64,000 nt of DNA. It comes from Candidatus Undinarchaeota archaeon. Lineage in GTDB: Archaea; SpSt-1190; JASMDC01. Both the position numbers and the translations under genes were made by a program. Below, one piece after another: positions 1-64,000 of this stretch. The notes beneath the pieces are model-generated. The model made no database searches, was not told the origin of the DNA, and saw nothing but the letters and a program-made list of their open reading frames with translations. The stretch is taken from contig CAZFHY010000012.1 in NCBI GenBank assembly GCA_964519305.1, positions 1,003-65,002 on the forward strand, written 5' to 3'. Within the stretch, counting starts at the first letter, position 1; each line of letters opens with the position of its first letter.

Positions 1-1764
1 TTCGATGCTCTCTGTCTTGTCGCCATCCATCAGATAGAGCTTCTCGGCGGCCTTCACCACCGTGGGAACGTAGTCCTTTGCCCGCGGGGTCAGGAGGATA
101 GCGGACTTCTCCAGATGGGCCGAGGCCCGCTTTGGATCTCCCTTGAGGAACTTGGCGCACTTCTGGTGCAGTTCAACGGACGTGTTGACGTTGATGCTCT
201 CGTACTCGGCAGCGCATGACTCCATGTGCTGGATGGCGCTCTGTTCGTCTCCTAGAAGGTGGTACCCTTCGGAGATAGTCTCAAGGAGGAACGGAGGGAA
301 GGTCCCGATCTCCAGCACCTTGTTCATTCGGGAGGGAAGGATGACCTCCTTATAGTATCCAAGCTCACCGGAGCGCTCCTTCCGCAACCGGAGGCAGGCG
401 CTCATCACTTGTTCCAGGTCCTGGATGCGGTCCACGGCCTCACGATTGGTAACATCGATCTGCATGCTCCGCAGAGCGTCCGATGCACCGATACGAACGT
501 CGGGGTCCGAGTACTCCAAGAGCTCGATAAGAGGTTCGACCGCTGCCTTGTCACCGATCTTACCAAGTGCCACGACCGCTTTGTGTCGGAGGTCCAGGTT
601 CGATTGCTTGAGTAGTTCTACGAGGGAGGGCACGGCCTGTTTGTCACCGATAAGCCCGAGAGCAGTGATAGTCTGCGAACGGACGCCCTCGTTCTCGTCC
701 TCGAGTGTCTTGATGAGTGGATCTGTGGCCTTGCTGTGGCCAATCTTGCCGAGCGCTTCGATTACGTTGATGCGGACCGCACCTACGGGATCCTTTAGCT
801 TCTTGATCAAGGAATCTATTGCTCGCTCGTCGCCGAGCTTCCCCAGTGCAATAGCTGCCTCTTCCCGGACCTCGCCTTCCAGGTCGAACAGGGTCTCCAT
901 CAGGGGTTCCACTGCCCGTTCATCACCGAAGTTTCCGAGCGCCTTGGCAGTGCGTGCACGCACCTCGTTATCCGCAGCGTTCAATGTCCGGATGAGCGGT
1001 TCGATAGCCCGACGGTCTCGCATATCCTCCAAGTACCCCACCGCGGTCTGTCGGACGTCCGCATCCGGATCGTCGAGGAGTTCGATGAGGGGATCAATCA
1101 CTTCAGGCACTCCCATCTTGCCCAGCGCCTCGGCCGCCTTGGCCCGCACGACAGGATCCAGGTCGTCCACAAGGAGGACTAAGGCCCCGACCGCGCGGCG
1201 GTCGCCCAAGGTCCCGATCGACTCCACGACTACGGCGCGGACTTCGGGATCCATGTCCTTGAGCAACTCAACAAGGGCAGAGAGCGAGCGGCGGTCGCCG
1301 ATCCTTCCCAAGGCCTCCGCGGACTTCGTCCGGACCTCGACGTTCTCGTCCTTGAGCAGTTCCACGAGCGGTGCCACAGCCTCGGTCCCTATGTGCGTGA
1401 GCGCCCACTTGGCGCGTCTGGAAAGGTCCTCGTCGGCATCGCAGAGGGCGTGGACGAGCGGTGATACGGCCGGTGCGCCGATCTTCGCGAGCGCCCAGGC
1501 GGAGAAGTCGCGCACCTCAGGAGATGTGTCCCGTAGAAGACGGACCAGTTGGTGTACCGCCTCGTCCATCTTGAGCACGCCCAACGCCCACGAGGAGTAC
1601 TTGCGAACGGAAGCGGAGGGATCTTTGAGAGCGCCGATGAATAGGTCCTTTAATGAAAGGTCCTCGAGGTTACCGAGGGCGATGATCGCGTGAGCACGGA
1701 CGTCCCGGTCAGGATCCCGCGCCAGCTGGAGGAGCCTCTGTTTGTGAGTATTCCCTTCTTTCAC
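1..1764 (-). CDS. HEAT-repeat (PBS-lyase-like) protein, partial; its 3' end lies beyond the window start
   Basis: Minus-strand translation gives roughly 30-aa periodic repeats of the form L..LL.D.d..VR..A..ALG.IG (e.g. LVELLKDENVEVRTKSAEALGRIGD; LQLARDPDRDVRAHAIIALGNL). It is not in the ORF track because it runs off the window edge. The 5' end is ambiguous (GTG at 1764, ATG at 1569, or further upstream) and overlaps the 5' region of the divergent ATPase gene. Confidence 0.6.
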   Translation of the reverse strand, partial: MKEGNTHKQRLLQLARDPDRDVRAHAIIALGNLEDLSLKDLFIGALKDPSASVRKYSSWALGVLKMDEAVHQLVRLLRDTSPEVRDFSAWALAKIGAPAVSPLVHALCDADEDLSRRAKWALTHIGTEAVAPLVELLKDENVEVRTKSAEALGRIGDRRSLSALVELLKDMDPEVRAVVVESIGTLGDRRAVGALVLLVDDLDPVVRAKAAEALGKMGVPEVIDPLIELLDDPDADVRQTAVGYLEDMRDRRAIEPLIRTLNAADNEVRARTAKALGNFGDERAVEPLMETLFDLEGEVREEAAIALGKLGDERAIDSLIKKLKDPVGAVRINVIEALGKIGHSKATDPLIKTLEDENEGVRSQTITALGLIGDKQAVPSLVELLKQSNLDLRHKAVVALGKIGDKAAVEPLIELLEYSDPDVRIGASDALRSMQIDVTNREAVDRIQDLEQVMSACLRLRKERSGELGYYKEVILPSRMNKVLEIGTFPPFLLETISEGYHLLGDEQSAIQHMESCAAEYESINVNTSVELHQKCAKFLKGDPKRASAHLEKSAILLTPRAKDYVPTVVKAAEKLYLMDGDKTESIE

Positions 1765-2979
1765 GATCCCAAGGATATCCCCGTTCCGGACCTGCTCCTT
1801 GAAGGGATCCTCCTTTCGGACGACAACATCGAGGAGATCGTGGTCAACTGCTCCACAGAGCCCTTGTGGATCTACCATCGCAGGTTCGGCTGGCTCAAGA
1901 CCAACATCATCATCCCCACGGAACCCCAGATCCATAACTATGCGTCCATCATCGCAAGACGGGTCGGTCGACAGATCACCACGCTCGAACCGCTCCTGGA
2001 CGCGCACCTGGTCACCGGCGACCGCGCCAACGCCACTCTGTTCCCCATATCCAGCAAGGGCAACTCGATGACCATCCGACGGTTCGCCCGGAAGCCCTGG
2101 ACCATCTCCAACTTCCTCAAGACCAGAACACTCAACTCCGAGGCGGCAGCTCTCATCTGGCTCGTGATGCAGTACGAGATGAACATGATCGTCTCGGGAG
2201 GTACGGGTTCGGGAAAGACATCGTTCCTCACGGTCTGTATGCCGTTCATCCAGCCCAACCAGCGTATTGTCTCGATCGAGGACACGCGCGAGCTCCAGCT
2301 CCCCCGTTTCCTCCACTGGGTACCAATGACCACTCGTCAGCCCAATCCCGAAGGGAAGGGTGAGATCACAATGCTCGATCTCATGATCAACAGCTTGCGT
2401 ATGCGTCCTGACCGTATCATCCTGGGTGAAACGCGTCGCCAGAAAGAGGCAGAGGTTCTCTTTGAGGCCATGCTGACGGGTCACTCTGTGTACTCCACGG
2501 TCCACGCTGATACGGCCTCCCAGACCATCAAACGTCTGGCCAATCCCCCTATCAACGTCCCCGAGTCGATGCTCGAGGCCGTCCACCTGAATGTGGTGAT
2601 GTTCCGGGACCGCCGAAAGAGCATCCGACGCTGCTTCCAGATAGCAGAGTTCCTCCCCACGAGCGAGACGGAGGGGACCGGTATGAAAGCGAACCTCCTC
2701 TACCGCTGGCGCCCGAACACGGACACAATCACTGCCCACTCCAAGTCGGTCTCGCTCTTCGACAAGCTCTCGATGCACACAGGACTTACCGAGCTGGAGA
2801 TCACCGAGCAACTCGTCACGAAGAAGAAGGTCCTTGACTGGACCCTGAAGAACAACATCTTCGAACTGGATGAGATCGGACAGATCATGGCCCTGTACTA
2901 CTCGGACCCGGACGGTGTGTTGGAGGTCGTGGAGAAGAACCAGAGCTCGCGCAAGCTCCTCGGTGTGGAGGTCAATTAG
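1690..2979 (+). CDS. Tad/type-IV-pilus family secretion ATPase (TadA/CpaF/FlaI-like, T2SSE domain)
   Basis: Walker A GGTGSGKTSFL; IILGETR Walker-B/Asp box region; a conserved N-proximal block IEEIVVN...ARRVGRQI...TIRRF typical of GspE/VirB11-family ATPases. GTG start at 1690 (the start is uncertain; an alternative GTG lies at 1744). Confidence 0.85.
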   Translation: MSTDVPVRIPRQLEEPLFVSIPFFHDPKDIPVPDLLLEGILLSDDNIEEIVVNCSTEPLWIYHRRFGWLKTNIIIPTEPQIHNYASIIARRVGRQITTLEPLLDAHLVTGDRANATLFPISSKGNSMTIRRFARKPWTISNFLKTRTLNSEAAALIWLVMQYEMNMIVSGGTGSGKTSFLTVCMPFIQPNQRIVSIEDTRELQLPRFLHWVPMTTRQPNPEGKGEITMLDLMINSLRMRPDRIILGETRRQKEAEVLFEAMLTGHSVYSTVHADTASQTIKRLANPPINVPESMLEAVHLNVVMFRDRRKSIRRCFQIAEFLPTSETEGTGMKANLLYRWRPNTDTITAHSKSVSLFDKLSMHTGLTELEITEQLVTKKKVLDWTLKNNIFELDEIGQIMALYYSDPDGVLEVVEKNQSSRKLLGVEVN

Positions 2980-3915
2980 GTGGTCACGAGTGAGAAACCA
3001 ATCGTGACCACCGAACCCGTCTTCGAGATGGAGATCACGCGCCTGCCCATCTGGCCGGTGCCCATCGACAAGGCGGCAGCGCAGTCCCACACGTTCCTCG
3101 GGTTCGCCCAGATGATCAGGCCGGGATTCCCCGAGCTGGACCTCACCCTGCGTCAGGCCAAGGTCGGTATCGACGCCGAGGTTTTCCTCTCCATCGCCTG
3201 CTACTACTCGTTCCGCATGACCATTATGTTGCTCATAGCGTTCGAGTTCTTCGCGTTCCAGACGGGCTCGGAGCAGGGTATCGTCTGGGCACCCATCATC
3301 GCAATCCTCCTCGGCTGCTTCCACGTGATGTACCAGGCCATGTATCCCAAGCTCCTGGTAATCAAGAAGGTCAAGGCCCTCGAGCGCAACCTCCTCTTCG
3401 CCCTGCGCGCCATGCTCATCCAGGTGAACTCGGGCATCTCCCTCTACCACTCCCTGGCCCTCATCGCTAGCGGCGAGTACGGGCTGGTGTCCGAGGAGTT
3501 CAACAAGGCCATCACCCGCATCAATGCCGGTATCCCCGAAGAGGAGGTGCTCATGGAGCTTGCCATGGAGAACCCATCCATGTTCTTCCGGCGTGCCATC
3601 TGGCAGATCGCCAACGCCGTCACCGCGGGCTCGGACGTGAGCCACACCCTTCGCGAGATCATCAAGACGCTTTCAAAGGAACAGGGCGTGCAGCTTCGTG
3701 CCTACGGCTCACAACTCAATCCAATGGCGCTCATGTACATGATGATCGCCGTCATCCTTCCTTCTCTCGGCGTCACGTTCATGATCGTGCTCTCGGGCCT
3801 CCCGTCGGTGAACGTGTCCGAGATCATGTTCTGGCTCCTCTATGCGGGTGTGGCGCTGTTCCAGTTCATGTTCATGGGGATGATCAAACAGAAGAGGCCC
3901 AGCCTGCTGGGGTGA
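2980..3915 (+). CDS. T2SSF-domain membrane protein (TadB/FlaJ-like platform protein)
   Basis: GTG start immediately after the ATPase stop. T2SSF-like helical cytoplasmic domain (LERNLLFALRAMLIQVNSGISLYHSLALIA...TLREIIKTL) flanked by TM segments. Confidence 0.75.
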   Translation: MVTSEKPIVTTEPVFEMEITRLPIWPVPIDKAAAQSHTFLGFAQMIRPGFPELDLTLRQAKVGIDAEVFLSIACYYSFRMTIMLLIAFEFFAFQTGSEQGIVWAPIIAILLGCFHVMYQAMYPKLLVIKKVKALERNLLFALRAMLIQVNSGISLYHSLALIASGEYGLVSEEFNKAITRINAGIPEEEVLMELAMENPSMFFRRAIWQIANAVTAGSDVSHTLREIIKTLSKEQGVQLRAYGSQLNPMALMYMMIAVILPSLGVTFMIVLSGLPSVNVSEIMFWLLYAGVALFQFMFMGMIKQKRPSLLG

Positions 3916-3916
3916 T

Positions 3917-4927
3917 ATGATGGCGTTCCGTAAAGAGTACCTGTACATCACCCTCGCCCAGCTGGTGCCCCGCGTCGTGCAGGATAGTATCGAAGAGCTC
4001 ATGCTCTTCTGTGAGATCGAAATGGACTCCAGGGTGTTCCTCGGGCTCATGCTTATCGGTGGAACACTATTCTCCCTGGCAGCAGGTATCTATGCTGTGT
4101 TCGCCTTTAAAGTAGGCATCATCTTCGGGTTCATCCCGATCGTCGCTATCGCGTTCATTCTCACGGAGAGCGGTATCTACATCGCCCTCACGCTCTCAGC
4201 AGACGCCAGTGGCCTCTATGCGGAAGAGGTCCTCCCCGACGCACTGCAGCTCATGGCCTCCAACCTCCGCGCCGGGCTCACGCCCGACCGGGCCTTGTTG
4301 GTCTCAGCCCGACCTGAGTTCGGTTCGCTCGAGCGGGCCATCCGGCGCACATCGAAGGAGGTGATCGCTGGAAAGAACCTCCCCGACGCGCTCCTCGAGC
4401 TCCCCAAGAACATCAAGTCGAAGGTCCTCATGCGCACCATCCAGCTCATTTCCCAAGGTATACGCTCGGGTGGTAAGATAGCCGACCTCCTTGAACAGAC
4501 CGCCGACGACATGCGCACCCAGAAGATCATCCAGAAGGAGGTTCGTGCGACGGTGCTCATGTATGAGATCTTCATCACACTGGCCGTAGGCTTCGGCGGC
4601 CCGCTGCTCTTCGGCGTGTCGTCCTATCTTACCACTGTGCTCACCGCGCAAACGTCGGCAGGGGGGCAAGTGCCCGACGAGGTCACCTCGAGCATGCCGA
4701 TCGCCCCCATGGGCAAGATCACCATCGACGAGAACTTCGTGGTCATGTACGCAGTTGCCTGTCTCACGCTATCCTCGGTGTTCGGCTCGCTCATCATAGG
4801 GTTGCTCAAAGAGGATAACGAGCTGGCAGGTGTTAAGTTCATCCCACCAATGCTTGTCACAGCGCTATCCCTCTTCTTCGGGGTCAGGCACTTCATATTC
4901 ACGTACTTCGGCGATATGCTGATGTGA
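3917..4927 (+). CDS. T2SSF-domain membrane protein (TadC/FlaJ-like platform protein)
   Basis: Second T2SSF domain (LQLMASNLRAGLTPDRALLVSARPEFGSLERAIRR...IADLLEQTADDMR) with N- and C-terminal TM segments. Tightly coupled to the preceding gene. Confidence 0.75.
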   Translation: MMAFRKEYLYITLAQLVPRVVQDSIEELMLFCEIEMDSRVFLGLMLIGGTLFSLAAGIYAVFAFKVGIIFGFIPIVAIAFILTESGIYIALTLSADASGLYAEEVLPDALQLMASNLRAGLTPDRALLVSARPEFGSLERAIRRTSKEVIAGKNLPDALLELPKNIKSKVLMRTIQLISQGIRSGGKIADLLEQTADDMRTQKIIQKEVRATVLMYEIFITLAVGFGGPLLFGVSSYLTTVLTAQTSAGGQVPDEVTSSMPIAPMGKITIDENFVVMYAVACLTLSSVFGSLIIGLLKEDNELAGVKFIPPMLVTALSLFFGVRHFIFTYFGDMLM

Positions 4928-6308
4928 CGCTGGCAGGCTGTGGTCCCTCCCCGGCGTATGCAGCGATGGCGCATATGGCAACAGTGAGGCTCAGATAGTT
5001 CATGTGGAGCGAGCGCATGAATATTGACGCCACCAGCAGGGTGGCAGCGAATCCTGTGCACATGGCTCGGAATGTGCCCTTCCTGGCCTGACGCCTAAGT
5101 AAAGTAATTGCGACTGGAAGAGTGACAGCGATGTGGAACAGCCACATGGGAAAACCGCCCCTCGAGGACGCGAGCCCTAGATGGAGCAGGATGGTGCCGA
5201 TGCCGTAGGAGTAGTAGCCCCGCAGTGGGTACTCCTCGGCCGAGCCCCCCATTGTGTAGAGCACGGTGTCGTCGATGAACGACCACGGGTCCAAGAGGAA
5301 GAAGGGTGCATTGATAATGAGTACGGTAACAGCAAGGTAGACCATCGCCCTGCTACTCAAGACCTTCCTCACCCTGTTCTTGTCAAGCTCGCCCGGGCCG
5401 TAACCGGAGGCGGCGAGGGCGAAGAAGGGAAAGTAGATCCAGGCCAGCTGCTTGCTCGACAACGCGAGCCCCGCGGCGATACCGGCCGGAGCGTACCTCC
5501 GCTCGCGGAGGAGCACCAAGCTCATCACTAGCCATGAGAGCACGAACACGTCGTTGTATCCCGATAACATCCAGGGGAGCATGAGCGGGTTGAGGAGGAC
5601 GAGGGCCTCCAATGATCGCTTATTCGGTCCGTCCTGCGCGAGCCGTGGAAGGTAGAGCGCGAGGAGACAGTACGAGATAAGGAGGACTATGCGATTGTCG
5701 AAGAATCCCACGGCGGCCTCCATGAGGATGGCGAAGGGCACGGCGAAGACGACGTGGAAAGGCATGTAGGCATAGTGTGCCAGCGCTGGATTGCGTGCGT
5801 AGCCTAGTTTGTGGAAGACCCCATCGTACCTGCCTGAGTCGACCACGGTGCCCCCGTAGTCCTCAGTGTAGGGATTTCGGCCCTGGAGCACCAGTGTCAC
5901 CACGTACTCCTCCTGGAGCAGTCCGTCGAACTGGTTCTTGTCGTCGCCCGAGCGGTGACGGGCGTACACGTGGAAGAGCAACGGGATAACGACCACCAAC
6001 AGGACGATAGTCCCGAAGCACGTCCTCCTAATGATCCGTTGCCAGCGGACGGACCACGCGCTCCCAAGGACGTCCACCATGAGGTAGATCACAGCGAGCC
6101 CGAGCGAAATGGACCCGATGAGCCACTTGAGAGGTTGCCCGAAGAAAATCCCTGCCACCGGCGCTCCGACCAATCCCAGGAGATTGTTCATGGTAGGGAC
6201 GTTAGCGGCCATAAGGAGCGTGAGGACCAATAGAAGGATGCTATCAGGTCCTATAAGCCCATCCCCGTCATCCGCAGGAGCACCACCGTCCGTTTTACGT
6301 TCTTCCAC
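4899..6308 (-). CDS. polytopic integral membrane protein (more than 10 TM), possibly a GT-C-like glycosyltransferase or a DUF2029-like protein
   Basis: 469-aa ORF that is hydrophobic throughout, with loops containing acidic and aromatic residues. No catalytic motif was recognised with confidence. Confidence 0.45.
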   Translation of the reverse strand: MEERKTDGGAPADDGDGLIGPDSILLLVLTLLMAANVPTMNNLLGLVGAPVAGIFFGQPLKWLIGSISLGLAVIYLMVDVLGSAWSVRWQRIIRRTCFGTIVLLVVVIPLLFHVYARHRSGDDKNQFDGLLQEEYVVTLVLQGRNPYTEDYGGTVVDSGRYDGVFHKLGYARNPALAHYAYMPFHVVFAVPFAILMEAAVGFFDNRIVLLISYCLLALYLPRLAQDGPNKRSLEALVLLNPLMLPWMLSGYNDVFVLSWLVMSLVLLRERRYAPAGIAAGLALSSKQLAWIYFPFFALAASGYGPGELDKNRVRKVLSSRAMVYLAVTVLIINAPFFLLDPWSFIDDTVLYTMGGSAEEYPLRGYYSYGIGTILLHLGLASSRGGFPMWLFHIAVTLPVAITLLRRQARKGTFRAMCTGFAATLLVASIFMRSLHMNYLSLTVAICAIAAYAGEGPQPASVTSAYRRST

Positions 6309-6483
6309 AGTGGCCGACCTGTGCGGATGAGCATGTTAGACGTTAAATGCTTGATGGCCCCGACGCTGCCGGTGCGTGTGCAACGGAAACGTTTAAAACG
6401 TGCAGCGGGCAGGTCAGGGAGGCCGAGAACCGTGGTGCATCGGCGCCATCCGTACCGGCAAGAACTGACATAATGGTGATAGC

Positions 6484-6702
6484 ATGGAAGACGAGGTCAA
6501 GAAGATCATCGAGACAGAGATCGCCCCCGCCCTCAAGATGGACGGCGGCAACATCGAGCTCATCGGCGTCGAGGACGGCGTCGTCAAGGTCAAGCTACAG
6601 GGCGCCTGCGCGGGTTGCCCCATGAGCCAGATGACCCTGATCAACTTCGTAGAGAAGACCCTCAAGCAGAAGGTCCCCGGGGTCAAGCGCGTCGAGGGCT
6701 GA
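6484..6702 (+). CDS. NifU-like (Nfu C-terminal domain) Fe-S cluster scaffold protein
   Basis: 72 aa, with the diagnostic CAGCPMSQMTL motif and overall Nfu fold signature (GG.IEL..VEDGVVKVKLQGAC). Confidence 0.85.
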   Translation: MEDEVKKIIETEIAPALKMDGGNIELIGVEDGVVKVKLQGACAGCPMSQMTLINFVEKTLKQKVPGVKRVEG

Positions 6703-6865
6703 GGGAACCAGGACACGACCACGGCCGATCGTCGTATCGTCATCAGCGGCGGTCTAATGGTGGAATACTGTACCTCCACTGAGATTGATCGATGCGGTGG
6801 CGCATATCGTGATCCACATATTACACGGTAGACACGGAACAACATTGAAGAAAGGTGGAACGAAA

Positions 6866-7747
6866 ATGATCCTGAACACGGACCGACTGCTGGCCCTGCT
6901 CGCATGCCTCCTGCTCCTCGCCGGTTGCACTGGTGGTGAAACACCCGCGGAGGACCCACGCCTGAAGGCCAATCCCGTCGGGGCGGACGGCCTCATAGTC
7001 AGGACCACTGAAGTGCCGGTCGGCAGCACACATCACTTCCTGTTCAGAGGGAACACGGCCGCCGTGCTCATCAACGTGAACGGTGTGTTCCGGGCGTACA
7101 TCAACAACTGTGACCACGAGGGAGGGTTCGTAGCACTGGAGAAGGAAAGCCTGGTCTGCCAGTGGCACGACAGCAGGTTCGATCCTGACACGGGAGCGCT
7201 CCAGCAGGGACCGGCCACAGGACCTTTGAGCACCATCCCCGTCACCGTAAAGGACGGTGGTGTGTACCTCACCGAGGCGTTGAAGGCAGAGGCCACGGTC
7301 ATCGCTACAGAGATCCCGCCCACACCCACCGGGGCGCCTGTCGCACCCACTGAGCCACCGATCGTGCCCACAGACCAACCGGCGACACCAACCAATGTTC
7401 CGGAGCCAACGCCGGCCCCCACGGCGGAACCCACTCCGGACGCGGTCACGGCAGCAAGCCCACAGATCATCGTCAGGACCACCGATCTCCCGCCGGGCGC
7501 TACAATCGAGTTCGATTACAACGGTCGCGATGCGATCATCGTCAACTTCAACGGGATCTATCGAGCGTACATCAACAAATGCAATCACTCCGATGGGCCT
7601 AACGAGCTTAGGGATACCGCTATCGTGTGCAAGTGGCATGGCTCCCAGTTCGATCCCGATACGGGCGCCCTTGTGCGGGGACCTGCGACGGCTCCCCTCG
7701 AGCAGATCAAGCTCACCATCATAGGTGACAAGATCTACGCTGCATAG
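6866..7747 (+). CDS. secreted lipoprotein with two tandem Rieske [2Fe-2S] domains separated by a Pro/Thr-rich linker
   Basis: Internal ATG gives MILNTDRLLALLACLLLLAGCTGG (signal peptide plus lipobox-like Cys). Two CxH...CxxH boxes: CDHEGG...CQWHDSRFDPDTGAL and CNHSDG...CKWHGSQFDPDTGAL. The linker PTPTGAPVAPTEPPIVPTDQPATPT is typical of archaeal surface tethers. Confidence 0.7.
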   Translation: MILNTDRLLALLACLLLLAGCTGGETPAEDPRLKANPVGADGLIVRTTEVPVGSTHHFLFRGNTAAVLINVNGVFRAYINNCDHEGGFVALEKESLVCQWHDSRFDPDTGALQQGPATGPLSTIPVTVKDGGVYLTEALKAEATVIATEIPPTPTGAPVAPTEPPIVPTDQPATPTNVPEPTPAPTAEPTPDAVTAASPQIIVRTTDLPPGATIEFDYNGRDAIIVNFNGIYRAYINKCNHSDGPNELRDTAIVCKWHGSQFDPDTGALVRGPATAPLEQIKLTIIGDKIYAA

Positions 7748-7756
7748 GATCGTGGA

Positions 7757-9502
7757 GTGCCCATCATGGCTGATCCTTTCGGAGCGTTTCCGTCGTTCGT
7801 GTTAGGACTGGGCTCTGCCTTCATGTACGGGCTCTCCCATTCCCTTGGTGCCTGCATCTATTCCTGTCTACCTGTGTACATGCCCATCATCGTGGGGTAC
7901 GGCGATGATCCGAAAAAGGGATTCAGGCTCTCTCTGGGATTCGCTGCCGGGAGGTTCACGGGCTACTTCCTCCTCGGCATCGCAGCCGCTTTCCTCGGTG
8001 CGGCCTTCATCGACTTCTTTTCCACGACATTCCCCCATATCGGGACCGCTGTTCTCGCATTATTCGGACTTGTCACGCTCTTCTACGGTACCATCATGCT
8101 ATCCAGGATCGACCTACCTACTCTCTCAGGGCACTACTGCAAGACCTTTCGTGACAGCACACAGGGATATGACAACCCCTACATCGCAGCCTACCTCCTC
8201 GGCCTCACGTCCACGGTCACGCCCTGCGTACCCATATTCACGTTCCTCCTCCTCCCCTTTGCGCTCGGACGTGTTTGGGAGACCGTACCGGTGACCATCG
8301 CCTTCGGTCTCGGTGCCAACATCCCGTTCGTGTTCATCGGAGTGGCCCTGGCATTTGGAGTGCAGAACGTCAAGCAACGGTTCGACACCTGGCGCCCACG
8401 ACTCGAGCTGTTCAGCGGACTAACACTCATCGTGTTCGGTGCGATCTACATCCTTTGGGCCCTAGGTCCGACCATTCTCGGGTGGCAGGTGACGTCCTTC
8501 ACGATCCCGGACATCCGTGATATTGCAGCTCTGGCGATGTACATCCCACCGACCGTGGTCGAGGGACAATCGCTCTCCCCCTGCCTGCGCGTCGGTTCTG
8601 TGCTGATCCCCGGGAGCGAACCGTACGTGGGGCGGCCGTTCAATGTGGACGTCATCATGACCAACATCTGTGATAGGTCGGTAGAGGCCAGTCTGGTCCC
8701 GGCACTGCCTCCCGGCGTCCACACGGATACACCCATCCCGCTCGTGGCCAACGTGGAGCCCGGTCGGAGCGCGTTGCTCCGGCTCCCCCTTTGGACCGAC
8801 ATAGGGTGGGGCTCCATCATCGATATCGGTGTGGTCCTGGCCGCTGGCGACAGCGCAGGCAGACTACTTCGGCTCGAGCTTCCTGTCGAACTGCGCAATC
8901 CGTTCCTTGAAGTGTCATTCTTCGCTATCACGACCATACTCGTGCTCGCGATGCTGGTCTGGCGCTCACGCAAGGATGGTGAGAACAGCATGCTCCCGCT
9001 CGTCCTGACCGCCGTGGGCATGATCATCGTCGGTATGGCCATTCTCTCCCTGGTAAAAGGTCCGGTCCTCGGGAACAGTGGGTTCTACAATCTTGAGCTC
9101 CTCATGGTCGGGACCATCATCGTGTTCTGGTCCGTGGATATTACCAACCTCTTCAGTGAGCACCCGGACCTGTTCCTCCTCGCCTCGCTGTTCTTCGTTC
9201 GCTTCTACCTGTTCGAACCCGCCTATGGTTTCGGGACCGGGATGAGCTTGTTGACGATCACGACCCGTACCTATGTAACGGACCTTGCCGTAGCTCTCGT
9301 GTCAGTCATCCTTCCGCCAGTGTTCCACGTGAACGCTCATGCACTGCCTTACGGCGTTGCCCCGCTCATTGGTGGGACCGCTTATCTCGCCTGGTGGCTC
9401 ATTCTGTTCAAGGCCATCAGCAGGACCACCAGAACGAGCGCCACGAACGCAGAGGAGCTCATTAGCGCTCCCGGGGCCACGGGTGACGCGGGCGCGGTCT
9501 GA
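7757..9502 (+). CDS. CcdA/DsbD-like thiol-disulfide transporter domain fused to an extracytoplasmic domain and additional TM segments
   Basis: The N-terminal roughly 230 aa show six TM segments with Cys in TM1 (GACIYSCLP) and TM4 (TPCVPIF), matching the DsbD/CcdA SPC.P pattern. This is followed by a roughly 140-aa non-TM domain and 5 or more further TM helices. Confidence 0.5.
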   Translation: MPIMADPFGAFPSFVLGLGSAFMYGLSHSLGACIYSCLPVYMPIIVGYGDDPKKGFRLSLGFAAGRFTGYFLLGIAAAFLGAAFIDFFSTTFPHIGTAVLALFGLVTLFYGTIMLSRIDLPTLSGHYCKTFRDSTQGYDNPYIAAYLLGLTSTVTPCVPIFTFLLLPFALGRVWETVPVTIAFGLGANIPFVFIGVALAFGVQNVKQRFDTWRPRLELFSGLTLIVFGAIYILWALGPTILGWQVTSFTIPDIRDIAALAMYIPPTVVEGQSLSPCLRVGSVLIPGSEPYVGRPFNVDVIMTNICDRSVEASLVPALPPGVHTDTPIPLVANVEPGRSALLRLPLWTDIGWGSIIDIGVVLAAGDSAGRLLRLELPVELRNPFLEVSFFAITTILVLAMLVWRSRKDGENSMLPLVLTAVGMIIVGMAILSLVKGPVLGNSGFYNLELLMVGTIIVFWSVDITNLFSEHPDLFLLASLFFVRFYLFEPAYGFGTGMSLLTITTRTYVTDLAVALVSVILPPVFHVNAHALPYGVAPLIGGTAYLAWWLILFKAISRTTRTSATNAEELISAPGATGDAGAV

Positions 9503-10794
9503 TCGGCACGGACGGCAGCTGCAGGGACCGGACCTTCACCGGACCTGGTGCGCCATGCCACGATCGTTCCATCTTCGAGCCCGGTAAGTAGCTCGACCAT
9601 ACCGTCGCCGTCGAGGTCTGTGAGTACGAGGCTCGTGGAGAGCGTGTGATCGAGACGATCAGGACCGCCGTCCTTACCGATCAGCGACAGACCTCCGAGA
9701 ACGGGTACGAGGACCTCGTCGTCCTGGTCCCCGACAACGTCCGCGCTGACAGGGCCGCCCAGGACCGCAGCACCCAGAGGGACGGACCGTACGACGGCCC
9801 CCGTGCGGTCCAGCAAAACGAGCGTTGTTGCAGAGACCGCGGCAATACGCTCCCCACCATCGAGAGCGACAGGGCCGTGGTCGATATGGCCATCGGTGGG
9901 CGTACTCCATAGAACCTCACCAGCCCCGTCCAGCGCATGGACCATGCCTGCCTGGTCCCCTACGATTATCTCCTGTAGACTATCACCGTCGAGGTCGAGC
10001 AACAGGGGGGCGCCGGTGATCCACTCGCCGAGGGCCCGGCTCCAGCGGAGTGTACCATCGCCGTCCAGGCAGTAGACGTTGCCGTCCATCGAGCCGAACA
10101 CCAGCTCGCCCGCACCATCACCGTCCACGTCGTCCACGGCAGGGAGGGAGAGGATGTCGTCCCCGGCCTGGAACGCCCATCCGAGGGATCCGTCCACGCC
10201 GGTCCTGACGAGCAGCCCGCCATCGTAAACCGCAAAGAGCTCCGCCCGGCCATCACCGTCCAGGTCCACCTCTGCAGGGATGACTGATCCGGAGGAGAAT
10301 GGGATCAGGTTGGTGACGTTGAGATAGCTCGATCCCATGGCCAGGAGGGTCCTGTTCCCGGTCCCGTCGGTCCTCACGAGGGCAAGTGTCCCGTCCCGCG
10401 TGCCCACGACGATCACCGGTGCGTCCTCTCCTTCGAATACGGCCGCGGTCACCGCGACGGCCCCACTATCCTCCAGGGAAAGGTTCGCCAGGATCGTACC
10501 CGTGGTCCCCGAGAGCACGAGGAGGTGCTCACCGCGCGTCAAGGCCACAACGTCGACGTGCCCATCAGCGTCCAGGTCCGCAAGAGCAGGAAGTGCGTTC
10601 ACCTTCTCGCCCAAGGGGGTGCGCCACATGCTGTCGAGGTCCGGACCGGCGGACACGAGCGTAACGAGGAGGATGACGACCGTCGCGAAGAGGTAGCGCG
10701 TCACGGCACTGCACAGGGCGCTACCGTTTAAATCGGTTGCGCACACGGCGCCAGCAGCGCACATAAAAAGGTTCGGTGCGATGCTATGACGCAT
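9382..10794 (-). CDS. FG-GAP-repeat beta-propeller surface protein (signal peptide, C-terminal TM anchor)
   Basis: Repeated DxDGDG Ca-binding-like motifs (DLDGDGRAELF, DVDGDGAGELVFGS, DLDGDSLQEIIVGD, DLDGDGMVELLTG). N-terminal hydrophobic segment and C-terminal TM (FVALVLVVLLMAL). The start was taken at the internal MRHS; the first 32 codons of the listed ORF are Arg/Ser-rich. Confidence 0.6.
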   Translation of the reverse strand: MRHSIAPNLFMCAAGAVCATDLNGSALCSAVTRYLFATVVILLVTLVSAGPDLDSMWRTPLGEKVNALPALADLDADGHVDVVALTRGEHLLVLSGTTGTILANLSLEDSGAVAVTAAVFEGEDAPVIVVGTRDGTLALVRTDGTGNRTLLAMGSSYLNVTNLIPFSSGSVIPAEVDLDGDGRAELFAVYDGGLLVRTGVDGSLGWAFQAGDDILSLPAVDDVDGDGAGELVFGSMDGNVYCLDGDGTLRWSRALGEWITGAPLLLDLDGDSLQEIIVGDQAGMVHALDGAGEVLWSTPTDGHIDHGPVALDGGERIAAVSATTLVLLDRTGAVVRSVPLGAAVLGGPVSADVVGDQDDEVLVPVLGGLSLIGKDGGPDRLDHTLSTSLVLTDLDGDGMVELLTGLEDGTIVAWRTRSGEGPVPAAAVRADQTAPASPVAPGALMSSSAFVALVLVVLLMALNRMSHQAR

Positions 10795-11803
10795 GGCGCG
10801 AACCACCGTCCTCCCCCCCGGGAAGCTCGATCCCCGGCGTCTGCCCGCCCTAGTGTTCGGCGGACTGACCGAGGGCGAGGACGTCGTCATAGGACCGTCC
10901 CTGGGGGAGGACGCGGCAGCTATGCGCCTTGGCGAGGGTTATCTCGTGGCCGCATCCGATCCGATAACAGGGGCAGAAGGGCCTATCGGTCGGCTGCTGG
11001 TCCATGTCAATGCCAACGATGTTGCCACAATGGGCGCTCGACCGCAATGGTTCCTCCCCGTCGTGCTCCTTCCCGAGGGTGCCTCGGAGGACGACCTGGC
11101 ATCCATCATGGACCAGATGTCGCAAGCTGCAAAGGAGGTGGGCGCCGTGATCGTCGGCGGTCATACAGAGGTCACCCCGGGTCTGGACAGACCACTGGTG
11201 AGCGGGTGCATGCTCGGCACGACCGACAGCCTGGTATCGTCCGCAGGTATACGGGCGGGTGACGCACTCGTGCTCACAAAGGGGGCTGCCATAGAGGGCA
11301 GCTGCATCCTGGCCACCGACCGGGCCGCCGAGGTCGAGACGGCCGTGGGTCGTGAGCTGGCAGAGGAGGCGCGGAGGTACACTGACCTGATCTCCATCGT
11401 CCCGGAGGCGCAGGTCGCCGCGAAGGAAAAGTGCACCGCCATGCACGACGTCACGGAGGGTGGTGTGCTAGGTGCGCTCCACGAGCTGTGCTCGGCCGGC
11501 GGTGTCGGGTTCAGGATCGAAGTATCCCGCATCCTGGTCTCGGACGCGACCCGTGCGATCTGCGACCACTACAGCATCGATCCTCTAAAGACCATCTCGT
11601 CGGGTTCGCTCCTCGTGTCCGCATCCCCCGAGCGTGCCGAGACCATCGTTTCCGGCATCAGGGCCCTGGGCGTATGGGCCGACATCATCGGGTATGCCGT
11701 CGACCTAGACGAGGGGACGACCATGATAGATGAGAAAGGGACGGCCCATGAGGCACCATTCCCACCACAGGACCATCTCTGGACGGTCCTCGACGGAGGC
11801 TGA
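10793..11803 (+). CDS. PurM/AIR-synthase-related protein (HypE/ThiL-like fold)
   Basis: N-domain GEDAAAMRL..GYLVAASDPITG and DVATMGARP, and C-domain GGHTEV, are characteristic of the PurM superfamily. A TATA-like cacataaaaagg lies about 28 nt upstream. Confidence 0.7.
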   Translation: MARTTVLPPGKLDPRRLPALVFGGLTEGEDVVIGPSLGEDAAAMRLGEGYLVAASDPITGAEGPIGRLLVHVNANDVATMGARPQWFLPVVLLPEGASEDDLASIMDQMSQAAKEVGAVIVGGHTEVTPGLDRPLVSGCMLGTTDSLVSSAGIRAGDALVLTKGAAIEGSCILATDRAAEVETAVGRELAEEARRYTDLISIVPEAQVAAKEKCTAMHDVTEGGVLGALHELCSAGGVGFRIEVSRILVSDATRAICDHYSIDPLKTISSGSLLVSASPERAETIVSGIRALGVWADIIGYAVDLDEGTTMIDEKGTAHEAPFPPQDHLWTVLDGG

Positions 11804-11806
11804 ACA

Positions 11807-12382
11807 TTGCCGTATGCACGTTCCATTGGAGTATTGGTCGCTGTTCTGTGGTTGACCGCTTTACTGGCGTTGTCACAGGATGCGGAGATAGTGATCGCCA
11901 ACGCTCCAGATATCCCTGAGTGCGATGCCGAGGCCATCGATGCAGCACGGCAGTTCTGCTACTTCGATGCAGCAATGGAGCTGTGGCGGACCGACAGTAA
12001 AGGTGCCCTGGCGATCTGCAACGAGAGGATCACTGACGTGACCGGGCGCGACCTCTGCCGCCTCGACGTTGCATCCCATCTCCTGGGAAAGGACCTCGAC
12101 ATGGTCGTCAGCATGTGCACGACCGACTATCTTGGCCGGGAGGACGACTGCTTCAACTGGGTATGGAACAACGCTACGACCGTGCAGGCAGTGCAGCTCT
12201 ACGCACGATGGAAACCGCTGCGTACCGCGCTGGGTGTCATCATCTGCCTGTTCCTGGTCTTCAAGATCTCCCGACAGCTCAGCCCATCGCCCGATCCCTA
12301 CGCGGAGCAGATGAGACTGCAAGCGCAGCAGAGCGGGTACTACGCACAGAGCTGGCAGATGACCGGCCGACGGTACTACTGA
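11807..12382 (+). CDS. hypothetical secreted/membrane protein (N-terminal signal/TM, Cys-rich, C-terminal TM)
   Basis: ORF with a hydrophobic N-terminus (IGVLVAVLWLTALLALS) and a second TM near the C-terminus. Confidence 0.4.
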   Translation: MPYARSIGVLVAVLWLTALLALSQDAEIVIANAPDIPECDAEAIDAARQFCYFDAAMELWRTDSKGALAICNERITDVTGRDLCRLDVASHLLGKDLDMVVSMCTTDYLGREDDCFNWVWNNATTVQAVQLYARWKPLRTALGVIICLFLVFKISRQLSPSPDPYAEQMRLQAQQSGYYAQSWQMTGRRYY

Positions 12383-12533
12383 GCTTCGTCCGAGCACTCG
12401 TCTTCCGTGTCGTTGGCGATCCGCTCCTCGGCCACCGCGATGGACGACCACTTGAGCATGTCGACGACGGTCTTACGTATGAGACCGCTCTTCTCGCGTT
12501 CCTCAGGAGCTGTCCCGTCGAGCTCGGCCATGT

Positions 12534-13727
12534 TCATACCTCGTACCGCAGGATGGCGGCGATGCCCCCCAGTTCGTACAGCTGTACGCCCTCGGTCGTG
12601 TCCACGGAGATAACCTCCAGCGTCCCTCCGGTCGCCTCGGCCATGTCCGTGAGGTCCTCGACAAGGGTGACCTCCTCGACCTTCGACAAGCGTGAGGCGT
12701 CGCACTTAGGGCATCTCTGGCTCGCGAGCTTGTCATCGAAGGACGCGGGCTCTTTCACCGTCCCTTTGTACGAGAACTTGCATAGACCGCACTCGATAGT
12801 AACGCGGTTCCACCGCACTTTCTCGGAGTACAGCACAATCTCGACCGCTTTCGCCTCCAGCGCACGTCGTACCTCGGCCTCGCCGTAGGTCACCGGCTTC
12901 CCTGTGCCCAGTCGCTCGAGGAACCGGTTCATCAGATGCTTCTCGTGGGTCACCTCTGCCTCGGCGAGCACGTCCTCACTACGCTCTACAAGCTCCTTGA
13001 TACCGAAGTCGCCAGTGTAGGAGGTGTCCTTGACCGCGAGCACCTTCTCCCTTATCTCCTGACGAAGGAACTCACCGTCCATCCACCCTTCCTTTGTCGG
13101 ACCGGGCCCGCCGACGATGATCCCCTTGATATCCTGGATGTTGGCGAAGATCTCGTTGGCCGCCGCCCCTACGCGCTTGTAGAAGTCGTTGGCGAGGTTC
13201 TCGCGGACGCGCTCGAACCGGGCCGCGGACTGACCGCCGGCCCTGAACTTACCCGGCACCATGGACTTCACGTCGCGGACGATATCGATCCGCTTGCCCT
13301 TGAGGAACGCGATGGTCGCCCCACCACGGTCGAGGACCAGGAGGCCGTATGTGTCCATGAACTGGAGCATCTCGAAGAGTGGTCCCAGGATGAACCGCTG
13401 GCTGCACCGATAGAGCTTGTTGTTGATGGGGAATGGTGGGACCACGGGGAATATCTGGATGTCCTGCTGCCCCTCTCGTTCGGACACGTTCCCGCAGAAC
13501 ACGGCCATCCCGTGCTCGGGCGCCCTTGGATGGAGCCTGAGATGCTGGACTATGCGCTCAAGGGCGGAAACCACGTTCTTGCGTGTGCTCTTCGACTTGA
13601 TGTTCGTCGCAGTACCCTGCTCCTGCTTAAGTTCGTTGGAGATCTTGGCGATCTCGTAACCGGGCGGGATGTATACAGAGACGAGCTCGGTGCCCCTGCC
13701 GTGCATGCCCTTGAGCTGGTTGAGCAC
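12534..13727 (-). CDS. prf1: peptide chain release factor aRF1
   Basis: RGTELVSVYIPP N-terminal signature, NIKS-region, GGQ motif (FRAGGQSAARFERVRE), and C-terminal domain with a CxxC...CxxC zinc ribbon typical of the aRF1/eRF1 family. Confidence 0.9.
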   Translation of the reverse strand: MLNQLKGMHGRGTELVSVYIPPGYEIAKISNELKQEQGTATNIKSKSTRKNVVSALERIVQHLRLHPRAPEHGMAVFCGNVSEREGQQDIQIFPVVPPFPINNKLYRCSQRFILGPLFEMLQFMDTYGLLVLDRGGATIAFLKGKRIDIVRDVKSMVPGKFRAGGQSAARFERVRENLANDFYKRVGAAANEIFANIQDIKGIIVGGPGPTKEGWMDGEFLRQEIREKVLAVKDTSYTGDFGIKELVERSEDVLAEAEVTHEKHLMNRFLERLGTGKPVTYGEAEVRRALEAKAVEIVLYSEKVRWNRVTIECGLCKFSYKGTVKEPASFDDKLASQRCPKCDASRLSKVEEVTLVEDLTDMAEATGGTLEVISVDTTEGVQLYELGGIAAILRYEV

Positions 13728-13876
13728 GGCACGGAACCGCAGAAGCTCCTTCTGGTCGACCTTGATCGCAGAACCCTCCGGGGCAGCCCTTTCCAGTCAA
13801 CCTTATAAATCGTTGGCTCGGGTCGGGCCCGCGCGCATAAGTAAGGCTTATGTATTTTTACGCAGGAGCCCTGACC

Positions 13877-14080
13877 ATGTCCAAGCTCAAAGGCGTGTTC
13901 GACGCTCTCTTCGCCATGGCGGTCACCGTAACGGTCCTGGACTGCATGGACAGGATCGCGGCGCTCACCGACAGCATCGAGGCACGGGAGAAGCAGATGA
14001 AGATGCTCTCCATCCACGACGAGATCCTCCAGAAGCGGACCGCCGACATGGCCACCCGCTTAGAGAAGCTCGAGAAGTAG
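13877..14080 (+). CDS. small coiled-coil hypothetical protein
   Basis: ORF MSKLKGVFDALFAMAV...RLEKLEK; the start was chosen at the internal ATG. There is a cataag-taagg-cttatg palindrome immediately upstream. Confidence 0.3.
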   Translation: MSKLKGVFDALFAMAVTVTVLDCMDRIAALTDSIEAREKQMKMLSIHDEILQKRTADMATRLEKLEK

Positions 14081-14152
14081 TCCAACGGGCACCACTCCAT
14101 CGCCCCCGGCCTGCCCGACCGACATAAAAAGCTTAGCTACGTCTAAGGTCAC

Positions 14153-14479
14153 ATGGCACCGCCGCTCACTCCTGAGACGATTCTCCCGCTCGTGCTCCTT
14201 ATCGCCGGGCTCGGCGTCACCCTTGCGGCCAAGACGCTGGAAGGTCTCGCCGGGACCCTCTCCACCGTGATGACGGTCATAGGTATCGCCCTCGCCGGTG
14301 CCGCCGCCGCGAAGGTCGTCCCGCCCGTAGCGCTCGTGGGCGGCGTGATCATCATCGTCGTGGGCCTTGGTATCAAGTTCTTCGTGAAGGCCAACCTATG
14401 GGCCGTCCGTATCGCAGGTATGGGCCTCATGGGGGCCGGTATCGCCCTCCTGGCACGCTCAGGGCTCCCCCTCCCTTAG
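14153..14479 (+). CDS. small hydrophobic membrane protein (3 TM)
   Basis: 108 aa, Gly/Ala/Val-rich helices. It is the first gene of an apparent three-gene membrane-protein operon. Confidence 0.4.
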   Translation: MAPPLTPETILPLVLLIAGLGVTLAAKTLEGLAGTLSTVMTVIGIALAGAAAAKVVPPVALVGGVIIIVVGLGIKFFVKANLWAVRIAGMGLMGAGIALLARSGLPLP

Positions 14480-14489
14480 GGTTGCGACC

Positions 14490-16436
14490 GTGTACGCGAT
14501 CCTCCTTGGACTGGCTGGGGCTTGCGCCTTTGGTGCCACTGCCACCGGCTCGGGCGTGCTGTGGACCTGGTCCGCGCTCTCCTTCCTCCTGGCTACATCA
14601 GTACTGGCGGCACTCCGCATCACGGGCGAGGACGACCCGGTTTCGCTCCTGGTCCACGCGTTCGCGCTTTTACTGGCCGTGGTCCCGGTGTTCCTGGCGT
14701 CCCCGGTGTTCCTGGTGATCATCGCTCTCCTCCTGACGCCCACCCTCGCCAGCGACCGGCCCCGTAGCAGGGACCGACAGGCGTACCGCTCGCTTGTCGT
14801 CCTCCTCGTGGTAGCGCTGATGATCGGTGCCCACTCGCTGAGGAGCTTCACCCCCATCGCCACCGGCGACGACCACTCGCTGTGCCGCGTACCCGGCCAG
14901 CGCAACAGACCATGCAACGATGCCGATGCGGGCATGCTCCGGGTGAGCTCCTGGATGACCTTCTATCACCCCGACATCCTCTACTACCTGGGGATCGTCT
15001 CCCAGATGGCCGCATCGGGCGAGCGCACCTACACCCATCCCCAGTTCGGCGGCAGGACCATCCCATACCCACCGGGCTACTTCGCCTTCTACGCGGCCTT
15101 CACCCGGTTCGACATCCCCGTCCAGGACGTGGCCCGGGCATTGCCGCCGGTGTTCACCTTCATGGTGCTCGCCTCGCTCCTCCACTGCTTTTCCTTCTTC
15201 ACGGGTCGCCGTTACCAGGCGCTCCTGGCCACCTTGCTGTCCCTGGGCACCTTCGTTACACACACTGCATGGAACAACCTGTACAGCTACTACCCTTACC
15301 TCCACTGGTTCAAGGGGACGCCCCTCGGTGTCGAGGCCATGTTCATGACCCCGCAGCAGGCAGGGCTGTTCCTCATACCTCTGTGCGTCGTGCTCTTCCA
15401 GCGGACGTTCCGCGACCGGACGCTGACGTCGGCCGTTCTGCTGGGTCTCTATACGGGCACGCTCCTAAACTACCACGTGCTCTCGGCGCTCCTCATGACC
15501 GTCGCCCTTCTGCCATCGGCCGTCCACAAGGCCTATCGTGGCCGTCCCGTGGCCGGGCTGGTGGTAGCGATCGTTGTGGCGTCCCTGGTCGCGTACACAT
15601 ACCTTGCCCAGGTCGGGCCCTCGTCGTCGAAGTTCATCGAGCGCCGACGGTGGTACTCCAAGGAGCCGCGCGAGTACCTCCAGCAGTTCGGCATCGCCGG
15701 GGTGTTGGCCCTGTTCGGCACGTACGGATGGTGGCGCCGACGTCACGAACTGGAGGAGCAGGCCCACCTGCTGACGGACGGCACCATGGTCCTCCCGCCC
15801 CCGTCGGGAGGCACCTTCCTCCTCTGGGCCGTGGGCTCGCTCGTGTTCATCAACGCGTTCACCCTCACCCAAACCCACGACATCGACCGTGTGATGACGC
15901 TCTTGTGCATCCCTGTCGGTTTCTTCGCATCCTTCCCCCTCCACGCCTGGGCCTCACGGCACGAGCGGACGGCGCGAGTGGTCGTCCCCCTGCTGCTGGT
16001 CCTCAACTCGCTGGTGCTCGTCAAGATCGCCCACGTGCTGTCAGTGATGCACGTCGCCCATCCGCCCGTGGACGAGATGTGCGGGCTGCTCACCGACAGG
16101 CTGGAACAGGGTGCCACCGTGCTCGTCGCGAACCATGAGCATGCCCGTGGGTACGAGCTGGTGACCGCCCTGTGCGGGTTCCCGGCATGGGTGGGGAACG
16201 AGCATCTGGCGCTCACGTGGAGGCTAGTCTGGAGCGAGCGCATGAAGCTCTACGAACGCGTGCTCGACGATCCCCTGGAGCACTGCGACCACGCACACGC
16301 CGAGGGCATCGCCGCCTTCGTGCTACCGCCGAGACTGTGGCCCGGGGAGGATATGGACGTGTGGCACACGACCGAATATTACGTCGTGGGCGACTGTATC
16401 GAGGCCCGGGAGCACGCGGGGCCGCCAGTAATTTAA
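14490..16436 (+). CDS. large polytopic membrane protein (648 aa), possibly a GT-C-type glycosyltransferase
   Basis: More than 12 predicted TM helices with an acidic EDD in the first loop. It has no WWDYG motif, so it is not AglB/STT3. The ORF is continuous in a GC-rich background. Confidence 0.5.
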   Translation: MYAILLGLAGACAFGATATGSGVLWTWSALSFLLATSVLAALRITGEDDPVSLLVHAFALLLAVVPVFLASPVFLVIIALLLTPTLASDRPRSRDRQAYRSLVVLLVVALMIGAHSLRSFTPIATGDDHSLCRVPGQRNRPCNDADAGMLRVSSWMTFYHPDILYYLGIVSQMAASGERTYTHPQFGGRTIPYPPGYFAFYAAFTRFDIPVQDVARALPPVFTFMVLASLLHCFSFFTGRRYQALLATLLSLGTFVTHTAWNNLYSYYPYLHWFKGTPLGVEAMFMTPQQAGLFLIPLCVVLFQRTFRDRTLTSAVLLGLYTGTLLNYHVLSALLMTVALLPSAVHKAYRGRPVAGLVVAIVVASLVAYTYLAQVGPSSSKFIERRRWYSKEPREYLQQFGIAGVLALFGTYGWWRRRHELEEQAHLLTDGTMVLPPPSGGTFLLWAVGSLVFINAFTLTQTHDIDRVMTLLCIPVGFFASFPLHAWASRHERTARVVVPLLLVLNSLVLVKIAHVLSVMHVAHPPVDEMCGLLTDRLEQGATVLVANHEHARGYELVTALCGFPAWVGNEHLALTWRLVWSERMKLYERVLDDPLEHCDHAHAEGIAAFVLPPRLWPGEDMDVWHTTEYYVVGDCIEAREHAGPPVI

Positions 16437-16439
16437 TCC

Positions 16440-17573
16440 TTGGTGTACTACGGACATCCCATGGATGACGGTTCATCGACCACGACCCTCACCTCCACGT
16501 CCTTCGGCCAGCGGCTCGTAGGATTGTTCTTCGCAGGGTTCGCATCCATTTTCTTCATCGTAGGTATCGGTGCCGCGCTGTTCGCCGAGAACGGACCGCC
16601 CATATTCTTCCTCATACCCTTCCTCGCTATACCCGGATTGTTCTTGCTCATCGGGCTCTACCTCCTGCTATCGACCGAGGAGGTCATCGTCGACCGTGGT
16701 CGGAGAGAGATACATATTGTATCCCGGGTCCCGCTCTACACCCTTAGCGACGATTGTGTACGGTTCGGCCTCATCCAGGGCATCACCATCCAGCGGGAGA
16801 TCCGCATCCACCACTCGAACAAGGGTGGTAGCAGCAGGTACGAGGTATGGGTGCTCTACCTCCAGCTCGCCTCGGGTGAGAAGAAGAAGCTGTCCGAGTC
16901 GTCCAGCGAGGTCGAGATCAGGGGCCGGTCCGAGGCACTCGCCAAGGCCACCTACCGGCCGATCATCGACAACTGCACGAGCCCCCCCACGATACGCCAG
17001 TACGATGAACTTGACATCCCCGCGTCCGAGAGCCTAAGACGGGAGGATTTCGAGCGCGTGTACCAGCTCCCACAGGGCCACCCTGTGGCCGAGACGCATC
17101 TCGCCGAGGCAGTAGTGTTCACGTGGTCCATGCGCAATCCTGTCATCGGTACGTTCCTGCTCATCTTCGCGATCATCTGGCTCGGTGGCCTTATCTCCGG
17201 TCCGGGTGCCGGGATCGCGATCGCGCTGAATGCGGGAACTGTGTTCGCTGCGTTCTTTGCCGTGTTCATGCTCCCATTCCTTGCCGCTGGACTGTTCTTG
17301 CTGGGGGCGGGCCTGCTCATGTTCGCAGGCGAGCAGGTGCTCGAGGTGTCGGCCCGCGCGGTCAGCCTCACCACTCGTCTCTATGTCCCCATCCGCACGA
17401 GGACCGTTTCTACCAACGCCATCGAGGAGGTACGGAAGGTCAAGCGCATGGGCGGGCCGGCCGTCGAACTGGTTTCCGACGAGGAGGTGCTCACCCTCCA
17501 GGGGATGGGGAGCATCAAGGACGTGACCGTTATGGAGGACAGGCTCAAGACGGCGCTGGTGTACCGACGATAG
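16440..17573 (+). CDS. membrane protein, hypothetical (two TM-rich regions flanking a soluble domain)
   Basis: 377-aa ORF directly following the previous gene. Confidence 0.45.
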   Translation: MVYYGHPMDDGSSTTTLTSTSFGQRLVGLFFAGFASIFFIVGIGAALFAENGPPIFFLIPFLAIPGLFLLIGLYLLLSTEEVIVDRGRREIHIVSRVPLYTLSDDCVRFGLIQGITIQREIRIHHSNKGGSSRYEVWVLYLQLASGEKKKLSESSSEVEIRGRSEALAKATYRPIIDNCTSPPTIRQYDELDIPASESLRREDFERVYQLPQGHPVAETHLAEAVVFTWSMRNPVIGTFLLIFAIIWLGGLISGPGAGIAIALNAGTVFAAFFAVFMLPFLAAGLFLLGAGLLMFAGEQVLEVSARAVSLTTRLYVPIRTRTVSTNAIEEVRKVKRMGGPAVELVSDEEVLTLQGMGSIKDVTVMEDRLKTALVYRR

Positions 17574-17599
17574 GGCGCTCTTGCATAGCAACTTAAAGG

Positions 17600-17839
17600 T
17601 TGTATCCGTTACATTCTCCGATGGAGAAGCTCGAGCTCATCGCGTTCCTCAACGAGGCATTCATGGTCGAGGAGGTGGAGGTGGGCGTCAAGATAGGCGC
17701 TCTAATCGAATCGGTCCTCTGCGCGCCTATAGATAATGGCTCCAAGAAGGAGATGGTGATCAGGCTCAAAACCCTTATGAGCGAGAGCCAGTACCACTCA
17801 CGCGCGATCTCACAGCTCATCAAGCACGAGGTGGGCTGA
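17600..17839 (+). CDS. small alpha-helical protein, partner A of paralogous cassette 1
   Basis: 79 aa. It is a paralogue of 19308..19532 (shared pattern L.FLNEA.-VEE-E..VK...LIE.V...PI.....KEM..RL.TL..E...HS...S). Its stop overlaps the start of the next gene (ATGA). Confidence 0.5.
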   Translation: MYPLHSPMEKLELIAFLNEAFMVEEVEVGVKIGALIESVLCAPIDNGSKKEMVIRLKTLMSESQYHSRAISQLIKHEVG

Positions 17840-18579
17840 TGGGAGATGCAACAGACGCGCTGGTCGCCCGGTTCAAGGAGATCCGCGAACTGGAACAGAC
17901 GGCGTATGACTTCTACACGTCCCACATCGACCAGATGGACGATCCTAAGATGCGCGCTGTGGTCGAGGCCATCGCTGAAGAGGAGGCCCGGCACGTTAAG
18001 ATCGCCAACGAGCTCATCGCTCTGGCTATCGCCGCGTCAGAGACGGGTGTATCCTCCTACGATGAGGGGGGCTCGGAGGATATCGGCGATGCCCTCAGGG
18101 GGGCGAAGAGCCCGTTCGCTCTCATAGCCCATGGCGAACTGAGTTCTTACTACCGGGCGACATCGAGCATCATCGAGTCGTCCATGAGGATGGGGCGGAA
18201 GGTGCTCTACCTCTCGCTCAACAAGTCCGCGGACCGCATCGAGACAGCATTACGGGACGTAGGGACGCTCATCGGCGACGTTACGTTCATGGATACATCG
18301 ACTACCAAGGACGGACGTCCCCTGGATACTAAAGACCTCGTCGGTCTCTCCATCGAGGTCGTCAAGGCCCTTGAGGACCACAACGTTGTCATTGTCGACG
18401 CGCTGTCCACTCTCTCGATCTATCACCCACTGAACGACATCCGTCGGTTCGCCCACAACCTCATCACTGTGATCAAGGACCGTGAGGCTGATATTGCGTT
18501 CCTCGACCTCGAGCCCGAGGGGAAGCTAAGTCAGGATGCGACGCTCGCCTCGCTCATGGACGTCGTAGTGAATGTGTAG
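17839..18579 (+). CDS. two-domain protein: N-terminal helical domain with E..H motif + C-terminal degenerate RecA/KaiC-like domain lacking Walker A (partner B of cassette 1)
   Basis: N-terminus ELEQTAYDFYTSHIDQMDDPKMRAVVEAIAEEEARH. The C-terminus shows beta-strand/helix alternation reminiscent of KaiC/RadA-like domains (KVLYLSLNK...VVIVDALSTLSIYH...DIAFLDLEP) but has no GxxxxGK[ST]. It is a paralogue of 19532..20281. Confidence 0.55.
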   Translation: MGDATDALVARFKEIRELEQTAYDFYTSHIDQMDDPKMRAVVEAIAEEEARHVKIANELIALAIAASETGVSSYDEGGSEDIGDALRGAKSPFALIAHGELSSYYRATSSIIESSMRMGRKVLYLSLNKSADRIETALRDVGTLIGDVTFMDTSTTKDGRPLDTKDLVGLSIEVVKALEDHNVVIVDALSTLSIYHPLNDIRRFAHNLITVIKDREADIAFLDLEPEGKLSQDATLASLMDVVVNV

Positions 18580-18583
18580 GAGC

Positions 18584-19219
18584 TCAGCCTGAGAGCCGCC
18601 CTTTCGCCCATTCACCGAACGACCGTCCGAACGCCTCGGCATCATCCCGTCGCGCCTCGACCTCGTCGTCCTTCACCCACAGCTCGCGGTCGAACGTGGT
18701 CATTCGAACGTCCGTTAGCCCGCGTGTGATGATGACGTCCTCTCCCTTCAGCTCCCAGCCATAGGTACCGAAACCGCCAGCGGGTCGACCTGCCAGGGCG
18801 GTAATCTGCATATTCCCGAGTAGTCCCTTGATAGCCTCGGAGATGTTCTCGAACTGGCTGGGCGAGCCCAGGAGCACAGCATCGGCCAAGAGCACCTCGG
18901 GCATCGTCTCGCCGGAGGCCTCCAGCACCGCTACCGAGCACTCCGTCTGGCGGACGCCATCGGCGATGGCCCTTGCCAGCGCGGCCGTACGCCCGCTAAC
19001 GCTGTCGTACAGGACCAGCACACGTGGCGGCCCCTTGCGCGAATGCTCCAGGGTGACGGCGTACTCCAGGCACGCCCGGATACATGCTTCGCATTCGGTG
19101 CAGTCCACGGGCCGCATGACGACGCCCTTGCCATCGATGAAGTCGAACACACGGGTAGGGCACACTGACACACAGGTACCCGCTCCCGTGCATCTCCTGT
19201 AGTCGATCCGCGGGGGCAT
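18584..19219 (-). CDS. 2x[4Fe-4S] ferredoxin domain fused to a flavodoxin-like (NADPH-dependent FMN reductase/WrbA-like) domain
   Basis: N-terminus CTGAGTCVSVCP and CTECEACIRAC. This is followed by RVLVLYDSVSGRTAALARAIADGV...LLGSPSQFENIS, a flavodoxin-type FMN-binding pattern. Confidence 0.75.
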   Translation of the reverse strand: MPPRIDYRRCTGAGTCVSVCPTRVFDFIDGKGVVMRPVDCTECEACIRACLEYAVTLEHSRKGPPRVLVLYDSVSGRTAALARAIADGVRQTECSVAVLEASGETMPEVLLADAVLLGSPSQFENISEAIKGLLGNMQITALAGRPAGGFGTYGWELKGEDVIITRGLTDVRMTTFDRELWVKDDEVEARRDDAEAFGRSFGEWAKGRLSG

Positions 19220-19307
19220 TGGCGTGTCGATGGACGGGAACTGATAAAAGTGTGACCTGCGGGGCCGGAAAGTCGTTTATTTATCTCTTGTCCCTTTAAC
19301 ATCCTCT

Positions 19308-19532
19308 ATGGCTACGGGCGATAAAGAACTCGCTATGTTCCTCAACGAGGCCCTCCTCGTGGAGGACCTGGAGGCGGCCGTCAAGGTCAGCAGCCTCATC
19401 GAGCGAGTCACGCTATCGCCCATAGAGGACGAGTTGAAGATGGAGATGCTCACCCGGCTCAACACCCTCCTGCGCGAGACTCATGCCCACTCTTTGGTAT
19501 TCTCCAAGGCCCTGAAGGAGGTGCTGAGCTGA
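19308..19532 (+). CDS. small alpha-helical protein, partner A of paralogous cassette 2
   Basis: 74 aa, paralogue of 17600..17839. Its stop overlaps the next start. Confidence 0.5.
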   Translation: MATGDKELAMFLNEALLVEDLEAAVKVSSLIERVTLSPIEDELKMEMLTRLNTLLRETHAHSLVFSKALKEVLS

Positions 19533-20281
19533 TGGCGGACGACCTTCGTGACCACCTTATCAAAGAGTTCACCGCGCTCAAGGACCTCGAGCGCCAGGCC
19601 CACGACTACTACACCGACCACCTCGACCTGATCAAGGACAAGAAGCTCAGAGAGGTCGTGTCCAATATCGCCGATGTAGAGCTGCAGCACGAGTCCATCG
19701 CCGGCGAGCTCATCAAGCTGGCCGAGTCGCTCCCCTCGGGCGAGGCCAAGGTGGAGATCGAGGGCGCGGGCGAGGCCATGTCCGCCCTTGAGGAGGCCAC
19801 CGAGGACCTTGACAGCCCGATGACGCTCCTCGTCCACACGAGCCTCGAGGACTATCCCCGGACCTGTCAGGCCCTCATCACTTATTTCAAGAAGCAGGGC
19901 AGGCCCATCCGCTACGTGTCGGTGAACAAACCTGCGTCCAAACTCAAGCGCATCCTCAAGAAGCGCGGGGCCAAGGTCGACGACGTATCGTTCATAGACC
20001 CGGCCACATCTGGTGGAATCATGCTGGACCCCAAGAACCTCACCACGCTGTCCGTGCTCTTCACACGCAACTCCGAGAAGGACATGGTGGTCATCGTCGA
20101 CTCGCTCTCGGTGCTGTCGGTGTACCACTCCAAGGACATCCTCCAGCGGTTCGTCCACTCCACGACCATGGGCTCGAAAAGGAAGGGCGTCGACCTAGTG
20201 TACATAACCATGGACGCGGAATCGGACATCGGTAGCGATCCGAGCTTCGAGGCGTTCTTCGACGAGGTCGCGAAGGTCTAA
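19532..20281 (+). CDS. two-domain protein, partner B of cassette 2 (helical E..H domain + degenerate KaiC/RecA-like domain)
   Basis: Paralogue of 17839..18579, with the same architecture: LERQAHDYYTDHLDLIKDKKLREVVSNIADVELQHE; ...IRYVSVNKP...VVIVDSLSVLSVYH...DLVYITMDAES. Confidence 0.55.
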   Translation: MADDLRDHLIKEFTALKDLERQAHDYYTDHLDLIKDKKLREVVSNIADVELQHESIAGELIKLAESLPSGEAKVEIEGAGEAMSALEEATEDLDSPMTLLVHTSLEDYPRTCQALITYFKKQGRPIRYVSVNKPASKLKRILKKRGAKVDDVSFIDPATSGGIMLDPKNLTTLSVLFTRNSEKDMVVIVDSLSVLSVYHSKDILQRFVHSTTMGSKRKGVDLVYITMDAESDIGSDPSFEAFFDEVAKV

Positions 20282-21630
20282 CCGCCGAGCGCCTTCAGGT
20301 TCCCGCTGGCCGCCTCGTTCTTGGGATCGATGGCGATAGCCTTCTGGAAGCACTCACGGGCTTGACCGGTGTCACCTGACACCTGGTAGGCGGCCCCGAG
20401 ATTGTTCCAGATCATGGATGCGTTCGGATCGGCCTCCAACGCCTTCTTGTAGCACTCGATCTCCTTGGCATGGTCGCCCGCATCGCCCCAGGCCGCGCCG
20501 AGGTTGTTCCAGGCGGCAGCGTACCCGGGATCGAGATCTATTGCCTTGCGATAGCACTCCATGGCCTTGGGGGCGACACCCGAGAGGGCGTACACCGAGC
20601 CGAGGTTGTTCCAGGCCGGCGGGAAGTTGTGAGCGATCTCGATGGTCCGCTCGAAGCACTTCTGCGCCTTCGCGAGGTCCATGCGGTCCTTGTACAGCAC
20701 CCCGAGGTTGTTCCAGGCCAGGGCGTCCCGGGGGTCCATGGCCAAGGCCCTCTGGAAGCAGTGCTCCGCCTTGGCGGCGATTCCCGCCCGCTCGTAGGCG
20801 GTCCCGAGCACGGTCCAAGCCTGTGGAAGGCCGGCATTGACGGTCAGTGCCTGAGAGGCGCACTCGATAGCGGCCATATGGTTGCCCTCGAGGTTGAGGA
20901 GCACGTCGGCCAGCATCACCGCAGCTTCGGCGAGCCGGGGATCCCGCTCCAGCGCCCGCGTGTAGAGAGACCGTGCACCGGGCAGGTCGCCCGCGAGGTA
21001 CCGCACGTTCCCCAGCCTGAGCAGGGCAGGTGGTTTGAGGTTGAGCGTGTCGAGCATCTTCTCTGCCGCCTTGATCGTCCGCCGGTCCTCGGGAGAGAAC
21101 TCCACCCGGTCCACGGTCGATACCAGGACAGGTACACGCAGCCGCATGATCGAACTCTCCATGGAGCGCGACTGCGACTCCTCCACGGCCAGCCCGTCGA
21201 GCTTCACGCTGGTCCCGCTGATGAGCAGCTGTGCCTCGTCGTCAGATACGTCGCTCAGAGCCCGTATAGCCTCCTTGTATAGGACGCCCACCTTCATCCG
21301 CAGGTCCTCCTCCAGCCGGGAGCTGAGGTACTCGTGACGGTTCCGCAGATGGTTGGTGAGCCCCACTCGCGACTGCGGGGACAACAGGAGGTCCTTCTTT
21401 GCCCGTGATATTGCGGCGCCGGCGACAGCCTCCGCCGCGTGCGGGTCCAGGCCTGCGGACACCATCTCGTTGATGAGCGCGGTCCGGTGTCCTTGGGCAA
21501 GGTCGGTGAGGAGCATCTTCTCGCAAAGGTTGGTGATGACACGGACCGTGATGGCCGGTGGTTTGTACTCCAGTACCGACAGGGTACCCGCGCACAGAGC
21601 AAGGTTGATCGTGAATACTCCGAGGTCCAT
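20278..21630 (-). CDS. TPR-repeat protein with an N-terminal TM segment
   Basis: C-terminal array of at least 8 TPRs (AWNNLGAAYQVSGDTGQARECFQKAIAIDP, etc.). The first 143 codons of the listed ORF are antisense to the aminopeptidase gene, so the start was set at the internal ATG (21630) preceding the TM segment LGVFTINLALCAGTLSVL. Confidence 0.65.
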   Translation of the reverse strand: MDLGVFTINLALCAGTLSVLEYKPPAITVRVITNLCEKMLLTDLAQGHRTALINEMVSAGLDPHAAEAVAGAAISRAKKDLLLSPQSRVGLTNHLRNRHEYLSSRLEEDLRMKVGVLYKEAIRALSDVSDDEAQLLISGTSVKLDGLAVEESQSRSMESSIMRLRVPVLVSTVDRVEFSPEDRRTIKAAEKMLDTLNLKPPALLRLGNVRYLAGDLPGARSLYTRALERDPRLAEAAVMLADVLLNLEGNHMAAIECASQALTVNAGLPQAWTVLGTAYERAGIAAKAEHCFQRALAMDPRDALAWNNLGVLYKDRMDLAKAQKCFERTIEIAHNFPPAWNNLGSVYALSGVAPKAMECYRKAIDLDPGYAAAWNNLGAAWGDAGDHAKEIECYKKALEADPNASMIWNNLGAAYQVSGDTGQARECFQKAIAIDPKNEAASGNLKALGG

Positions 21631-21688
21631 GAGGCTTACGGGAACGCGCCCATCAAACCTTATAAAGCCTCCACGGTCCTCGACAGGC
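21631..21688. promoter_or_regulatory. short divergent intergenic promoter region between the TPR gene and the M29 aminopeptidase
   Basis: 58-bp gap containing ccttataaagcc (TATA-like) about 25 nt upstream of the aminopeptidase ATG. Confidence 0.4.
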
Positions 21689-22753
21689 ATGGGGACTGAT
21701 GAGGACGGGAGCGACATCCTCGACGCCGTACGTGCCCTGCTGGACGTGAACCTGGGCGTTCGCGATGGGGAATCCGTGCTCGTTGTCACCGACGAGCTCG
21801 TCCCGGGAGAGGACGCTGGCCGGCCGGCAGAGCTCGTCAGGGACATCGCCACACGCAGGGAACTGGCGCAGGAAGTGGCGCGGTGCGTCAAGGTCGTGCT
21901 CGGACCCCATCGGGTATCGTTCCTCGCATACCCGGCCCCGCGGTCCCACGGTGCCGAGCCGCCCGCGGAAGCGGTCCGTGCCATGGCAGCAGCTGATGTG
22001 GTCATCGCCATCACGACATTCTCCATCACACACACGCGCGGACGCGAGAAGGCGTGCACTGCAGGCTCCCGGGTGGCATCGATGCCACGGTTCGAGCGCG
22101 GTATTTTCGAGCCCGGAGGTGCGATGTCCGCCGACTACCGTGAGGTACGTGAGCGTAGCGAGCGTCTTGTCAAGGCCCTGGAAGGCGCGAAGGAGGTGCG
22201 CATCACAGCACCGGACGGCACCGATCTGGTCATGGGTGTCGAGGGCAGGGAGTTCCTCCTGGACACGGGCACCATCACGTCCCCGGGCGACATGGGCAAC
22301 CTCCCCGGCGGCGAGGTGTTCTGCGCACCCGTGGAGGGCACTACCAGCGGCCGGCTCGTCATCCCGATCGGTTGGCACGAGGGACTGGAAGGACCGCTCA
22401 CGCTGGTCATCGCTGACGGTCTCGTCCAAGAGGTCGACGGGAGCGGCAGAGCAGTGGACGAGATCCGTGCGCTCCTGGGCGTCGGCTCCGTCTGCCTCGA
22501 TCCCGCACAGGCCGCCTCCCGACGCAACATCGCCGAGCTGGGCATAGGTACCAATCCGAACGCCCACCGCCCCGACAACGTGCTCGAGTCCGAAAAGATA
22601 CTGGGCACGGTGCATGTTGCCTTCGGCGACAACTCGCACTTCGGCGGTTCCGTTGAGTCGGACGTACACCAGGACCTTGTGGTCCCCGGACCTTCCATCG
22701 AAGTGGACGGTCGCATCATCATGGAGCAGGGCAGGCTCCTTCTCGAGGAGTGA
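21689..22753 (+). CDS. M29-family aminopeptidase (AmpS/PepS-like thermophilic metalloaminopeptidase)
   Basis: Typical M29 blocks: GESVLVVTDE, ITAPDGTDL, GNLPGGEVFCAP, ELGIGTNP, GTVHVAFGDN. Start at the internal ATG, with a TATA-like ccttataaagcc about 25 nt upstream. Confidence 0.8.
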   Translation: MGTDEDGSDILDAVRALLDVNLGVRDGESVLVVTDELVPGEDAGRPAELVRDIATRRELAQEVARCVKVVLGPHRVSFLAYPAPRSHGAEPPAEAVRAMAAADVVIAITTFSITHTRGREKACTAGSRVASMPRFERGIFEPGGAMSADYREVRERSERLVKALEGAKEVRITAPDGTDLVMGVEGREFLLDTGTITSPGDMGNLPGGEVFCAPVEGTTSGRLVIPIGWHEGLEGPLTLVIADGLVQEVDGSGRAVDEIRALLGVGSVCLDPAQAASRRNIAELGIGTNPNAHRPDNVLESEKILGTVHVAFGDNSHFGGSVESDVHQDLVVPGPSIEVDGRIIMEQGRLLLEE

Positions 22754-22777
22754 GCACAGCTGGTATCCGACACCGAC

Positions 22778-23743
22778 ATGTGCACACCCCGCAACATGCT
22801 CGTGGACCGGGCAGGTCGTGCGTTCGCGGTGGTCGGGCAGTTCCACCTCGAGGACGCATCTGTCGCTTCACTGCGGTACGTCCCTCGTGGCGATCGCCTC
22901 GTGAAGGCGGGCCCTGTCGACATCGCCAGGCTCCACGAACACGAGCCCGGGTACCGTCTGCAGGCGGGTGACACAGTCCATACCATCGTCCCGCACGACC
23001 GCGTGACACGGACGTTCGACCAGTTCGCCGGTGTCGTTGACCTGGACGAGGAGGAGCGGTCTGTCATCGATACGCTAGCAAGGAAGGCAGGGGTGCGCGT
23101 GGGCGTCACCGGCTCCTCCCTCCTGGGGACAGCGCGGCCAGGTTCGGACCTCGACCTCACCACGCCGATACGTGACCATCCCCGACTGCTAGCGGCCGCC
23201 AGGTCCCTTGCAGAGGAAGGGGACGTGCTCGGGCCTCTTACCGATACAGACTGGCAGGCCGTGTACGACAAACGCGGTATCGATGCAACCCACTACACGT
23301 TCGAGCTCTTCCTCGCCCATGAGCGACGGAAGGGCGATCGATGGATGGCCGGACGCCGACGTACCGACCTCCTGCCGACACCTCGCCCCCGGACGGTCGG
23401 TCCCGATGACCTGGCCGTGTACCGGCTTGGCCCTGCCAGGGTCTCTGGTAGGGTGGCCGACGGTTCGGTACCCTACGGCCATCCCGCTATCTACCTGCTT
23501 GAGGACGGTCTGGCGGAACTCAGTGACGGACGCGAGTCCACGGTGGAGGCCATCGTCTGCTTCACGCACACCTACGCCGCCCAAGCATTCCCGGGGGAGC
23601 ACGTAAGCGCTGCTGGGATCCTGGAGCGGTACGGTACGACGGTCGCTGGTTTCGACGGGCCCGTGCTTATCGTGGGTACCGCACGTGATGCGAAAGGTGA
23701 GTGGCTCGTCTCCCGGGAGCTCGCGGGTCGCGTTGTTCAATAA
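22778..23743 (+). CDS. Pol-beta-superfamily nucleotidyltransferase-domain protein, function unknown
   Basis: Minimal NTase motif VGVTGSSLLGTARPGSDLDL (GS-x10-DxD) about 110 aa from the N-terminus. The rest shows no clear similarity. Confidence 0.45.
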   Translation: MCTPRNMLVDRAGRAFAVVGQFHLEDASVASLRYVPRGDRLVKAGPVDIARLHEHEPGYRLQAGDTVHTIVPHDRVTRTFDQFAGVVDLDEEERSVIDTLARKAGVRVGVTGSSLLGTARPGSDLDLTTPIRDHPRLLAAARSLAEEGDVLGPLTDTDWQAVYDKRGIDATHYTFELFLAHERRKGDRWMAGRRRTDLLPTPRPRTVGPDDLAVYRLGPARVSGRVADGSVPYGHPAIYLLEDGLAELSDGRESTVEAIVCFTHTYAAQAFPGEHVSAAGILERYGTTVAGFDGPVLIVGTARDAKGEWLVSRELAGRVVQ

Positions 23744-23862
23744 ACGAACAACGCACATGTAGTAACTGACCCCCTTCCCTCCCTTCTTCTCTTTTTACGG
23801 TCAGCAGGCTCCCCTCTGCGCTCCGTGCACCTTTATAAGCGATGACAAACCTACTTTCGGAT

Positions 23863-24144
23863 ATGAATACGGACCCGGCCCTCCTCCTCAATCTCGGGCT
23901 CGGCGTGCTCGCTCTCATCATGAGCGCCAAGCTAGCCTTCCAGCTCAAACCCGACATCATCGGTACGGCCTGGAAGAGCTCGGTCATGGTGGCCGTGCTC
24001 TATGTCATCCTAAAGGGCGGCCAGGTCGTGGGTGATGCACCCACCGAGATAGTGGAGGTACTCATGGCACTGACTGTGTGCGCGTCACTGATATTCCATA
24101 ACAAGGTACTTGCGGGGGTGGGGTCCGATGGCGGGTCTGTCTGA
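23863..24144 (+). CDS. small membrane protein (2-3 TM)
   Basis: The start was set at the internal ATG because a ctttataagc TATA box sits about 24 nt upstream; the ATG at 23842 is only 3 nt from this TATA, too close to be the start. Hydrophobic helices LLLNLGLGVLALIMSAKLAF. Confidence 0.4.
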   Translation: MNTDPALLLNLGLGVLALIMSAKLAFQLKPDIIGTAWKSSVMVAVLYVILKGGQVVGDAPTEIVEVLMALTVCASLIFHNKVLAGVGSDGGSV

Positions 24145-24418
24145 ACCCTCCTACGCGCTCATGGTCCTCGCGGGCCTTGGTGCCGCCTCCATGCTCCTCA
24201 CCCACAAGGACGAGGAGATGGACAAGTCCCAGCGCTACTACTTCATCGCGCTCATCGCCCTGGCCGTCGCCTCGGGACTGCGCCTAGCCGGACCGTCCGT
24301 GCTCCCCTTCGTGGAGCCGTTCGAGGCGGTGTTCGCGCTGTTCCTGGGCGTGTCCATCTACGTACAGAAGACCAGCACAGCCGAGCCCGACGCGCCGGTG
24401 AGCAAGGAGGACGAGTAG
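24110..24418 (+). CDS. small membrane protein (2-3 TM)
   Basis: 102-aa ORF overlapping the previous gene by 35 nt; hydrophobic segments. Confidence 0.4.
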   Translation: MRGWGPMAGLSEPSYALMVLAGLGAASMLLTHKDEEMDKSQRYYFIALIALAVASGLRLAGPSVLPFVEPFEAVFALFLGVSIYVQKTSTAEPDAPVSKEDE

Positions 24419-24547
24419 AATGATCCCACATCCTGATACGCATCCGCCGGTCCATCCCGCGGACGAGGAACTCATCGAGACCTTCATCGATTACAGCGCC
24501 ACCTATGGTCCCCGGATCGGTGCAGGCGAACCGTCAGGAGGCGAGCG

Positions 24548-27500
24548 GTGGGACCGCTCCAAGGAGCATGCCATCGCCGACCTGTGGAGCGACGAGGGCG
24601 TCAACGACTTCCGGCCGACCATCATCTGACCGGACCGCAAGGACCTAACGTTCTACCCCGCCAGCAGCTGCCAGCACCTCTCGGTGGGCTCGAGCAGCTT
24701 GGCCGTACCGTGCTCGACCTCGACCACATAGCCCAGCCTGATGAGCTCGCGGATACGCTTGCGGGCGGTGGGCTTGCTAACGCACAGGTCGATCCCGACG
24801 AGGAGTACGACCTCACCGATGAGGATAAATGGATCCTCGAGCGGCTCGACGACATCGTCGACATCTGCCGGGCGAGGTTCCACGACTTCGATCTCAGTGG
24901 GCCCGCGTCCACCATCCACACGTTTGTGTGGAACGACCTGGTCGATACCTACTTGGAGAGCGAGCTGGGCCGCGCGTCCAACGAGTCGAAGACCTTCTCC
25001 GAAAGTGAGGCTCGGGGTGCCCGGTACACGTTCCACAAGGTCCTGAAGACCATTCTCAAGCTCCTCGCTCCAATGACACCGTACATAACCGACTACATCT
25101 GGCGGGAGTTGTACAGTGAAAAGAGCATCCACATCCAGCCCCTGCCCTGGAGGACCGAGGTCCCCGAGTGGGAACTGCCGGAGGTCACGCCCATTTACGA
25201 TGTGGTCACTCCGGTCGTGCCCAAGAGGGTGGAACCGCCCAAACCGGTCATCAAGCAAGCTCCACCACCCGTGGTCACCGCCGCGCCCGGCGGACGATAC
25301 TGGGTGTTCAAGCTCCCCGTAGTATGGGGCAAGGAGCTCACCCTCGAGGACTACCTCAAGGCGATCCGCAAAGGCAAGTGGTTCGGACAGACCAAGCGAG
25401 ACGTCCAGGGCGACCGCTGCCCCAAGGTGGGCGACGTGGTCATCATTCGACAGAACGTCGAACAAGCTGGCTCCGAGAAGGACGGACATATGCACGTCCT
25501 CGGCACCGGTCTCGTCGACCGAGTCATCGAGGAGCGGCCCGGCGACTGGGACACCAATGACGACAAGGACGCTGTACGCTGGTTCAGCGTCGAGGACTTC
25601 AGGGAGATACCCGATGGTAGAGCGATCTCACAGGTAGACCTGCCAATGGTCCCCCGTATACTCGAACCCATCACGGCAGAGACTTGGGCCGGTATCAGAA
25701 CTCAGATCATTGCAGGACCGGCACCGGAGCGCTACTGGGTCTTCAAACTACCCGTCGTGTGGGGCAAGGAGCTCACCCTCGAGGACTACCTCAAGGCGAT
25801 CCGCAACGGCAGGTGGTTCGGACAGACAGCTCGCGACGTCCAGGGTGACCGCACGCCCCGTGTGGGCGAGGGCATCATCATCCGAGAGAACGTACAGCAG
25901 GCCGGGTCAGAGAAGGACGGACACATGCACGTCATCGGTACCGGTGTCGTCGGTCGTGTGATAGAGAAGCGTCCGAAAGACTGGAACACCAACGACGACA
26001 AGGACGCTGTACGCTGGTTCAGCGTGAACGAGTTCAAGGAGATCGAGGGTGGACGCAGTGTCTCACAGGTGGACCTGCCAATGGTCCCCCGTATCCTGGA
26101 GCCTCTGACGTTCGACGCGTTCGCTGGTATCAAGGCTCAGGTCGCAGCAGCACCACCCCCGGAGAAGTACTGGGTGTTCAAGCTACCCATAGTGTGGGGC
26201 AAGGAGTTCACGCTCGAGGACGATCTAAAGGCCCTGCGCAAGGGCAAGTGGTTCGGACAGACAGCGCGAGATATCCAGGGCGACCGCGTACCGCGCAAAG
26301 GTGAAGGCATCATCATCCGGGAGAACGTACAGCAGGCCGGGTCAGAGAAGGACGGACACATGCACGTCATCGGCACCGGCATAGTCGGACGTATCACCGA
26401 GGAGCGGCCCGACAACTGGGACACGAACGACGACAAGGATGCTGTACGCTGGTTCAGCGTGGACAAGTTCAAGGAGATCGAGGGCGGACGCAGTGTCTCA
26501 CAGGTGGACCTGCCAATGGTCCCCCGGATCCTGGAGCCTCTCACGTTCGACGCGTTCGCAGGCATCAAGGCACAAGTAGCCGCTGCACCGCCACCGGAGA
26601 AGTACTGGGTGTTCAAGCTCCCGATCGTGTGGGGCAAGGAGTTCACGCTCGAGGACGATCTAAAGGCCCTGCGCAAGGGCAAGTGGTTCGGACAGACAGC
26701 GCGGGACATACAGGGCGACCGTAATCCCTGTGTGGGCGAAGGCATCATCATCCGCGAGAACGTACAGCAGGCCGGGTCAGAGAAGGACGGCCACATGCAC
26801 GTCATCGGCACCGGCATAGTCGGACGTATCACTGATAAGCGGCCCGACAACTGGGACACGAACGACGACAAGGACGCTGTACGCTGGTTCAGCGTGAAGG
26901 AGTTCAAGGAGATCGAAGGTGGCAGGAGCGTGTCACAGGTCGACTTCCCCATGGTCCCCCGGATCCTGGAGCCGCTCACATTCGACGCTTTCGAAGGCAT
27001 CAAGGCGCAGGTCGCTGCAAAACCGCCGCCGGAGAAGTACTGGGTGTTCAAGCTCCCGATCGTGTGGGGTAAGGAGTTCACCCTCGAGGACAACCTCAAG
27101 GCCCTGCGCAAGGGCAAGTGGTTCGGACAGACAGCTCGCGACCTGCAGGGCGACCGCAATCCCTGTGTGGGCGAAGGCATCATCATCCGGGAGAACGTAC
27201 AGCAGGCCGGATCCGAGAAGGATGGCCATATGCACGTCATCGGGACCGGTATCGTCGGCCGTATCACCGAGGAGCGGCCCGACAACTGGGACACGAACGA
27301 CGACAAGGACGCTGTGCGCTGGTTCAGCGTGAAGGAGTTCAAGGAGATCGAAGGTGGCAGGAGCGTGTCACAGGTCGACTTCCCCATGGTGCCCCGGATC
27401 CTGGAGCCTCTCACGTTCGACGCGTTCGCAGGTATCAAGGCACAAGTAGCCGCAGCACCACCACCCCCGCCACCACTGGACTTCGAGCGGTACTGGCTGT

Positions 27501-27901
27501 TCCGACTGCCATCCGTGTGGGGTAAGGAGGTGCACCTAGACCAGTTCATCGATACTCTAGAGGATGGTGGATGGTTCGGTATGACCGCACGTGACCTCCA
27601 GGGAGGAAGGGTGCCTAAGAAGGGTGACGCGGTCGTCATCAGGACTAACTGTGATCTCTATGGTGAGGTCCCTGACGGCCACATGCACATCATCGGTACC
27701 GGTGTCATCCGCAATACATCCGACAAACCGCCCGACGACTGGGACGGTGATTATGGATTCACCGAACCCGTGCACTGGTTCAGCGTGAGCAAGTTCGACA
27801 AGATCCCTAAGGGTAGAATGGTCACGCAGGTCGACGTTCCCCGCATCCCGAGATTGCTAGAGCCTATCTCGGAGAAGGACTACAAGAAGCTCCTGTCGTG
27901 A
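24548..27901 (+). CDS. multidomain protein: class-Ia aminoacyl-tRNA-synthetase anticodon-binding-like domain + six tandem EVE/PUA-like modules
   Basis: Residues ~95-190 (DKWILERLDDIVDICRARFHDFDLSGPASTIHTFVWNDLVDTYLE...ILKLLAPMTPYITDYIWRELY) match the Anticodon_1 domain of Val/Ile/Leu-tRNA synthetases. This is followed by 6 repeats of about 147 aa, each reading YWVFKLP..WGKE...W.G.T.RD.QGDR...GD..IIR.N..Q....DGHMHV.GTG.V.R......DW.......AVRWFSV..F.EI......SQVD.P..PRILEP......W. That pattern parallels EVE-domain landmarks (YWLMK...W...GD..FFYHS...GIVG..EV...WY.VDV.F). GTG start; the N-terminal roughly 70 aa are Arg/Pro-rich and may not be translated. Confidence 0.7.
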   Translation: MGPLQGACHRRPVERRGRQRLPADHHLTGPQGPNVLPRQQLPAPLGGLEQLGRTVLDLDHIAQPDELADTLAGGGLANAQVDPDEEYDLTDEDKWILERLDDIVDICRARFHDFDLSGPASTIHTFVWNDLVDTYLESELGRASNESKTFSESEARGARYTFHKVLKTILKLLAPMTPYITDYIWRELYSEKSIHIQPLPWRTEVPEWELPEVTPIYDVVTPVVPKRVEPPKPVIKQAPPPVVTAAPGGRYWVFKLPVVWGKELTLEDYLKAIRKGKWFGQTKRDVQGDRCPKVGDVVIIRQNVEQAGSEKDGHMHVLGTGLVDRVIEERPGDWDTNDDKDAVRWFSVEDFREIPDGRAISQVDLPMVPRILEPITAETWAGIRTQIIAGPAPERYWVFKLPVVWGKELTLEDYLKAIRNGRWFGQTARDVQGDRTPRVGEGIIIRENVQQAGSEKDGHMHVIGTGVVGRVIEKRPKDWNTNDDKDAVRWFSVNEFKEIEGGRSVSQVDLPMVPRILEPLTFDAFAGIKAQVAAAPPPEKYWVFKLPIVWGKEFTLEDDLKALRKGKWFGQTARDIQGDRVPRKGEGIIIRENVQQAGSEKDGHMHVIGTGIVGRITEERPDNWDTNDDKDAVRWFSVDKFKEIEGGRSVSQVDLPMVPRILEPLTFDAFAGIKAQVAAAPPPEKYWVFKLPIVWGKEFTLEDDLKALRKGKWFGQTARDIQGDRNPCVGEGIIIRENVQQAGSEKDGHMHVIGTGIVGRITDKRPDNWDTNDDKDAVRWFSVKEFKEIEGGRSVSQVDFPMVPRILEPLTFDAFEGIKAQVAAKPPPEKYWVFKLPIVWGKEFTLEDNLKALRKGKWFGQTARDLQGDRNPCVGEGIIIRENVQQAGSEKDGHMHVIGTGIVGRITEERPDNWDTNDDKDAVRWFSVKEFKEIEGGRSVSQVDFPMVPRILEPLTFDAFAGIKAQVAAAPPPPPPLDFERYWLFRLPSVWGKEVHLDQFIDTLEDGGWFGMTARDLQGGRVPKKGDAVVIRTNCDLYGEVPDGHMHIIGTGVIRNTSDKPPDDWDGDYGFTEPVHWFSVSKFDKIPKGRMVTQVDVPRIPRLLEPISEKDYKKLLS
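25290..27480. repeat. intragenic tandem DNA repeats (period about 441 bp, 5 near-complete copies plus a divergent 6th extending to 27900)
   Basis: Nucleotide-level repeats visible directly (e.g. gtacgctggttcagcgtg...caggtggacctgccaatggtcccccg recur about every 441 nt). Copies 3-5 are nearly identical, while copies 1 and 6 are diverged. Confidence 0.85.
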
Positions 27902-27907
27902 ACCGGC

Positions 27908-28498
27908 TCACTGCCCGCCGTACCACTGCATCCGATAGTCCGATGACTCTGAGTAGGAAGCATATTCCTCGGCGGCCGCTGCCGGGACCTGCTCGTTCCC
28001 CGAGACACGTACGACGACCACGGCCATACCGGCCAGGATGATGAACACGAGCAGGGCGAACAGCATCGCCCAGGACACGGGGCCCTGCGCATCCCCGCCC
28101 TCGCCTGCTTTCGTGCAGGTCCCCACGGACATCAGGAGCTGGCGGCGGGAGTAGACCGAGGGTTTGCCCTCGAGGGACGCCGTGGCGTTGATGATCCGGT
28201 GGCCCAATGTTGCGTTGTCCGCGATACGTGCGCTCACCGTCCGGGTGAGGTTCACCCCGGCACCGACTGAGAACGTGGTCACTGCGGGCTCCAGCTCGGC
28301 CCCCGAGGACGACAGGTCTATGTTGACGACCAGGAGCTGGTCGGTGAGGCTGATGATGGTGAGGTTCACTGATACGTCCTCGCCCGGACACCCGGAGACC
28401 GACATCGTATGTACCTCCAGTTCGTGCACGGGCCTGGGGAGGGCAGCCATGGTCAGATGTGCGAGCAGTACCACGAGAAGCACGATCGAGCGATTCAC
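27908..28498 (-). CDS. secreted/anchored glycoprotein-like protein (signal peptide, several N-x-S/T sequons, C-terminal TM)
   Basis: A GTG start at 28498 gives MNRSIVLLVVLLAHLTMAAL. The C-terminus is LFALLVFIILAGMAVVVV plus an acidic tail. The start codon overlaps the stop of the upstream HAD gene. Confidence 0.5.
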   Translation of the reverse strand: MNRSIVLLVVLLAHLTMAALPRPVHELEVHTMSVSGCPGEDVSVNLTIISLTDQLLVVNIDLSSSGAELEPAVTTFSVGAGVNLTRTVSARIADNATLGHRIINATASLEGKPSVYSRRQLLMSVGTCTKAGEGGDAQGPVSWAMLFALLVFIILAGMAVVVVRVSGNEQVPAAAAEEYASYSESSDYRMQWYGGQ

Positions 28499-29211
28499 TC
28501 CTGACCCTCCAGGTCGGCCAGAGGAGGCACCTCGGCCAGCGAGCTGACGACATGGTCCAGCCACGGCAGCTCTCGTGAACGATCAGGCGTGTATTCCCGA
28601 ACCACAAGGCACGTGCGACAGCCGGTCTCATGCGCCGGTACCAGATCTAGACTCACCACGTCGCCCACGACCAGTACGTCGCCATGCTCTCGCACGAGCT
28701 CTTCCAACTTGCGCCGGTAGGCCGGAGGATCTCCCTTCAGCGGACGCGCTACATCGTCGCCGGCAACCAGGAACCCAACATGGGGCGTTAGCCCCGACTC
28801 CATTAGCTCGAGGGTCGCCTTCTCGTGGATCGTGTTGGTGCACACTCCTATGGTATGGCCTGCGGCCCGGAGCGCTTCGAGGCAAGGGAGCGCGTCAGGG
28901 AACGGCGGGCTCGCACACGAGCTGCGGATGCGGCTGTAGGCGCCCACCGCGTCGATGGCAGGGGCAACCCGCTGCAGGGCCTGGTTGAGAAGGATGAGCG
29001 GGTCCTCGTCGGGATGGACCTTGGTCCTGAAGAACGCGACCTTCCCGTCCTGTCGCCGGAGCTCGTCCTCGGTCCCTGCGAGCCGCTCCTCGGCCTCGTC
29101 AGTGGATGTTCCGTTCTTATCAGCGACCATACGGACGATGGACTCGCGTAGAACGGCCGCCAGCAGTGAGAGGTCGAGGAGGGTGCCGTCCAGGTCGAAC
29201 AGCACCAGCAT
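28495..29211 (-). CDS. HAD-superfamily hydrolase
   Basis: Motif I MLVLFDLDGTLLD, motif II-like GVCTNT, and a C-terminal DD-containing motif. Confidence 0.8.
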   Translation of the reverse strand: MLVLFDLDGTLLDLSLLAAVLRESIVRMVADKNGTSTDEAEERLAGTEDELRRQDGKVAFFRTKVHPDEDPLILLNQALQRVAPAIDAVGAYSRIRSSCASPPFPDALPCLEALRAAGHTIGVCTNTIHEKATLELMESGLTPHVGFLVAGDDVARPLKGDPPAYRRKLEELVREHGDVLVVGDVVSLDLVPAHETGCRTCLVVREYTPDRSRELPWLDHVVSSLAEVPPLADLEGQE

Positions 29212-29228
29212 CCTCGCTCTCCCTCCTC

Positions 29229-30314
29229 TCAGCGCGTGATCTCCTGGGTCTTCACAAGCTCGTATAGCTTGCGCGCCGACGGGTCCTTCTCGAAGTGCTC
29301 ACGGATGGGCGTGATGAACTCGATGAGGACGTCCGCCACACCGTTCTTCAGGTCAAGCGGGTGAAGGGCACCCGCCTCGAACATGCTCTCCAGCTCGGGA
29401 TATGACGGGACCTCCATATCACCGCCGAACTTCGCCGGCCGCTTGATGATGAAGTTGTCCTTGAGCCGGAACACGATGTGCTTGGCGTAGTCCATGATGG
29501 GGTTCTCAGGATCGCCTGCCGGGCAGTAGGCCTTCTTCAGCTTGGCCCGGATGGCCTCGTCGCTGTCATGGACGTAGATGCACGAGTCCGGATTGGACTT
29601 GGACATCTTCGAGGATATCTCGACGTCGAGCGCAGTGTCGTCATCGAGCCCGGAGGCGTTGACCGGGCCATCGAGCCCCATGAGCATGTGGTGGTGGACG
29701 CACACGGGCTTCCAGTGCCCGAGCTTGGGTCCCAGCTCACGGGCCAGCATGTTGATCTTGCGCTGTCCCATGCCCAACTGGCAGATGTCCACGCCCATCT
29801 CAAAGATGTCGGCGCACTGCATGGCAGGATAGAAGTACTGCGACGTCTCCTGCAGTTCTCCTTCCTTCCGTCCCATGATGGTCAGGCACCGCGCCATCCG
29901 CTTGAGCGTCGTCTGTCGCGCGATGGCGATGACCTTTTTCCAGTAATCTGGGTCGGCGACGACGTCCGAGGCCCATATGACCTCTACCTTGTCCATGTCG
30001 ACACCGGCCGCCTTCCACACCTCGAGGAAGTACTTGCCCACGGACCTGATGGCCTCGAGATCGCCCCCCATCTTGTTGTTGATCCAGCCGTGCCAGTCCG
30101 CGATGAAGAGCTTGAAGTCGACACCGGCGTTCAGCATGTCCTTGAGCAGGATCGGCCGGAACACTCCCACGGGGAGGTGGGCGATACCTGACGGCTCGAA
30201 CCCGTCGTAGGCAACGGGACGGTCCTTGGTCTGGAGCAGTTCTCGGAGTTCGGCGAGGTTTATGACCTCCTCGCCGACCCCGTAGATCAGATCGACACGC
30301 TTTTCCAGGTCCAC
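29229..30314 (-). CDS. tyrS: tyrosyl-tRNA synthetase (archaeal type)
   Basis: Class I aaRS with KMSKS (KMSKSNPDS) and the archaeal TyrRS signature KKAYCPAG. Overall collinearity with archaeal TyrRS of about 310-360 aa. Confidence 0.85.
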   Translation of the reverse strand: MDLEKRVDLIYGVGEEVINLAELRELLQTKDRPVAYDGFEPSGIAHLPVGVFRPILLKDMLNAGVDFKLFIADWHGWINNKMGGDLEAIRSVGKYFLEVWKAAGVDMDKVEVIWASDVVADPDYWKKVIAIARQTTLKRMARCLTIMGRKEGELQETSQYFYPAMQCADIFEMGVDICQLGMGQRKINMLARELGPKLGHWKPVCVHHHMLMGLDGPVNASGLDDDTALDVEISSKMSKSNPDSCIYVHDSDEAIRAKLKKAYCPAGDPENPIMDYAKHIVFRLKDNFIIKRPAKFGGDMEVPSYPELESMFEAGALHPLDLKNGVADVLIEFITPIREHFEKDPSARKLYELVKTQEITR

Positions 30315-30315
30315 G

Positions 30316-31587
30316 CTAGAACCCGCCGAGCTCGGTCGGAGTGAGGAGTACCGTCTTCTTGGGCACGGTCCGGAGACCCACGACCTTCATGCCGACGAGG
30401 TAGGATATGTCCTTCTCCTCGGCCATGTCCACCAGCTTCTTAGTAACGACGCCGTCGAACACGACCGCGAACACGTCCTCGACATCATTGAGGCTCTGGC
30501 GGAGCTCGATGATGGGGATGCGCTTGACCGCGTTCAGCTCCTTGTCCAGCAGGAGCGCACCGCGGGTCCCGAACAATCCCTCCATCATGGTCTTGAACTT
30601 CTTGATGCTCTTTGGATCAGCCCGGTCGAGCATTTCCTTAGCAAGGTCCACTGCCTCGCCACCAGTAGGCTCTTCTTCCCGCTCCTCTTTCTCCTTCTTC
30701 TCTGGGAGCTTGGGCTTGGGCTTCTTGTGACCCTTTGAGTTGGCATCATCGTTCTCGATCGATGCGTCGTACTGCTCGCCCGGTGTGCGGGAGCGGAGGC
30801 ACTTGTGGACCTCCTTCTTGGTGAGCTCTTCCACCTCCTTGCCCGCGGGGGCCATGGTGATGAAGTCTATCTCGGCACCGGAGTGCAAGAGCTCCTTGAT
30901 GATGAGCTCGCCCCCGTGGTCACCGTCCACGAACACCGTGGCGGTCTTCTCCTTGGTAAGACCGATGACGCTGGGCGGGATGTTGGTCCCCTCCACGGCC
31001 AGAGCGTTCTTTATACCCTGGCGAAGGAGGTTGATGACGTCCGCCCTACCCTCGACGATGATGATCTCGTCAGAGGTGAGGAGGTTGGGTCCGGAGGGGA
31101 GCCTCTCGGGCCCATAGTCCACGAGCTCCTCCACCCTGACCGCCTGCTTGACCTCATCGGAGATCTCCTGGGAGTCGGGGAGGATGTCGCTCATCATCTG
31201 GGCCAGCAGCTCCTTGGCGCGGTCCACGATGTACTTGCGCTTGGCCATACGAACGTCCTCGATCCTGCCAACGGCGATCTTGGAAGTGCACGGGCCGATA
31301 CGGTCTACTGTCTCGAGAGCCGCAGCGATGATGGCGGTCTCGGACTTGTCGAGCGAAGAAGGGACCATTATGGAACCGATGGACTTTCCTGATCGGCTCT
31401 TGAGGGTTACCTCTATCCGGCCGATCCGGCCGCTACGCTGGAGCTCACGAAGCTCTAGGTCCGGGCCTAGGAGTCCTTCGGTCTGGCCGAAGACGGCACC
31501 CACTGCATCGGGCTTCTCCACGATGCCATTGACCTCAATCTCTGCGTTGATAATGTACTTTGCTGCAATCGGGCTGATTTTTCCCAT
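30316..31587 (-). CDS. dnaG: archaeal DnaG-like primase (exosome-associated TOPRIM protein)
   Basis: N-terminus AAKYIINAEIEVNGIVEKPDAVGAVFGQTEGLLG (conserved DnaG N-terminus). TOPRIM motifs IIVEGRADVINL and VFVDGDHGGELI. Start set at the internal ATG (31587); the upstream extension is not conserved. Confidence 0.85.
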   Translation of the reverse strand: MGKISPIAAKYIINAEIEVNGIVEKPDAVGAVFGQTEGLLGPDLELRELQRSGRIGRIEVTLKSRSGKSIGSIMVPSSLDKSETAIIAAALETVDRIGPCTSKIAVGRIEDVRMAKRKYIVDRAKELLAQMMSDILPDSQEISDEVKQAVRVEELVDYGPERLPSGPNLLTSDEIIIVEGRADVINLLRQGIKNALAVEGTNIPPSVIGLTKEKTATVFVDGDHGGELIIKELLHSGAEIDFITMAPAGKEVEELTKKEVHKCLRSRTPGEQYDASIENDDANSKGHKKPKPKLPEKKEKEEREEEPTGGEAVDLAKEMLDRADPKSIKKFKTMMEGLFGTRGALLLDKELNAVKRIPIIELRQSLNDVEDVFAVVFDGVVTKKLVDMAEEKDISYLVGMKVVGLRTVPKKTVLLTPTELGGF

Positions 31588-31634
31588 GTGTATCACCCCT
31601 GTGGCAGGGTGCCCATTGGGTAGAAGGGCCGTGC

Positions 31635-32030
31635 TCACTGGTTACGTAGACGCGCAAGACGCCGTGGAAGTCCCTCGACGTGCGAGGCGCGGGTAAGCCC
31701 CCTGAGCCGGTTACGGATGCCTGTTTCGACAATGACGCCGTGTGAGATCAGCAACCTTTCCAGCTCCTGAGCGAGGGAATCCCCCTGATTATCGAAGTCG
31801 GTGAGCATGATGGCCTCTTCTGCCTGGATGGACAGAGTCTCCGCCAACATAGGTAGGCTCGTGGCAGCCGAGCCAATCTTATAAACCTTTCCAAGGACCC
31901 CCAAAGAGCGCAATGCGGCCTCGTCCTTCGGTCCTTCGACGATTACAGGGACCCCTTCTTCAGAGAGATTTCGTAGCTGTTCGAGCACCTCATCTATCCG
32001 CTCGAGCACCGGTCGCCGACGGGCCATCAC
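31635..32030 (-). CDS. small TOPRIM-domain protein (RNase M5-like)
   Basis: VIVEGPKDEAALRSLG ... ILTDFDNQGD matches TOPRIM E...DxD signatures. Confidence 0.6.
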   Translation of the reverse strand: MMARRRPVLERIDEVLEQLRNLSEEGVPVIVEGPKDEAALRSLGVLGKVYKIGSAATSLPMLAETLSIQAEEAIMLTDFDNQGDSLAQELERLLISHGVIVETGIRNRLRGLTRASHVEGLPRRLARLRNQ

Positions 32031-32320
32031 CCCTCACCCAAGACGGTGAGCACCCGGTCCCTGGACACTCCGGGGAGGAACAACCGCTTCCGGCGGGAGG
32101 TCGCGCCTGCCACGAGCGAGGCCTTCACGTCAAAGAGCTCTGAGAGATATGAAACAAGTACGGCGTTCGCCTTTCCCTTCACCGCTCGTGCGGCCACCCG
32201 GACACGCAGGCTGCCCGTCCACTCGTCCCACGCGGTCGAGGCCGCGTCCGCTCCGGGAACGGCATGCACGGCGATGAGACATCCGTCCTCCCTCTCCTCT
32301 ATATCGGGAGCGGCGACCAT
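32027..32320 (-). CDS. DUF167 (YggU/UPF0235) family protein
   Basis: GCLIAVHAVPGA...LRVRVAARAVKGKANAVLVSYLSELFDVKASLVAGATSRRK matches the DUF167 consensus. Start set at the internal ATG to avoid overlapping the divergent GluRS start. Confidence 0.6.
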   Translation of the reverse strand: MVAAPDIEEREDGCLIAVHAVPGADAASTAWDEWTGSLRVRVAARAVKGKANAVLVSYLSELFDVKASLVAGATSRRKRLFLPGVSRDRVLTVLGEG

Positions 32321-32372
32321 AAGTCCGAGGATGTGAGCAAGAGTTAAAAATGGTGCCCGGCTCCCCGCGGCC

Positions 32373-34109
32373 ATGGACGATGACCAGCTGCGACGGCTCA
32401 TCCTTACCCATGCACTTGATAATGCTCAGCGCCACGATGGCGCGGCCCAGATCGGTGCGGTCATGGGATCGCTCATGGGGGGGTCCCCGGAGCTACGGCC
32501 CCGTGCCAAGGAGGTAAAAGCGCTCACGCTCGAGATCATCGCTGAGGTCAACGCCATGGACGAGGCCACACGGGAGGCCAAGCACGCCGAGCTAGTTCCC
32601 GAACCCATGGGCAAGAAAGAGAGCAAGCGGACGGGTCTCCCCCCGCTCGCTGGCGCCGAGGACGGGAAAGTTGTCACGCGGTTCCCACCCGAGCCGAACG
32701 GCTTCCCCCACATCGGTCACGCCTACTCGGCCCTCATCAACTACCTATACGCCAAGATGTACGATGGCAGGCTCGTGCTCCGGTTCGAGGACACCAATCC
32801 CCGAAAAGAGGAGGTGCGGTACTACGACGCCATCAAGGAAGGCCTCACCTGGCTGGGTATCGAGTGGGACGAGGAGCTTCGGGTGTCGGACGAGATACCT
32901 CTTATCATAGAGCAGGCCGACAGGCTCCTGCGGGGCGGTCATCTATACATATGCGACTGCCCGGCAGAGACCATCAGCGCCAACCGCCGTGCTGGACGCC
33001 CCTGCAGCCACCGTGACCGGTCCATCGAGGAGAACGTGGCACTGTGGGAGAGCATGAACGCCCGAATGGTCGGCGAAGGTGAGATCGGTGTCCGCCTGAA
33101 GGCGGACATGGAGGCCGAGAACATGGTGATGCGTGACCCTATGATGCTCCGCGTCATCGACCATCCGCATCCTCTGCACGGCGACAAGTACTATGTCTAC
33201 CCGACGTACGACTTCGCCGTGGCCATCCAGGACTCTCGCCGCGGTATAACCCACGTGCTCCGGTCCAACGAGTTCCAGCCGCGCATCGAGCTGCAGGAGT
33301 ATATCCGCGGCCTCCTGGGCCTCCCCAATCCCAGGATCATGCAGTACTCACGTTTCTCACTGGAGGGCACTCCGACCTCCAAGCGCCTCATCAAGGCCCT
33401 CCTCGACGAGGGTGTAGTTGAGGGGTGGGACGACCCGCGGCTCTCCACTCTCGCCGGTCTCCGCAGACGTGGTATCGTCCCCAAGACCCTGGAGGACCTA
33501 TCCGTCGAGATAGGACCTTCCACCGCAGAGCCCGTGATCAGCTGGAAGCTGCTGGCGGGCATCAACCGCAAGAACATCGATCGCCTCGCGTACCGGGCCT
33601 TCGTCGTCGTGGACGCCATCGAGCTCAACGTCGAGGAGGCTCCCGAGCGGACGGCGCGGTTGAAGCGACATCCGGGCAATCCCGAGATGGGTGAGCGGAC
33701 GTTCGAGACAGGCGCTCTGTTCTGCATAACACGGGAGGACGCGGACAACCTCCAGGAGGGGGACGTGGTCCGCCTCAAGGACCTTTACAACGTCCGCATC
33801 GAGGGTCGTGACGAGCACACCGGACGCATCCTCGCCGTGTACGACGGCGATGAGGTCGTCCGAGGCATGACCAAGCTCCACTGGGTCCCCAAACGGACCG
33901 CTGTCAAGGTCCACGTGTACTTCCCGGGGATGCTGGAGGACGGTAACGGTGAGCGGATCGCTGATTCCATGCCCGTCAAGCGTGCTCTTGGCGAGCCCCC
34001 GCTAAAGGTCGCCCATCCCGGCGACCTCGTCCAGATGGAGCGTATGGGCTTTGGCAGGATAGACCGGATAACCGACGGCGTGGTCCACATCATCTACGCG
34101 CATGACTGA
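32373..34109 (+). CDS. gltX: glutamyl-tRNA synthetase (archaeal/eukaryotic type)
   Basis: Class I HIGH motif (PNGFPHIGHAYSALINY). Blocks typical of the GluRS/GlnRS family (RFEDTNP, GWDDPRLSTL). The length of about 578 aa fits archaeal GluRS. Confidence 0.9.
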   Translation: MDDDQLRRLILTHALDNAQRHDGAAQIGAVMGSLMGGSPELRPRAKEVKALTLEIIAEVNAMDEATREAKHAELVPEPMGKKESKRTGLPPLAGAEDGKVVTRFPPEPNGFPHIGHAYSALINYLYAKMYDGRLVLRFEDTNPRKEEVRYYDAIKEGLTWLGIEWDEELRVSDEIPLIIEQADRLLRGGHLYICDCPAETISANRRAGRPCSHRDRSIEENVALWESMNARMVGEGEIGVRLKADMEAENMVMRDPMMLRVIDHPHPLHGDKYYVYPTYDFAVAIQDSRRGITHVLRSNEFQPRIELQEYIRGLLGLPNPRIMQYSRFSLEGTPTSKRLIKALLDEGVVEGWDDPRLSTLAGLRRRGIVPKTLEDLSVEIGPSTAEPVISWKLLAGINRKNIDRLAYRAFVVVDAIELNVEEAPERTARLKRHPGNPEMGERTFETGALFCITREDADNLQEGDVVRLKDLYNVRIEGRDEHTGRILAVYDGDEVVRGMTKLHWVPKRTAVKVHVYFPGMLEDGNGERIADSMPVKRALGEPPLKVAHPGDLVQMERMGFGRIDRITDGVVHIIYAHD

Positions 34110-34150
34110 GCACAGTAGCGGACTGCGCCCACGTCATTCGTTCCGGGCGT

Positions 34151-34894
34151 CTACTGCTCTTCCTGCTCGGGTTCCTTCTGCACACCGATCATCGGGAAGT
34201 GGTGGCCGTGGGCGGCCTTCTCATAGGCTTGTGCCACGTAGAGGAAGTTCTCATCGTCCATCTCCTCGGCGAGCTCGCGGGCGCGGAGGTTGAGCGTCTG
34301 GTAGGCAAGGGACTTCTCGGCCATCTTGTCCATGATCCGCTCCCTGACGTCCTTGGGCGGGACGATCTTCCGGAAGAAGCTGAGCTGGCCGATCTCCCGA
34401 TGGATCTCAGCATCGATACTAGGTATGTCGAGATCGTTGTACAGGTCATGTAGCTCGGACAGACCCTCGGACTTCTCGGCATGGCCTTTGACGATGTTCT
34501 TCTCAAGGCGCTGTCCCTCCTTCATGAGACCGTAGGACTTGAACGCGTCGACAGCGTTCATGGCGGAGACGACCAGACCGTAGGGATAGAGGAAATAGCC
34601 CCAGATAGCTGCTCCAAAAGCATCGCTCTTGATCTTCGCAACAGCGGAATCCTGTGTGTTCTTGGACAACGTGCGGAGTTCGTTCACATCGTAGGTGGAT
34701 CCTGATTCGGTGTAGAGAGTATAAGAGGCGCCATCCTGTTCGAGGGCATCGTTGAGGTTGTGAAGGACATCCTTGTACGTGGGCCCTTTGCTGAACACAC
34801 CGGGGGGCTCCATCCGCGGTTCGGCCACCACATAGGTGTTCAGACCGGGGACATCGTAGATCTCGATATTCTCAGTTTCGATGATGTCTTCCAT
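34151..34894 (-). CDS. hypothetical protein
   Basis: ORF with a protein-like composition. The start was chosen at the internal ATG (MEDIIETEN). No recognisable domain. Confidence 0.4.
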   Translation of the reverse strand: MEDIIETENIEIYDVPGLNTYVVAEPRMEPPGVFSKGPTYKDVLHNLNDALEQDGASYTLYTESGSTYDVNELRTLSKNTQDSAVAKIKSDAFGAAIWGYFLYPYGLVVSAMNAVDAFKSYGLMKEGQRLEKNIVKGHAEKSEGLSELHDLYNDLDIPSIDAEIHREIGQLSFFRKIVPPKDVRERIMDKMAEKSLAYQTLNLRARELAEEMDDENFLYVAQAYEKAAHGHHFPMIGVQKEPEQEEQ

Positions 34895-35177
34895 GATAAT
34901 CACTCTCTTATGGAGCGCGGGAGCCCGAAGACCGTCTTTTATAGTTTTCCTTTCGACGTGCGCCCCCATCGCTGACCAGGGAGGTTGTTTGGATAGTCTA
35001 ATCTACAAGCTCCTGTTTTGGCCCACAGGATCCAGAAGTCTGATCTACACTAACGTATGAGTCAACCACTGCATCCGACCTGGAAGTACAGATGTGAGTA
35101 TATTGTAGTGAGCCACTGGCGCCAACAAATACCTCGCACGATCGTCGAACGACGAGAACGAAGCAATATCGGGGCTT

Positions 35178-35285
35178 CTAGATGCGGCGCGCCTTGCGCT
35201 GCATCTTACGGCGCCGCTTCTTGCGCCACTTCCAGCGGCTCTTCTTGCCGACCCGCTTCTTCCATGGGTGACTTGTTTTCGACAA
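35178..35285 (-). CDS. rpl41e: ribosomal protein eL41 (L41e), 35 aa, probable TTG start
   Basis: Minus-strand frame encodes (M)SKTSHPWKKRVGKKSRWKWRKKRRRKMQRKARRI, which is extremely Lys/Arg-rich. The core RWKWRKKRRRK resembles the eL41 signature (eukaryotic [25 protein letters not shown]). It is too short to appear in the ORF track. The overlapping listed ORFs (35045..35380 - and 35057..35320 +) are in other frames. Confidence 0.5.
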   Translation of the reverse strand: MSKTSHPWKKRVGKKSRWKWRKKRRRKMQRKARRI

Positions 35286-35399
35286 GTTATATCACTCGTA
35301 AGCGACTGTGGAGTGGATAGCTCTTTTAAGGGTTTCGGCTCGGGCGGGCCCCGAGGGAAGATACATAAAGATTTGCCCACTCGAAAGTCAAGCCTTCAT

Positions 35400-35474
35400 G
35401 GGCTCGTGGTGTAGTTTGGATAGCATGGGGGCTTGCGGAGCCTCAGATCGCGGGTTCAAATCCTGCCGGGCCCA
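35400..35474 (+). tRNA. tRNA-Arg (anticodon GCG)
   Basis: Manual cloverleaf fold: acceptor stem GGGCUCG/CGGGCCC (one G-U), D-stem GUGU/GCAU with a D-loop containing GG, anticodon stem GGGGC/GCCUC with loop UUGCGGA (U33, anticodon GCG, G37), 5-nt variable loop, T-stem GCGGG/CCUGC with loop UUCAAAU, and discriminator A. No encoded CCA. Confidence 0.75.
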
Positions 35475-35476
35475 TC

Positions 35477-35499
35477 CGGGGGGGACCTTCCCCCCCGGT
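35477..35499 (+). other. perfect GC-rich hairpin immediately 3' of the tRNA (CCGGGGGGG-ACCTT-CCCCCCCGG)
   Basis: 9-bp inverted repeat with a 5-nt loop, read directly from the sequence. A possible processing or termination element. Confidence 0.5.
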
Positions 35500-35844
35500 T
35501 AACACCCACTTAACAGTCGTAGGACTCGTCGCCATTTTCACGCGCTCAGGTTAGTTTTTACCAGCTCATACAGGTAAGAATCGCTGTACGGGATACATGC
35601 CCTATAGTCCAGCACACTATATATAGCATCGAAGTATGCGGTCCGAACGAGGCCTTTTGGGGGATATAGATGTACTGAACTCCCACTCCGGAGATAAATC
35701 GAAAGCCAAGAATCTTAATAAGGCTTAATAACGCTTAATTAGGTGAATTAAGCCATATTCGTGCGATTTAGGCGCACAGGCGACGGAAAAGCTTATAAAC
35801 AGGTATTCGATGGTTCGCTATTAGTAAGAAAGCAGGTGACAATC

Positions 35845-36036
35845 ATGCTCATCATCGATCCGGAAATGTACGATGCCTACCAGGCCACTCATGGCGTAGT
35901 AGGCGCCGAGCCCAATACCATCTTGGACATGGGCTTTGGTAACTACAATCCCTTCGATAGATCCGAGAACGACTACGTCGTTAAGGGTTACTGGGAGCCT
36001 GTCTACCAGCCCGAAGAGGACCTTGACAAATATTAG
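35845..36036 (+). CDS. small acidic protein, paralogue A (63 aa)
   Basis: MLIIDPEMYDAYQATHGVVGAEPNTILDMGFGNYNPFD... A GGTGA Shine-Dalgarno-like sequence sits 7 nt upstream and a TATA about 50 nt upstream. Paralogous to 36354..36548. Confidence 0.45.
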   Translation: MLIIDPEMYDAYQATHGVVGAEPNTILDMGFGNYNPFDRSENDYVVKGYWEPVYQPEEDLDKY

Positions 36037-36100
36037 ATATCATTCTTTTTTCCGTACCCCGTCCCCCATCGATCCCGCCTCCCCGGCGGGATCGATACCC
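36037..36100 (+). terminator. oligo-T tract plus 12-bp-stem hairpin (atcgatcccgcc-tcccc-ggcgggatcgat)
   Basis: ttcttttttcc directly after the stop codon, followed by a perfect inverted repeat. Confidence 0.45.
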
Positions 36101-36353
36101 CCCTTTTCCCAATCGCCTCCCTGTGTGAGCTGTTCCCCACGTCACAGGTGTTAAAGTAGCGTTAAGATGGACCGTTCCGACAATATGTCGTATCACACAA
36201 GTATGCGGTCCGAACGAACTTCTAATAACCCTTAATATTACTTAATTTGGCGAATTAAGCCATATTCGTGCGATTTAGCCTCATAGGCAAAGGAAAACCT
36301 TATAAACCGGCCAAGAATGGTGTGAGAACCGTCCGAAAAAAAAGGTGAACGCG

Positions 36354-36548
36354 ATGCTAATCATCGATCCTGAGATGTTCGAGGCGTACCAGCGCACCCA
36401 TGGTGAGCTGGGCACTGAGCCCCGACCGGAGTTGGATCCGGGTTTTGGGGACCTCGATATATTCAGGAACGATCTGTCCGAGCATCCGATGTACGGGGAA
36501 CAGGACCATAAGGACGACCCGTACAAACAGGAGGACACGTATCACTGA
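36354..36548 (+). CDS. small acidic protein, paralogue B (64 aa)
   Basis: MLIIDPEMFEAYQRTHGELGTEPRPELDPGFGDLD... A GGTGA sits 6 nt upstream. Same upstream and downstream signals as paralogue A. Confidence 0.45.
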   Translation: MLIIDPEMFEAYQRTHGELGTEPRPELDPGFGDLDIFRNDLSEHPMYGEQDHKDDPYKQEDTYH

Positions 36549-36612
36549 TCATACTTTTTTATCCGTACCCCGTCCCCCCAACGGCCCCGTCCTCGTGGCG
36601 GGGCCGTTCCCC
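36549..36612 (+). terminator. oligo-T tract plus hairpin (aacggccccg...cggggccgtt)
   Basis: acttttttatcc after the stop, followed by a 10-bp inverted repeat. Confidence 0.4.
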
Positions 36613-37086
36613 CCTTTTTCCTTGCTTATCCCGCCCGGATATATCTATCTTCACGGGAAGGCCCTTCGCTTGAACGCCGTTCCATCCGTATTAAGTATTA
36701 ACAAACCCCGATCACCAACAGTACACGTAGGTCAACTGAAAAAAGCCTACGGATTTCGTAATCCCTGCAGCCCCACCTACGAGACGCCATGAGGTGTGCG
36801 GTTAAAAGACAGACGGAAAGACAATCCTTTTAAGGCGACCATGACTCGTGGCCACCGCCCGCATGGGCAAGCAAAAAAAGATGCATAGAATGGAACAAAG
36901 GAGGAATGCGAAATGCTTTCACTGGTTCCCGGCCCGATGAACATCCAGCGGCCCATCGATACAATGACCCTACAACACTACACGAGCGACGAGTACGACC
37001 ACCCAGAGGTCAAAGCACCTCTAAACCGTTTTCTTGATGATGACCTGACCACGTTCTAGACGATCCACGGATATGTCAGAACAGGC

Positions 37087-38484
37087 TCATTCCTGTTTCT
37101 GCGGGGGCCCGTCACCGACACGCGCCCACACATCACCCAAGTGGTTGACAAGGACTATGTCGTCCTTGGCCTTCTTCTCCAGCCCCTCCAGCAGATCCAG
37201 CGTGCGCTCGATCTCGGAACGGGCTGCAATAGGTCCGGCCGCAGGATCGTAGATGTCCTGCCAGACAAGACGGATGAACACCGCCCGCCCCGGAGTGCGG
37301 AGGTCATAGAGATGGAGATACTCCCGGGTCAGAGTACTGCGCAGCCCACAACACCAGAGGAACTCCACTTCCACAGTGCCATCGAGCACGGCCGAGAGCT
37401 CGCCCTTGCTCTGGGGTACGATTATCTCCCCCTCTACATCCTTACGGGGTACTACGAAGAACCATTGATCCATGCGAACGGGATCGTCCGGTACCGGGAA
37501 CGCTGTCAGCGCGCGTTCGCCCAGGTGTGTCCTGATGAGATCGAGCACGTTCGGAGCCGCCAGGTCGTGGCGGCGCCGGAACTCGGCGGCTTCCTTCAGG
37601 CTCTCCAAGAGGTTCTTGACGCGCTGGTCCTCCTCGTCGAGCCCCAAGGCCATCTGTGCGCACTCTACGGCACGGTCCAGCTTCCCGAGCTCGTCGCTGC
37701 ATACCGCCAGGTTCAACCATGCCTCGCGGAACGACGGGTCCAGGGCCACGGCCCGCTCGAAATCCTGGACCGCACCCTTGAGCTCTCGACGCTCCATATG
37801 GAGGGCACCGAGATGGAAGTGTGCATCGCTGCTGTTCGGATCGGCCTCAATGGCCTTGTGATAGGCGGCCCTCGCGCCGTCGACATCCCCCGAACGTAAC
37901 AGGCAGAGGCCCAGGTCGAGCCATCCCTCGATGAGGGTGGACCGCATCCCTACAGCACGTTCGAAGGCCTCACGTGCCTCCTGCCATTTCCCGAGAGAGG
38001 CGAGGCCGACACCGAGGTTGAGCCAGAACTCGGCCCGTGCGTCGTCGATGGACAAGGCCATACGGGAGCACATCACTGCCTCCTGATGCTTGTTCTCCTC
38101 CACGAGCCAGATGGCGAGGTTGTTCCAGGCCACGCAGTCCTGGGGGTTCTTCTCGATGGCCTTGCGGCAGGCCATCTCGGCGCGTGTGTACTTCCCCTCA
38201 CCTGCGAAGTAGAGGGCGAGGTAGTCGTAGGCCTCGTTCTCCGGATTGGACTCGAGAAGGCGCTTGAAGCACCGCCGCGCACCCTTCTCGTCCCCGAGCT
38301 CCCCCAGGGCGAAGCCTAGGTAGATGAGCACTTCCGGTGCGTCTGGTTCGATACGGAGAGCGGTCCGCAGCAATCGGGCGGCCTCCTCGTACTCCCCATT
38401 GCGGTAGTGCTCCTTCCCATCGAGGAGGAACACGCTCTTGGCGCCCACGCCACGCTTCGGATGGCCAATTATATAAAGGCCCAC
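37087..38484 (-). CDS. TPR-repeat protein
   Basis: At least 8 TPR units in the N-terminal two-thirds (e.g. [59 protein letters not shown]); non-TPR C-terminal domain. Confidence 0.7.
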
Positions 38485-38499
38485 GGCAGAGGTCCCGGC

Positions 38500-39189
38500 A
38501 TGAAGAAGGCGGTCATCCTCCTCTCCGGCGGTATGGATTCATGCGTTACGGCGGCCATCGCCCGTGACCAGGGCTACGAGCTGTGCTTCCTCCATCTCAC
38601 CTACGGTCAGCTCACCAGCGAGCGTGAGCGTCGGGCGTTCGATGCCATCGCCGACCACTGGAGTGTCCGCGAGCGTCTCGTCGTCTCCACAGATCACCTC
38701 TCCCGGATCGGGGGTTCCTCGCTCACCGATCCATCCCTGAAAGTGACCGACGCGGATCTGGAGGCGGACGATATCCCCGACTCCTACGTCCCCTTCCGCA
38801 ACGCGAACATCCTTGCCATGGCGGTGAGCTGGGCAGAGGTCCTGGGTGCCGAGGCGGTGTTCATCGGTGCCGTCGACGAGGATTCGTCCGGCTACCCTGA
38901 CTGCCGTCCTGCGTTCTACGATGCGTTCAACCGTGTCATCGAGCTGGGCACGCGCCCTGAGACGAACATCTCCATCAGGACGCCCATCATAAAGATGTCA
39001 AAGCCACAGATCATCCGCGAGGGGCTGCGTCTCGATGCACCGCTCCACCTCACGTGGTCGTGCTACCGCGCGGAGGACAAGGCCTGCGGTACGTGCGACT
39101 CGTGCGCCCTGCGTCTCCGTGCCTTCGAGGAGCTCGGGGAGAATGATCCCATCCCCTACCATGAGCGGCCGAGCTATCTCAAGAAGTGA
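38500..39189 (+). CDS. queC: 7-cyano-7-deazaguanine synthase QueC
   Basis: PP-loop SGGMDS at the N-terminus and a C-terminal zinc-binding CxxC...CxxC motif ([10 protein letters not shown]). Start at the internal ATG (38500), with an attatataaagg TATA box about 25 nt upstream. Confidence 0.85.
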
Positions 39190-39934
39190 TACGCTGCTCC
39201 TGAACTCCCATCTCGCGCACACCGTGCTCGAGCAGCGGGAGGAGATTGCGCAGGTCCTCGATGTTGTACTTCACGAGCGTGTCGAGCGCATGAGGATCTC
39301 CGTTCTTGTGCGCGTACCAGAGCCTAACTGCATCCCGGCCGGACAGACCGTCGGTCTCATCGCTCCGCTGGACACCGAGCTCGTGCTCGATGGATTTCAG
39401 ACCTCCGCTGAGCCCCAGACGTCGCAGGAAGAAGCAAAGGTCGATGTGGAACGGGGGGAACCTCGCGTCAGGGTAGCGGTCGCGAAGGAACGGGACATCG
39501 AACCCGGAGCCGTAGAACGTCACGAGGATGGTCTTTGAACCGACCACATCGACGAAGTCGTCAAGGTCCTGGCCCGCGACGAATACATGGGGCTCTCCCT
39601 TTCCGTCCCAGGTACCGACGACCGACACCTCCGCTGACCGCGAGAGACCGGTGGTCTCAATATCGAGGAACAGTGCCTCGTCAGCTAGCTCGGGCCAGGC
39701 TCGCCAGTGATCGCTCATAGGGAGCTCGCGACCCAGCCACGCCCAGTCACGTGCATCGTACCGCCGCACGGCCTCGTCAGTCCATTCGAGAAGGTGTTGC
39801 CACGTGGTCGTGCCTATAGGAGGTCGGCCCTCCCAGGAGAGGATATCGCCCCATGTACGGACACCGGCATCGAGGAGCTTGCACCGTGATCCACGACCCA
39901 GACCTTGTACGTGCTTGATGGCGGTGTCGAGCAT
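39179..39934 (-). CDS. RNase H-like (YprB/RNase_H_2 family) 3'-5' exonuclease with N-terminal HhH
   Basis: DEDD-type motif [10 protein letters not shown], and [15 protein letters not shown] and YNIEDL blocks typical of YprB-like exonucleases. Confidence 0.6.
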
Positions 39935-39995
39935 ATCGCCACGGATGGGGGGCCTATGAATATAAAGTCCTCGGCGGTGGCGGGCCGGTACCCGA

Positions 39996-40442
39996 TCACT
40001 TGTGGTCGTGGCCGCAACCGCAGCCCTTGCCGTGTTTGTGCTCGTGCTGCATCTTGGCGAACTGCTTGCGCTCCTCTATGAGGTGGGTGATGAGATGCTC
40101 GACCGTCCACTCGACGTTCGATTCGGTGAGTATACAGAAAATTGGCCGCTGCAGGCTCTCGCTCACCGGGAACCGGACGATCGCCTCGTGCATCTGGTCG
40201 CGGTCGAAGCCCAGGAACATGCAGAGCTGGTCGTCCCTCACTTCGAATGCACCTCCAGGACCATCGTCGATCACGGCGAACACGGAGTCCCCTGTACGCC
40301 CATCTGCGCCGATTACGTCCACAGGCCCTCCGATCGCCTTGCTGAGGGCATCCTTGATGACCTCCGCCTGGTCCTTGTCATAGCCGTAGATCATGATTGC
40401 CGGCCGTGTGCCAGCTGGCGCGGGTTCTTCCATGGCCTCCAA
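39996..40442 (-). CDS. hypothetical protein with a C-terminal His/Cys-rich metal-binding tail
   Basis: C-terminus HEHKHGKGCGCGHDHK. No other recognised domain. Confidence 0.45.
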   Translation of the reverse strand: MEAMEEPAPAGTRPAIMIYGYDKDQAEVIKDALSKAIGGPVDVIGADGRTGDSVFAVIDDGPGGAFEVRDDQLCMFLGFDRDQMHEAIVRFPVSESLQRPIFCILTESNVEWTVEHLITHLIEERKQFAKMQHEHKHGKGCGCGHDHK

Positions 40443-40471
40443 CCACTCAGCAGGGCTTTAATGTGTTTGCC

Positions 40472-41272
40472 TCAGGGCGCATCGGCACCGATGACCGTCA
40501 TTCTCGGATCATCGATCCCTGCGAGCGCCCCCCGGGTCCTATGGGACGTGTGGGTGACGACCATGGTCTTCCCGGTGAACCTGGAAAGAAGCTCCCTGAT
40601 ATCCGCCGGGCAGAGATGGCCGAACCTCTCCAGTGCGGGTCCACGGGAGGGCATGGCGCACTCGGTGACCAGCACCTCGCTCTCCAGCGCATGCTCGGGG
40701 ATCCCAGCCAAGGTCGTGTCCCCCGTGACGGTTAACAGCGGTATCTGGCCCGTACACTCTACATCCTCACCGGCGCGGGCCTTTTCGGCGATCTCGTCCT
40801 GGGATAATCCCTTGAGCGACGGCAGGAGGTGCGAGGTCCGACCCCACACGGTCCACCCACGGGACGGGATGGCATGCTGTGTGGTGAAGGGACGCGCCAC
40901 AAGGTCGCTCCGGACCGCGACATCGTCGCTCGGGCGCACGTCCAGTGCCGCGAACAGCGCCGGGATGTGGTCGAACGCCGCCAGCTGGCCGAAGAGCTCA
41001 GGGAGACGCTCGGCGTCCTCTGGTGAGGTCCACACGGGGACCGTCCGCTCAGTCTTCTTGGCGTAGAGGGCGAGCTTTGCACACCCGTGCAGGACATGAT
41101 CGAGATGTGAGTGTGTGAGGAGTACGTTGCGGACGCCCGCCATGTCAGGGAGCATGAAGTCACCCAGGTCCACCAGCAGCCCCCACTCCCGGACGAACAC
41201 GCACTGTGAATAGAGGCTGTCCGACACGACAAGGGTGAGCTCACCTTGCGAGGTGGCCACCTGAAGCTTCAT
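40472..41272 (-). CDS. metallo-beta-lactamase-fold hydrolase (RNase Z-like)
   Basis: HxHxDH motif (THSHLDH), plus downstream His/Asp residues spaced as in MBL-fold enzymes. Confidence 0.6.
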   Translation of the reverse strand: MKLQVATSQGELTLVVSDSLYSQCVFVREWGLLVDLGDFMLPDMAGVRNVLLTHSHLDHVLHGCAKLALYAKKTERTVPVWTSPEDAERLPELFGQLAAFDHIPALFAALDVRPSDDVAVRSDLVARPFTTQHAIPSRGWTVWGRTSHLLPSLKGLSQDEIAEKARAGEDVECTGQIPLLTVTGDTTLAGIPEHALESEVLVTECAMPSRGPALERFGHLCPADIRELLSRFTGKTMVVTHTSHRTRGALAGIDDPRMTVIGADAP

Positions 41273-41474
41273 GGAGGATGGAGGGGCCGGTAAACCCTAA
41301 ATAGGCATGTTCCGTGACATGCAATCGCACGACAGAGGGGCACAAGGCGCATGTGTATATCCTCAGTCCTGAATGCGAGTACACGGGCGATTTCACTGTT
41401 CGCGAGGGACAGAAGCCTTTTTATACTTAAAGCTGCTCCGGGAGCCGCTTCAAGCAGAACAGAAGGGACGGGAC

Positions 41475-42293
41475 ATGTACGAGTTAGAAGTTGCGGCCTA
41501 CGAAGACCGCCTTGAGGAATTCGCGACCAACTACGAGAAGGACTTTGGTGTAACTTTCGGCGAACGGCCTAATGTAACCGTCGCTAACGCCAAGGACTAC
41601 CGCGCTTATCTCGAGGACCTGGGCCGGGAGAGCGGTATGGATCTCGGGAGCCCCGAAGAGCTCGATAGCATGGCACAGAGCATGTACTACCAGGCCATGG
41701 GCATGTACGACGACATCAACCACCAGGTGCTCATCTCAGACTACGTGATGGGCAACGGTGACGATGTGGACCAGGGCATGTTGGACTACGTACTTGCACA
41801 TGAGCTCGTGCACGCCTACCAGCACAACCACGGTACCACCATGAGCACCGTGGAGCTTTCCAAGGAGATCGACAAGAGGTTCGGAAGCGGGGGCGACCTG
41901 CAGAGCCAGCTCCTGTCAGCGACCTGGAGCTTCCCCGTCATGGCCATCGCCGAGGGTCAGGCCGAGTACATGTCGATCAACATGCTCAAGGAGCATGCCG
42001 CGGACAACGAGCGCAACGCTGCCGCCTGGGAGGCCGCTTCAGGTAAGTACCAGGAAGGCTACGTTGGCGCAAAGGACTACTACCGCGAGAACATCGAGGC
42101 GCTCGTCGAGGTGGAAGAGCGCGCCAAGCGCGGTGAGGTCGGGTTCATGGACATGTTCATCCTGGGCCAGATCAAGATGGCCCAGTACGTGCTGGGCATC
42201 GGCTACATCGAGGATGTCGTCGAGCGCGACGGTACGACCATGGACGAGCTCCTGGACAACGGTCCGGAGACGCTCTCCGACTTCTTGAAGTAG
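41475..42293 (+). CDS. putative zinc metalloprotease-like protein (HExxH)
   Basis: HELVHAYQHNHG motif. Start at the internal ATG (41475). No further family assignment possible. Confidence 0.45.
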   Translation: MYELEVAAYEDRLEEFATNYEKDFGVTFGERPNVTVANAKDYRAYLEDLGRESGMDLGSPEELDSMAQSMYYQAMGMYDDINHQVLISDYVMGNGDDVDQGMLDYVLAHELVHAYQHNHGTTMSTVELSKEIDKRFGSGGDLQSQLLSATWSFPVMAIAEGQAEYMSINMLKEHAADNERNAAAWEAASGKYQEGYVGAKDYYRENIEALVEVEERAKRGEVGFMDMFILGQIKMAQYVLGIGYIEDVVERDGTTMDELLDNGPETLSDFLK

Positions 42294-42354
42294 GAACTCG
42301 TTTCGATCGGATAGTCCCCCCGGAAAGGTCCGGGGGGACGTCCTGACTTTTTCT

Positions 42355-43662
42355 CTATCCTCTGACGCATCTGACGAAGTTGTAGATGCGGATGGCGTCG
42401 CCCTGGGGGCCTCGACCGGTCGGGTAGTCGCCGGGATCGCCCGTCTTGGGATCGCTCCGCTGCGCACCTGCGCCGTGCACGTCCATCAGCGTCGCTGTCG
42501 GTGAGAAAGGGGGCATCCGCATAAAACCCAGCGCCTCACCAAAGGCCACGTAGACCGCCGCTTCGGCCCTGCCGCCCTCGAGGTGCGTCGTCCCGGTCCA
42601 GAAGTAGGGATAGTTGGCGTTCCCCCCTTCGTCCGTGATCGATGTCGTCGCGAACACAGGATCGATCGCAGGTGAGCTCGTGGTGTCCGGCGATCTGGAA
42701 TAATCGACGATCCCCTGGAGCTCCTTGGCGTTCGGGAGACGCCAGTCATCGTGCCCGGCATGGGACAAGCCCTCGCACCAGGCCAGCGCCTGTTCCCAGT
42801 TCAGACCCCCGTTCCCGTCCTTCCCGGCCTTATGGCCGCCACTGTCCTGCTGGAGCCACATCAGACCTGTGCTGTTGTCGGTGACCGTCCCGTCACCGTT
42901 GTCGGTGAAGGCGTTCTCACCGTAAGGGGTTCCACGCACGTAGCGCACGAACATCAACTTCCCCGTCCGGGACCGCGGGTCCATTTTCGGGTACCCCTTG
43001 ATACGCCCGTCCACGAAGTTCACGCCGAACACCGTCGGGTCGTTGTTCATCGTCGTCGATACGTACTCTGTCGAGCTGAGGAACTGGGCATCGATGAGCC
43101 GCTCACCCGCGCTCGTGTCACCGAACCTTAACTCGAACACCGTGGTGTCAAGGTACGGTATGCTCTCGGCCTCCGTCCTACCGGACCCGCCCCGAAAGTC
43201 GATCAGGGTGTACAGTTCCTTGATCGTCGGAACGCGCCAGTCATCATGACCACCGAGCCGGAGCGTGTCCACACCCCGGACCGCCTCATCGAACGTCACC
43301 TTGTCACCAGGGTCCTTCTGCCACATCAGGCCCGTGTTCAGGTCGGTCACGGTGCCGTCGCCGTTGTCGACATAGGAGAACGAATCGCCCTCGTACTGCG
43401 CGTCCTGTCCATAGAACGCCTCACCAGGTCGCGGGCAGGGTATCTCCTTCGAGGTGTCGTAGCACAGGTCCTGGCCCGTGTCAACTATATCGGCCGTCCT
43501 GACCATCTCCTGGTAGCCGGAGGAACGCTCCGCCTCGCTCAGGGCCGGAGGTGCCGTCGGTTCCGGAGGTCCTCGGGCGAACAACGCAATTGCGACGAGG
43601 ACCACAATACCTGCTATAATGAGCGCGCCTCGCCGCCAGCTGTTTTCTTCGGTTCCTTCCAT
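42355..43662 (-). CDS. membrane-anchored secreted protein with two DUF1566 (Lcl C-terminal-like) domains
   Basis: N-terminal TM (ALIIAGIVVLVAIALF). Two copies of DNGDGTVTD..TGLMW...DDWR(V/L)P...EL. Confidence 0.6.
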   Translation of the reverse strand: MEGTEENSWRRGALIIAGIVVLVAIALFARGPPEPTAPPALSEAERSSGYQEMVRTADIVDTGQDLCYDTSKEIPCPRPGEAFYGQDAQYEGDSFSYVDNGDGTVTDLNTGLMWQKDPGDKVTFDEAVRGVDTLRLGGHDDWRVPTIKELYTLIDFRGGSGRTEAESIPYLDTTVFELRFGDTSAGERLIDAQFLSSTEYVSTTMNNDPTVFGVNFVDGRIKGYPKMDPRSRTGKLMFVRYVRGTPYGENAFTDNGDGTVTDNSTGLMWLQQDSGGHKAGKDGNGGLNWEQALAWCEGLSHAGHDDWRLPNAKELQGIVDYSRSPDTTSSPAIDPVFATTSITDEGGNANYPYFWTGTTHLEGGRAEAAVYVAFGEALGFMRMPPFSPTATLMDVHGAGAQRSDPKTGDPGDYPTGRGPQGDAIRIYNFVRCVRG

Positions 43663-43829
43663 GGGGCATCACCTATTACGAATGGGCGCTGAAATGGATT
43701 AATAGTGTTCTGTGAACACACCGGTAAGCGGTTTCACCCTGCTGAAAGCACGTGTAATCGGTAGGATCACGCCCGGCCATGCTCCCACGTTCGATAAAGC
43801 ATTAAAAACTGAGCGGCGTCCGGTACACC

Positions 43830-44396
43830 ATGGGGAAAGAGGACACTTTCAAGGAGGAGGCGGCTGCCGCCTTCCGCGAACTTCTTGGCGCCAGCGTCAT
43901 GGTCGATATGAACAAGCTCGAGTTCATCCGGTTCTTCGGCCCTGGTGCGCCCATCCGGGGATTCGAGGTTAGTGTGTGGAGCACGCGGGCAGAGAGCGCT
44001 CTCCCGGTCCTGACCCGGCCGGTCCTCACCCTGAACATCCGGGCGGTCTGCAACCGCGGGAAGCGGTTGAACATGCTCCTTACCCACGAAGGCTATCTGT
44101 CCGCGCTACAGCGGGACATCCAGTCAGGTGAGAAGGCTTTCGACAAGCGGTACAACATCACCGCCGATAACGAGCAGTTCGCACAGTCCATCGTAGCGGA
44201 CCCGGAGGTGCGCCGTCTGGTCGTCGCGACGGACGACGTATCCCGGTTCGAGCGCCTCGAGATCATCTGCAAGGACGATTCCCGTTCCAGCGGTTCCACA
44301 CTGGTCGAGGTGGAGTTCAGGCCCGAGCCGCTCAAGAGCGAGAACCTGCGGTCTGCGATCGAGCTCATCAACTACGTATCAAAGTTCCTGGTCTAG
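43830..44396 (+). CDS. hypothetical protein
   Basis: 188-aa ORF, with no recognised motifs. Confidence 0.35.
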   Translation: MGKEDTFKEEAAAAFRELLGASVMVDMNKLEFIRFFGPGAPIRGFEVSVWSTRAESALPVLTRPVLTLNIRAVCNRGKRLNMLLTHEGYLSALQRDIQSGEKAFDKRYNITADNEQFAQSIVADPEVRRLVVATDDVSRFERLEIICKDDSRSSGSTLVEVEFRPEPLKSENLRSAIELINYVSKFLV

Positions 44397-44411
44397 CCGC
44401 AGGAAGCGCGC

Positions 44412-45392
44412 TCACGTCAGCCAGGTGCAGTTGAGGAGCCGGCCTGTATCCTCGATGTGCCAGTCCCACACCCAGATCTCGCCGTTCGTGTGATCGAACG
44501 CCATCCGTGCAACTGGAAGGTCCTGATCGAGGAGCAGACTGAGCTCGTGGTCGTACACCACAACCCGGCCGTTCTCGCGACGTGAGGTCAACCCCCGGAC
44601 ACCACCCTCATCGGTCTGCAGCGTAACACCTCCCGTGCTCGGGTCAAGGATGAAGGACGCCCAGTGTCCCGGTGCCGTGATGTTGACGTGGTCGCCTGCA
44701 GGACCACGACTGATCTCGGCGTCAAGTGCCCATGACACTCCAAGGCTATCGTTCAGGTATCGTCGGAGCGCTGCCACACCGGGCCCCGGTACGCTTTCCC
44801 ACTCAAAGACGGGTATGGACCCGAACCGGGCGAGGAGCCCGCCCTCACCCTCCTCGAGGATCACTGTCGTTCCGGGCTCGGGGTAGTCCGTGGGGTATGT
44901 ACCGGGAACTAGCACTGCGCCGTTGAGGCATGTACCGTTCCTCAGGCCCATGACATGAGGAGGGCTCATCGTGGAAAGTACAGCAAGGGCGACCTCGACC
45001 TCCTCCAGGTCTGTGGCCTCGAGCGCACCCTCTTCCGGCCGCCGCTCCAGAAGGGGCACTGCCGTGTCGTCCTGGAGGAGCTCGTACACCGCATGGACTC
45101 GGCCGCTATCATCGATTATGAATCGACGGTCCAGCGTCTCGATGGTACGCACCTCGATATCACCTTGCTTGCCCTCGCCCGTGCACCAGAGGGACACTAC
45201 GTCCTCATCCTTGATGAGAGTGAAATTATCGCCCGCCCGCATGTTCGCGAGGTCCACGAACAGAGCACCCAGAGCGATCGAATCAGGTGCAGAGGGATGG
45301 CGTGGGACAACTTCAGGCACGTCCCCTCGCAGAGATAGCGTTAGGAACATGATGGCCAGTACGACCACCAATGCCGCATCGCTACGCTCCAT
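44412..45392 (-). CDS. secreted hypothetical protein (N-terminal signal peptide)
   Basis: MERSDAALVVVLAIMFLTLS signal-like N-terminus; 326 aa. Confidence 0.45.
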   Translation of the reverse strand: MERSDAALVVVLAIMFLTLSLRGDVPEVVPRHPSAPDSIALGALFVDLANMRAGDNFTLIKDEDVVSLWCTGEGKQGDIEVRTIETLDRRFIIDDSGRVHAVYELLQDDTAVPLLERRPEEGALEATDLEEVEVALAVLSTMSPPHVMGLRNGTCLNGAVLVPGTYPTDYPEPGTTVILEEGEGGLLARFGSIPVFEWESVPGPGVAALRRYLNDSLGVSWALDAEISRGPAGDHVNITAPGHWASFILDPSTGGVTLQTDEGGVRGLTSRRENGRVVVYDHELSLLLDQDLPVARMAFDHTNGEIWVWDWHIEDTGRLLNCTWLT

Positions 45393-45480
45393 GCACTATT
45401 GCGGGACGGTACACGATAAAAAGGTTTGTGAGACGCGCCTCGGGCATAACAATAAAAGCCTTCGCCGCCTGTCGCTGATC

Positions 45481-47040
45481 ATGGAAGGACGTCTTTTCAG
45501 GAAGCTCGCTGTCATCCTCCTCGCTCTCGCTCTCCTTCCATTCCAAGGTTGCGCTGATTCGACGGACATCTACGTTATCGCGCCTTGGGAGATCATCATC
45601 GGATGGACGCTCGATGTGCCCCCGCACGCCGTGCTCACCATCACCCTCCCGGACACGGCAACCGTGAAGGGCATCAAGGACGCAGGAGGGGATGTGAAGT
45701 ACGAGCAGGACGGAGCGAGCTTCAAGATCACCATCGGCGAGCACCCGCAGATCCTCATCCTCTACGCCATGGGGTACGATGAGAAGCCCTATATCTCATA
45801 CGGAGGGGCCTTCCCCACCGACAACGTCACTGTATGGGTCCCTGAGGACATCTCCATCGTCACCATCAACTCCGAGGAGCAGCCGGTGACGAAGTCGGGA
45901 TGGACCGGGTACGTTGCCCCCTCGGACGTGAGCTTCACCGCTATGCTCAAGGAGGCCCGTTACACGCTCTCCCAGACCGTGACCGTCAAGGGTGATAATA
46001 CAAACGACCTCTCGCTCCATGTCCTCGTGGCACAGGAGACGCGGAACCAGGAAGTACTCTCCACGGAACCGGAGGGCATCACGACGGACATCGATGGCCT
46101 CGAGTACGCGAAGATCGAGATGAAGGAGGTAACTGGTACGAAGGTCCACACGATCACGCAGGATGTCCTCGTGCGCACGTCGGACGACCTGGTGGACCAC
46201 CCCCGGGACAACGGTACCAAACCCGACAGCACGTTCTGGTCAGTGACGCCTGCCATGGACCTCCGCCTCAAGGAGATCTCCGATCCCAAGAAGGTGTTCG
46301 ACTGGGTGGCCGGTAACATCGAGTACATCAAGATGCAGGACCGGATGGGATCCGACTGGGCCTACACGAACCGCAAGGGCGACTGCAACGAGTTCACTGA
46401 CCTCTATCTCGCGTTCACGCGCGCCCAGGGCGTTCCCGGCCTGTCCATGTCCGGTATCACCGGCGACACGGGCCACGCCTGGGCAGCAAGCTACCTTAAC
46501 GGCAAGTGGCGTGGCATCGATGCCACATGGGACATCTTCGGCTACTCGCCCGCATCTCACGTCATTCTATCGTACAGTACTGAGAGCGCTGTATCCAATA
46601 TCAAGTTGTCGTTCTACGGCGACCGCCCCGAGATCGTTCACGACTACACGCTCATGTACAGCAAGGGGACACCCCTCACCACGGGCATCGATACCCTACC
46701 GCTCGCCGATCTGGAGCGGGGGGAACCGGCCGCCAGCGGTGCCGAGCGCGTTGTCCCCATCGACACGCCCATCGAGGTGACGGACACTCCCTCCCTTAAA
46801 GAGGAGGTCCCCTCTCCCGCCGTGGACGAACCGCACCAGGCCCAGCGCATCGAGCCGGGCAAGGCCGTCGGTAAGTCCTTCGCGAAGCAGAACGTCGAAG
46901 CGGCGTACGACTTCGGTAAGGACGCGGGCGTCACACTCAAGTCGGAGGGGCTATCCCTGTCCACGACCGAGGCCGCCGTTGCGGGCGGTGCAGTCGGGGG
47001 CTTCATACTGATCATGCTTATCGTAGTCTTCAAGAGGTGA
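45481..47040 (+). CDS. transglutaminase-like cysteine protease-fold lipoprotein with a C-terminal TM anchor
   Basis: ATG start at 45481 gives MEGRLFRKLAVILLALALLPFQGCADS (signal plus lipobox-like Cys). Core GDCNEFTDLYLAFTRAQGVP...GHAWAASYLNGKWRGIDATWD (Cys-His-Asp transglutaminase-like triad). C-terminal TM. The upstream 170 codons of the listed ORF are antisense to 44412..45392. Confidence 0.65.
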   Translation: MEGRLFRKLAVILLALALLPFQGCADSTDIYVIAPWEIIIGWTLDVPPHAVLTITLPDTATVKGIKDAGGDVKYEQDGASFKITIGEHPQILILYAMGYDEKPYISYGGAFPTDNVTVWVPEDISIVTINSEEQPVTKSGWTGYVAPSDVSFTAMLKEARYTLSQTVTVKGDNTNDLSLHVLVAQETRNQEVLSTEPEGITTDIDGLEYAKIEMKEVTGTKVHTITQDVLVRTSDDLVDHPRDNGTKPDSTFWSVTPAMDLRLKEISDPKKVFDWVAGNIEYIKMQDRMGSDWAYTNRKGDCNEFTDLYLAFTRAQGVPGLSMSGITGDTGHAWAASYLNGKWRGIDATWDIFGYSPASHVILSYSTESAVSNIKLSFYGDRPEIVHDYTLMYSKGTPLTTGIDTLPLADLERGEPAASGAERVVPIDTPIEVTDTPSLKEEVPSPAVDEPHQAQRIEPGKAVGKSFAKQNVEAAYDFGKDAGVTLKSEGLSLSTTEAAVAGGAVGGFILIMLIVVFKR

Positions 47041-47288
47041 AGGTGAATATGGTATTAGCAGCTGAAATGAACCAGCAGATCGTCAATGCAGGGTTCGCGG
47101 TGTTCTGGGGGCTCATTGGTATCCTTCTCTACGCGATGGGATGTCTTGTGGCCATCAAACTGTGGGACAAAGCCACCCATGGCATAGACGAGATCAAGGA
47201 GCTGAAGGACAACAATACGTCCGTGGCCATGATCTTCTCCGCCCTTATCCTGGGCATGGCCTACGTCCTCGTCAACATCATGAAGTGA
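47037..47288 (+). CDS. small membrane protein (2 TM)
   Basis: 83-aa ORF coupled to the upstream gene. Confidence 0.4.
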   Translation: MKVNMVLAAEMNQQIVNAGFAVFWGLIGILLYAMGCLVAIKLWDKATHGIDEIKELKDNNTSVAMIFSALILGMAYVLVNIMK

Positions 47289-47379
47289 GGATGAGGCATT
47301 TCCCCGGCGGGCGGGTCGTTAGATTGAACTCGGCCCCGTCCTGTCGGACCCGGGTAGAGAGCGGTAGAAGGTCGGTCGC

Positions 47380-48096
47380 GTGTATAGCATGAGGGATGAA
47401 CGGATGTTGCGGCTCAGGCTCCTCCTCACTGTCATGGTCGCAGCCATGGCGCTCGGAGCATCAGAATCCGTCCTACTTCTTGATGTGTCCCCCGACCAGC
47501 TCTCCCTGGATCCCGGCCAGGCCGCAGAGCTCCATGTCAACATCACAAACTCAGGCGACGAGCATGCGCGGAGCCTCAAGCTCTATGCGTCCGGAACGCT
47601 CGCGCGCAGACTGCCCGATATCGCTCCAAAGAGCTCGCACGAGTTCACCTACAACTACACCGGACAGGCACCCGGGACCGTCGTCCTCGGGCTCTCCCTG
47701 CGCAGGGCCAGACGGGAGCTGGTACGCAGGGACGTGATCATCGATGTCGTTGGCGAGGTGCTGCCCCCGCCCGAGCGCCCCACCGAGCTCCCGACTGTGA
47801 CGCCCAACGTAACGTCATCACCGGACACGACGGTCGAGATCAGGCCCCCACCTAGATCCGCACCCCGAGCGGGTCTGAAGGACATGATCACACCCGGGCC
47901 CGTCATTGCCCTGGTCCTGGTAGCTACGCTCGTTCTCGTGCTAATGCCCCACCGTTCGCGTGGTGTTGCCATGCAGCCCCGGCCCGAACAGGCCATGGGG
48001 TACCAGACCGCCTACGGTTACCAACAGACATACCCCCCCCAACAACAAGTGCCGCAACAGCAGACCTATCAGGGGACCTGGCCGCCCGAGCAGTGA
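47380..48096 (+). CDS. secreted, C-terminally anchored Pro- and Gln-rich surface protein
   Basis: Signal peptide (LRLLLTVMVAAMALGA), Pro-rich linker, TM (PVIALVLVATLVLVLM) and Q/Y-rich tail. Confidence 0.45.
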   Translation: MYSMRDERMLRLRLLLTVMVAAMALGASESVLLLDVSPDQLSLDPGQAAELHVNITNSGDEHARSLKLYASGTLARRLPDIAPKSSHEFTYNYTGQAPGTVVLGLSLRRARRELVRRDVIIDVVGEVLPPPERPTELPTVTPNVTSSPDTTVEIRPPPRSAPRAGLKDMITPGPVIALVLVATLVLVLMPHRSRGVAMQPRPEQAMGYQTAYGYQQTYPPQQQVPQQQTYQGTWPPEQ

Positions 48097-49206
48097 TCAT
48101 CCGAACGTCATGAGGGTGACATCCGGTTCCTCGGTGGACGACATTCGCCATAGCCAGGACACCGGTGACACGCGGTCCGGGCCCCCGCTCGCCATCCCCA
48201 TCAGAGTCACGACACCGGGCTCGAGCGTCTGGACCGATGCTGGTGTGAATAGCACTGACGACGCTGGCAGGTCCGAGGTCCGTGCGATCGGACCTAGGTC
48301 CCACGCGCGCATGGTCCCGTCCTCACCACCGGTGAAAAGGCGTGCTCCGTCGGTCGCGAGCGCCCAGATAGCGGAGCCCGCTCGTACCGTTGCGAGTTCC
48401 TCGAATGTGGTGCCGTCGAGAATTCGGACCTGACCGTTCTTCAGGCCCACGTAGACGTAACGCGGACCTACAAGGATGGAGTAGACCGCGGTCCCCATGT
48501 CGATGAAGGCCTGTCGTTCGAAAGTAGTCTTGTCGAACACGCGCAGCCACCCGTCCTGGGCTCCTGTCAGGATCAGGTTCCCGTCGACGACGACCGTCCA
48601 GATGAAGGAAGGGGTCGGGATCCGGGTCACCAGGGTAAGGTCGTCCTGCTCCCAGATGGTCACTCCCCCGGGGGCATCGTCGCATCCACAGGGATTCCCA
48701 CCGCCACCTGCATAGATGTAACGACCATCGGCCACGGCCCAGTGGAAGAACGCTTCTCCGAACAGGCGCCCGCGCTCCGCGAGCGTCACCGCGTCGAACA
48801 CGACAACAGGTCCCCCCTCGGTGGCACCGACCACCACCTGCGCGTCTGCGAACACGGAGTGCACGGGAGCGCCCAAGGATAGCCGGGAGCGTTCGACCAG
48901 ATCACGCCGGTCCACGACCGCGATCGTGCCGTCATCGTTCCCGATGAATATGTCGCCACCCGATTCGGCAATGGCGGACGACCAGCCGTCGGTGATCGGG
49001 AGGGAGCTCAGCTGGGCATGGTCGCTCGTATCGAACACGCGTAGACGGCCGTTCCCACCGACCGTGTACACCTCGCCGTCGCCCTGGAGGATGCCGAACA
49101 CCTCGCTCGTGTGGACGATCTCGCCCGCAGGCCTCACCTCAAAGGCAATGCTGGGGACCATCAGCAGAAGATATACTATGATGAAAAGCCTATGAAACGA
49201 GCCCAT
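48097..49206 (-). CDS. secreted beta-propeller (PQQ/WD40-like) repeat protein
   Basis: Signal peptide and repeated roughly 40-aa units with G..G...V.D motifs typical of PQQ-like propellers. Confidence 0.5.
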   Translation of the reverse strand: MGSFHRLFIIVYLLLMVPSIAFEVRPAGEIVHTSEVFGILQGDGEVYTVGGNGRLRVFDTSDHAQLSSLPITDGWSSAIAESGGDIFIGNDDGTIAVVDRRDLVERSRLSLGAPVHSVFADAQVVVGATEGGPVVVFDAVTLAERGRLFGEAFFHWAVADGRYIYAGGGGNPCGCDDAPGGVTIWEQDDLTLVTRIPTPSFIWTVVVDGNLILTGAQDGWLRVFDKTTFERQAFIDMGTAVYSILVGPRYVYVGLKNGQVRILDGTTFEELATVRAGSAIWALATDGARLFTGGEDGTMRAWDLGPIARTSDLPASSVLFTPASVQTLEPGVVTLMGMASGGPDRVSPVSWLWRMSSTEEPDVTLMTFG

Positions 49207-49303
49207 TCAACGCCCTCCGACCGGTCGACCCTGTCCAATATATTCTAAGTCGTTACAGGGCAATAAACCTTTCGGCAGGGGTGCCCGGAGGGCAGATGGG
49301 TCC

Positions 49304-49525
49304 CTATGATATGGAGTTCAGGAAGTAGCCGGAACGGCGTCCTCGGAGCACCTTACCGACGTCCCCACGGACGAGAAGTCGCTGGAGAGCGCGACCGACG
49401 TCCCTGTGTCCCATCCCGGTGGCACGGGCGAGGGCTGTCAGCCCGACAATGCGCGTATCACCGTCAGCCTGCATCCCGGCCATCTTATGGATCACTTCAT
49501 TCTCTATCTCTCTCGCTCGGTACAT
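49304..49525 (-). CDS. small winged-helix DNA-binding protein
   Basis: 73 aa; IVGLTALARATGMGHRDVGRALQRLLVRGDV resembles a wHTH recognition helix. Confidence 0.4.
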   Translation of the reverse strand: MYRAREIENEVIHKMAGMQADGDTRIVGLTALARATGMGHRDVGRALQRLLVRGDVGKVLRGRRSGYFLNSIS

Positions 49526-49642
49526 ATTACCTCACCAAGCCCATTCGACTCTACAAGATTGGTTTTAAAGATTCCCTTTAGACGTCCGCAGAGAGGATCG
49601 TGGGGGATACCAATTTAACTCCTAGCAGGCACACCGTGAACG

Positions 49643-50200
49643 ATGGATAGTGATAGGAGTGGCGTCGTGTTCGTCGCAGCTATCCTCGCAGCTTTCCTCG
49701 CACTCCTCTTTATCACCAATTATCTCGCATCATCCCCCATCGCGGGTGAGGCCGCACGTGACTGTATGTCCGAACCGTCCGGGACACGAAGAGACCAGTG
49801 CTATATCGAGGTGGCTTCGGAACTGGCGCGTACGGACCCTGAGGGTGCAAAACAGCTCTGTCTCGATCAGATAGGTGATCCTGGACGGGTTGAACCCTGT
49901 CTCGCCCAGGCCGCAGTATCCCGGAGCGAAGGGAGCGCAGGAGTGGAGGCGGGGATCACCCTGTGCGTGGGCGACCGCAGGGAAGGCTGCCTGCTGGACC
50001 TCGCACGCCGTTCCTCACTGAGCGATCCCCAAGGATCGATGTTCGTGTGCCGCGCCATTCAGAACACGGGGCTCCGTGACTCCTGTATCCTCCATATCGT
50101 GAGCACACGCAAGCTCCCACTAGGGCTCGCCGAGGTAGCTTGCAGGAACGTGAACGGCACGATATCCAAGGAGCGATGCCAGCGAATAGCGAGTGATTAG
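49643..50200 (+). CDS. secreted Cys-rich protein (about 10 Cys)
   Basis: N-terminal TM/signal (VVFVAAILAAFLALLFI) and regularly spaced Cys residues. Confidence 0.4.
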   Translation: MDSDRSGVVFVAAILAAFLALLFITNYLASSPIAGEAARDCMSEPSGTRRDQCYIEVASELARTDPEGAKQLCLDQIGDPGRVEPCLAQAAVSRSEGSAGVEAGITLCVGDRREGCLLDLARRSSLSDPQGSMFVCRAIQNTGLRDSCILHIVSTRKLPLGLAEVACRNVNGTISKERCQRIASD

Positions 50201-50655
50201 TCGCGGTCCCGCCAGGACCGACGTGCTTTATTCCTACGTTCTACGAGCATCCGGTGGTGGAAACGTCGCTTGACGTTGAAGTAGTATCCCTCAAGGAGCT
50301 GGAGCAGGTCCCATAGTTCAGAGCCCTGGAGCACCTCGACATCCACTGAGTAGTGACCGTCATCGTCCTTGAGGAGCGGCATCACCCTCCGTAGGATTAG
50401 GCGAAGTCGCTGATTGTCAAGCTCCACGCTCCGGTACAGGTCGTTGAGGGTCGACCGCGGGTGGAGGTAGATGAAGAGCATGAGGCGGACCTCGTCCACG
50501 AAGAGGCGCTGGATCCATACACTAGCATCCAGGACCTCATTGATATGGACATCCTCATCCTCATCGACGGTCACGTCGAAGGGTCTTGTGTGCTGGAGCT
50601 TCAGCTCGAGGGAGATTAGCTCCTCCTCGATGGCCTCCCAGCCCCCGTCCTTCAT
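50197..50655 (-). CDS. hypothetical protein
   Basis: Start set at the internal ATG (MKDGGWEAIEE) to avoid overlap with the divergent flippase gene. Confidence 0.35.
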   Translation of the reverse strand: MKDGGWEAIEEELISLELKLQHTRPFDVTVDEDEDVHINEVLDASVWIQRLFVDEVRLMLFIYLHPRSTLNDLYRSVELDNQRLRLILRRVMPLLKDDDGHYSVDVEVLQGSELWDLLQLLEGYYFNVKRRFHHRMLVERRNKARRSWRDRD

Positions 50656-50708
50656 TGAACGCGGAAAGGTGCTGAACACATTTAAAGCTACGGACGGACG
50701 CGTCCGCG

Positions 50709-52229
50709 ATGGGCAAGGTGCTCGACCGTCTTTCCGGGCTCGCCCTCCGATACTGGGCTTTCCTTGTCGCAAGCTTCGTGTTCTCCTTCATTTTCAAGGT
50801 CACGGTAGCGGGATGGCTAGGGCCGGCGCACAACGGTGCGTTCGTCATCGGGCTCGGGCTGTGCTCGTTCATCGCTTTCGTGTCCCAGTTGGGCTACCCC
50901 TTCGCCCTGACCCGGTTCATCGCGGAGCACAAGGAGCAGGAGGACCGCGAAGCAGTGTCCGAGACGCTCTCGGGATGTCTTGTCCTGGTCATCGTAACCG
51001 GCGGTATCGCCGGAGTAGGCCTATTCCTCGCTTCCGACCATGTGGCGACCACTGTGTACAAGGACCCTGAGCTCGCGACCACTATCGCACTGTTCGCCCT
51101 CGTCATCCCTCTCTTCGCCCTGTTCGACGCTACGTTCTACGCCCTGCGCGGTTTCCAGCGACAGGACCAGGAAGGGATGATTCGGGCCTTGAGCACGCTC
51201 GTCCAGCTCGTGATCGCTGTGGCCCTCCTCTCAATGGGCTTGGGCCTGCGCGGTGTCATCGCCGCTGTCATCGCCAGTTTCGTCGTCAGCGCGGTGGCAG
51301 GCCTCTTCCTCGTATCAAGGAACGCGGGCGGGGTCCGCCCCGTGATGCCGTCGTCCGATTCGTTCAAACGGCTCAGCACGTTCGCCATCCCGCTGGGGAT
51401 CTCCAACATGTTCGCCACGGTCTCTGAACTTGTGGACACCGCCATCATCACTCGCGTCGCCGGCAAGGCGGTCGTCGGCGCCTACCAGGCATGCTTCCCC
51501 TTCACGATCAGCCTGGCGAACCTATCCTTCTTCATCGCACCTCTCATCATGCCGCTGGCCGCAGGTCTTTCGTCCGGTGGTGACGAACGTCGGCTCAAGC
51601 GGCTGTTCGGGGCACTGGTCCGTTACCCGTGGTTCGCATTCCTCCCGGTCGCTCTGCTTGTAGCGGGGATCGCGGATCCCCTGGTCACTCACCTGTACGC
51701 TCAGCGATACGGGCCCTACCTCCCCGAGATGGGCCGCCTGACAGCGGTCCTCGCCTTCGCCGTGCTCTTCCAGATGCTCACTCTCCTCTTCTTCCAGATG
51801 GCCGGTGGCCTCGGGAGGTCCCAAGAGGTGCTCCGTATCAACCTTGCCTACCTCTCGATTCTCGCCGGACTGGACCTCGTGCTGGTCCCCGAACTGAGCG
51901 CCACCGGCGCCGCCATCGCACGGCTCGTGGCCGCAGGAAGCGCGGTCGCTCTCTACATCCGACTTCTGGGGAATGAGGTCGGACGACCTTCGTTCGCGGG
52001 GATCCCAACAAGCTGCCTTCTTGCACTTGTCGCGTTCGCTGCCATGCGGTCGGTACCGGTTACATCACCTGTCCCCGCCATCGCGGCACGCGCTGCTGTG
52101 GGGCTCGTCATCTACATACCAGCATTCCTGTACCTTTGCGTTACGGAGGATGACCGGACCGTTGTCAAGGAGTTCATCGGCTCCTTACCGGGGAAGGATG
52201 TTGCCGCTGACGAGGATGTCGATGCGTGA
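50709..52229 (+). CDS. MOP-superfamily (Wzx/PST or MATE-like) polysaccharide/oligosaccharide flippase
   Basis: Roughly 12-14 TM helices and a length of about 500 aa. The sequence style matches polysaccharide biosynthesis/export family proteins. Confidence 0.65.
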   Translation: MGKVLDRLSGLALRYWAFLVASFVFSFIFKVTVAGWLGPAHNGAFVIGLGLCSFIAFVSQLGYPFALTRFIAEHKEQEDREAVSETLSGCLVLVIVTGGIAGVGLFLASDHVATTVYKDPELATTIALFALVIPLFALFDATFYALRGFQRQDQEGMIRALSTLVQLVIAVALLSMGLGLRGVIAAVIASFVVSAVAGLFLVSRNAGGVRPVMPSSDSFKRLSTFAIPLGISNMFATVSELVDTAIITRVAGKAVVGAYQACFPFTISLANLSFFIAPLIMPLAAGLSSGGDERRLKRLFGALVRYPWFAFLPVALLVAGIADPLVTHLYAQRYGPYLPEMGRLTAVLAFAVLFQMLTLLFFQMAGGLGRSQEVLRINLAYLSILAGLDLVLVPELSATGAAIARLVAAGSAVALYIRLLGNEVGRPSFAGIPTSCLLALVAFAAMRSVPVTSPVPAIAARAAVGLVIYIPAFLYLCVTEDDRTVVKEFIGSLPGKDVAADEDVDA

Positions 52230-52330
52230 CCCGTCACCCCTTCCTAGTGACACCCAATCCAAAAGATATATATACCCCCTGTCCTGCCGATTTTGTTCAT
52301 TCAAGGACTAATGGTACACAGGTGACAACC

Positions 52331-52927
52331 ATGATTGAGCTCCCAAACGAGGGCGATGCCCCCAGTTATGACATAGGTGGAATGAAGGAAGAGATCGATG
52401 CCTACATGGGCGTGCTGGACAAGTACAACCAGCAGATCCTCCAGGGACGTCCACCTTGGGACAAGTTCGAGGAGATGGACTGGCACACTGGTGCCAAGGA
52501 CTATCTAAAGGAGCTCCATGGTAACGACGCGTCCACCGTGTACAATGCCTTGAAGAACACCGGCGACGTCACCACCTTCATGAGCTTCGGGCTGAAACAG
52601 TCGTATGGCGGCGAGGCGGTCGACGCCTTGATGGACGAGTACGCCAATCAGACCCGCGACGCTTTCGACAAGCTCAGTGGTAAGGTGCGCGAGGCCGGGA
52701 TGGAGAGCTTCGCCGAGACCTTCACGGGCATCGGCGACGGGCTGGCAAAGGTCTACGAGCATCAGCCCTCCGGCTACCTCTTTGCCGAGGGATTGCTGCA
52801 TATCAGTGATCAGGCGAGCAACATCGCCAAGAGCATCGAGCAGTCCGCCGACAAGTTCACCGGCGAGCTCGAGAAGCTCACGAACCTGATCGACAAGCTG
52901 AACGAGCGGTACGGGGAGCTGGAGTAA
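52331..52927 (+). CDS. hypothetical helical protein
   Basis: Start at the internal ATG, preceded by a GGTGA Shine-Dalgarno-like sequence. Helical/coiled-coil composition. Confidence 0.4.
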   Translation: MIELPNEGDAPSYDIGGMKEEIDAYMGVLDKYNQQILQGRPPWDKFEEMDWHTGAKDYLKELHGNDASTVYNALKNTGDVTTFMSFGLKQSYGGEAVDALMDEYANQTRDAFDKLSGKVREAGMESFAETFTGIGDGLAKVYEHQPSGYLFAEGLLHISDQASNIAKSIEQSADKFTGELEKLTNLIDKLNERYGELE

Positions 52928-53034
52928 CCCTCCAGCCCCCTGCCTTTTCTTTTCCCATTTTCCACCCTGCATAGCGTGAGCTAGGACCGGCAGGGCACGA
53001 AGCCCATTTATTCCTTTACCCACTCAAAAGCGCC

Positions 53035-54246
53035 ATGGATATCGCCAGGGCCACACATCTTCTCGAGGACGACATCACAGGGTTCTGTCAGCGACTGGTG
53101 AGGACACCCTCCCTCTCAGGTGACGAAGGAGCGGTGGCCGAGCTCCTCCTGAACCGTCTCGACAGTTCATTCGATGAGGTGTTCATCGACCCTATGGGAT
53201 CGGTAATAGGCCGGATCGAGGGTGGCGACGGTCCTTCCATCCTCTTCAATGGTCACATGGACACAGTCCCCCCCGGGGACAGGGAGGCCTGGTCGTGCGA
53301 ACCGTTCTGCGGAACGGTCGTTGACGGACAGGTCTTCGGCCGCGGCGCTGTCGATATGAAGGGCGCGCTGGCGGCCATGGCCTTCATGGGCGATATCCTG
53401 GCAAAGGCCGGTATCGAGCCACCAGGTGAGCGAATTGTTTGCTTCGTCGTGCACGAGGAGACGTGCGAAGGCCTTGCCATGCGCCACCTCCTCGAGGAGG
53501 GACGTGTCCACGAGCCCGCCCTCGTGGTCCTCGGTGAGGCCACGGGTCTCGACCTGGCCATCGGTCATCGGGGCCGTGCTGAGGTCACGCTCACGACCCC
53601 GGGCGTTTCGGCCCACGCTAGCATGCCCCACCTGGGCGAGAACGCCCTCATGTCTATGACGCGGGTGCTGGACCGGTTGGACTCCGTCGAGCTGCCCGCG
53701 CACGACCTCCTTGGCGGTGGTACCCAGTGCGCCGTGGGCATAAGCTGCTCTCCTGGCGACGGACCAGTGGTCCCGGAGCGATGCAACGCCCTGATCGACC
53801 GGCGGACCGTGATCGGTGAGACCGCAGAGGGTGTCGTGGACCAGTACCGCGAGCTTATAGAGTCCATCGGCATTGATGGTGCCACGGCCACGCTCAGGCG
53901 CCACAAGCTCAGATGTCACACGGGGCTCCAGGTGGAGGGCGAGGCGTTCTACCCGGCCTGGCTGCTCCCCGATGGCTCGCCCCTGGGCCAGGGATGCCTC
54001 AGGACACTGGAGGCCGTCGGTCTCTCACCGTCACCCACCGTGTGGAACTTCAGCACCGACGGGGCGTACACGGCCGGTGTCCGCAACATCCCCACCGTTG
54101 GTTTCGGACCTGGTAACGAGTCGCTTGCCCATCGCCCTGACGAGCATGTCCCTGTCAGCGAGATCATCCGGGCCGCTACCGGGTACGCGGCAATCGCGGC
54201 CTCTGGCATGCGTCGTGTAGGTGGGTACGAGGTGGACGACGAATAG
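53035..54246 (+). CDS. M20-family metallopeptidase/deacylase (ArgE/DapE/YgeY-like)
   Basis: GHMDTVPPGD metal-binding motif, GRGAVDMKG, and HEETCEGL blocks. Confidence 0.8.
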   Translation: MDIARATHLLEDDITGFCQRLVRTPSLSGDEGAVAELLLNRLDSSFDEVFIDPMGSVIGRIEGGDGPSILFNGHMDTVPPGDREAWSCEPFCGTVVDGQVFGRGAVDMKGALAAMAFMGDILAKAGIEPPGERIVCFVVHEETCEGLAMRHLLEEGRVHEPALVVLGEATGLDLAIGHRGRAEVTLTTPGVSAHASMPHLGENALMSMTRVLDRLDSVELPAHDLLGGGTQCAVGISCSPGDGPVVPERCNALIDRRTVIGETAEGVVDQYRELIESIGIDGATATLRRHKLRCHTGLQVEGEAFYPAWLLPDGSPLGQGCLRTLEAVGLSPSPTVWNFSTDGAYTAGVRNIPTVGFGPGNESLAHRPDEHVPVSEIIRAATGYAAIAASGMRRVGGYEVDDE

Positions 54247-54294
54247 TACCTCGGGGTCACTGACACATACTCTACCTGACCGCCCACCACTCGT

Positions 54295-55698
54295 TCAGAA
54301 CAGGAAGTACAGGTACACGAAATAGAGGCCGGCCAGGATGAAAGCGGCCTTGCGACCCACGCGACCTGTGCGCCACATGATGGCGACTGCGACAGCTGAG
54401 CAGAACAGCATGTATAGTCCGTTGCTGCGCACCAGGCCCGAGTTCACGATGATGTTCCCGCCCATGAAGGCACCGAAGCCGATTGAGAAGAGCGGATCCG
54501 TGATGTTGCTGCCCACGAGGTTGCCCAGGCTCATCTCCTCCTCACCTTTGTAGGCGGCCATGGCCGAGATGATCAGCTCTGGAAGCGAGGTACCGAACCC
54601 GACCATCGTCATACCGATGATGAAGGCGGGTACACCGAACATGATGGCAAGGTTCACGGACGTGCGGACGAGCATGTTGCTCCCCACCACAACGAAGATG
54701 AATCCCGCGATCAGGAGCACTATGGCCTTCTCCCGGGTAATCTTGGAATCCTGGATCACATCGGGTGGAGCGGAGTGCTTGTAGAGGTAGATCACGTAAC
54801 AGATATAGAGCAGGGCAAGGCCCAGCCCCTCGAACCGCGTGACACACCCGGTGTCGAAGGTCGCTGAGGCGGCGTTCGAGGTACATGTGGTATTTACAGT
54901 GGACAGCTGCTGGGTGTCCGGATCAAGATAGGTCACCTCGGCCGAACCTGTCTTGGCTTCGAGCTCAGTATCATATCGGACCATCACGTTCTTGCATGTA
55001 AGAGTAATATCGCCATCGTTCCCGAACTCCTTCTTGCACGTGCAGGAGTCGGTATCCACATCGGACTCGATGAGCGATATGGTCTCAGGGATGCACAGGG
55101 AGACATTGTTGAATGGAATGTCCTGTCCGGGAGGATCGTCACCCTCGCAAATGACTGTGAGCTCATTGTCGTGCATGTCGAGCCCCATGACCAGCTGTGA
55201 CTTTCCGGATGCCTCGGTGTATCCAAGGTGGGATGTGAACTCACCACTACGGTCCATGCAGCGGAAGGTACCGGGACCCGGTTCGCACTGGAGCGTATGG
55301 GCACAGGTGCCCGTGAGCATCGCTAGGATGCCAAGGGTCGCTGCCGCGAGCATGATGATACCGTCCTGGCGTACCTCGGACCGTTCCATGAAGATCGGGC
55401 GGATGAAGGCGCAGATACCCAGGATGAGGGTTATCTGGACAAGGTCCGAACCGATTATGTTTCCCCCGGACACTCCACCGTAGCCCTTGAACGCGGCGGT
55501 CGTCGAAACGGCGATCTCCGGGATCGACGTCCCCACCGAGATGAGGGTGAGGCCGATGAAGGCGGACGACACTCCGAGATAGAGCGCCATGGCCGACGCC
55601 GAGTCGACCACCCACTCACTGCCGAAATATACGAGGATGATAGCTACAACGAACTCTATGAATAGAAGGATGACAGGCAGCGTAAGCGGCAGTGCCAC
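54295..55698 (-). CDS. CaCA-family cation/Ca2+ exchanger with a large Cys-rich extracytoplasmic insertion
   Basis: Two alpha-repeat signatures (GTSIPEIAVSTTAAFKG; GFGTSLPELIISAMAAYKG) separated by a roughly 170-aa non-membrane domain containing 8 or more Cys residues. Confidence 0.75.
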   Translation of the reverse strand: MALPLTLPVILLFIEFVVAIILVYFGSEWVVDSASAMALYLGVSSAFIGLTLISVGTSIPEIAVSTTAAFKGYGGVSGGNIIGSDLVQITLILGICAFIRPIFMERSEVRQDGIIMLAAATLGILAMLTGTCAHTLQCEPGPGTFRCMDRSGEFTSHLGYTEASGKSQLVMGLDMHDNELTVICEGDDPPGQDIPFNNVSLCIPETISLIESDVDTDSCTCKKEFGNDGDITLTCKNVMVRYDTELEAKTGSAEVTYLDPDTQQLSTVNTTCTSNAASATFDTGCVTRFEGLGLALLYICYVIYLYKHSAPPDVIQDSKITREKAIVLLIAGFIFVVVGSNMLVRTSVNLAIMFGVPAFIIGMTMVGFGTSLPELIISAMAAYKGEEEMSLGNLVGSNITDPLFSIGFGAFMGGNIIVNSGLVRSNGLYMLFCSAVAVAIMWRTGRVGRKAAFILAGLYFVYLYFLF

Positions 55699-55752
55699 GA
55701 TGACACTAACTACTAAGGCTTTATTAAACTTCCCAGATGCGAGCCGCTCCCC

Positions 55753-56892
55753 TCATCTGAGCTTGGAGAGGATGGGTGTGAGCACTGCAGGGATGCTCAC
55801 AAAAGTCCCTATGGTGCTCCCGATGTTCGCCGCAGCTCCTACTAGGAGCACGCGAAATGCGCTATTGGCCATGAGATCGTCCATATCCTCTATCTTCGTC
55901 AACGCCTCTAGGTCCTCGACCGTCAATCGACGCCACCATGCCTCGGCCAGTCCGGCGAACCATCCTGCGGCCAAGAACGGTGAGAGGCTAGTGATAGGGG
56001 CGGCCAGGAACGCTGTTATTATCGCGGGGATGCTCCCGCTTACGAGCAGGGTGCACAGCGCAGAGAGCACTCCGTTGATGAGCACCCACCGACCGAGCTC
56101 GGCACCGATGGCCACTCCCTTGAGCATGGCCAGTAGGAAGACGGCAAGGAACATGAAAGGGAGAGCGTACAAGAACATACGACCCCAGTGCCGGCGTTCT
56201 ACTATCTCGACCTCCGGTATCTCTTCATCGGTACGCAGATGGGTGGCTATTCCGTTCGCGTGAGCAGCACCCACCACAGCGACGACTGAACTCTCCTTAG
56301 CTGCGGCCTGGATGCGACGTGCCATGTAGGCGTCCCGTTCCGCCAGCAGCACCCGGTGGGCGCCAGGGGACATGTCACGAAGCTGGTCGACAAGTTCTAA
56401 GATGGCATCGCCGTCCTTGTATGTATCAAGGAGCTCGCCCACCTCCGTCTGGAGGACCTCGTCGTCAGGGGATACCAGTTCTTTGAGTATCCCGTACTTC
56501 TCTCCAAGGCTCATCTCGTCCAACGCACGACGAAGTGTCGTGGTGATGTCCCTGTCCACGAGCACGACCTCGGCGTCCACCTCTTTCGCCGCTTCGATCG
56601 CGGCCAGCATCTCCTCTCCGGGGCGGCTGCCGACACGTTGCCCGACCATTCGCTGGAATGCGAGCATCAACGCGTTGGCCAGGGCGATGTAAAGCCGGTC
56701 GGAGCGAAGGAGGTCGGCAATAGGCTCCTTCCGCCAGTCCTTTCCCTCAACGATTGCCTTGTAGCGCTTCTCGTCAAGTTCCACGGCGACGGCACCGGGA
56801 CGTTCCTTTGAGATAACGGAACGGACCTCATCGATGGAGTCGGCAGAGACGTGCGCCGTCCCAACAATGATGATGTTACTAATCCTCTCCAC
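55753..56892 (-). CDS. TraB/PrgY-family protein
   Basis: N-terminus IIVGTAHVSADSIDEVRSVI...GAVAVELDEKR, and a C-terminal hydrophobic region. Confidence 0.7.
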   Translation of the reverse strand: MERISNIIIVGTAHVSADSIDEVRSVISKERPGAVAVELDEKRYKAIVEGKDWRKEPIADLLRSDRLYIALANALMLAFQRMVGQRVGSRPGEEMLAAIEAAKEVDAEVVLVDRDITTTLRRALDEMSLGEKYGILKELVSPDDEVLQTEVGELLDTYKDGDAILELVDQLRDMSPGAHRVLLAERDAYMARRIQAAAKESSVVAVVGAAHANGIATHLRTDEEIPEVEIVERRHWGRMFLYALPFMFLAVFLLAMLKGVAIGAELGRWVLINGVLSALCTLLVSGSIPAIITAFLAAPITSLSPFLAAGWFAGLAEAWWRRLTVEDLEALTKIEDMDDLMANSAFRVLLVGAAANIGSTIGTFVSIPAVLTPILSKLR

Positions 56893-56919
56893 TTGGATTG
56901 CCTCTGGAGGCCAGCGGCC

Positions 56920-57189
56920 TCAGCTCTTCTTGAGGATGAACTCGATCTCCGAACGAAGACAGGAACTGGTGGACGCGAGCCGTCCGAACTCGTCCAGGAG
57001 GGTGGAGAGGCGGATCACCATGGTGTCGTCGATCTCCCCGCCATGCTCGTCGATGATCGCGCCGAGCTTCTCGAACCAGTGAAGAGAGAGCTTCTCGTTG
57101 CCCTCCAGCTTATCGAGGACCTCTTGGAGCCGCTTCTCACCTCCGAGAACGTCCTTGAGCCAGGTCGCCGTTTCCTCCATGGGTCTCAC
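56920..57189 (-). CDS. small hypothetical protein
   Basis: 89-aa ORF, co-oriented with the upstream Memo-like gene. Confidence 0.35.
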   Translation of the reverse strand: MRPMEETATWLKDVLGGEKRLQEVLDKLEGNEKLSLHWFEKLGAIIDEHGGEIDDTMVIRLSTLLDEFGRLASTSSCLRSEIEFILKKS

Positions 57190-57279
57190 TCTCCGAGCGT
57201 GTTGTATTGATACCCGTTGATATTTATAAGGCTCGTATCGAAGGGGCCTCCTGCGAAAGTCACGGAACAGGCGTGGGCG

Positions 57280-58119
57280 TTACTCTACGACACACGATGC
57301 GTAGCCGTTGACCTGAGTGTCGTCGTTGAGGATCTCACCTGACGTGTAGTACTTTAGCACGCGTGCCTGCTTGGCGCCCATCTCTTTACAGGCGACCATC
57401 ATCGCGCTCACGGGCGCGAATCCGCACATGGACACCTTCTTCCGCTCAATGGTCTTCATCAGGCGCTCCTCGTCGAGCTTCTCGATGTTCTGGAGCACCA
57501 GATCGTCCAGCTCCGATGCCACGCGAGCGGGGACGAAGTGCGAGAAGTCCGATGAAGCGATGATGAGCACCTTCTTCTTCAGCTCCTCTGCAGCGTCGAC
57601 TATCGAGAAGGCGACGTCGTCGCAGGCGTCCATATCGTGGATCATCATGAGGATGGGCACGATGGGCACGTCGGGGAGCACGTACTGAAGGAACGGTAGC
57701 TGTGTTTCGATGGATGGCTCGTACTGGTGCGCCATCTCGTCCAGGTCGAGCATCTCACCGTGCTTCACGATGGCCTTGGCGAACGCCTCGTCCACCTTCA
57801 CTTCCCCTAACGGCGTTTTCCATGCACCGCTCGGGTAGACGGCAAGTCCAGCCCCGGTGCCCGTATGATTAGGGCCGATGATGATGACAACGTCCGGCTT
57901 CGCGGACTCGCCTATCAACTTGTAGGCGTGGGCTGCGCAGGCACCTGAGAACATGAACGCCCCGTGGGGAACGATAATACCGTGGACACGCTTGTCCGAG
58001 CGCTCTCCAGGGAGCGCTCCGGGCCCCAGCTCATGGGTGAAGCTGTGCTTGATCTGGAGCTTGAGCTTATCTGTGTCGGCAAAGTAATGCTGTCCCGCCA
58101 CTGCCGGGAGCCTAAGCAT
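57280..58119 (-). CDS. MEMO1-family protein (AmmeMemoRadiSam system protein B-like)
   Basis: AGQHYFADT and GIIVPHGAFMFSG His/Asp-containing blocks of the Memo family. Confidence 0.75.
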   Translation of the reverse strand: MLRLPAVAGQHYFADTDKLKLQIKHSFTHELGPGALPGERSDKRVHGIIVPHGAFMFSGACAAHAYKLIGESAKPDVVIIIGPNHTGTGAGLAVYPSGAWKTPLGEVKVDEAFAKAIVKHGEMLDLDEMAHQYEPSIETQLPFLQYVLPDVPIVPILMMIHDMDACDDVAFSIVDAAEELKKKVLIIASSDFSHFVPARVASELDDLVLQNIEKLDEERLMKTIERKKVSMCGFAPVSAMMVACKEMGAKQARVLKYYTSGEILNDDTQVNGYASCVVE

Positions 58120-58122
58120 ATC

Positions 58123-58734
58123 TTACCCTCCGAACTCTTCTACGGGTACTTCGTACTCGACATCCGGGGGAAGGGTTCCACGCTCGATGAGCATCTCCTT
58201 TGCGATGATCCAGTAGACCAGCCCGAGCGACTTCCGCCCCTTGTTGTTGGAGGGGATGATGAGGTCTATGTTCTCCTTTATGTGGTTGGTATCGCAGAGA
58301 GAGACGATGGGGACACCGACCTCCATAGCCTCAGTGATACACTGCTTGTCAGCGATCGGATCGTTGACGAACACGACCCTAGGCTCAATGTACTTCTCGT
58401 AGGCGGGATTGGTAAGGGTCCCGGGCATGAACCGTCCGATACAGGGGGTACAACCCGTGGCCTCAGCGAACTTGCGGACCGGTTTCTTGGCGATCTCACG
58501 GGCGGCCACGACAAGAACCTCGCTCGGATCGTACCGGGATAGGAACCGGGAGACGACCCGCAGGCGCTCGTCGATCTTCTGGATGTTCATCACGGCCAGA
58601 CCGTCAGGACGGAGCTTGTAAATGAACTCGCTCATATCCTTCATCTTCTGGCGGGTGCCGATGTGTACGCCACTGACAAGGTACTTCTCCAACGGCACAA
58701 GTTTCCTTTGCCTACTCATCGCCAAGCCCACCAC
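58123..58734 (-). CDS. rps2: 30S ribosomal protein uS2
   Basis: High similarity to archaeal S2 throughout (e.g. LVSGVHIGTR, PDGLAVMNIQKIDERL, DPIADKQCITEA, IPSNNKGRKSLGLVYW). Confidence 0.9.
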   Translation of the reverse strand: MVGLAMSRQRKLVPLEKYLVSGVHIGTRQKMKDMSEFIYKLRPDGLAVMNIQKIDERLRVVSRFLSRYDPSEVLVVAAREIAKKPVRKFAEATGCTPCIGRFMPGTLTNPAYEKYIEPRVVFVNDPIADKQCITEAMEVGVPIVSLCDTNHIKENIDLIIPSNNKGRKSLGLVYWIIAKEMLIERGTLPPDVEYEVPVEEFGG

Positions 58735-59508
58735 CTAGGTTTTTTTAAACCTTGCTACGGCGGTGAGGACACCATCACTGAGCGTCGGAACAGTCCTCTT
58801 CGCGAGCGCTATGGCCTGTGATACCTTATCGGGCGAGAGCGGGCCCCGGCCACCGGCCGAGACCTGCGCAATAGCGCCGTCCGGCAGGAAGGTAACGCGG
58901 ACCTTGGCGTCGGTCACTGCTTCTTCCTCCCGGGTGAGGTCGGCCACGAGCTTCCCGTCCACCAGGCCAAGTGTGCAGGTGACGGGCAATCCGTCCACCA
59001 TCAGTGGGCCGACCCGCTCGTCCCGGACCACCCTCCCGCTGTCAAAGCGCGGCATCCGCGCTGAGGCAAGAGCCGCAACCGATGCCAACACACAGGCGTC
59101 GACCAGAGAACCGTCATCGTTGATGCAGCGTACGTCGAGCTGCACGTGCCACACCGTCCGTCCGGGCTCGATGCACAGACGCATGAGATCAATGGCCTCA
59201 GCATCGCGAAGCGCACGCTCCACGGCCCGGGCAAGAGGAGCATTATCCTTGCCAGCATGGACAAGTAGCACCCCCTCCACAGGATGGTCCGCCACGGGTG
59301 GAGCGGCCTCGAGCCGGACACCGGCAATGACATGGGTCCTCCCTAAGAAGACCTGAGCGGAGCCCTCGGCCACCGGTGCCACGTCGCACATGACCTTCAC
59401 AGGACGGACATCGCCCATGCCCCTGCCATCGAACCGCTGACCGTTCGCCAGAAGGCGTCGTACAGTCCGACGGACCATAGTGCAATCCACCAATCGGGCA
59501 GGCATCAT
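58735..59508 (-). CDS. rrp42: exosome complex component Rrp42 (RNase PH-like, non-catalytic)
   Basis: RNase PH fold blocks (DGRGMGDVRPVKV...GSAQV), a length of about 257 aa, and a position directly downstream of rrp41. Confidence 0.8.
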   Translation of the reverse strand: MMPARLVDCTMVRRTVRRLLANGQRFDGRGMGDVRPVKVMCDVAPVAEGSAQVFLGRTHVIAGVRLEAAPPVADHPVEGVLLVHAGKDNAPLARAVERALRDAEAIDLMRLCIEPGRTVWHVQLDVRCINDDGSLVDACVLASVAALASARMPRFDSGRVVRDERVGPLMVDGLPVTCTLGLVDGKLVADLTREEEAVTDAKVRVTFLPDGAIAQVSAGGRGPLSPDKVSQAIALAKRTVPTLSDGVLTAVARFKKT

Positions 59509-60227
59509 TTGTCCTCACCTCTGGGCTCGTACCGACGGAGGAACGAGTCGGTCATTAGGTCACGGACAGAACCCATACCGCGTGCTGCGAGGCCTAGAGC
59601 GCTCTCGAGCTCGACCGGCGAGTGCCTGCCGTTGGCGAAGAGAAGGACCAGGTCCCCTCCATGACATGTGAAGCATGCGGTTATCGTGGATGACGCCCAT
59701 GTAGCCTCGATCTCCGACGGGTCCAGGGCGATGAACCGCTTCCCTTGTGCATCATGGATTATGACCACGTCAAGGGCGGCCACCAGATCGCGCATGGGCA
59801 CGCCTGCGTCCGCCAGTGCAAGAGAGGCTGCGGTGAGTGCTGTTGCGAGAACGCTGGCACCAGAGGCCACGAGCTGGATGTGTACATCGACGACACAGCC
59901 GGGGAGGTCTTCGAAGAGCACCAGTGTGCTCAAGGCATCCTCCATCCGTTCGGTGAGATCGTCATGTTGTACAGGACCGATGAACGATGGCATATCGATC
60001 GTGCACCTGACGGTCTTGAGATCATCTTCATTCTCTTGAGGCTCATGCGGTCCGTTGACCGTGACGAGCACCTTCGTACCGCATCGCTCGACCTTGGCGG
60101 ATCCGTCGACCCGGGGTATTATCCCGGTCTCGGCCACAGCAGAGCTCATCGCATCGAGGGCTCGGCCATCGAGCCGTCTACCGTCGACGTAAAGGCTCTC
60201 AGCTCGCCTACGCATCACGGCGTGCAC
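59505..60227 (-). CDS. rrp41: exosome complex exonuclease Rrp41 (RNase PH-like, catalytic)
   Basis: DGRRLDGRALDAMSSA..., RVDGSAKVERCGTKVLVTVNGPHEP; about 240 aa. Confidence 0.85.
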   Translation of the reverse strand: MHAVMRRRAESLYVDGRRLDGRALDAMSSAVAETGIIPRVDGSAKVERCGTKVLVTVNGPHEPQENEDDLKTVRCTIDMPSFIGPVQHDDLTERMEDALSTLVLFEDLPGCVVDVHIQLVASGASVLATALTAASLALADAGVPMRDLVAALDVVIIHDAQGKRFIALDPSEIEATWASSTITACFTCHGGDLVLLFANGRHSPVELESALGLAARGMGSVRDLMTDSFLRRYEPRGEDK

Positions 60228-60891
60228 CCTCCAGGAAACCCCGAACTGAGTCTGTCAATCCGCGGGTGTGAACATTCGCCTCGACGAGCCCTACGGCCCG
60301 TGCGGCCAGTAGCTGAGCACCGGGTGCCCCCTGAATCAGGACACGTCCGTTGAGACCGACGATGATGGTGCAGCCGGTCAGCTCACGGATCATGCCCACC
60401 ATGCTCCCACTTCGCCCGATGAGGCGGGCGACCTTGGGTGCCGGTATGTCGATGAGGATCCCCTCGGAGATAGGGCCGTGGTCCGTTCCACCTATATCGA
60501 GCATCGCATGCTTTTCCTCGTCCATACCGCCCACGGCCGCGAGCACTGCGTCACCCTTCCGCCAGCCACGCTCCGGTCTCCGGGTATCGCCCTCCTTCAG
60601 CTCCAGGTCCGCGGACCATGGGGCCTTGATATCGACCTCTATCCATGTTCCGCGCACGGCCGTGACGATACCGATGATAAGATCGCCCTTGGACGGTTGG
60701 TAGAGGCCTCCCAGAGGGATGACACCCACATCGCCACCGCGCACCGAGGCCAGACCTACGACCGTGGATAAGAGCGAATCTCCATCGAGCCGGGTGCCGG
60801 GAGAGACTCGTCCCTCCACACCCGATGACAGAGGTGTGCCGGGAACGACAAGCTGCCGAGGTTTCACAAGGATGCGGGCCATCGAAGTCAC
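60208..60891 (-). CDS. rrp4: exosome RNA-binding protein Rrp4 (S1 + KH domains)
   Basis: VVPGTPL N-terminus, S1-like GDLIIGIVTAVRGTWIEVDI, and KH-like ARLIGRSGSMVGMIRELTGCTIIVG. Confidence 0.8.
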   Translation of the reverse strand: MTSMARILVKPRQLVVPGTPLSSGVEGRVSPGTRLDGDSLLSTVVGLASVRGGDVGVIPLGGLYQPSKGDLIIGIVTAVRGTWIEVDIKAPWSADLELKEGDTRRPERGWRKGDAVLAAVGGMDEEKHAMLDIGGTDHGPISEGILIDIPAPKVARLIGRSGSMVGMIRELTGCTIIVGLNGRVLIQGAPGAQLLAARAVGLVEANVHTRGLTDSVRGFLEGARRDA

Positions 60892-60897
60892 CAGGGA

Positions 60898-61602
60898 TCA
60901 GGGGAAATGCTCCAGCACGCGCGTCTCGGCCTCGCCGTGCGTGATACCGGCGAGCTTACCGAAGAACTCGTCCTGCATCCCCGCTGGGATCTCCACCACG
61001 GCGACCCATGATCCGTCCTTAAGCCACTGGTCCTGCTTCATCTCGCCGAAGGTACGGACCTCTCGCTGAGCGTGACTTGCATAGCTCGGAGGGATCTTCA
61101 GCGCGATGATTCGCTTCTCGAACTTGAGGGGCAGGAGCGGTCTTAGCACCTTGACAACATCGGCCATCTGCTGCTCGGCGTCCTTGAAGATATCGCAGTG
61201 CACCTTTGCCTCTTCCATAGCACGCTCGATGCGAACCACAGGGTGCGGAGTACCTGTCTGTGGATTGATCGCATTACGGGATATGAGAGCTGCTACCTGC
61301 TTGAACTTCTCCTCCGCCATGTGACGCTTCTGCTCGGTGGTGAGCTGGATCTGACCCTTGTCGAGTATCTTCTTTGCGACCTCGAACGTATCGGTGGTCT
61401 CGAACACCTTCAACAGCGATTCCTCGCCGCACCGGTCTCCACTATGAGCGTCCTTGAACACGTCCTGTGCTGCCAGGAGCTTATCGAAATCGACCTTCTT
61501 GCCCTCCTTGTACTCCCGAGCAACATCGGGGTCCACGAGTATCTCGAAGGTCGATCCGAACTTCTGGAGCCGGGCGATTACTGCCCGATCGACATCGACC
61601 AC
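60898..61602 (-). CDS. sdo1: ribosome maturation protein SBDS/Sdo1
   Basis: N-terminal FYSH-domain pattern ARLQKFGSTFEILVDPDVAREYKEG; about 234 aa. Confidence 0.85.
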   Translation of the reverse strand: MVDVDRAVIARLQKFGSTFEILVDPDVAREYKEGKKVDFDKLLAAQDVFKDAHSGDRCGEESLLKVFETTDTFEVAKKILDKGQIQLTTEQKRHMAEEKFKQVAALISRNAINPQTGTPHPVVRIERAMEEAKVHCDIFKDAEQQMADVVKVLRPLLPLKFEKRIIALKIPPSYASHAQREVRTFGEMKQDQWLKDGSWVAVVEIPAGMQDEFFGKLAGITHGEAETRVLEHFP

Positions 61603-61615
61603 GCTGGTCGCCTCC

Positions 61616-62359
61616 TTAGTCCTTGTCCTTTTCGGGCTCGAGCTTCTTGAGGTGCTTGAGGAGCCGGCCCTTCTCCAGTTTGGTGAACTTCCGGTCCTTG
61701 GTGGTGATCACACCGGCCTCGATCTTCTCGGGCTCGATCGGCTCCTTCATGATGCGCTGGAGCGCCTTGAACACCAGACCAATTCCCTTGTCGATGGAGA
61801 TGTCGTCCTTGTAGTTGTCCTTGAGGAACTCAAGGACCTCTTTGCGACCCTCCCCCACAGCAGTAGCCTTCCACTCGGTAGGCGTACCGCTGGGATCGGT
61901 CTCGAAGAGACGGGGTCCGGACTCATCCACACCTGCAATAAGAAGGGATACACCAAAAGGCCTGAGCCCTCCGTACTGTGTGAAAAGCTGCTTGATGTCG
62001 CAGATGCGCTTGACCAAAGAGGCGATCTCGATGGCCTCGTCGAACACGATGTGGTTGCGTTGGGATTCGAGGCGCGCGTCATCCACGAGCTTGCGCCCAT
62101 CGGCCACAAGTCCGGAGGTGGCGACTCCAACATGGTCGTCCACTTCGAAGATCTTCTCGACGAAGCTGTGGACCATGAGCACATTGGAGATGCGCTTGTC
62201 CGCCGCGAGCACGACCCCGTCCTTGCAGACGATGCCGATGGCCGTGGCGCCCCTCCGCACCGCTTCCATGGCGTACTGGACCTGGAAGAGGCGTCCGTCC
62301 GGAGAGAAGACGGTACTCGCACGATCATATCCCATCATTTCAGGAGTCATTAGTTCCAT
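61616..62359 (-). CDS. psmA: proteasome subunit alpha
   Basis: GYDRASTVFSPDGRLFQVQYAMEAV N-terminal signature of 20S alpha subunits. Confidence 0.9.
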   Translation of the reverse strand: MELMTPEMMGYDRASTVFSPDGRLFQVQYAMEAVRRGATAIGIVCKDGVVLAADKRISNVLMVHSFVEKIFEVDDHVGVATSGLVADGRKLVDDARLESQRNHIVFDEAIEIASLVKRICDIKQLFTQYGGLRPFGVSLLIAGVDESGPRLFETDPSGTPTEWKATAVGEGRKEVLEFLKDNYKDDISIDKGIGLVFKALQRIMKEPIEPEKIEAGVITTKDRKFTKLEKGRLLKHLKKLEPEKDKD

Positions 62360-62726
62360 TCATATCACCCGTGAACTTTTGCGTTGCTGTGCTGATCGAA
62401 CCGGAGACGCCCAGAGTATCGATGCGGACCCGTGCATCGCCGATCTTGGTCACGAGGGCCAGAGAGGCCCTGACCTGATCGACCCGTTCATGCACACAGC
62501 GGACGAGCCCATGTCCGGTCACAGGATCGTACCGGTCCTTCATGACCCACATGCCGGCCTGGGCCGCCCCATGGTCGCCGAGAAATGACCGGACGGATGA
62601 CCGGATGGCCCTGTCCACATCGTTGAACCCTGGGGTAGGGTTCCCGGCTGGCCAAACTTGGTACACTATATATCTCTTTCGTTTTCGCAAATGCGCCGGC
62701 AATCGCCGCTTAGTCTTTTCGTTCAT
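62340..62726 (-). CDS. rnp2: RNase P protein component Pop5 (Rpp14)
   Basis: RYIVYQV...VRCVHERVDQVRASLALVTKIGD pattern, and its position between rpp30 and psmA in the conserved superoperon. Confidence 0.7.
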   Translation of the reverse strand: MNEKTKRRLPAHLRKRKRYIVYQVWPAGNPTPGFNDVDRAIRSSVRSFLGDHGAAQAGMWVMKDRYDPVTGHGLVRCVHERVDQVRASLALVTKIGDARVRIDTLGVSGSISTATQKFTGDMNGTNDS

Positions 62727-63439
62727 TCGATCACCCGCACCCCTGGCGCGATGATGCGCTCGTCCTGTCGGTCCAGTGCCCTTTTCACGACCTTACATGG
62801 CACAGTGCTAACAGCATCCAGTGCGTCCTCATTATCCATCCCGAGGCAGGTGGCGAACGCGGCAAGGTCCTGTGGCACACGAAGACCGAGCATATCGACG
62901 GCACCGCTCGAAAGCACTAACTGGGCATCGAACGCGTCTGCATATTCGACGAGCTCTGCTAGCCGTCGGAGGAGACCGATCCTGCCACCTGTGGGTGCGA
63001 TCACGTCAGCGAACGAGAGCTCCAACGCCACACCGTTCCGGGCAGCGGCCTCCGCTACTACCTTGTCAACGCCCGAATCACGCCTGCCACGATAAGGGGC
63101 ACGGAGCACATCCGTCCCGCGCGACTCGACCGCGTACTTGTTTATCGCCAGGTCACCGCCCAGCACCGCGACCATGTCAGCGAGCTTCCTCGCCCGGCCG
63201 AGGAGGCCGTGGAGACTGCCCTTGGAGCCACCGATCACGTCGAGCTCGGCGCCGATGAGCGTCCCTTCACCGAGGTCCTGGTCCTTGAGCGACCTTAGGA
63301 GCGCCAGCCCTTCCTTTCCACGGACCGGTACGTTGAGGCACACGCGGTGAAAGCCTATGCGCTTGGCCTCGGCGACGAGCTGCCTGGCATCCTCGGTAGT
63401 TCCGGGGTACCGGAGGCCGATGTCGTGGAAGCGGCGCAT
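62723..63439 (-). CDS. rnp3: RNase P protein component Rpp30 (TIM-barrel, PHP-like)
   Basis: FHDIGL..., GFHRVCLNV, AVLGGDL.INKYAVESRGTDVL blocks. Start taken at the internal ATG (MRRFHDIGL). Confidence 0.75.
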   Translation of the reverse strand: MRRFHDIGLRYPGTTEDARQLVAEAKRIGFHRVCLNVPVRGKEGLALLRSLKDQDLGEGTLIGAELDVIGGSKGSLHGLLGRARKLADMVAVLGGDLAINKYAVESRGTDVLRAPYRGRRDSGVDKVVAEAAARNGVALELSFADVIAPTGGRIGLLRRLAELVEYADAFDAQLVLSSGAVDMLGLRVPQDLAAFATCLGMDNEDALDAVSTVPCKVVKRALDRQDERIIAPGVRVIE

Positions 63440-63499
63440 CGGGCGGGGTTGGGGAACACTCCTTAAATGCCTTTGCACGGGACGCGGTATTACCACGGT

Positions 63500-63570
63500 T
63501 TATATAGTACCTTGCATCCCAATGCAAAGGTATATATAGTACCTTGTACTACAAGGTACTGTGCATTCAA
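63500..63570. promoter_or_regulatory. divergent promoter/operator region with duplicated TATA-like box and two palindromes
   Basis: Direct repeat tatatagtaccttg (63502 and 63534). Palindromes TTGCAT-ccca-ATGCAA and GTACCTTGTA-c-TACAAGGTAC immediately upstream of padR. Confidence 0.45.
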
Positions 63571-63595
63571 CAAACCTTCATGAGGTGATGATATC

Positions 63596-63916
63596 ATGAA
63601 CATCCAGTTCAAGAAAGGCGTACTGGAGCTCTGCGTGCTCGCCCAGCTGACGCGTAAGGACTGCTACGGCTACGAGCTAGTGGCCGAGATCTCCAAGAAC
63701 ATAGCCATCTCGGAGGGCACTATCTACCCCCTTCTCCGCCGGTTGAAGAACGACGGCTACGTCACCACCTACCTCCAGGAATCCCAGGAGGGACCGCCCC
63801 GTAAGTACTACAAGCTGACATCAGAAGGGAAGACTATGAAGGACGAGCTCACAGACGAGTGGCTGACCTTCGTCGAGCGTGTGAACCACTTCCTGGAGGG
63901 AACCAGGAATGAATAG
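63596..63916 (+). CDS. PadR-family transcriptional regulator
   Basis: [25 protein letters not shown]...[18 protein letters not shown]...PPRKYYKLT is the canonical PadR wHTH signature. Confidence 0.8.
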
Positions 63917-64000
63917 GAAGGAGTACATCAGAACTCTACGGAGGTATTTGCGAGGCGTCCCCAAGGACGAGCTCGAGGACATCCTCGATGACTACCGGGA
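63913..64000 (+). CDS. partial ORF overlapping the padR stop ([30 protein letters not shown]...), truncated at the window end
   Basis: Open frame running to the window edge; it is often a PadR-associated membrane protein gene, but this cannot be assessed. Confidence 0.3.

Follow-up and report, generated by a model that had tools for sequence, protein, structure and literature searches.

A tandem array of six predicted EVE-like modules joined to a ValRS-derived anticodon-binding domain in a marine Undinarchaeales archaeon

Truncated or derived parts of aminoacyl-tRNA synthetases (aaRSs) are known from YadB/GluQ-RS, PoxA/GenX, HisZ, AlaX, YbaK, Trbp111/Arc1p-type domains and the GlyRS-like domain of the pol gamma accessory subunit. 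To our knowledge, no one has yet described a lone class Ia Anticodon_1 domain fused to reader modules. EVE domains, for their part, follow a beta-alpha-beta-alpha-4beta order of secondary structure elements, and both a fast-evolving EVE class and an association of standalone EVE proteins with SNF2 nucleases have been described (Bell, Wolf and Koonin 2020; PMC7641849). The EVE census in the same study holds no six-fold EVE array with an anticodon domain, which bears out an earlier note on this DNA, made from the sequence alone, that knew of no such fusion. Literature searches returned nothing relevant on tandem EVE, PUA or YTH arrays or on stand-alone anticodon-domain paralogues, and a search with the full protein yielded no anticodon-domain-only protein among the scored candidates. 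Here, we analyze a gene with this combination of parts in a 64-kb stretch of archaeal DNA (henceforth termed the window). The encoded protein is real, kept by selection and non-catalytic, and belongs to a marine archaeon of the order Undinarchaeales (DPANN).

The gene and its repeat array

The open frame at 24548..27901 exists on the forward strand as the earlier note had described it, but its reading as a 1117-aa protein needs shortening: the public gene call, present on 8 public contigs, is 1063 aa long and begins at GTG 24710. Upstream of the anticodon-binding domain, the only in-frame ATG, GTG or TTG codons are 24548, which has an AGGAGG 6 nt upstream, and 24710. Codons 1-28 of the 1117-aa frame overlap a small frame, orf69, and comparison of this overlap with the relative L091 gives a dN/dS of 2.17 in the long frame and of 0.59 in the orf69 frame. 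Codons 37-81 run antisense to the 3'-end remnant of a DUF835 gene. Because of this dN/dS and the antisense remnant, we judge the frame upstream of 24710 to be non-coding and reject the start at 24548; the true start is probably GTG 24710 (Table 1). Since the sequence occurs on 8 contigs and is identical across different samples (L001 and L002, which come from two of them, do not differ at any of 15.7 kb of positions, and the window matches L001 without any difference across all 23.2 kb), it is not an assembly accident.

Table 1. Features of the array gene and the adjacent remnants; residue numbers are those of the 1117-aa frame.
Feature	Coordinates (nt)	Strand	Residues	Basis and remarks
orf69; C-terminal half (24546..24626) is a remnant of the ValRS N-terminus	24420..24629	+		tblastn; other frame than main ORF
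Remnant of a DUF835 gene, last 45 codons	24656..24790	-		tblastn of L091 DUF835 residues 235-279
Main ORF (most likely coding sequence), 1063 aa	24710..27901	+		from GTG to stop: anticodon-binding domain, Pro-rich linker and six EVE-like modules
ValRS-type class Ia anticodon-binding helical domain	24788..25234	+		Pfam, tblastn; no catalytic core
Last part of Pro-rich linker, anticodon domain to R1	25235..25294	+		translation, ValRS alignment
EVE-like module R1, 145 aa	25295..25729	+	250-394	repeat alignment
EVE-like module R2, 145 aa	25730..26164	+	395-539	repeat alignment
EVE-like module R3, 145 aa	26165..26599	+	540-684	repeat alignment
EVE-like module R4, 145 aa	26600..27034	+	685-829	repeat alignment
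EVE-like module R5, 151 aa, longer Pro-rich linker	27035..27487	+	830-980	repeat alignment
EVE-like module R6, 137 aa, divergent terminal copy	27488..27898	+	981-1117	

The array occupies nt 25295..27898 and consists of six head-to-tail modules, the number given in the earlier note, though their length ranges from 137 to 151 aa where roughly 147 aa had been proposed. Tandem Repeats Finder (TRF) reports a period of 435 nt with 5 copies (score 2794). Modules R1-R5 are 70-96% identical to one another; R6 is 46% identical to the others and corresponds to the copy that relatives have singly or in last place. Pairs among R1-R5 have dN/dS values of 0.05-0.24 at dS 0.41-0.94, which shows that the array is translated and constrained. 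A motif, D63-G-H-M-H67, is invariant in all six modules. The modules are joined by short proline-rich linkers, suggesting an arrangement like beads on a string; an AlphaFold2 (AF2) model of a two-module construct, which addressed rigid packing, was of low confidence (pLDDT 44, pTM 0.35).

Predicted fold of the modules

Profile searches do not place the modules in a known family. No EVE, ASCH, YTH, PUA or DCD match was obtained from Pfam with the full protein at E<=1 or with single modules and their homologues at E<=10, no PADLOC profile of a PUA-like family matched, and an hmmsearch of the PDB with the module-family profile gave noise only, with no PUA-like match. The AF2 model of a single module, built from 10 sequences, has a pLDDT of 82 and a pTM of 0.80 and shows the same beta-alpha-beta-alpha-4beta order as EVE domains, with a predicted six-stranded beta-barrel; a fold search with this model returns PUA-like structures. 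Aligning A2 with four PDB EVE sequences in hhalign gave an E-value of 0.0028 over 123 collinear columns at a probability of only 10.8%. In the resulting register, the modules and EVE share YW, W-G, R..Q, GD, a beta-5 Trp and R-L..P-[IV]-[TS]. Among EVE signature residues, W-x-G, R..Q, GD, the beta-5 Trp and R-x-L..P are kept, and VRNY/ARN and YHS are not; since the "VRNYQARN" and "YHS" hallmarks are not conserved, pocket chemistry may differ or be absent. On the strength of the model, the modules are predicted to be divergent EVE-like members with a PUA-superfamily fold. The earlier note would have been refuted by the lack of a profile match together with a predicted fold of another kind; the first applies and the second does not. 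Its assignment as EVE/PUA-like thus stands with regard to predicted fold, but not as a Pfam, PADLOC or PDB profile match.

A synthetase remnant in a rearranging locus

The N-terminal domain is far easier to place. Pfam Anticodon_1 (PF08264) matches nt 24824..25150 (residues 93-201 of the 1117-aa frame) over profile positions 1-106 of 148. At 87.8 bits (E 8.6e-25), this match exceeds the cut-off of 25.1 bits and confirms the class Ia anticodon-binding domain proposed before. The closest database relatives are archaeal valyl-tRNA synthetases (ValRS), at 42-47% identity and over this stretch only; in tblastn, archaeal ValRS align across 24788..25234 at 42-46% identity. Also as proposed, the domain stands without a catalytic core: tblastn with four archaeal ValRS across the whole 64-kb window detected no HIGH, KMSKS or CP1 region, matching only at ValRS residues ~8-45 (24540..24626, in another frame) and ~613-751 (24788..25234), and the full protein has no tRNA-synt_1 Pfam match. 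With the core missing, the protein cannot aminoacylate. The Pro-rich linker stands where the C-terminal domain of ValRS normally is.

The other matching stretch lies in orf69 and stops just before the HIGH region of ValRS; tblastn of P0004 residues 14-45 against the window gives E 5e-4 here. In L091, orf69 is 72% conserved (dN/dS 0.59), and its ValRS-like C-terminal stretch, from GGERWD to the stop, keeps 29 of 31 residues; orf69 is absent from the relative L003. Past orf69 lies the DUF835 remnant (78% identity over 45 aa, E 1.2e-17), within whose antisense strand GTG 24710 sits, so that the stump supplies the start codon of the main ORF. This region gives only weak HTH matches in Pfam, and a minus-strand "HTH" at 24653..24795, considered as a small regulator gene, was rejected as the C-terminal stump of the DUF835 gene. 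By these alignments, the anticodon domain is the leftover of a destroyed ValRS gene.

It is still constrained in this lineage. At columns conserved in at least 80% of 12 ValRS, the domain keeps 30 of 41 residues, and its five lineage-specific changes at such columns are all conservative. This conservative evolution suggests that the domain matters here and fits an RNA target better than DNA. Its net charge is -13, compared with a range of -6 to +9 in the 12 real ValRS domains.

The module family is extremely small: 1.84 billion cluster representatives yield four credible members, each on a marine Undinarchaeales-like contig. Scans with the module profile found nothing in genome contigs, no relative in 2.9 million viral contigs and one stump in metagenome contigs; a NEAT-repeat protein from the exhaustive search (P0023, E 1e-4) was discarded as an artefact of low complexity or of repeats. 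Four relatives differ in state, with copy numbers of 6, 1 or ~2.65, or a stump (L095). L091 carries the ~2.65 repeats, the first of them truncated. The standalone paralogue P0022 aligns with each of the six modules at 27-36% identity (E 1e-9 to 3e-14). P0022, P0024 and P0025 lack the DGHMH motif, which is partly lost in L091 copies ("DELMH", "DGNMH"). The anticodon domain is missing from L091 and P0022-type proteins and is degenerate, without a start codon, in L003. The domain-to-linker junction "PWRTE[VI]PE" is common to the window and L003, which indicates that the fusion is older than their split. Genes flanking the array are 83-97% identical between this genome and L003, with dN/dS 0.05-0.14 for most controls measured, whereas the array gene is ~50% identical at dN/dS 0.3-0.5; in the same genome pair, dN is 0.33-0.40 in the array gene versus 0.014-0.16 in the five flanking genes measured. 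These rates and the varying copy number mark the array gene as fast-evolving and accessory in character.

The locus is a hotspot of rearrangement, and in relatives it contains debris of defence systems. The array of L091 abuts the N-terminal half of the DISARM protein DrmD (NCBIfam E 1e-164, PADLOC E 3e-175), and a HEPN-MNT is present at the same locus. P0022, on contig L005, adjoins a XerA-like recombinase and lies ~5 kb upstream of a PbeABCD system (PbeA E 3e-224, PbeC E 8e-200), an association we regard as loose because an SbcD/SMC-like pair intervenes. These settings are reminiscent of the pairing of standalone EVE proteins with SNF2 nucleases and of the fast-evolving EVE class (PMC7641849). 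In this window, the array gene has neighbours of housekeeping appearance (HAD, TyrRS/TrpRS, primase-like Toprim and GluRS); no effector was found near the array gene and PADLOC detects nothing, while the DUF835 stump remains. The HAD gene is on the opposite strand, beside the TyrRS/TrpRS-type (tRNA-synt_1b) gene. We considered this downstream gene as a partner of the PUA-Cal-HAD kind and rejected it, both for this placement and because it is 86-90% identical whatever the state of the array.

Possible functions and comparison with known systems

The reading that we favour, though tentatively, is a multivalent reader of modified nucleic acid that has no effector, is of the fast-evolving, defence-context EVE class and has captured the domain of a dead ValRS. 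A flipped-out modified base would fit into a small pocket that is the same in each module. High-avidity binding of a polymer marked at many sites would be expected, given that five of the six modules are 70-96% identical, and as there is no nuclease or ATPase domain, the protein would act by occupancy (coating, sequestering, shielding) or by recruiting factors. The ValRS-derived domain may add affinity for a tRNA-like stem-loop or, alternatively, may be a folded N-terminal cap that supplies a translated 5' end. That the protein binds a ligand, whether this is DNA or RNA, and how it acts are what we infer here.

The function suggested in the earlier note, a tRNA-directed multivalent reader or scaffold, is unlikely. 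The ValRS domain would dock on a tRNA(Val)-like anticodon stem-loop and the modules would read modified nucleotides of that tRNA or of its neighbours, with the protein sequestering, protecting, sorting or capturing modified tRNA. In this lineage, the domain is intact, stays in frame and evolves conservatively, its fusion predates the split from L003, and archaeal tRNAs are heavily modified. EVE, YTH and ASCH relatives include RNA binders (PMC7641849). Comparative data weaken the proposal: the domain is dispensable to the family, is a by-product of the destruction of a ValRS gene with its start codon in an antisense gene remnant, and is more acidic than any of the 12 ValRS domains, and the contexts of relatives point to DNA defence. 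We also know of no class Ia anticodon domain that, in isolation, binds tRNA tightly. The protein may yet target tRNA.

Distinctly less probable is the domestication of a dead aaRS as an effector-less "tRNA sponge or shield" in a DPANN symbiont, in which the ValRS domain would target tRNA(Val)-like molecules and six EVE-like pockets would clamp modified nucleotides, either protecting tRNA from anticodon nucleases or sequestering viral or host tRNA. A similarly low probability attaches to the modules being small-molecule sensors or enzymes of the PUA-like superfamily, with DGHMH serving catalysis or metal binding. ASCH-type RNases, ac4C amidohydrolases and sensors of free modified nucleotides as in the PUA-Cal-HAD system are precedents, and a PUA-like sensor of m6-dAMP is described in a preprint (bioRxiv 10.64898/2026.01.15.699771). 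The invariance of the motif in all six modules agrees with such a role; its absence or partial loss in relatives does not, six-fold tandem amplification suits polymer avidity better than catalysis, and no ASCH model matches the sequence.

We are more doubtful still that the gene is a decaying relic, an accidental fusion of debris in a hotspot that is heading to loss and has no present function. Remnants do crowd the locus (orf69, the DUF835 stump, the truncated DrmD and first repeat of L091, the L095 stump), the gene is dispensable in relatives, its between-genome dN/dS is raised, and no promoter-like or Shine-Dalgarno-like motif is evident in the sequence before GTG 24710. However, a frame of 3.2 kb has stayed open at a genomic GC content of 60%, independent samples give an identical sequence, and the low dN/dS of R1-R5 after dS 0.4-0.9 cannot arise without long-term selection at the level of translation. 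Phage tail-tube-like structural modules can be set aside, as the Pfam match (PF04985, Phage_tube, E 2.1e-9) sums six weak repeats with no single stretch passing and no single module matching at E<=10, and a lone Foldseek match to a tail-tube protein (probability 0.21) stands against a PUA-like predicted fold and the lack of relatives among the viral contigs.

The module appears to be a new, extremely rare branch of the EVE/YTH/ASCH reader superfamily, missed by current profile libraries, and the array is the first of such readers we could find with six tandem copies and no effector, an organization that implies avidity-based recognition of densely modified nucleic acid. The locus also cleanly illustrates natural gene birth from debris, in which a destroyed ValRS, an antisense DUF835 stump and a reader array became one maintained ORF at a defence hotspot of a genome-reduced DPANN archaeon. 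Should the ValRS domain still bind tRNA, it would open a new route to non-translational roles for synthetase parts; should the protein be a sponge or shield, it would be a new conflict or host-dependence factor acting via multivalent reading of RNA modifications.

Among known systems, EVE proteins (PF01878: PSPTO5229/2eve, PH1033, MJECL36/UPF0310, THYN1) share the predicted six-stranded beta-barrel order and the collinear YW..K, W-G, R..Q, GD, beta-5 Trp and R-L..P-[IV]-[TS] positions, whereas the modules are missed by the Pfam EVE model, have "GQTxRDxQG" for "VRNYQARN" and "IRxN" for "YHS", and bear a DGHMH loop of their own. Like the fast-evolving defence-context EVE class, the family evolves fast and has members near SNF2-type restriction/defence genes, HEPN-MNT and a recombinase; the array, however, is six-fold and stands without a nuclease, GTPase or acetyltransferase partner domain, and it is joined to the anticodon domain of an aaRS; the census mentions neither feature. 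YTH and ASCH proteins (YTHDC1, YTHDF2, Mmi1; ZmASCH, TRIP4) differ in giving no sequence-profile match to the modules and in being usually single-copy, and the aromatic cage of YTH could not be mapped onto the modules. Compared with archaeal ValRS, the locus retains the helical anticodon-binding domain and, in the ORF upstream, ~30 residues of the N-terminus, but the main ORF lacks the Rossmann core (HIGH/KMSKS), the CP1 editing domain and the C-terminal domain. Known aaRS-derived parts are mostly catalytic, editing or OB-fold appended domains, yet the principle is shared: a piece of an aaRS outlives the synthetase and is reused.

The array gene and its surroundings

The open frame of the array gene is present in the window as first described, and its sequence is reproducible: two public contigs from different samples, L001 and L002, show 0 differences across 15.7 kb, and L001 is identical to the window along its full 23.2 kb. 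The stated length of 1117 aa is probably too great. Codons 1-28 overlap a small ORF, orf69, in another reading frame; compared with the relative L091, this overlap has a dN/dS of 2.17 when read in the long frame, as against 0.59 when read as orf69. Codons 37-81 run antisense to the final 45 codons of a DUF835 gene (78% identity, E 1e-17), which is intact in L091. On this basis, the first ~80 codons are probably not genuine protein, with the start at GTG 24710, the sole start codon that still takes in the whole anticodon domain and one that matches the public gene call. The resulting 1063 aa is the length of the array protein in a search of 5.8 billion proteins, where it is listed from 7 contigs; the sequence as a whole was found on 8 contigs.

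The array neighbours in the window are a nucleotidyltransferase, two small membrane proteins, a membrane-anchored protein, a HAD protein, a TyrRS/TrpRS-type synthetase (tRNA-synt_1b), Toprim proteins and a GluRS; no defence gene remains in the window. The GluRS shares 91% identity with its counterpart in 'Candidatus Undinarchaeales archaeon ETNP3_MAG_31', which identifies the host as a marine DPANN archaeon. A same-strand gene run opens with a conserved protein of 315 aa that weakly matches nucleotidyltransferases (NTP_transf_2), continues with the two small membrane proteins and orf69, and ends in the array gene; because of this arrangement the run may be an operon.

Elsewhere in the window, two paralogous gene pairs (36-46% identity) with weak ferritin/rubrerythrin-like and KaiC/DUF7504-like Pfam hits flank a Fer4/flavodoxin-like gene; the relative L003 carries a 594-aa membrane protein in place of the second pair. 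At a distance of 10 kb from the array, the window encodes QueC (NCBIfam TIGR00364, E 2e-52, scoring above the cut-off), which serves a step on the way to archaeosine or 7-deazaguanine modifications.

Coordinates of features in the window and in contigs of relatives
Sequence	Position	Strand	Feature
Window	17621..18579	+	First paralogous gene pair (72+246 aa and 74+249 aa for the two pairs)
Window	19308..20281	+	Second paralogous gene pair
Window	22796..23743	+	315-aa protein, head of same-strand run
Window	24420..24629	+	orf69, small ORF with ValRS N-terminus remnant as C-terminal half
Window	24540..24626		tblastn match to ValRS, residues ~8-45
Window	24548..27901	+	Array gene, 1117-aa open frame
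Window	24656..24790	-	DUF835 stump, last 45 codons, weak wHTH-like Pfam hits
Window	24710..27901	+	Array gene, probable CDS
Window	24788..25234		tblastn match to ValRS, anticodon domain
Window	25295..27898		Six modules
Window	34970..37090		Few genes, GC 0.54-0.57 vs ~0.61
Window	35399..35477		tRNA-Arg(GCG), the window's only tRNA, inside the preceding region
Window	38407..39189	+	QueC, 7-cyano-7-deazaguanine synthase
L003	~9600..10100		Tandem Pro-rich units
L091	3448..3501		Second short copy of DUF835 3' end
L091	3596..7589		HEPN/MntA-like pair, DUF835, half DrmD
L005	8264..20390		Standalone paralogue P0022 and its neighbourhood

The ValRS-derived domain and the assembly of the locus

The single significant Pfam domain in the array protein is Anticodon_1 (PF08264), at residues 93-201 of the 1117-aa frame (E 8.6e-25; score 87.8 bits, cut-off 25.1), which bears out the class-Ia anticodon-binding domain proposed in the earlier note. 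Besides the array protein itself, the matches among 5.8 billion proteins were full-length class Ia synthetases, aligned in this stretch alone and mostly archaeal ValRS (42-47% identity); of 41 columns conserved to 80% or more among 12 ValRS, the domain retains 30. The reported absence of a catalytic core was confirmed by tblastn of four ValRS across the whole window, which gave two matches only. The archaeal ValRS N-terminus can be aligned with the C-terminal half of orf69 ('RWDRSKEHAIADLWSDEGVNDFRPTII*'), the match stopping immediately short of the HIGH region. In L091, orf69 is 72% identical with an almost invariant ValRS-like part, and it is missing from L003; it may be a working micro-protein or a stump in slow decay.

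From left to right, the locus consists of the ValRS N-terminal stump, the DUF835 stump, the ValRS anticodon domain, a Pro-rich linker where the ValRS C-terminal domain would be, and the six modules. This is the layout of a ValRS gene with a destroyed middle. The second copy of the DUF835 3' end in L091, beside the full gene, suggests recombination at that sequence. All five changes that this lineage has made at ValRS-conserved columns are conservative (Y>F, A>V, L>F, I>M, F>Y), unlike the nine in L003, which include W>E, E>R and K>V, suggesting that the anticodon domain is still constrained here.

Relatives preserve the order of the flanking genes at 83-97% identity, with a dN/dS of 0.05-0.14 for most controls measured; the array gene is only ~50% identical (dN/dS 0.3-0.5), and locus architecture is different in each relative. 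L003 has the same anticodon-domain-to-linker junction as the window, with a domain that is degenerate and has no start codon upstream of the last helix; tandem Pro-rich units of ~25 aa ('PVPMPLAVMPPFTPSPAPVEQAVHSI'), broken by an assembly gap of Ns, stand in for the internal EVE-like repeats and precede a single module. The L091 contig (Tara) lacks the anticodon domain and reads orf69, HEPN (Pfam PF05168), an MntA-like nucleotidyltransferase, DUF835 and the N-terminal half of the DISARM helicase DrmD (NCBIfam E 1e-164, PADLOC E 3e-175; profile positions 2-476 of 1021), which runs out of frame directly into a truncated module and then two complete ones. The stretch from the HEPN/MntA-like pair to the half DrmD is a decayed defence island. 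L095 retains the last ~40 codons of one module and nothing more of the array. The locus is dispensable and turns over fast, and in relatives it holds debris of defence systems.

The module family

Six head-to-tail copies are present, though at 137-151 aa rather than a constant ~147 aa (TRF period 435 nt, score 2794). Identity among the first five modules, R1-R5, is 70-96%, and between R6 and these five it is 46%. By the HMM criterion the modules do not belong to Pfam EVE: the Pfam models EVE, ASCH, YTH, PUA and DCD gave no match even at E<=10, and neither PADLOC nor a PDB sequence-profile search matched the family. R6 was modelled with AF2 from a 10-sequence alignment (pLDDT 82.3, pTM 0.80). 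Top Foldseek matches of the module model in the PDB were MJECL36, PH1033, YTHDF2 and 2eve; in BFVD, ranks 1-2 were unnamed and the first named match, at rank 3, was an 'EVE domain-containing protein'. Compared by hhalign with the sequences of four genuine EVE proteins in the PDB, the module profile aligned end to end over 123 columns at E 0.0028, with a probability of only 10.8%. The motifs YW, W-G, R..Q, GD, the beta-5 Trp and R-L..P-[IV]-[TS] fall in register, whereas the EVE signatures 'VRNYQARN' and 'YHS' are replaced. The module is accordingly predicted to be a divergent new family in the EVE/YTH/ASCH branch of the PUA-like superfamily, EVE-like by fold and a weak sequence signal.

This family is restricted to a few MAGs. 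The six-repeat profile, run exhaustively with HMMER against 1.84 billion cluster representatives, returned five proteins: the array protein itself, P0020 (at least 2 repeats), P0021 (1 repeat), the standalone P0022 (129 aa; matching all six modules at E 1e-9 to 3e-14) and a NEAT-repeat protein, which was spurious. The only additions from a second search were two proteins similar to P0022. P0022 is flanked on one side by a XerA-like tyrosine recombinase and a Cys-rich protein of 79 aa, and on its other side by an SbcD-like/SMC-like pair; ~5 kb downstream lie PbeA (E 3e-224), a 63-aa ORF, PbeC (E 8e-200) and dnd_assoc_4, a set that looks complete, as well as a MutH-domain gene.

Possible functions and known EVE systems

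The protein is non-catalytic and comprises one helical RNA-recognition domain of ValRS origin and six near-identical EVE-like barrels joined by short Pro-rich linkers. As a general explanation, we tentatively propose a multivalent reader of modified nucleic acid. Each barrel would bind the same modified base, six copies would confer avidity for a polymer densely bearing the mark and, without a nuclease or ATPase, the effect would be occupancy or recruitment. Family context favours DNA, of an invader or self, as the target; the retained anticodon domain favours RNA, be it tRNA or other. A specifically tRNA-directed reader, for which this retention speaks, is doubtful given the net charge of the domain (-13 versus -6 to +9 in twelve real ValRS domains) and a module-family context favouring DNA. 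The tRNA-binding domain that made the find striking may be a captured leftover.

That the modules are of an enzymatic or small-molecule kind seems improbable, and slightly more so that the gene is a functionless relic: pairwise dN/dS among R1-R5 is 0.05-0.24 at dS 0.41-0.94. The array is under purifying selection and, because its protein sequence was kept over long synonymous divergence, represents a translated gene. A tail-tube-like structural repeat can practically be dismissed.

The 2020 EVE census of Bell, Wolf and Koonin (PMC7641849) makes no mention of aaRS/anticodon-domain fusions or tandem EVE arrays, and we found no description of such an architecture. The module family would be a new branch of a known superfamily, undetected by profiles, in an architecture formed at a defence hotspot by the welding of gene fragments. 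This does not amount to a system of a new category. Its architecture and origin are surprising and experimentally tractable. Fast-evolving EVE domains occur in such defence contexts, including as standalone EVE proteins beside archaeal SNF2-nuclease restriction genes (PMC7641849), and the contexts of P0022 and L091 resemble those of this fast-evolving class.

Follow-up and report, generated by a model that had tools for sequence, protein, structure and literature searches.

The DNA that we analyzed, a 64-kb window whose positions are used for all numbering here, carries two tandem copies of an AT-rich module directly behind a tRNA-Arg gene, each copy enclosing a very small open reading frame that is at present annotated only as 'hypothetical protein'. 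The question raised by this locus is whether the modules are the debris of laterally acquired DNA, as the first-pass annotation had suggested from their position, base composition and duplication, or a family of genuine small genes, which it had offered as the other possibility. The reading that we consider probable is that modules A and B are a vertically inherited, lineage-restricted and co-regulated tandem pair, whose products are disordered acidic small proteins that dock via an N-terminal motif. The locus begins with the following features.

35399 to 35477, + strand: tRNA-Arg(GCG), called by ARAGORN.
35476 to 35498, + strand: tRNA trailer hairpin, a perfect 9-bp G/C stem with a 5-nt loop, from the sequence.

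The same tRNA was matched by Rfam model RF00005 at 35400-35474 (55.3 bits), and 77 of its 79 nucleotides are the same in the sister species, L008. The trailer hairpin, CCGGGGGGG-ACCTT-CCCCCCCGG, has a minimum free energy of -22.7 kcal/mol (z = -2.8) and no T-run on its 3′ side in the sequence; all 22 aligned nucleotides are shared with L008, with one indel in the loop. ARAGORN, Rfam, the sequence and the fold energy thus agree with the original description of a tRNA-Arg(GCG) followed by a perfect 9-bp GC hairpin. The AT-rich stretch reported beyond it is also real, the promoter parts of the modules having a GC content of 0.43-0.48 compared with ~0.62 in the flanks. Start to start, the two modules are 507-567 nt apart, and they share their boxes, TATA element, GGTGA, ORF and hairpin with T-run; A and B agree at 84% of positions in an 88-nt upstream block and at 73% in the first 85 nt around the start codon. 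For each of the boxes AGTATGCGGTCCGAACGA and TTAAGCCATATTCGTGCGATTTAG, a scan of the 64 kb gives exactly two copies, still two when three mismatches are allowed, and shuffled sequence gives about zero, so that the proposed search for extra copies of the conserved box returned only those of the two modules in the window. This tandem pattern is far beyond chance, and the same module architecture is present in three other lineages.

Upstream of each ORF, the following elements were found.

35632 to 35650, + strand: box 1 of module A (AAGTATGCGGTCCGAACGA), marking the 5′ boundary of the duplication; two copies in the window.
35711 to 35759, + strand: upstream array of module A, three copies of CTTAAT(A/T) spaced in 10-nt phase, with one ATTAAG in inverted orientation.
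35761 to 35777, + strand: palindrome GTGCG-N7-CGCAC of module A, a candidate operator just upstream of BRE/TATA.
35786 to 35800, + strand: BRE-like purine stretch and TATA of module A (GGAAAAG-CTTATAAAC), from the sequence.
35834 to 35839, + strand: Shine-Dalgarno AGGTGA of module A, 5 nt before the ATG, from the sequence.
36199 to 36217, + strand: box 1 of module B, the second copy in the window.
36218 to 36306, + strand: upstream array of module B with a degenerate operator (GTGCGATTTAGCCTCAT) and TATA (TTATAAA, 36300-36306), from the sequence and alignment.
36343 to 36348, + strand: Shine-Dalgarno AGGTGA of module B, from the sequence and alignment.

Box 1 of module A is the same in L008 at 19 of 19 nt, and a box-1-like TGCG(G/C)TCCG(A/G)ACG was found upstream of Y_A and X_B and not upstream of X_A or Y_B; folding analysis gave no consistent secondary structure for this box. 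The CTTAAT(A/T) array pattern has only two occurrences in the window, where none is expected, and an alignment of eight promoters from four lineages revealed that (C)TAATAA repeats are kept in all of them. A TTATAAA- or TTAAATA-type box (TTATAAA at 35793 in module A and at 36300 in module B) likewise stands 45-52 nt before the ATG in all eight, and (A)GGTG(A) precedes the ATG in seven. Judged by sequence, A and B each appear to have what defines an archaeal transcription unit, namely a suitably spaced BRE/TATA-type promoter and a ribosome-binding site. The palindrome GTGCG-N7-CGCAC, which in module A of lineage L088 is a perfect 7-3-7 repeat (GTGCGATTTAATCGCAC), is a putative transcription-factor site. 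Between the window species (W) and its sister L008 (U), with the 4-fold degenerate sites of the neighboring GluRS gene as the neutral reference, identity is 88-96% in the promoter blocks, 96% in the 3′ UTR of each module, 70-77% in the spacers and 67% at the GluRS 4-fold sites; the TATA-to-ATG segment of module A reaches 90%, and the array, operator and TATA of module B reach 93%. These data demonstrate that the cis-elements are common to both units and that conservation of the promoter blocks and 3′ UTRs greatly exceeds that of neutral sites.

The open reading frames themselves are as follows.

35845 to 36036, + strand: ORF A, A-type small protein, 63 aa, pI 4.05.
36354 to 36548, + strand: ORF B, B-type small protein, 64 aa, pI 4.3.

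Compared with its L008 counterpart, ORF A has accumulated 13 synonymous and 2 non-synonymous changes, a dN/dS of 0.028 that lies below the 0.096 of the GluRS neighbor. For ORF B the overall dN/dS is 0.24, with a dN of 0.011 against a dS of 0.28 in the N-terminal 39 codons and a dN of 0.160 in the C-terminal tail. The in-frame GC3 of the ORFs is 0.69-0.94, six of the nine codon differences between the A and B paralogues within the first 17 codons are synonymous, and the orthologues in four lineages keep both frame and length (58-67 aa). A and B are therefore real protein genes under purifying selection. Preservation of the frame in homologues was one of two points on which the first-pass annotation had staked its gene reading, and its account of two complete small-gene transcription units forming a small-peptide family, each with TATA, GGTGA, a 63- or 64-aa ORF and a T-run plus hairpin, stands on the kept frame, the purifying selection and the covariation of the hairpin. 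The latter forms part of a compound element at the 3′ end of each unit.

36046 to 36107, + strand: 3′ element of module A, with T6 at 36046-36051, a 17-mer at 36051-36067, a 12-bp hairpin at 36068-36096 and CCCCCC-TTTT at 36098-36107.
36555 to 36619, + strand: 3′ element of module B, with a T6 run, the 17-mer at 36562-36578, a 12-bp hairpin at 36580-36608 and CCCCCC-TTTTT.

The 17-mer, TCCGTACCCCGTCCCCC, is exact in all nine copies from the four lineages and occurs only twice in the window with up to three mismatches. Copies differ in the frame that the 17-mer takes with respect to the stop codon, and it is therefore non-coding. In an alignment of the nine hairpins, 99% of cells are paired and compensatory changes are seen at 4 of the 12 pairs; the covariation score was reached by none of 500 shuffles, a statistic that for nine related sequences is indicative and not a probability. 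When the partner strand was slid by 1-3 columns as a control, pairing fell to 23-56%. The hairpin is thus upheld by compensatory changes. Archaeal termination is generally thought to require oligo-T alone, and the hairpin therefore probably has an additional role. In seven of the nine copies a first T-run lies upstream of the 17-mer; by its sequence, this run could end many transcripts ahead of the 17-mer. Within the predicted mRNAs, the pairing of the 17-mer in minimum-free-energy folds differs from copy to copy or is absent, and its complementarity to the tRNA, the trailer and box 1 is at most 7 nt by inspection. A single match to the 17-mer in IMG/VR, in GC-rich coding-like DNA lacking the hairpin, was dismissed as chance.

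Since the non-coding blocks are the best-conserved parts of the locus, with an invariant 17-mer, nearly unchanged 3′ UTRs and a covarying hairpin, the functional product might be RNA or DNA sites, either regulatory RNAs bearing the 17-mer and hairpin or protein-binding repeats, and the ORFs incidental. We regard this as extremely unlikely, given that the great majority of substitutions in the ORFs are synonymous in the + frame, as are most of the codon differences between the paralogues, and that ORF length and start context are kept in eight of eight copies. Rfam covariance models run on the modules recovered the tRNA and no other family even at E<=1, apart from a sub-threshold snoRNA match (E 0.85) that we take as noise. 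An mRNA with a dual function is compatible with the tandem protein-gene pair that we favor.

The range of the family was determined by several searches. An exhaustive HMMER profile search of 1.84 billion protein representatives returned P0001, P0002, P0003 and P0005 plus one artefact, P0004, a 1230-aa repeat protein that owes its score (E = 1e-4) solely to four copies of LDPNTVLDFAFGNYNF, a likeness that we put down to chance or convergence. Among 5.8 billion proteins, a word-indexed profile search gave six 90%-identity clusters, three A-type and three B-type, confined to four related archaeal lineages, and a single-sequence protein search with ORF A, which is of limited sensitivity, returned its own cluster only. 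In a family-profile scan of metagenome contigs, one true locus was found (L090, which belongs to the species of L008), and two further candidates, L091 and L092, were rejected because they are bacterial, AT-rich and contain MLIIDPEMYD internally by chance. The comparison with archaeal genomes that had been proposed for the peptides therefore leads, in the profile searches, to related archaeal lineages only. All recovered contigs are labelled as metagenome assemblies, and A and B have contig counts of 9-12, matching the 11-14 of single-copy GluRS. Samples that contain the organism come from oxygen-minimum zones and the deep sea, among them ETNP samples, SUTE22-1, SCRA20-1 and JGI 3300009332. 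In every case an A-type gene is followed in tandem by a B-type gene, with an extra A copy in L088. ORF A orthologues are 65% identical in L088 and 57% identical in L089, and the A-type protein is conserved over its full length in the four lineages; the B-type orthologues P0003 and P0005 are alike in their first ~25 residues only. Across this small set of four lineages, two of which are known from contigs of 1.2 kb and 2.2 kb only, the A-type/B-type duplication is older than the split of the carriers. Known families offered no further relatives: Pfam, NCBIfam and PHROG gave zero matches at E<=1 for A, B and their orthologues, a PDB sequence profile search with the A-type gave no meaningful match (two antibody light chains, E 0.47-0.65), and a literature text search with the peptide and 17-mer strings found no papers.

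This distribution bears on the suspicion of lateral acquisition. The remnant of a tRNA-targeted integrated element, whether virus, plasmid or genomic island, would be expected to look as this region does at first sight, lying directly 3′ of a tRNA gene, with a local GC of 0.43-0.55 compared with 0.62, and consisting of orphan genes. However, no integrase or recombinase is present among the Pfam-annotated genes within +/-10 kb, and the 25-nt 3′ end of the tRNA has a single occurrence in the 64 kb with up to three mismatches, as the first-pass annotation had itself observed in finding no integrase or att duplication. The virome comparison that it had called for yielded no IMG/VR match to either the proteins or the promoter box, and tblastn against GenBank phages and PLSDB plasmids found nothing. 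Furthermore, the A-B locus is syntenic in every related lineage with known flanks, and both the locus and its order are retained in lineages down to 50% protein identity. ORF A is under tighter constraint than GluRS, and the low GC overlaps the promoter and operator blocks; it is these sequences, and not a foreign origin, that account for the AT-richness. In the absence of an integrase, an att repeat and virus or plasmid relatives, and with the gene order kept in diverged lineages, lateral acquisition is unsupported, and this part of the earlier account, now largely refuted, has scarcely any probability left.

The proteins share the N-terminal motif M-x-I-I-D-P-E-M-Y-x-A-Y-Q-x-T-H-G-x-V-G-x-E-P. 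An AF2 model of ORF A, built on a 9-sequence alignment, has a pLDDT of 54 and predicts a helix at residues 6-15 alone, which weakly suggests that the A and B proteins are largely disordered. The claim that they consist of a conserved leader and a variable core holds for the B-type, whose first ~25-39 residues are fixed while its tail can vary, and fails for the A-type, which is conserved throughout. Such an organization would suit RiPP-type precursors, in which the N-terminus is a leader for a maturation enzyme, the variable core is modified and released, and tandem genes supply different cores. Consistent with this, the B-type keeps its ~25 N-terminal residues across lineages with the rest unalignable, the non-synonymous changes in ORF B between species are confined to the tail, and the tandem paralogues each have independent strong expression signals. 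We nevertheless hold it very unlikely that these are precursors of this kind. Among the Pfam-annotated genes within +/-10 kb there is no radical-SAM protein, cyclodehydratase, lanthipeptide synthetase, RRE, peptidase or ABC exporter; conservation of the A-type in four lineages extends from one end of the protein to the other; and the would-be cores are ~40 aa long, strongly acidic and free of Cys. A neighboring TPR protein does match the peptide-modification cyclase model TIGR04510, but at 32 bits against a cutoff of 400 and through its TPR repeats only.

A second reading of the peptides starts from the segment LDMGFGN(Y/F)(N/D)PF. The eukaryotic P-stalk C-terminal peptide is ...DDDMGFGLFD, and A and B might be decoys of the ribosomal stalk tail that bind translational GTPases or stalk-binding toxins and so modulate translation. 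The stalk tail GFGLFD binds aEF1A/eEF1A and ribosome-inactivating proteins, and in the aP1-aEF1A complex the terminal carboxylate of the stalk is itself bound (PMC4267659). DMGFG plus an aromatic residue is present in all A-type proteins and DPGFG..D.F in the W and U B-type proteins, and the family is acidic and predicted to be disordered, as are stalk tails. However, the segment is internal (residues 28-38 of 63-67), it lacks the Leu-Phe pair that the stalk strictly conserves, and it is missing from the B-type of L088 and L089. Moreover, a PDB profile search that included P1/P2 chains gave no P-protein match at E<=10, and the likeness, noted post hoc, extends over 5-6 residues. For these reasons the chance that A and B act as stalk decoys is very slight indeed.

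Returning to the tandem pair of small-protein genes, two further features lie downstream of it.

36913 to 37059, + strand: ORF C, 48 aa, acidic, with its own TATA-like box and a GGAGG ribosome-binding site.
37087 to 38484, - strand: convergent TPR-repeat protein (Pfam TPR families), 465 aa, with a ~170-aa uncharacterised C-terminal domain.

The gene order GluRS / 272-aa ORF / tRNA-Arg / A / B / C / TPR / QueC recurs unchanged in L008, whose GluRS is 91% identical to that of the window, and in every metagenome copy. The Pfam-annotated genes within +/-10 kb are GluRS, TPR, QueC, an RNase_H_2-type gene, DUF3783 and a metallo-beta-lactamase-fold gene; the 272-aa orphan also lies nearby and, like ORF C, has no Pfam, NCBIfam or PHROG match. 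Wherever the flanks are known, the convergent TPR gene comes after A-B, and it holds the same position relative to them in L008 and in L089, where its identity is 50%. The AF2 model of its C-terminal domain has a pLDDT of 38. A functional tie between A/B and the TPR protein is suggested by adjacency only and may reflect conserved synteny alone. ORF C is a gene call in all metagenome copies, is conserved in L008 with an in-frame indel and is absent from L089. As a homologue of A/B it was rejected, hhalign with the A/B profile being negative and its promoter only weakly alike (22/40 nt); it is possibly a degenerate third unit, its membership in the family being uncertain. A replication origin was also considered, in view of the AT-rich region, the repeats and G-strings, and set aside, as every repeat is direct and belongs with an ORF, orc1/cdc6 is missing from the Pfam-annotated neighbors, and the cumulative GC skew does not turn at this place.

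These observations provide the basis for a model of the locus. Each module is predicted to act as an archaeal transcription unit in its own right, yielding one monocistronic mRNA of ~290 nt, and is composed in order of phased AT-rich (C)TAATAA boxes, a ATTAAGCCATATTC box, a GTGCGA...TCGCAC palindrome beside BRE/TATA, a ~25-nt leader with AGGTGA, an ORF of 58-67 codons, the C-rich 17-mer, the GC hairpin and a U-run. A single DNA-binding regulator would read the common array of repeats and palindrome and switch A and B together, the hairpin and U-run would terminate the transcript, and the single-stranded 17-mer in the 3′ UTR would be read by a trans-acting RNA or an RNA-binding protein that sets the fate of the mRNA. 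The acidic, largely disordered products would then dock on a partner through the conserved N-terminal segment, with its predicted helix at residues 6-15, while their tails take separate courses, that of A conserved and that of B free. The convergent TPR-repeat protein would be the sole candidate partner that the locus itself offers. More speculatively, the 17-mer and covarying hairpin could be a dedicated post-transcriptional control element, read by a complementary G-rich RNA or a sequence-specific RNA-binding protein, that couples output of the disordered acidic proteins to cellular state; the proteins would in that event possibly be stalk-tail-like decoys or clients of the TPR protein. We think this unlikely. 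If true, however, the element would define a conserved 3′-UTR regulon of an archaeal clade without cultured members, one for which no counterpart has been described, and a GGGGGACGGGGTACGGA-like sequence in a conserved complementary RNA would point to the reader of the 17-mer.

The annotation of the locus can accordingly be corrected from integration debris to real, strongly constrained orphan genes. As read from its sequence, it is probably best regarded as an orphan locus that is well described, and not as a new mechanism. It offers a compact case of conserved archaeal cis-regulation, with a phased array and palindrome upstream of TATA, and a 17-nt 3′-UTR box that has stayed unchanged while the flanking proteins diverged to ~50% identity. 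Should an RNA or a protein read this box, it would give a tractable entry into 3′-UTR control in archaea, which is poorly charted, and the A and B proteins would extend the archaeal small proteome by one family, from a clade known only from marine metagenomes.

Among known systems, tRNA-associated islands resemble the locus in abutting a tRNA 3′ end, in a GC below that of the surroundings and in their orphan ORFs, and differ from it in that the locus has neither integrase, att duplication nor virus or plasmid relatives, keeps its order in diverged relatives and consists of genes under strong purifying selection. With RiPP precursor arrays it shares tandem short ORFs with a conserved N-terminus and, in the B-type, a hypervariable C-terminus; unlike such arrays, it has no nearby maturation, export or immunity genes, its A-type is conserved throughout, its tails are long, acidic and Cys-free, and each gene has its own promoter and terminator in place of an operon. 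The tail of stalk P1/P2 (aP1) provides a similar acidic disordered context with a DMGFG-aromatic motif, whereas in A/B this motif is internal, lacks the Leu-Phe pair, gives no statistical match and is absent from half of the B-type. The 3′ elements resemble an intrinsic terminator in their GC-rich 12-14-bp stem with compensatory changes, followed by a C-run and T4-6; in contrast to such a terminator, the stem has ahead of it an invariant single-stranded 17-mer for which termination would have no need, and most copies have another T-run upstream of it. Archaeal small-protein genes (sORF, <70 aa) are likewise independent monocistronic units with BRE/TATA, a short SD leader and a T-rich terminator, and A and B match them in having no database homologues, a narrow clade and tandem-duplicated paralogues. 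Unlike these genes, the A and B paralogues keep an elaborate common upstream array and, across lineages whose proteins have only ~50% identity, an invariant 17-nt 3′-UTR box and a covarying hairpin; to our knowledge, conserved 3′-UTR elements of this type are not a described feature of archaeal small-protein genes.

Every feature that a first-pass annotation had placed around tRNA-Arg(GCG) was recovered at its position, and a comparison of repeats within the window bore out the two tandem modules 3′ of the tRNA and its hairpin.

Features of the tRNA-Arg(GCG) locus (window coordinates)
35399-35477, + strand: tRNA-Arg(GCG) (ARAGORN; Rfam match 35400-35474 at 55 bits)
35476-35498, + strand: perfect 9-bp G/C hairpin, CCGGGGGGG-ACCTT-CCCCCCCGG, 2 bases past the tRNA discriminator
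35845-36036, + strand: ORF A, 63 aa
36354-36548, + strand: ORF B, 64 aa

The tRNA-trailer hairpin has an energy of -22.7 kcal/mol (z = -2.8) and, one loop indel apart, is unchanged in the sister species. It is not an obvious terminator because no T-run follows it; it may act in 3′ processing or stability, or as a transcriptional barrier. The two modules share a 19-nt box (box 1), an 88-nt upstream block (84% identity), an 85-nt block around the start codon (73%) and a 22-nt block 3′ of the stop codon. When further copies of the two diagnostic boxes were sought, each was found exactly twice in 64 kb with up to 3 mismatches allowed, against ~0 in shuffled sequence. The described AT-richness also held, GC being 0.43-0.48 in the promoter parts and ~0.62 around them. 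Box 1, TGCG(G/C)TCCG(A/G)ACG, lies at the 5′ edge of the duplicated unit (35632-35650 and 36199-36217) and recurs upstream of some, not all, modules of other lineages (L089 14-33, A-type; L088 752-772, B-type); a search of it for a consistent secondary structure or palindrome found none.

The closest genome to the window is that of Ca. Undinarchaeales archaeon ETNP3_MAG_31 (JASMDC010000011, locus L008), here the sister species, in which GluRS is 91% identical and the gene order is the same: GluRS, a 272-aa orphan, tRNA-Arg, A, B, a 48-aa ORF, a convergent TPR gene and QueC. Between the two genomes A carries 13 synonymous and 2 non-synonymous changes (dN/dS 0.028, compared with 0.096 for GluRS). 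For the whole of B dN/dS is 0.24, with dN of 0.011 in the N-terminal 39 codons and 0.160 in the C-terminal tail. In-frame GC3 is 0.69-0.94, and 6 of the 9 codon differences between the A and B paralogues in their first 17 codons are synonymous. From the substitution pattern and these synonymous paralogue differences, we conclude that N-terminal conservation is selected at the protein level; by this evidence A and B are real genes. A pure RNA element is rejected since the substitutions show protein-level selection.

To compare upstream regions, eight promoters from four lineages were aligned. All eight have (C)TAATAA / CTTAAT boxes at ~10-nt phase (three direct and one inverted in module A of the window), a ATTAAGCCATATTC box, a GTGCGA...TCGCAC palindrome (a perfect 7-3-7 in the A-type module of lineage X, locus L088), and a purine-rich BRE-like stretch with a TTATAAA-type TATA box 45-52 nt 5′ of the ATG. 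The ribosome-binding site AGGTGA lies 5-6 nt 5′ of the ATG, GGTG being kept in seven of the eight. Between the window and the sister species these blocks are 88-96% identical and the spacers between them 70-77%, while four-fold degenerate sites of GluRS, our neutral benchmark, are 67% identical; block identity far above this benchmark indicates that the cis-elements are under selection and the spacers near-neutral. One promoter box reads ATTAAGCCATATT in both window modules (35748-35771 and 36255-36278) and ATTAAGCTATATT in both sister-species modules (L008 10765-10787 and 11272-11294), so that a C/T difference is common to both paralogues within each genome. This single coincident site, not statistically significant, could hint at gene conversion or at co-evolution with a regulator.

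Downstream regions were compared across nine module copies. A first T-run is present in seven, and a 17-mer after the stop codon, TCCGTACCCCGTCCCCC, is exact in all nine. Its frame relative to the stop codon varies between copies, and the 17-mer is therefore non-coding; it occurs only twice in the 64-kb window (≤3 mismatches), and none of the other 80 loci examined contains it. A single match in IMG/VR was judged to be chance. The 17-mer precedes a GC hairpin of 12-14 bp, after which comes a C-run/T4-6. The hairpin varies in sequence among copies and keeps its pairing: 99% of cells are paired, 4 of 12 pairs show compensatory changes, and none of 500 shuffles reached its covariation score. Sliding the partner by 1-3 columns gave 23-56% pairing. 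The 3′ UTRs of the window and the sister species are 96% identical, and folds of the predicted mRNAs contained no conserved intramolecular partner of the 17-mer.

The A/B family has very few members. An HMMER search of 1.84 billion cluster representatives, with a profile built from A, B and the A-type P0001, returned P0001, the B-type P0002, two distant B-type proteins (P0003 and P0005) and, as an artefact, one repeat protein. The last (P0004; 1230 aa, bacterial-looking) has four copies of LDPNTVLDFAFGNYNF, near the A-type segment EPNTILDMGFGNYNPF, and was judged chance or convergence amplified by repetition. With a nine-sequence profile, a collection of 5.8 billion proteins yielded six 90% clusters in total, three A-type and three B-type. 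The sources are four lineages, the window, the sister species, X (L088, JGI 3300045006) and Y (L089, SRR18077956), each with A followed by B in tandem; X has one extra A copy. In Y a convergent TPR gene lies directly 3′ of B, as in the window, its protein 50% identical to the window's. Contigs carrying A and B number 9-12, matching the 11-14 of single-copy GluRS; these genomes therefore hold no more paralogues elsewhere. NCBI annotates the proteins as 'hypothetical protein'; Pfam, NCBIfam, PHROGs and PDB sequences gave no match, and Rfam nothing.

The host is described only as an uncultured marine archaeon. NCBI names place it in Ca. Undinarchaeales, and the window has a GC of ~62%; described Undinarchaeota MAGs have 38-43% (PMC7414124, Table 1). 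The label may be unreliable, or the host may belong to a distinct high-GC clade. After the sister species, the next-best GluRS matches are 40% identical and come from Thermoplasmata-type MAGs, in a scan that by design finds only close relatives. The label 'Methanopyri archaeon' is attached to one member of the TPR protein's 90% cluster; taxonomic labels of host and cluster members look unreliable.

The neighbouring genes include further orphans. ORF C (window 36913-37059, + strand; L008 11937-12080), the third small ORF, would encode an acidic 48-aa protein (MLSLVPGPMNIQRPID...DLTTF) and is preceded by a TATA-like box (CCTTTTAAGG, ~36826) and a GGAGG ribosome-binding site of its own. Gene calling picks it up in all metagenome copies; the sister species retains it with a 3-nt indel that leaves the frame intact, and Y lacks it. 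By hhalign it is unrelated to A/B, and the promoters are weakly alike (22/40 nt). Immediately 5′ of the tRNA, the minus strand (35178-35285) carries an extremely basic 35-codon ORF (…KSRWKWRKKRRRKMQRKARRI), which looks like a candidate ribosomal protein eL41; Pfam and NCBIfam gave no match. The 272-aa orphan between GluRS and the tRNA (34151-34969, -; GC a lower 0.52-0.55) has none in Pfam, NCBIfam or PHROG and corresponds to a 250-aa ORF in the sister species. The TPR protein ends in a conserved 170-aa domain outside the TPR repeats (37087-37599, -), which shares 45% identity with its counterpart in Y and has the invariant motifs WC.G.R...RE.LHLYDLR and HLG.VW.R.G.G; it matched no family, and its AF2 model (pLDDT 38) is unusable.

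Together, the comparisons show two paralogous small-protein genes (three in X), each with a predicted promoter, ribosome-binding site and hairpin/T-run of its own, sharing constrained cis-elements and apparently vertically inherited. Thus the small-gene family with complete transcription units stood, and the suggested lateral acquisition did not. As first noted, no integrase is present (among the Pfam-annotated genes within ±10 kb) and the tRNA 3′ end has no repeat in the window; relatives are also absent from IMG/VR, GenBank phages and PLSDB plasmids, and synteny is retained at deep divergence. A RiPP cluster was judged improbable: no maturation or export genes appear among the Pfam-annotated genes within ±10 kb, conservation of the A-type proteins extends over their whole length, and the tails, which are long and acidic, contain no Cys. 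We propose that one regulator would bind the phased array and palindrome beside BRE/TATA and control both genes in parallel, giving transcripts of ~290 nt whose 3′ ends would lie beyond the hairpin. A trans-acting RNA or an RNA-binding protein may recognize the 17-mer, which would be single-stranded; invariance at all 17 positions points to base pairing more than to a protein footprint.

The A-type proteins align end to end (57-65% identity, window to X or Y), with the consensus M-x-I-I-D-P-E-M-Y-x-A-Y-Q-x-T-H-G-x-V-G-A-E-P-x-T-x-L-D-M-G-F-G-x-(Y/F)-(N/D)-P-F-x-R-S...V-V-x-G-Y...Y-x-P-E, and B-type proteins have only ~the first 25 residues in common across lineages; all have a pI of 4.0-4.5 and lack Cys. 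AlphaFold2, given the nine-sequence alignment, placed a single helix at residues 6-15 (pLDDT 54), compatible with a disordered protein with an N-terminal docking helix, weak evidence from a shallow alignment. The N-terminal motif would dock onto a partner, for which the TPR neighbour is the sole locus-internal candidate. The A-type LDMGFGN(Y/F)(N/D)PF resembles the eukaryotic ribosomal P-stalk tail DDDMGFGLFD, which binds translational GTPases and ribosome-inactivating proteins (PMC4267659), and a stalk-like tail is an improbable reading of it. However, the A-type motif is internal, while the stalk's terminal carboxylate forms part of the interface (PMC4267659); it lacks the Leu-Phe pair and is missing from half of the B-type proteins, and PDB matches to the family profile include no P-protein. 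Membership therefore fails. We regard the locus as a new orphan family, ordinary in kind in that it consists of small-protein genes restricted to a lineage; its one unusual feature is an invariant 3′-UTR box with a covarying hairpin.
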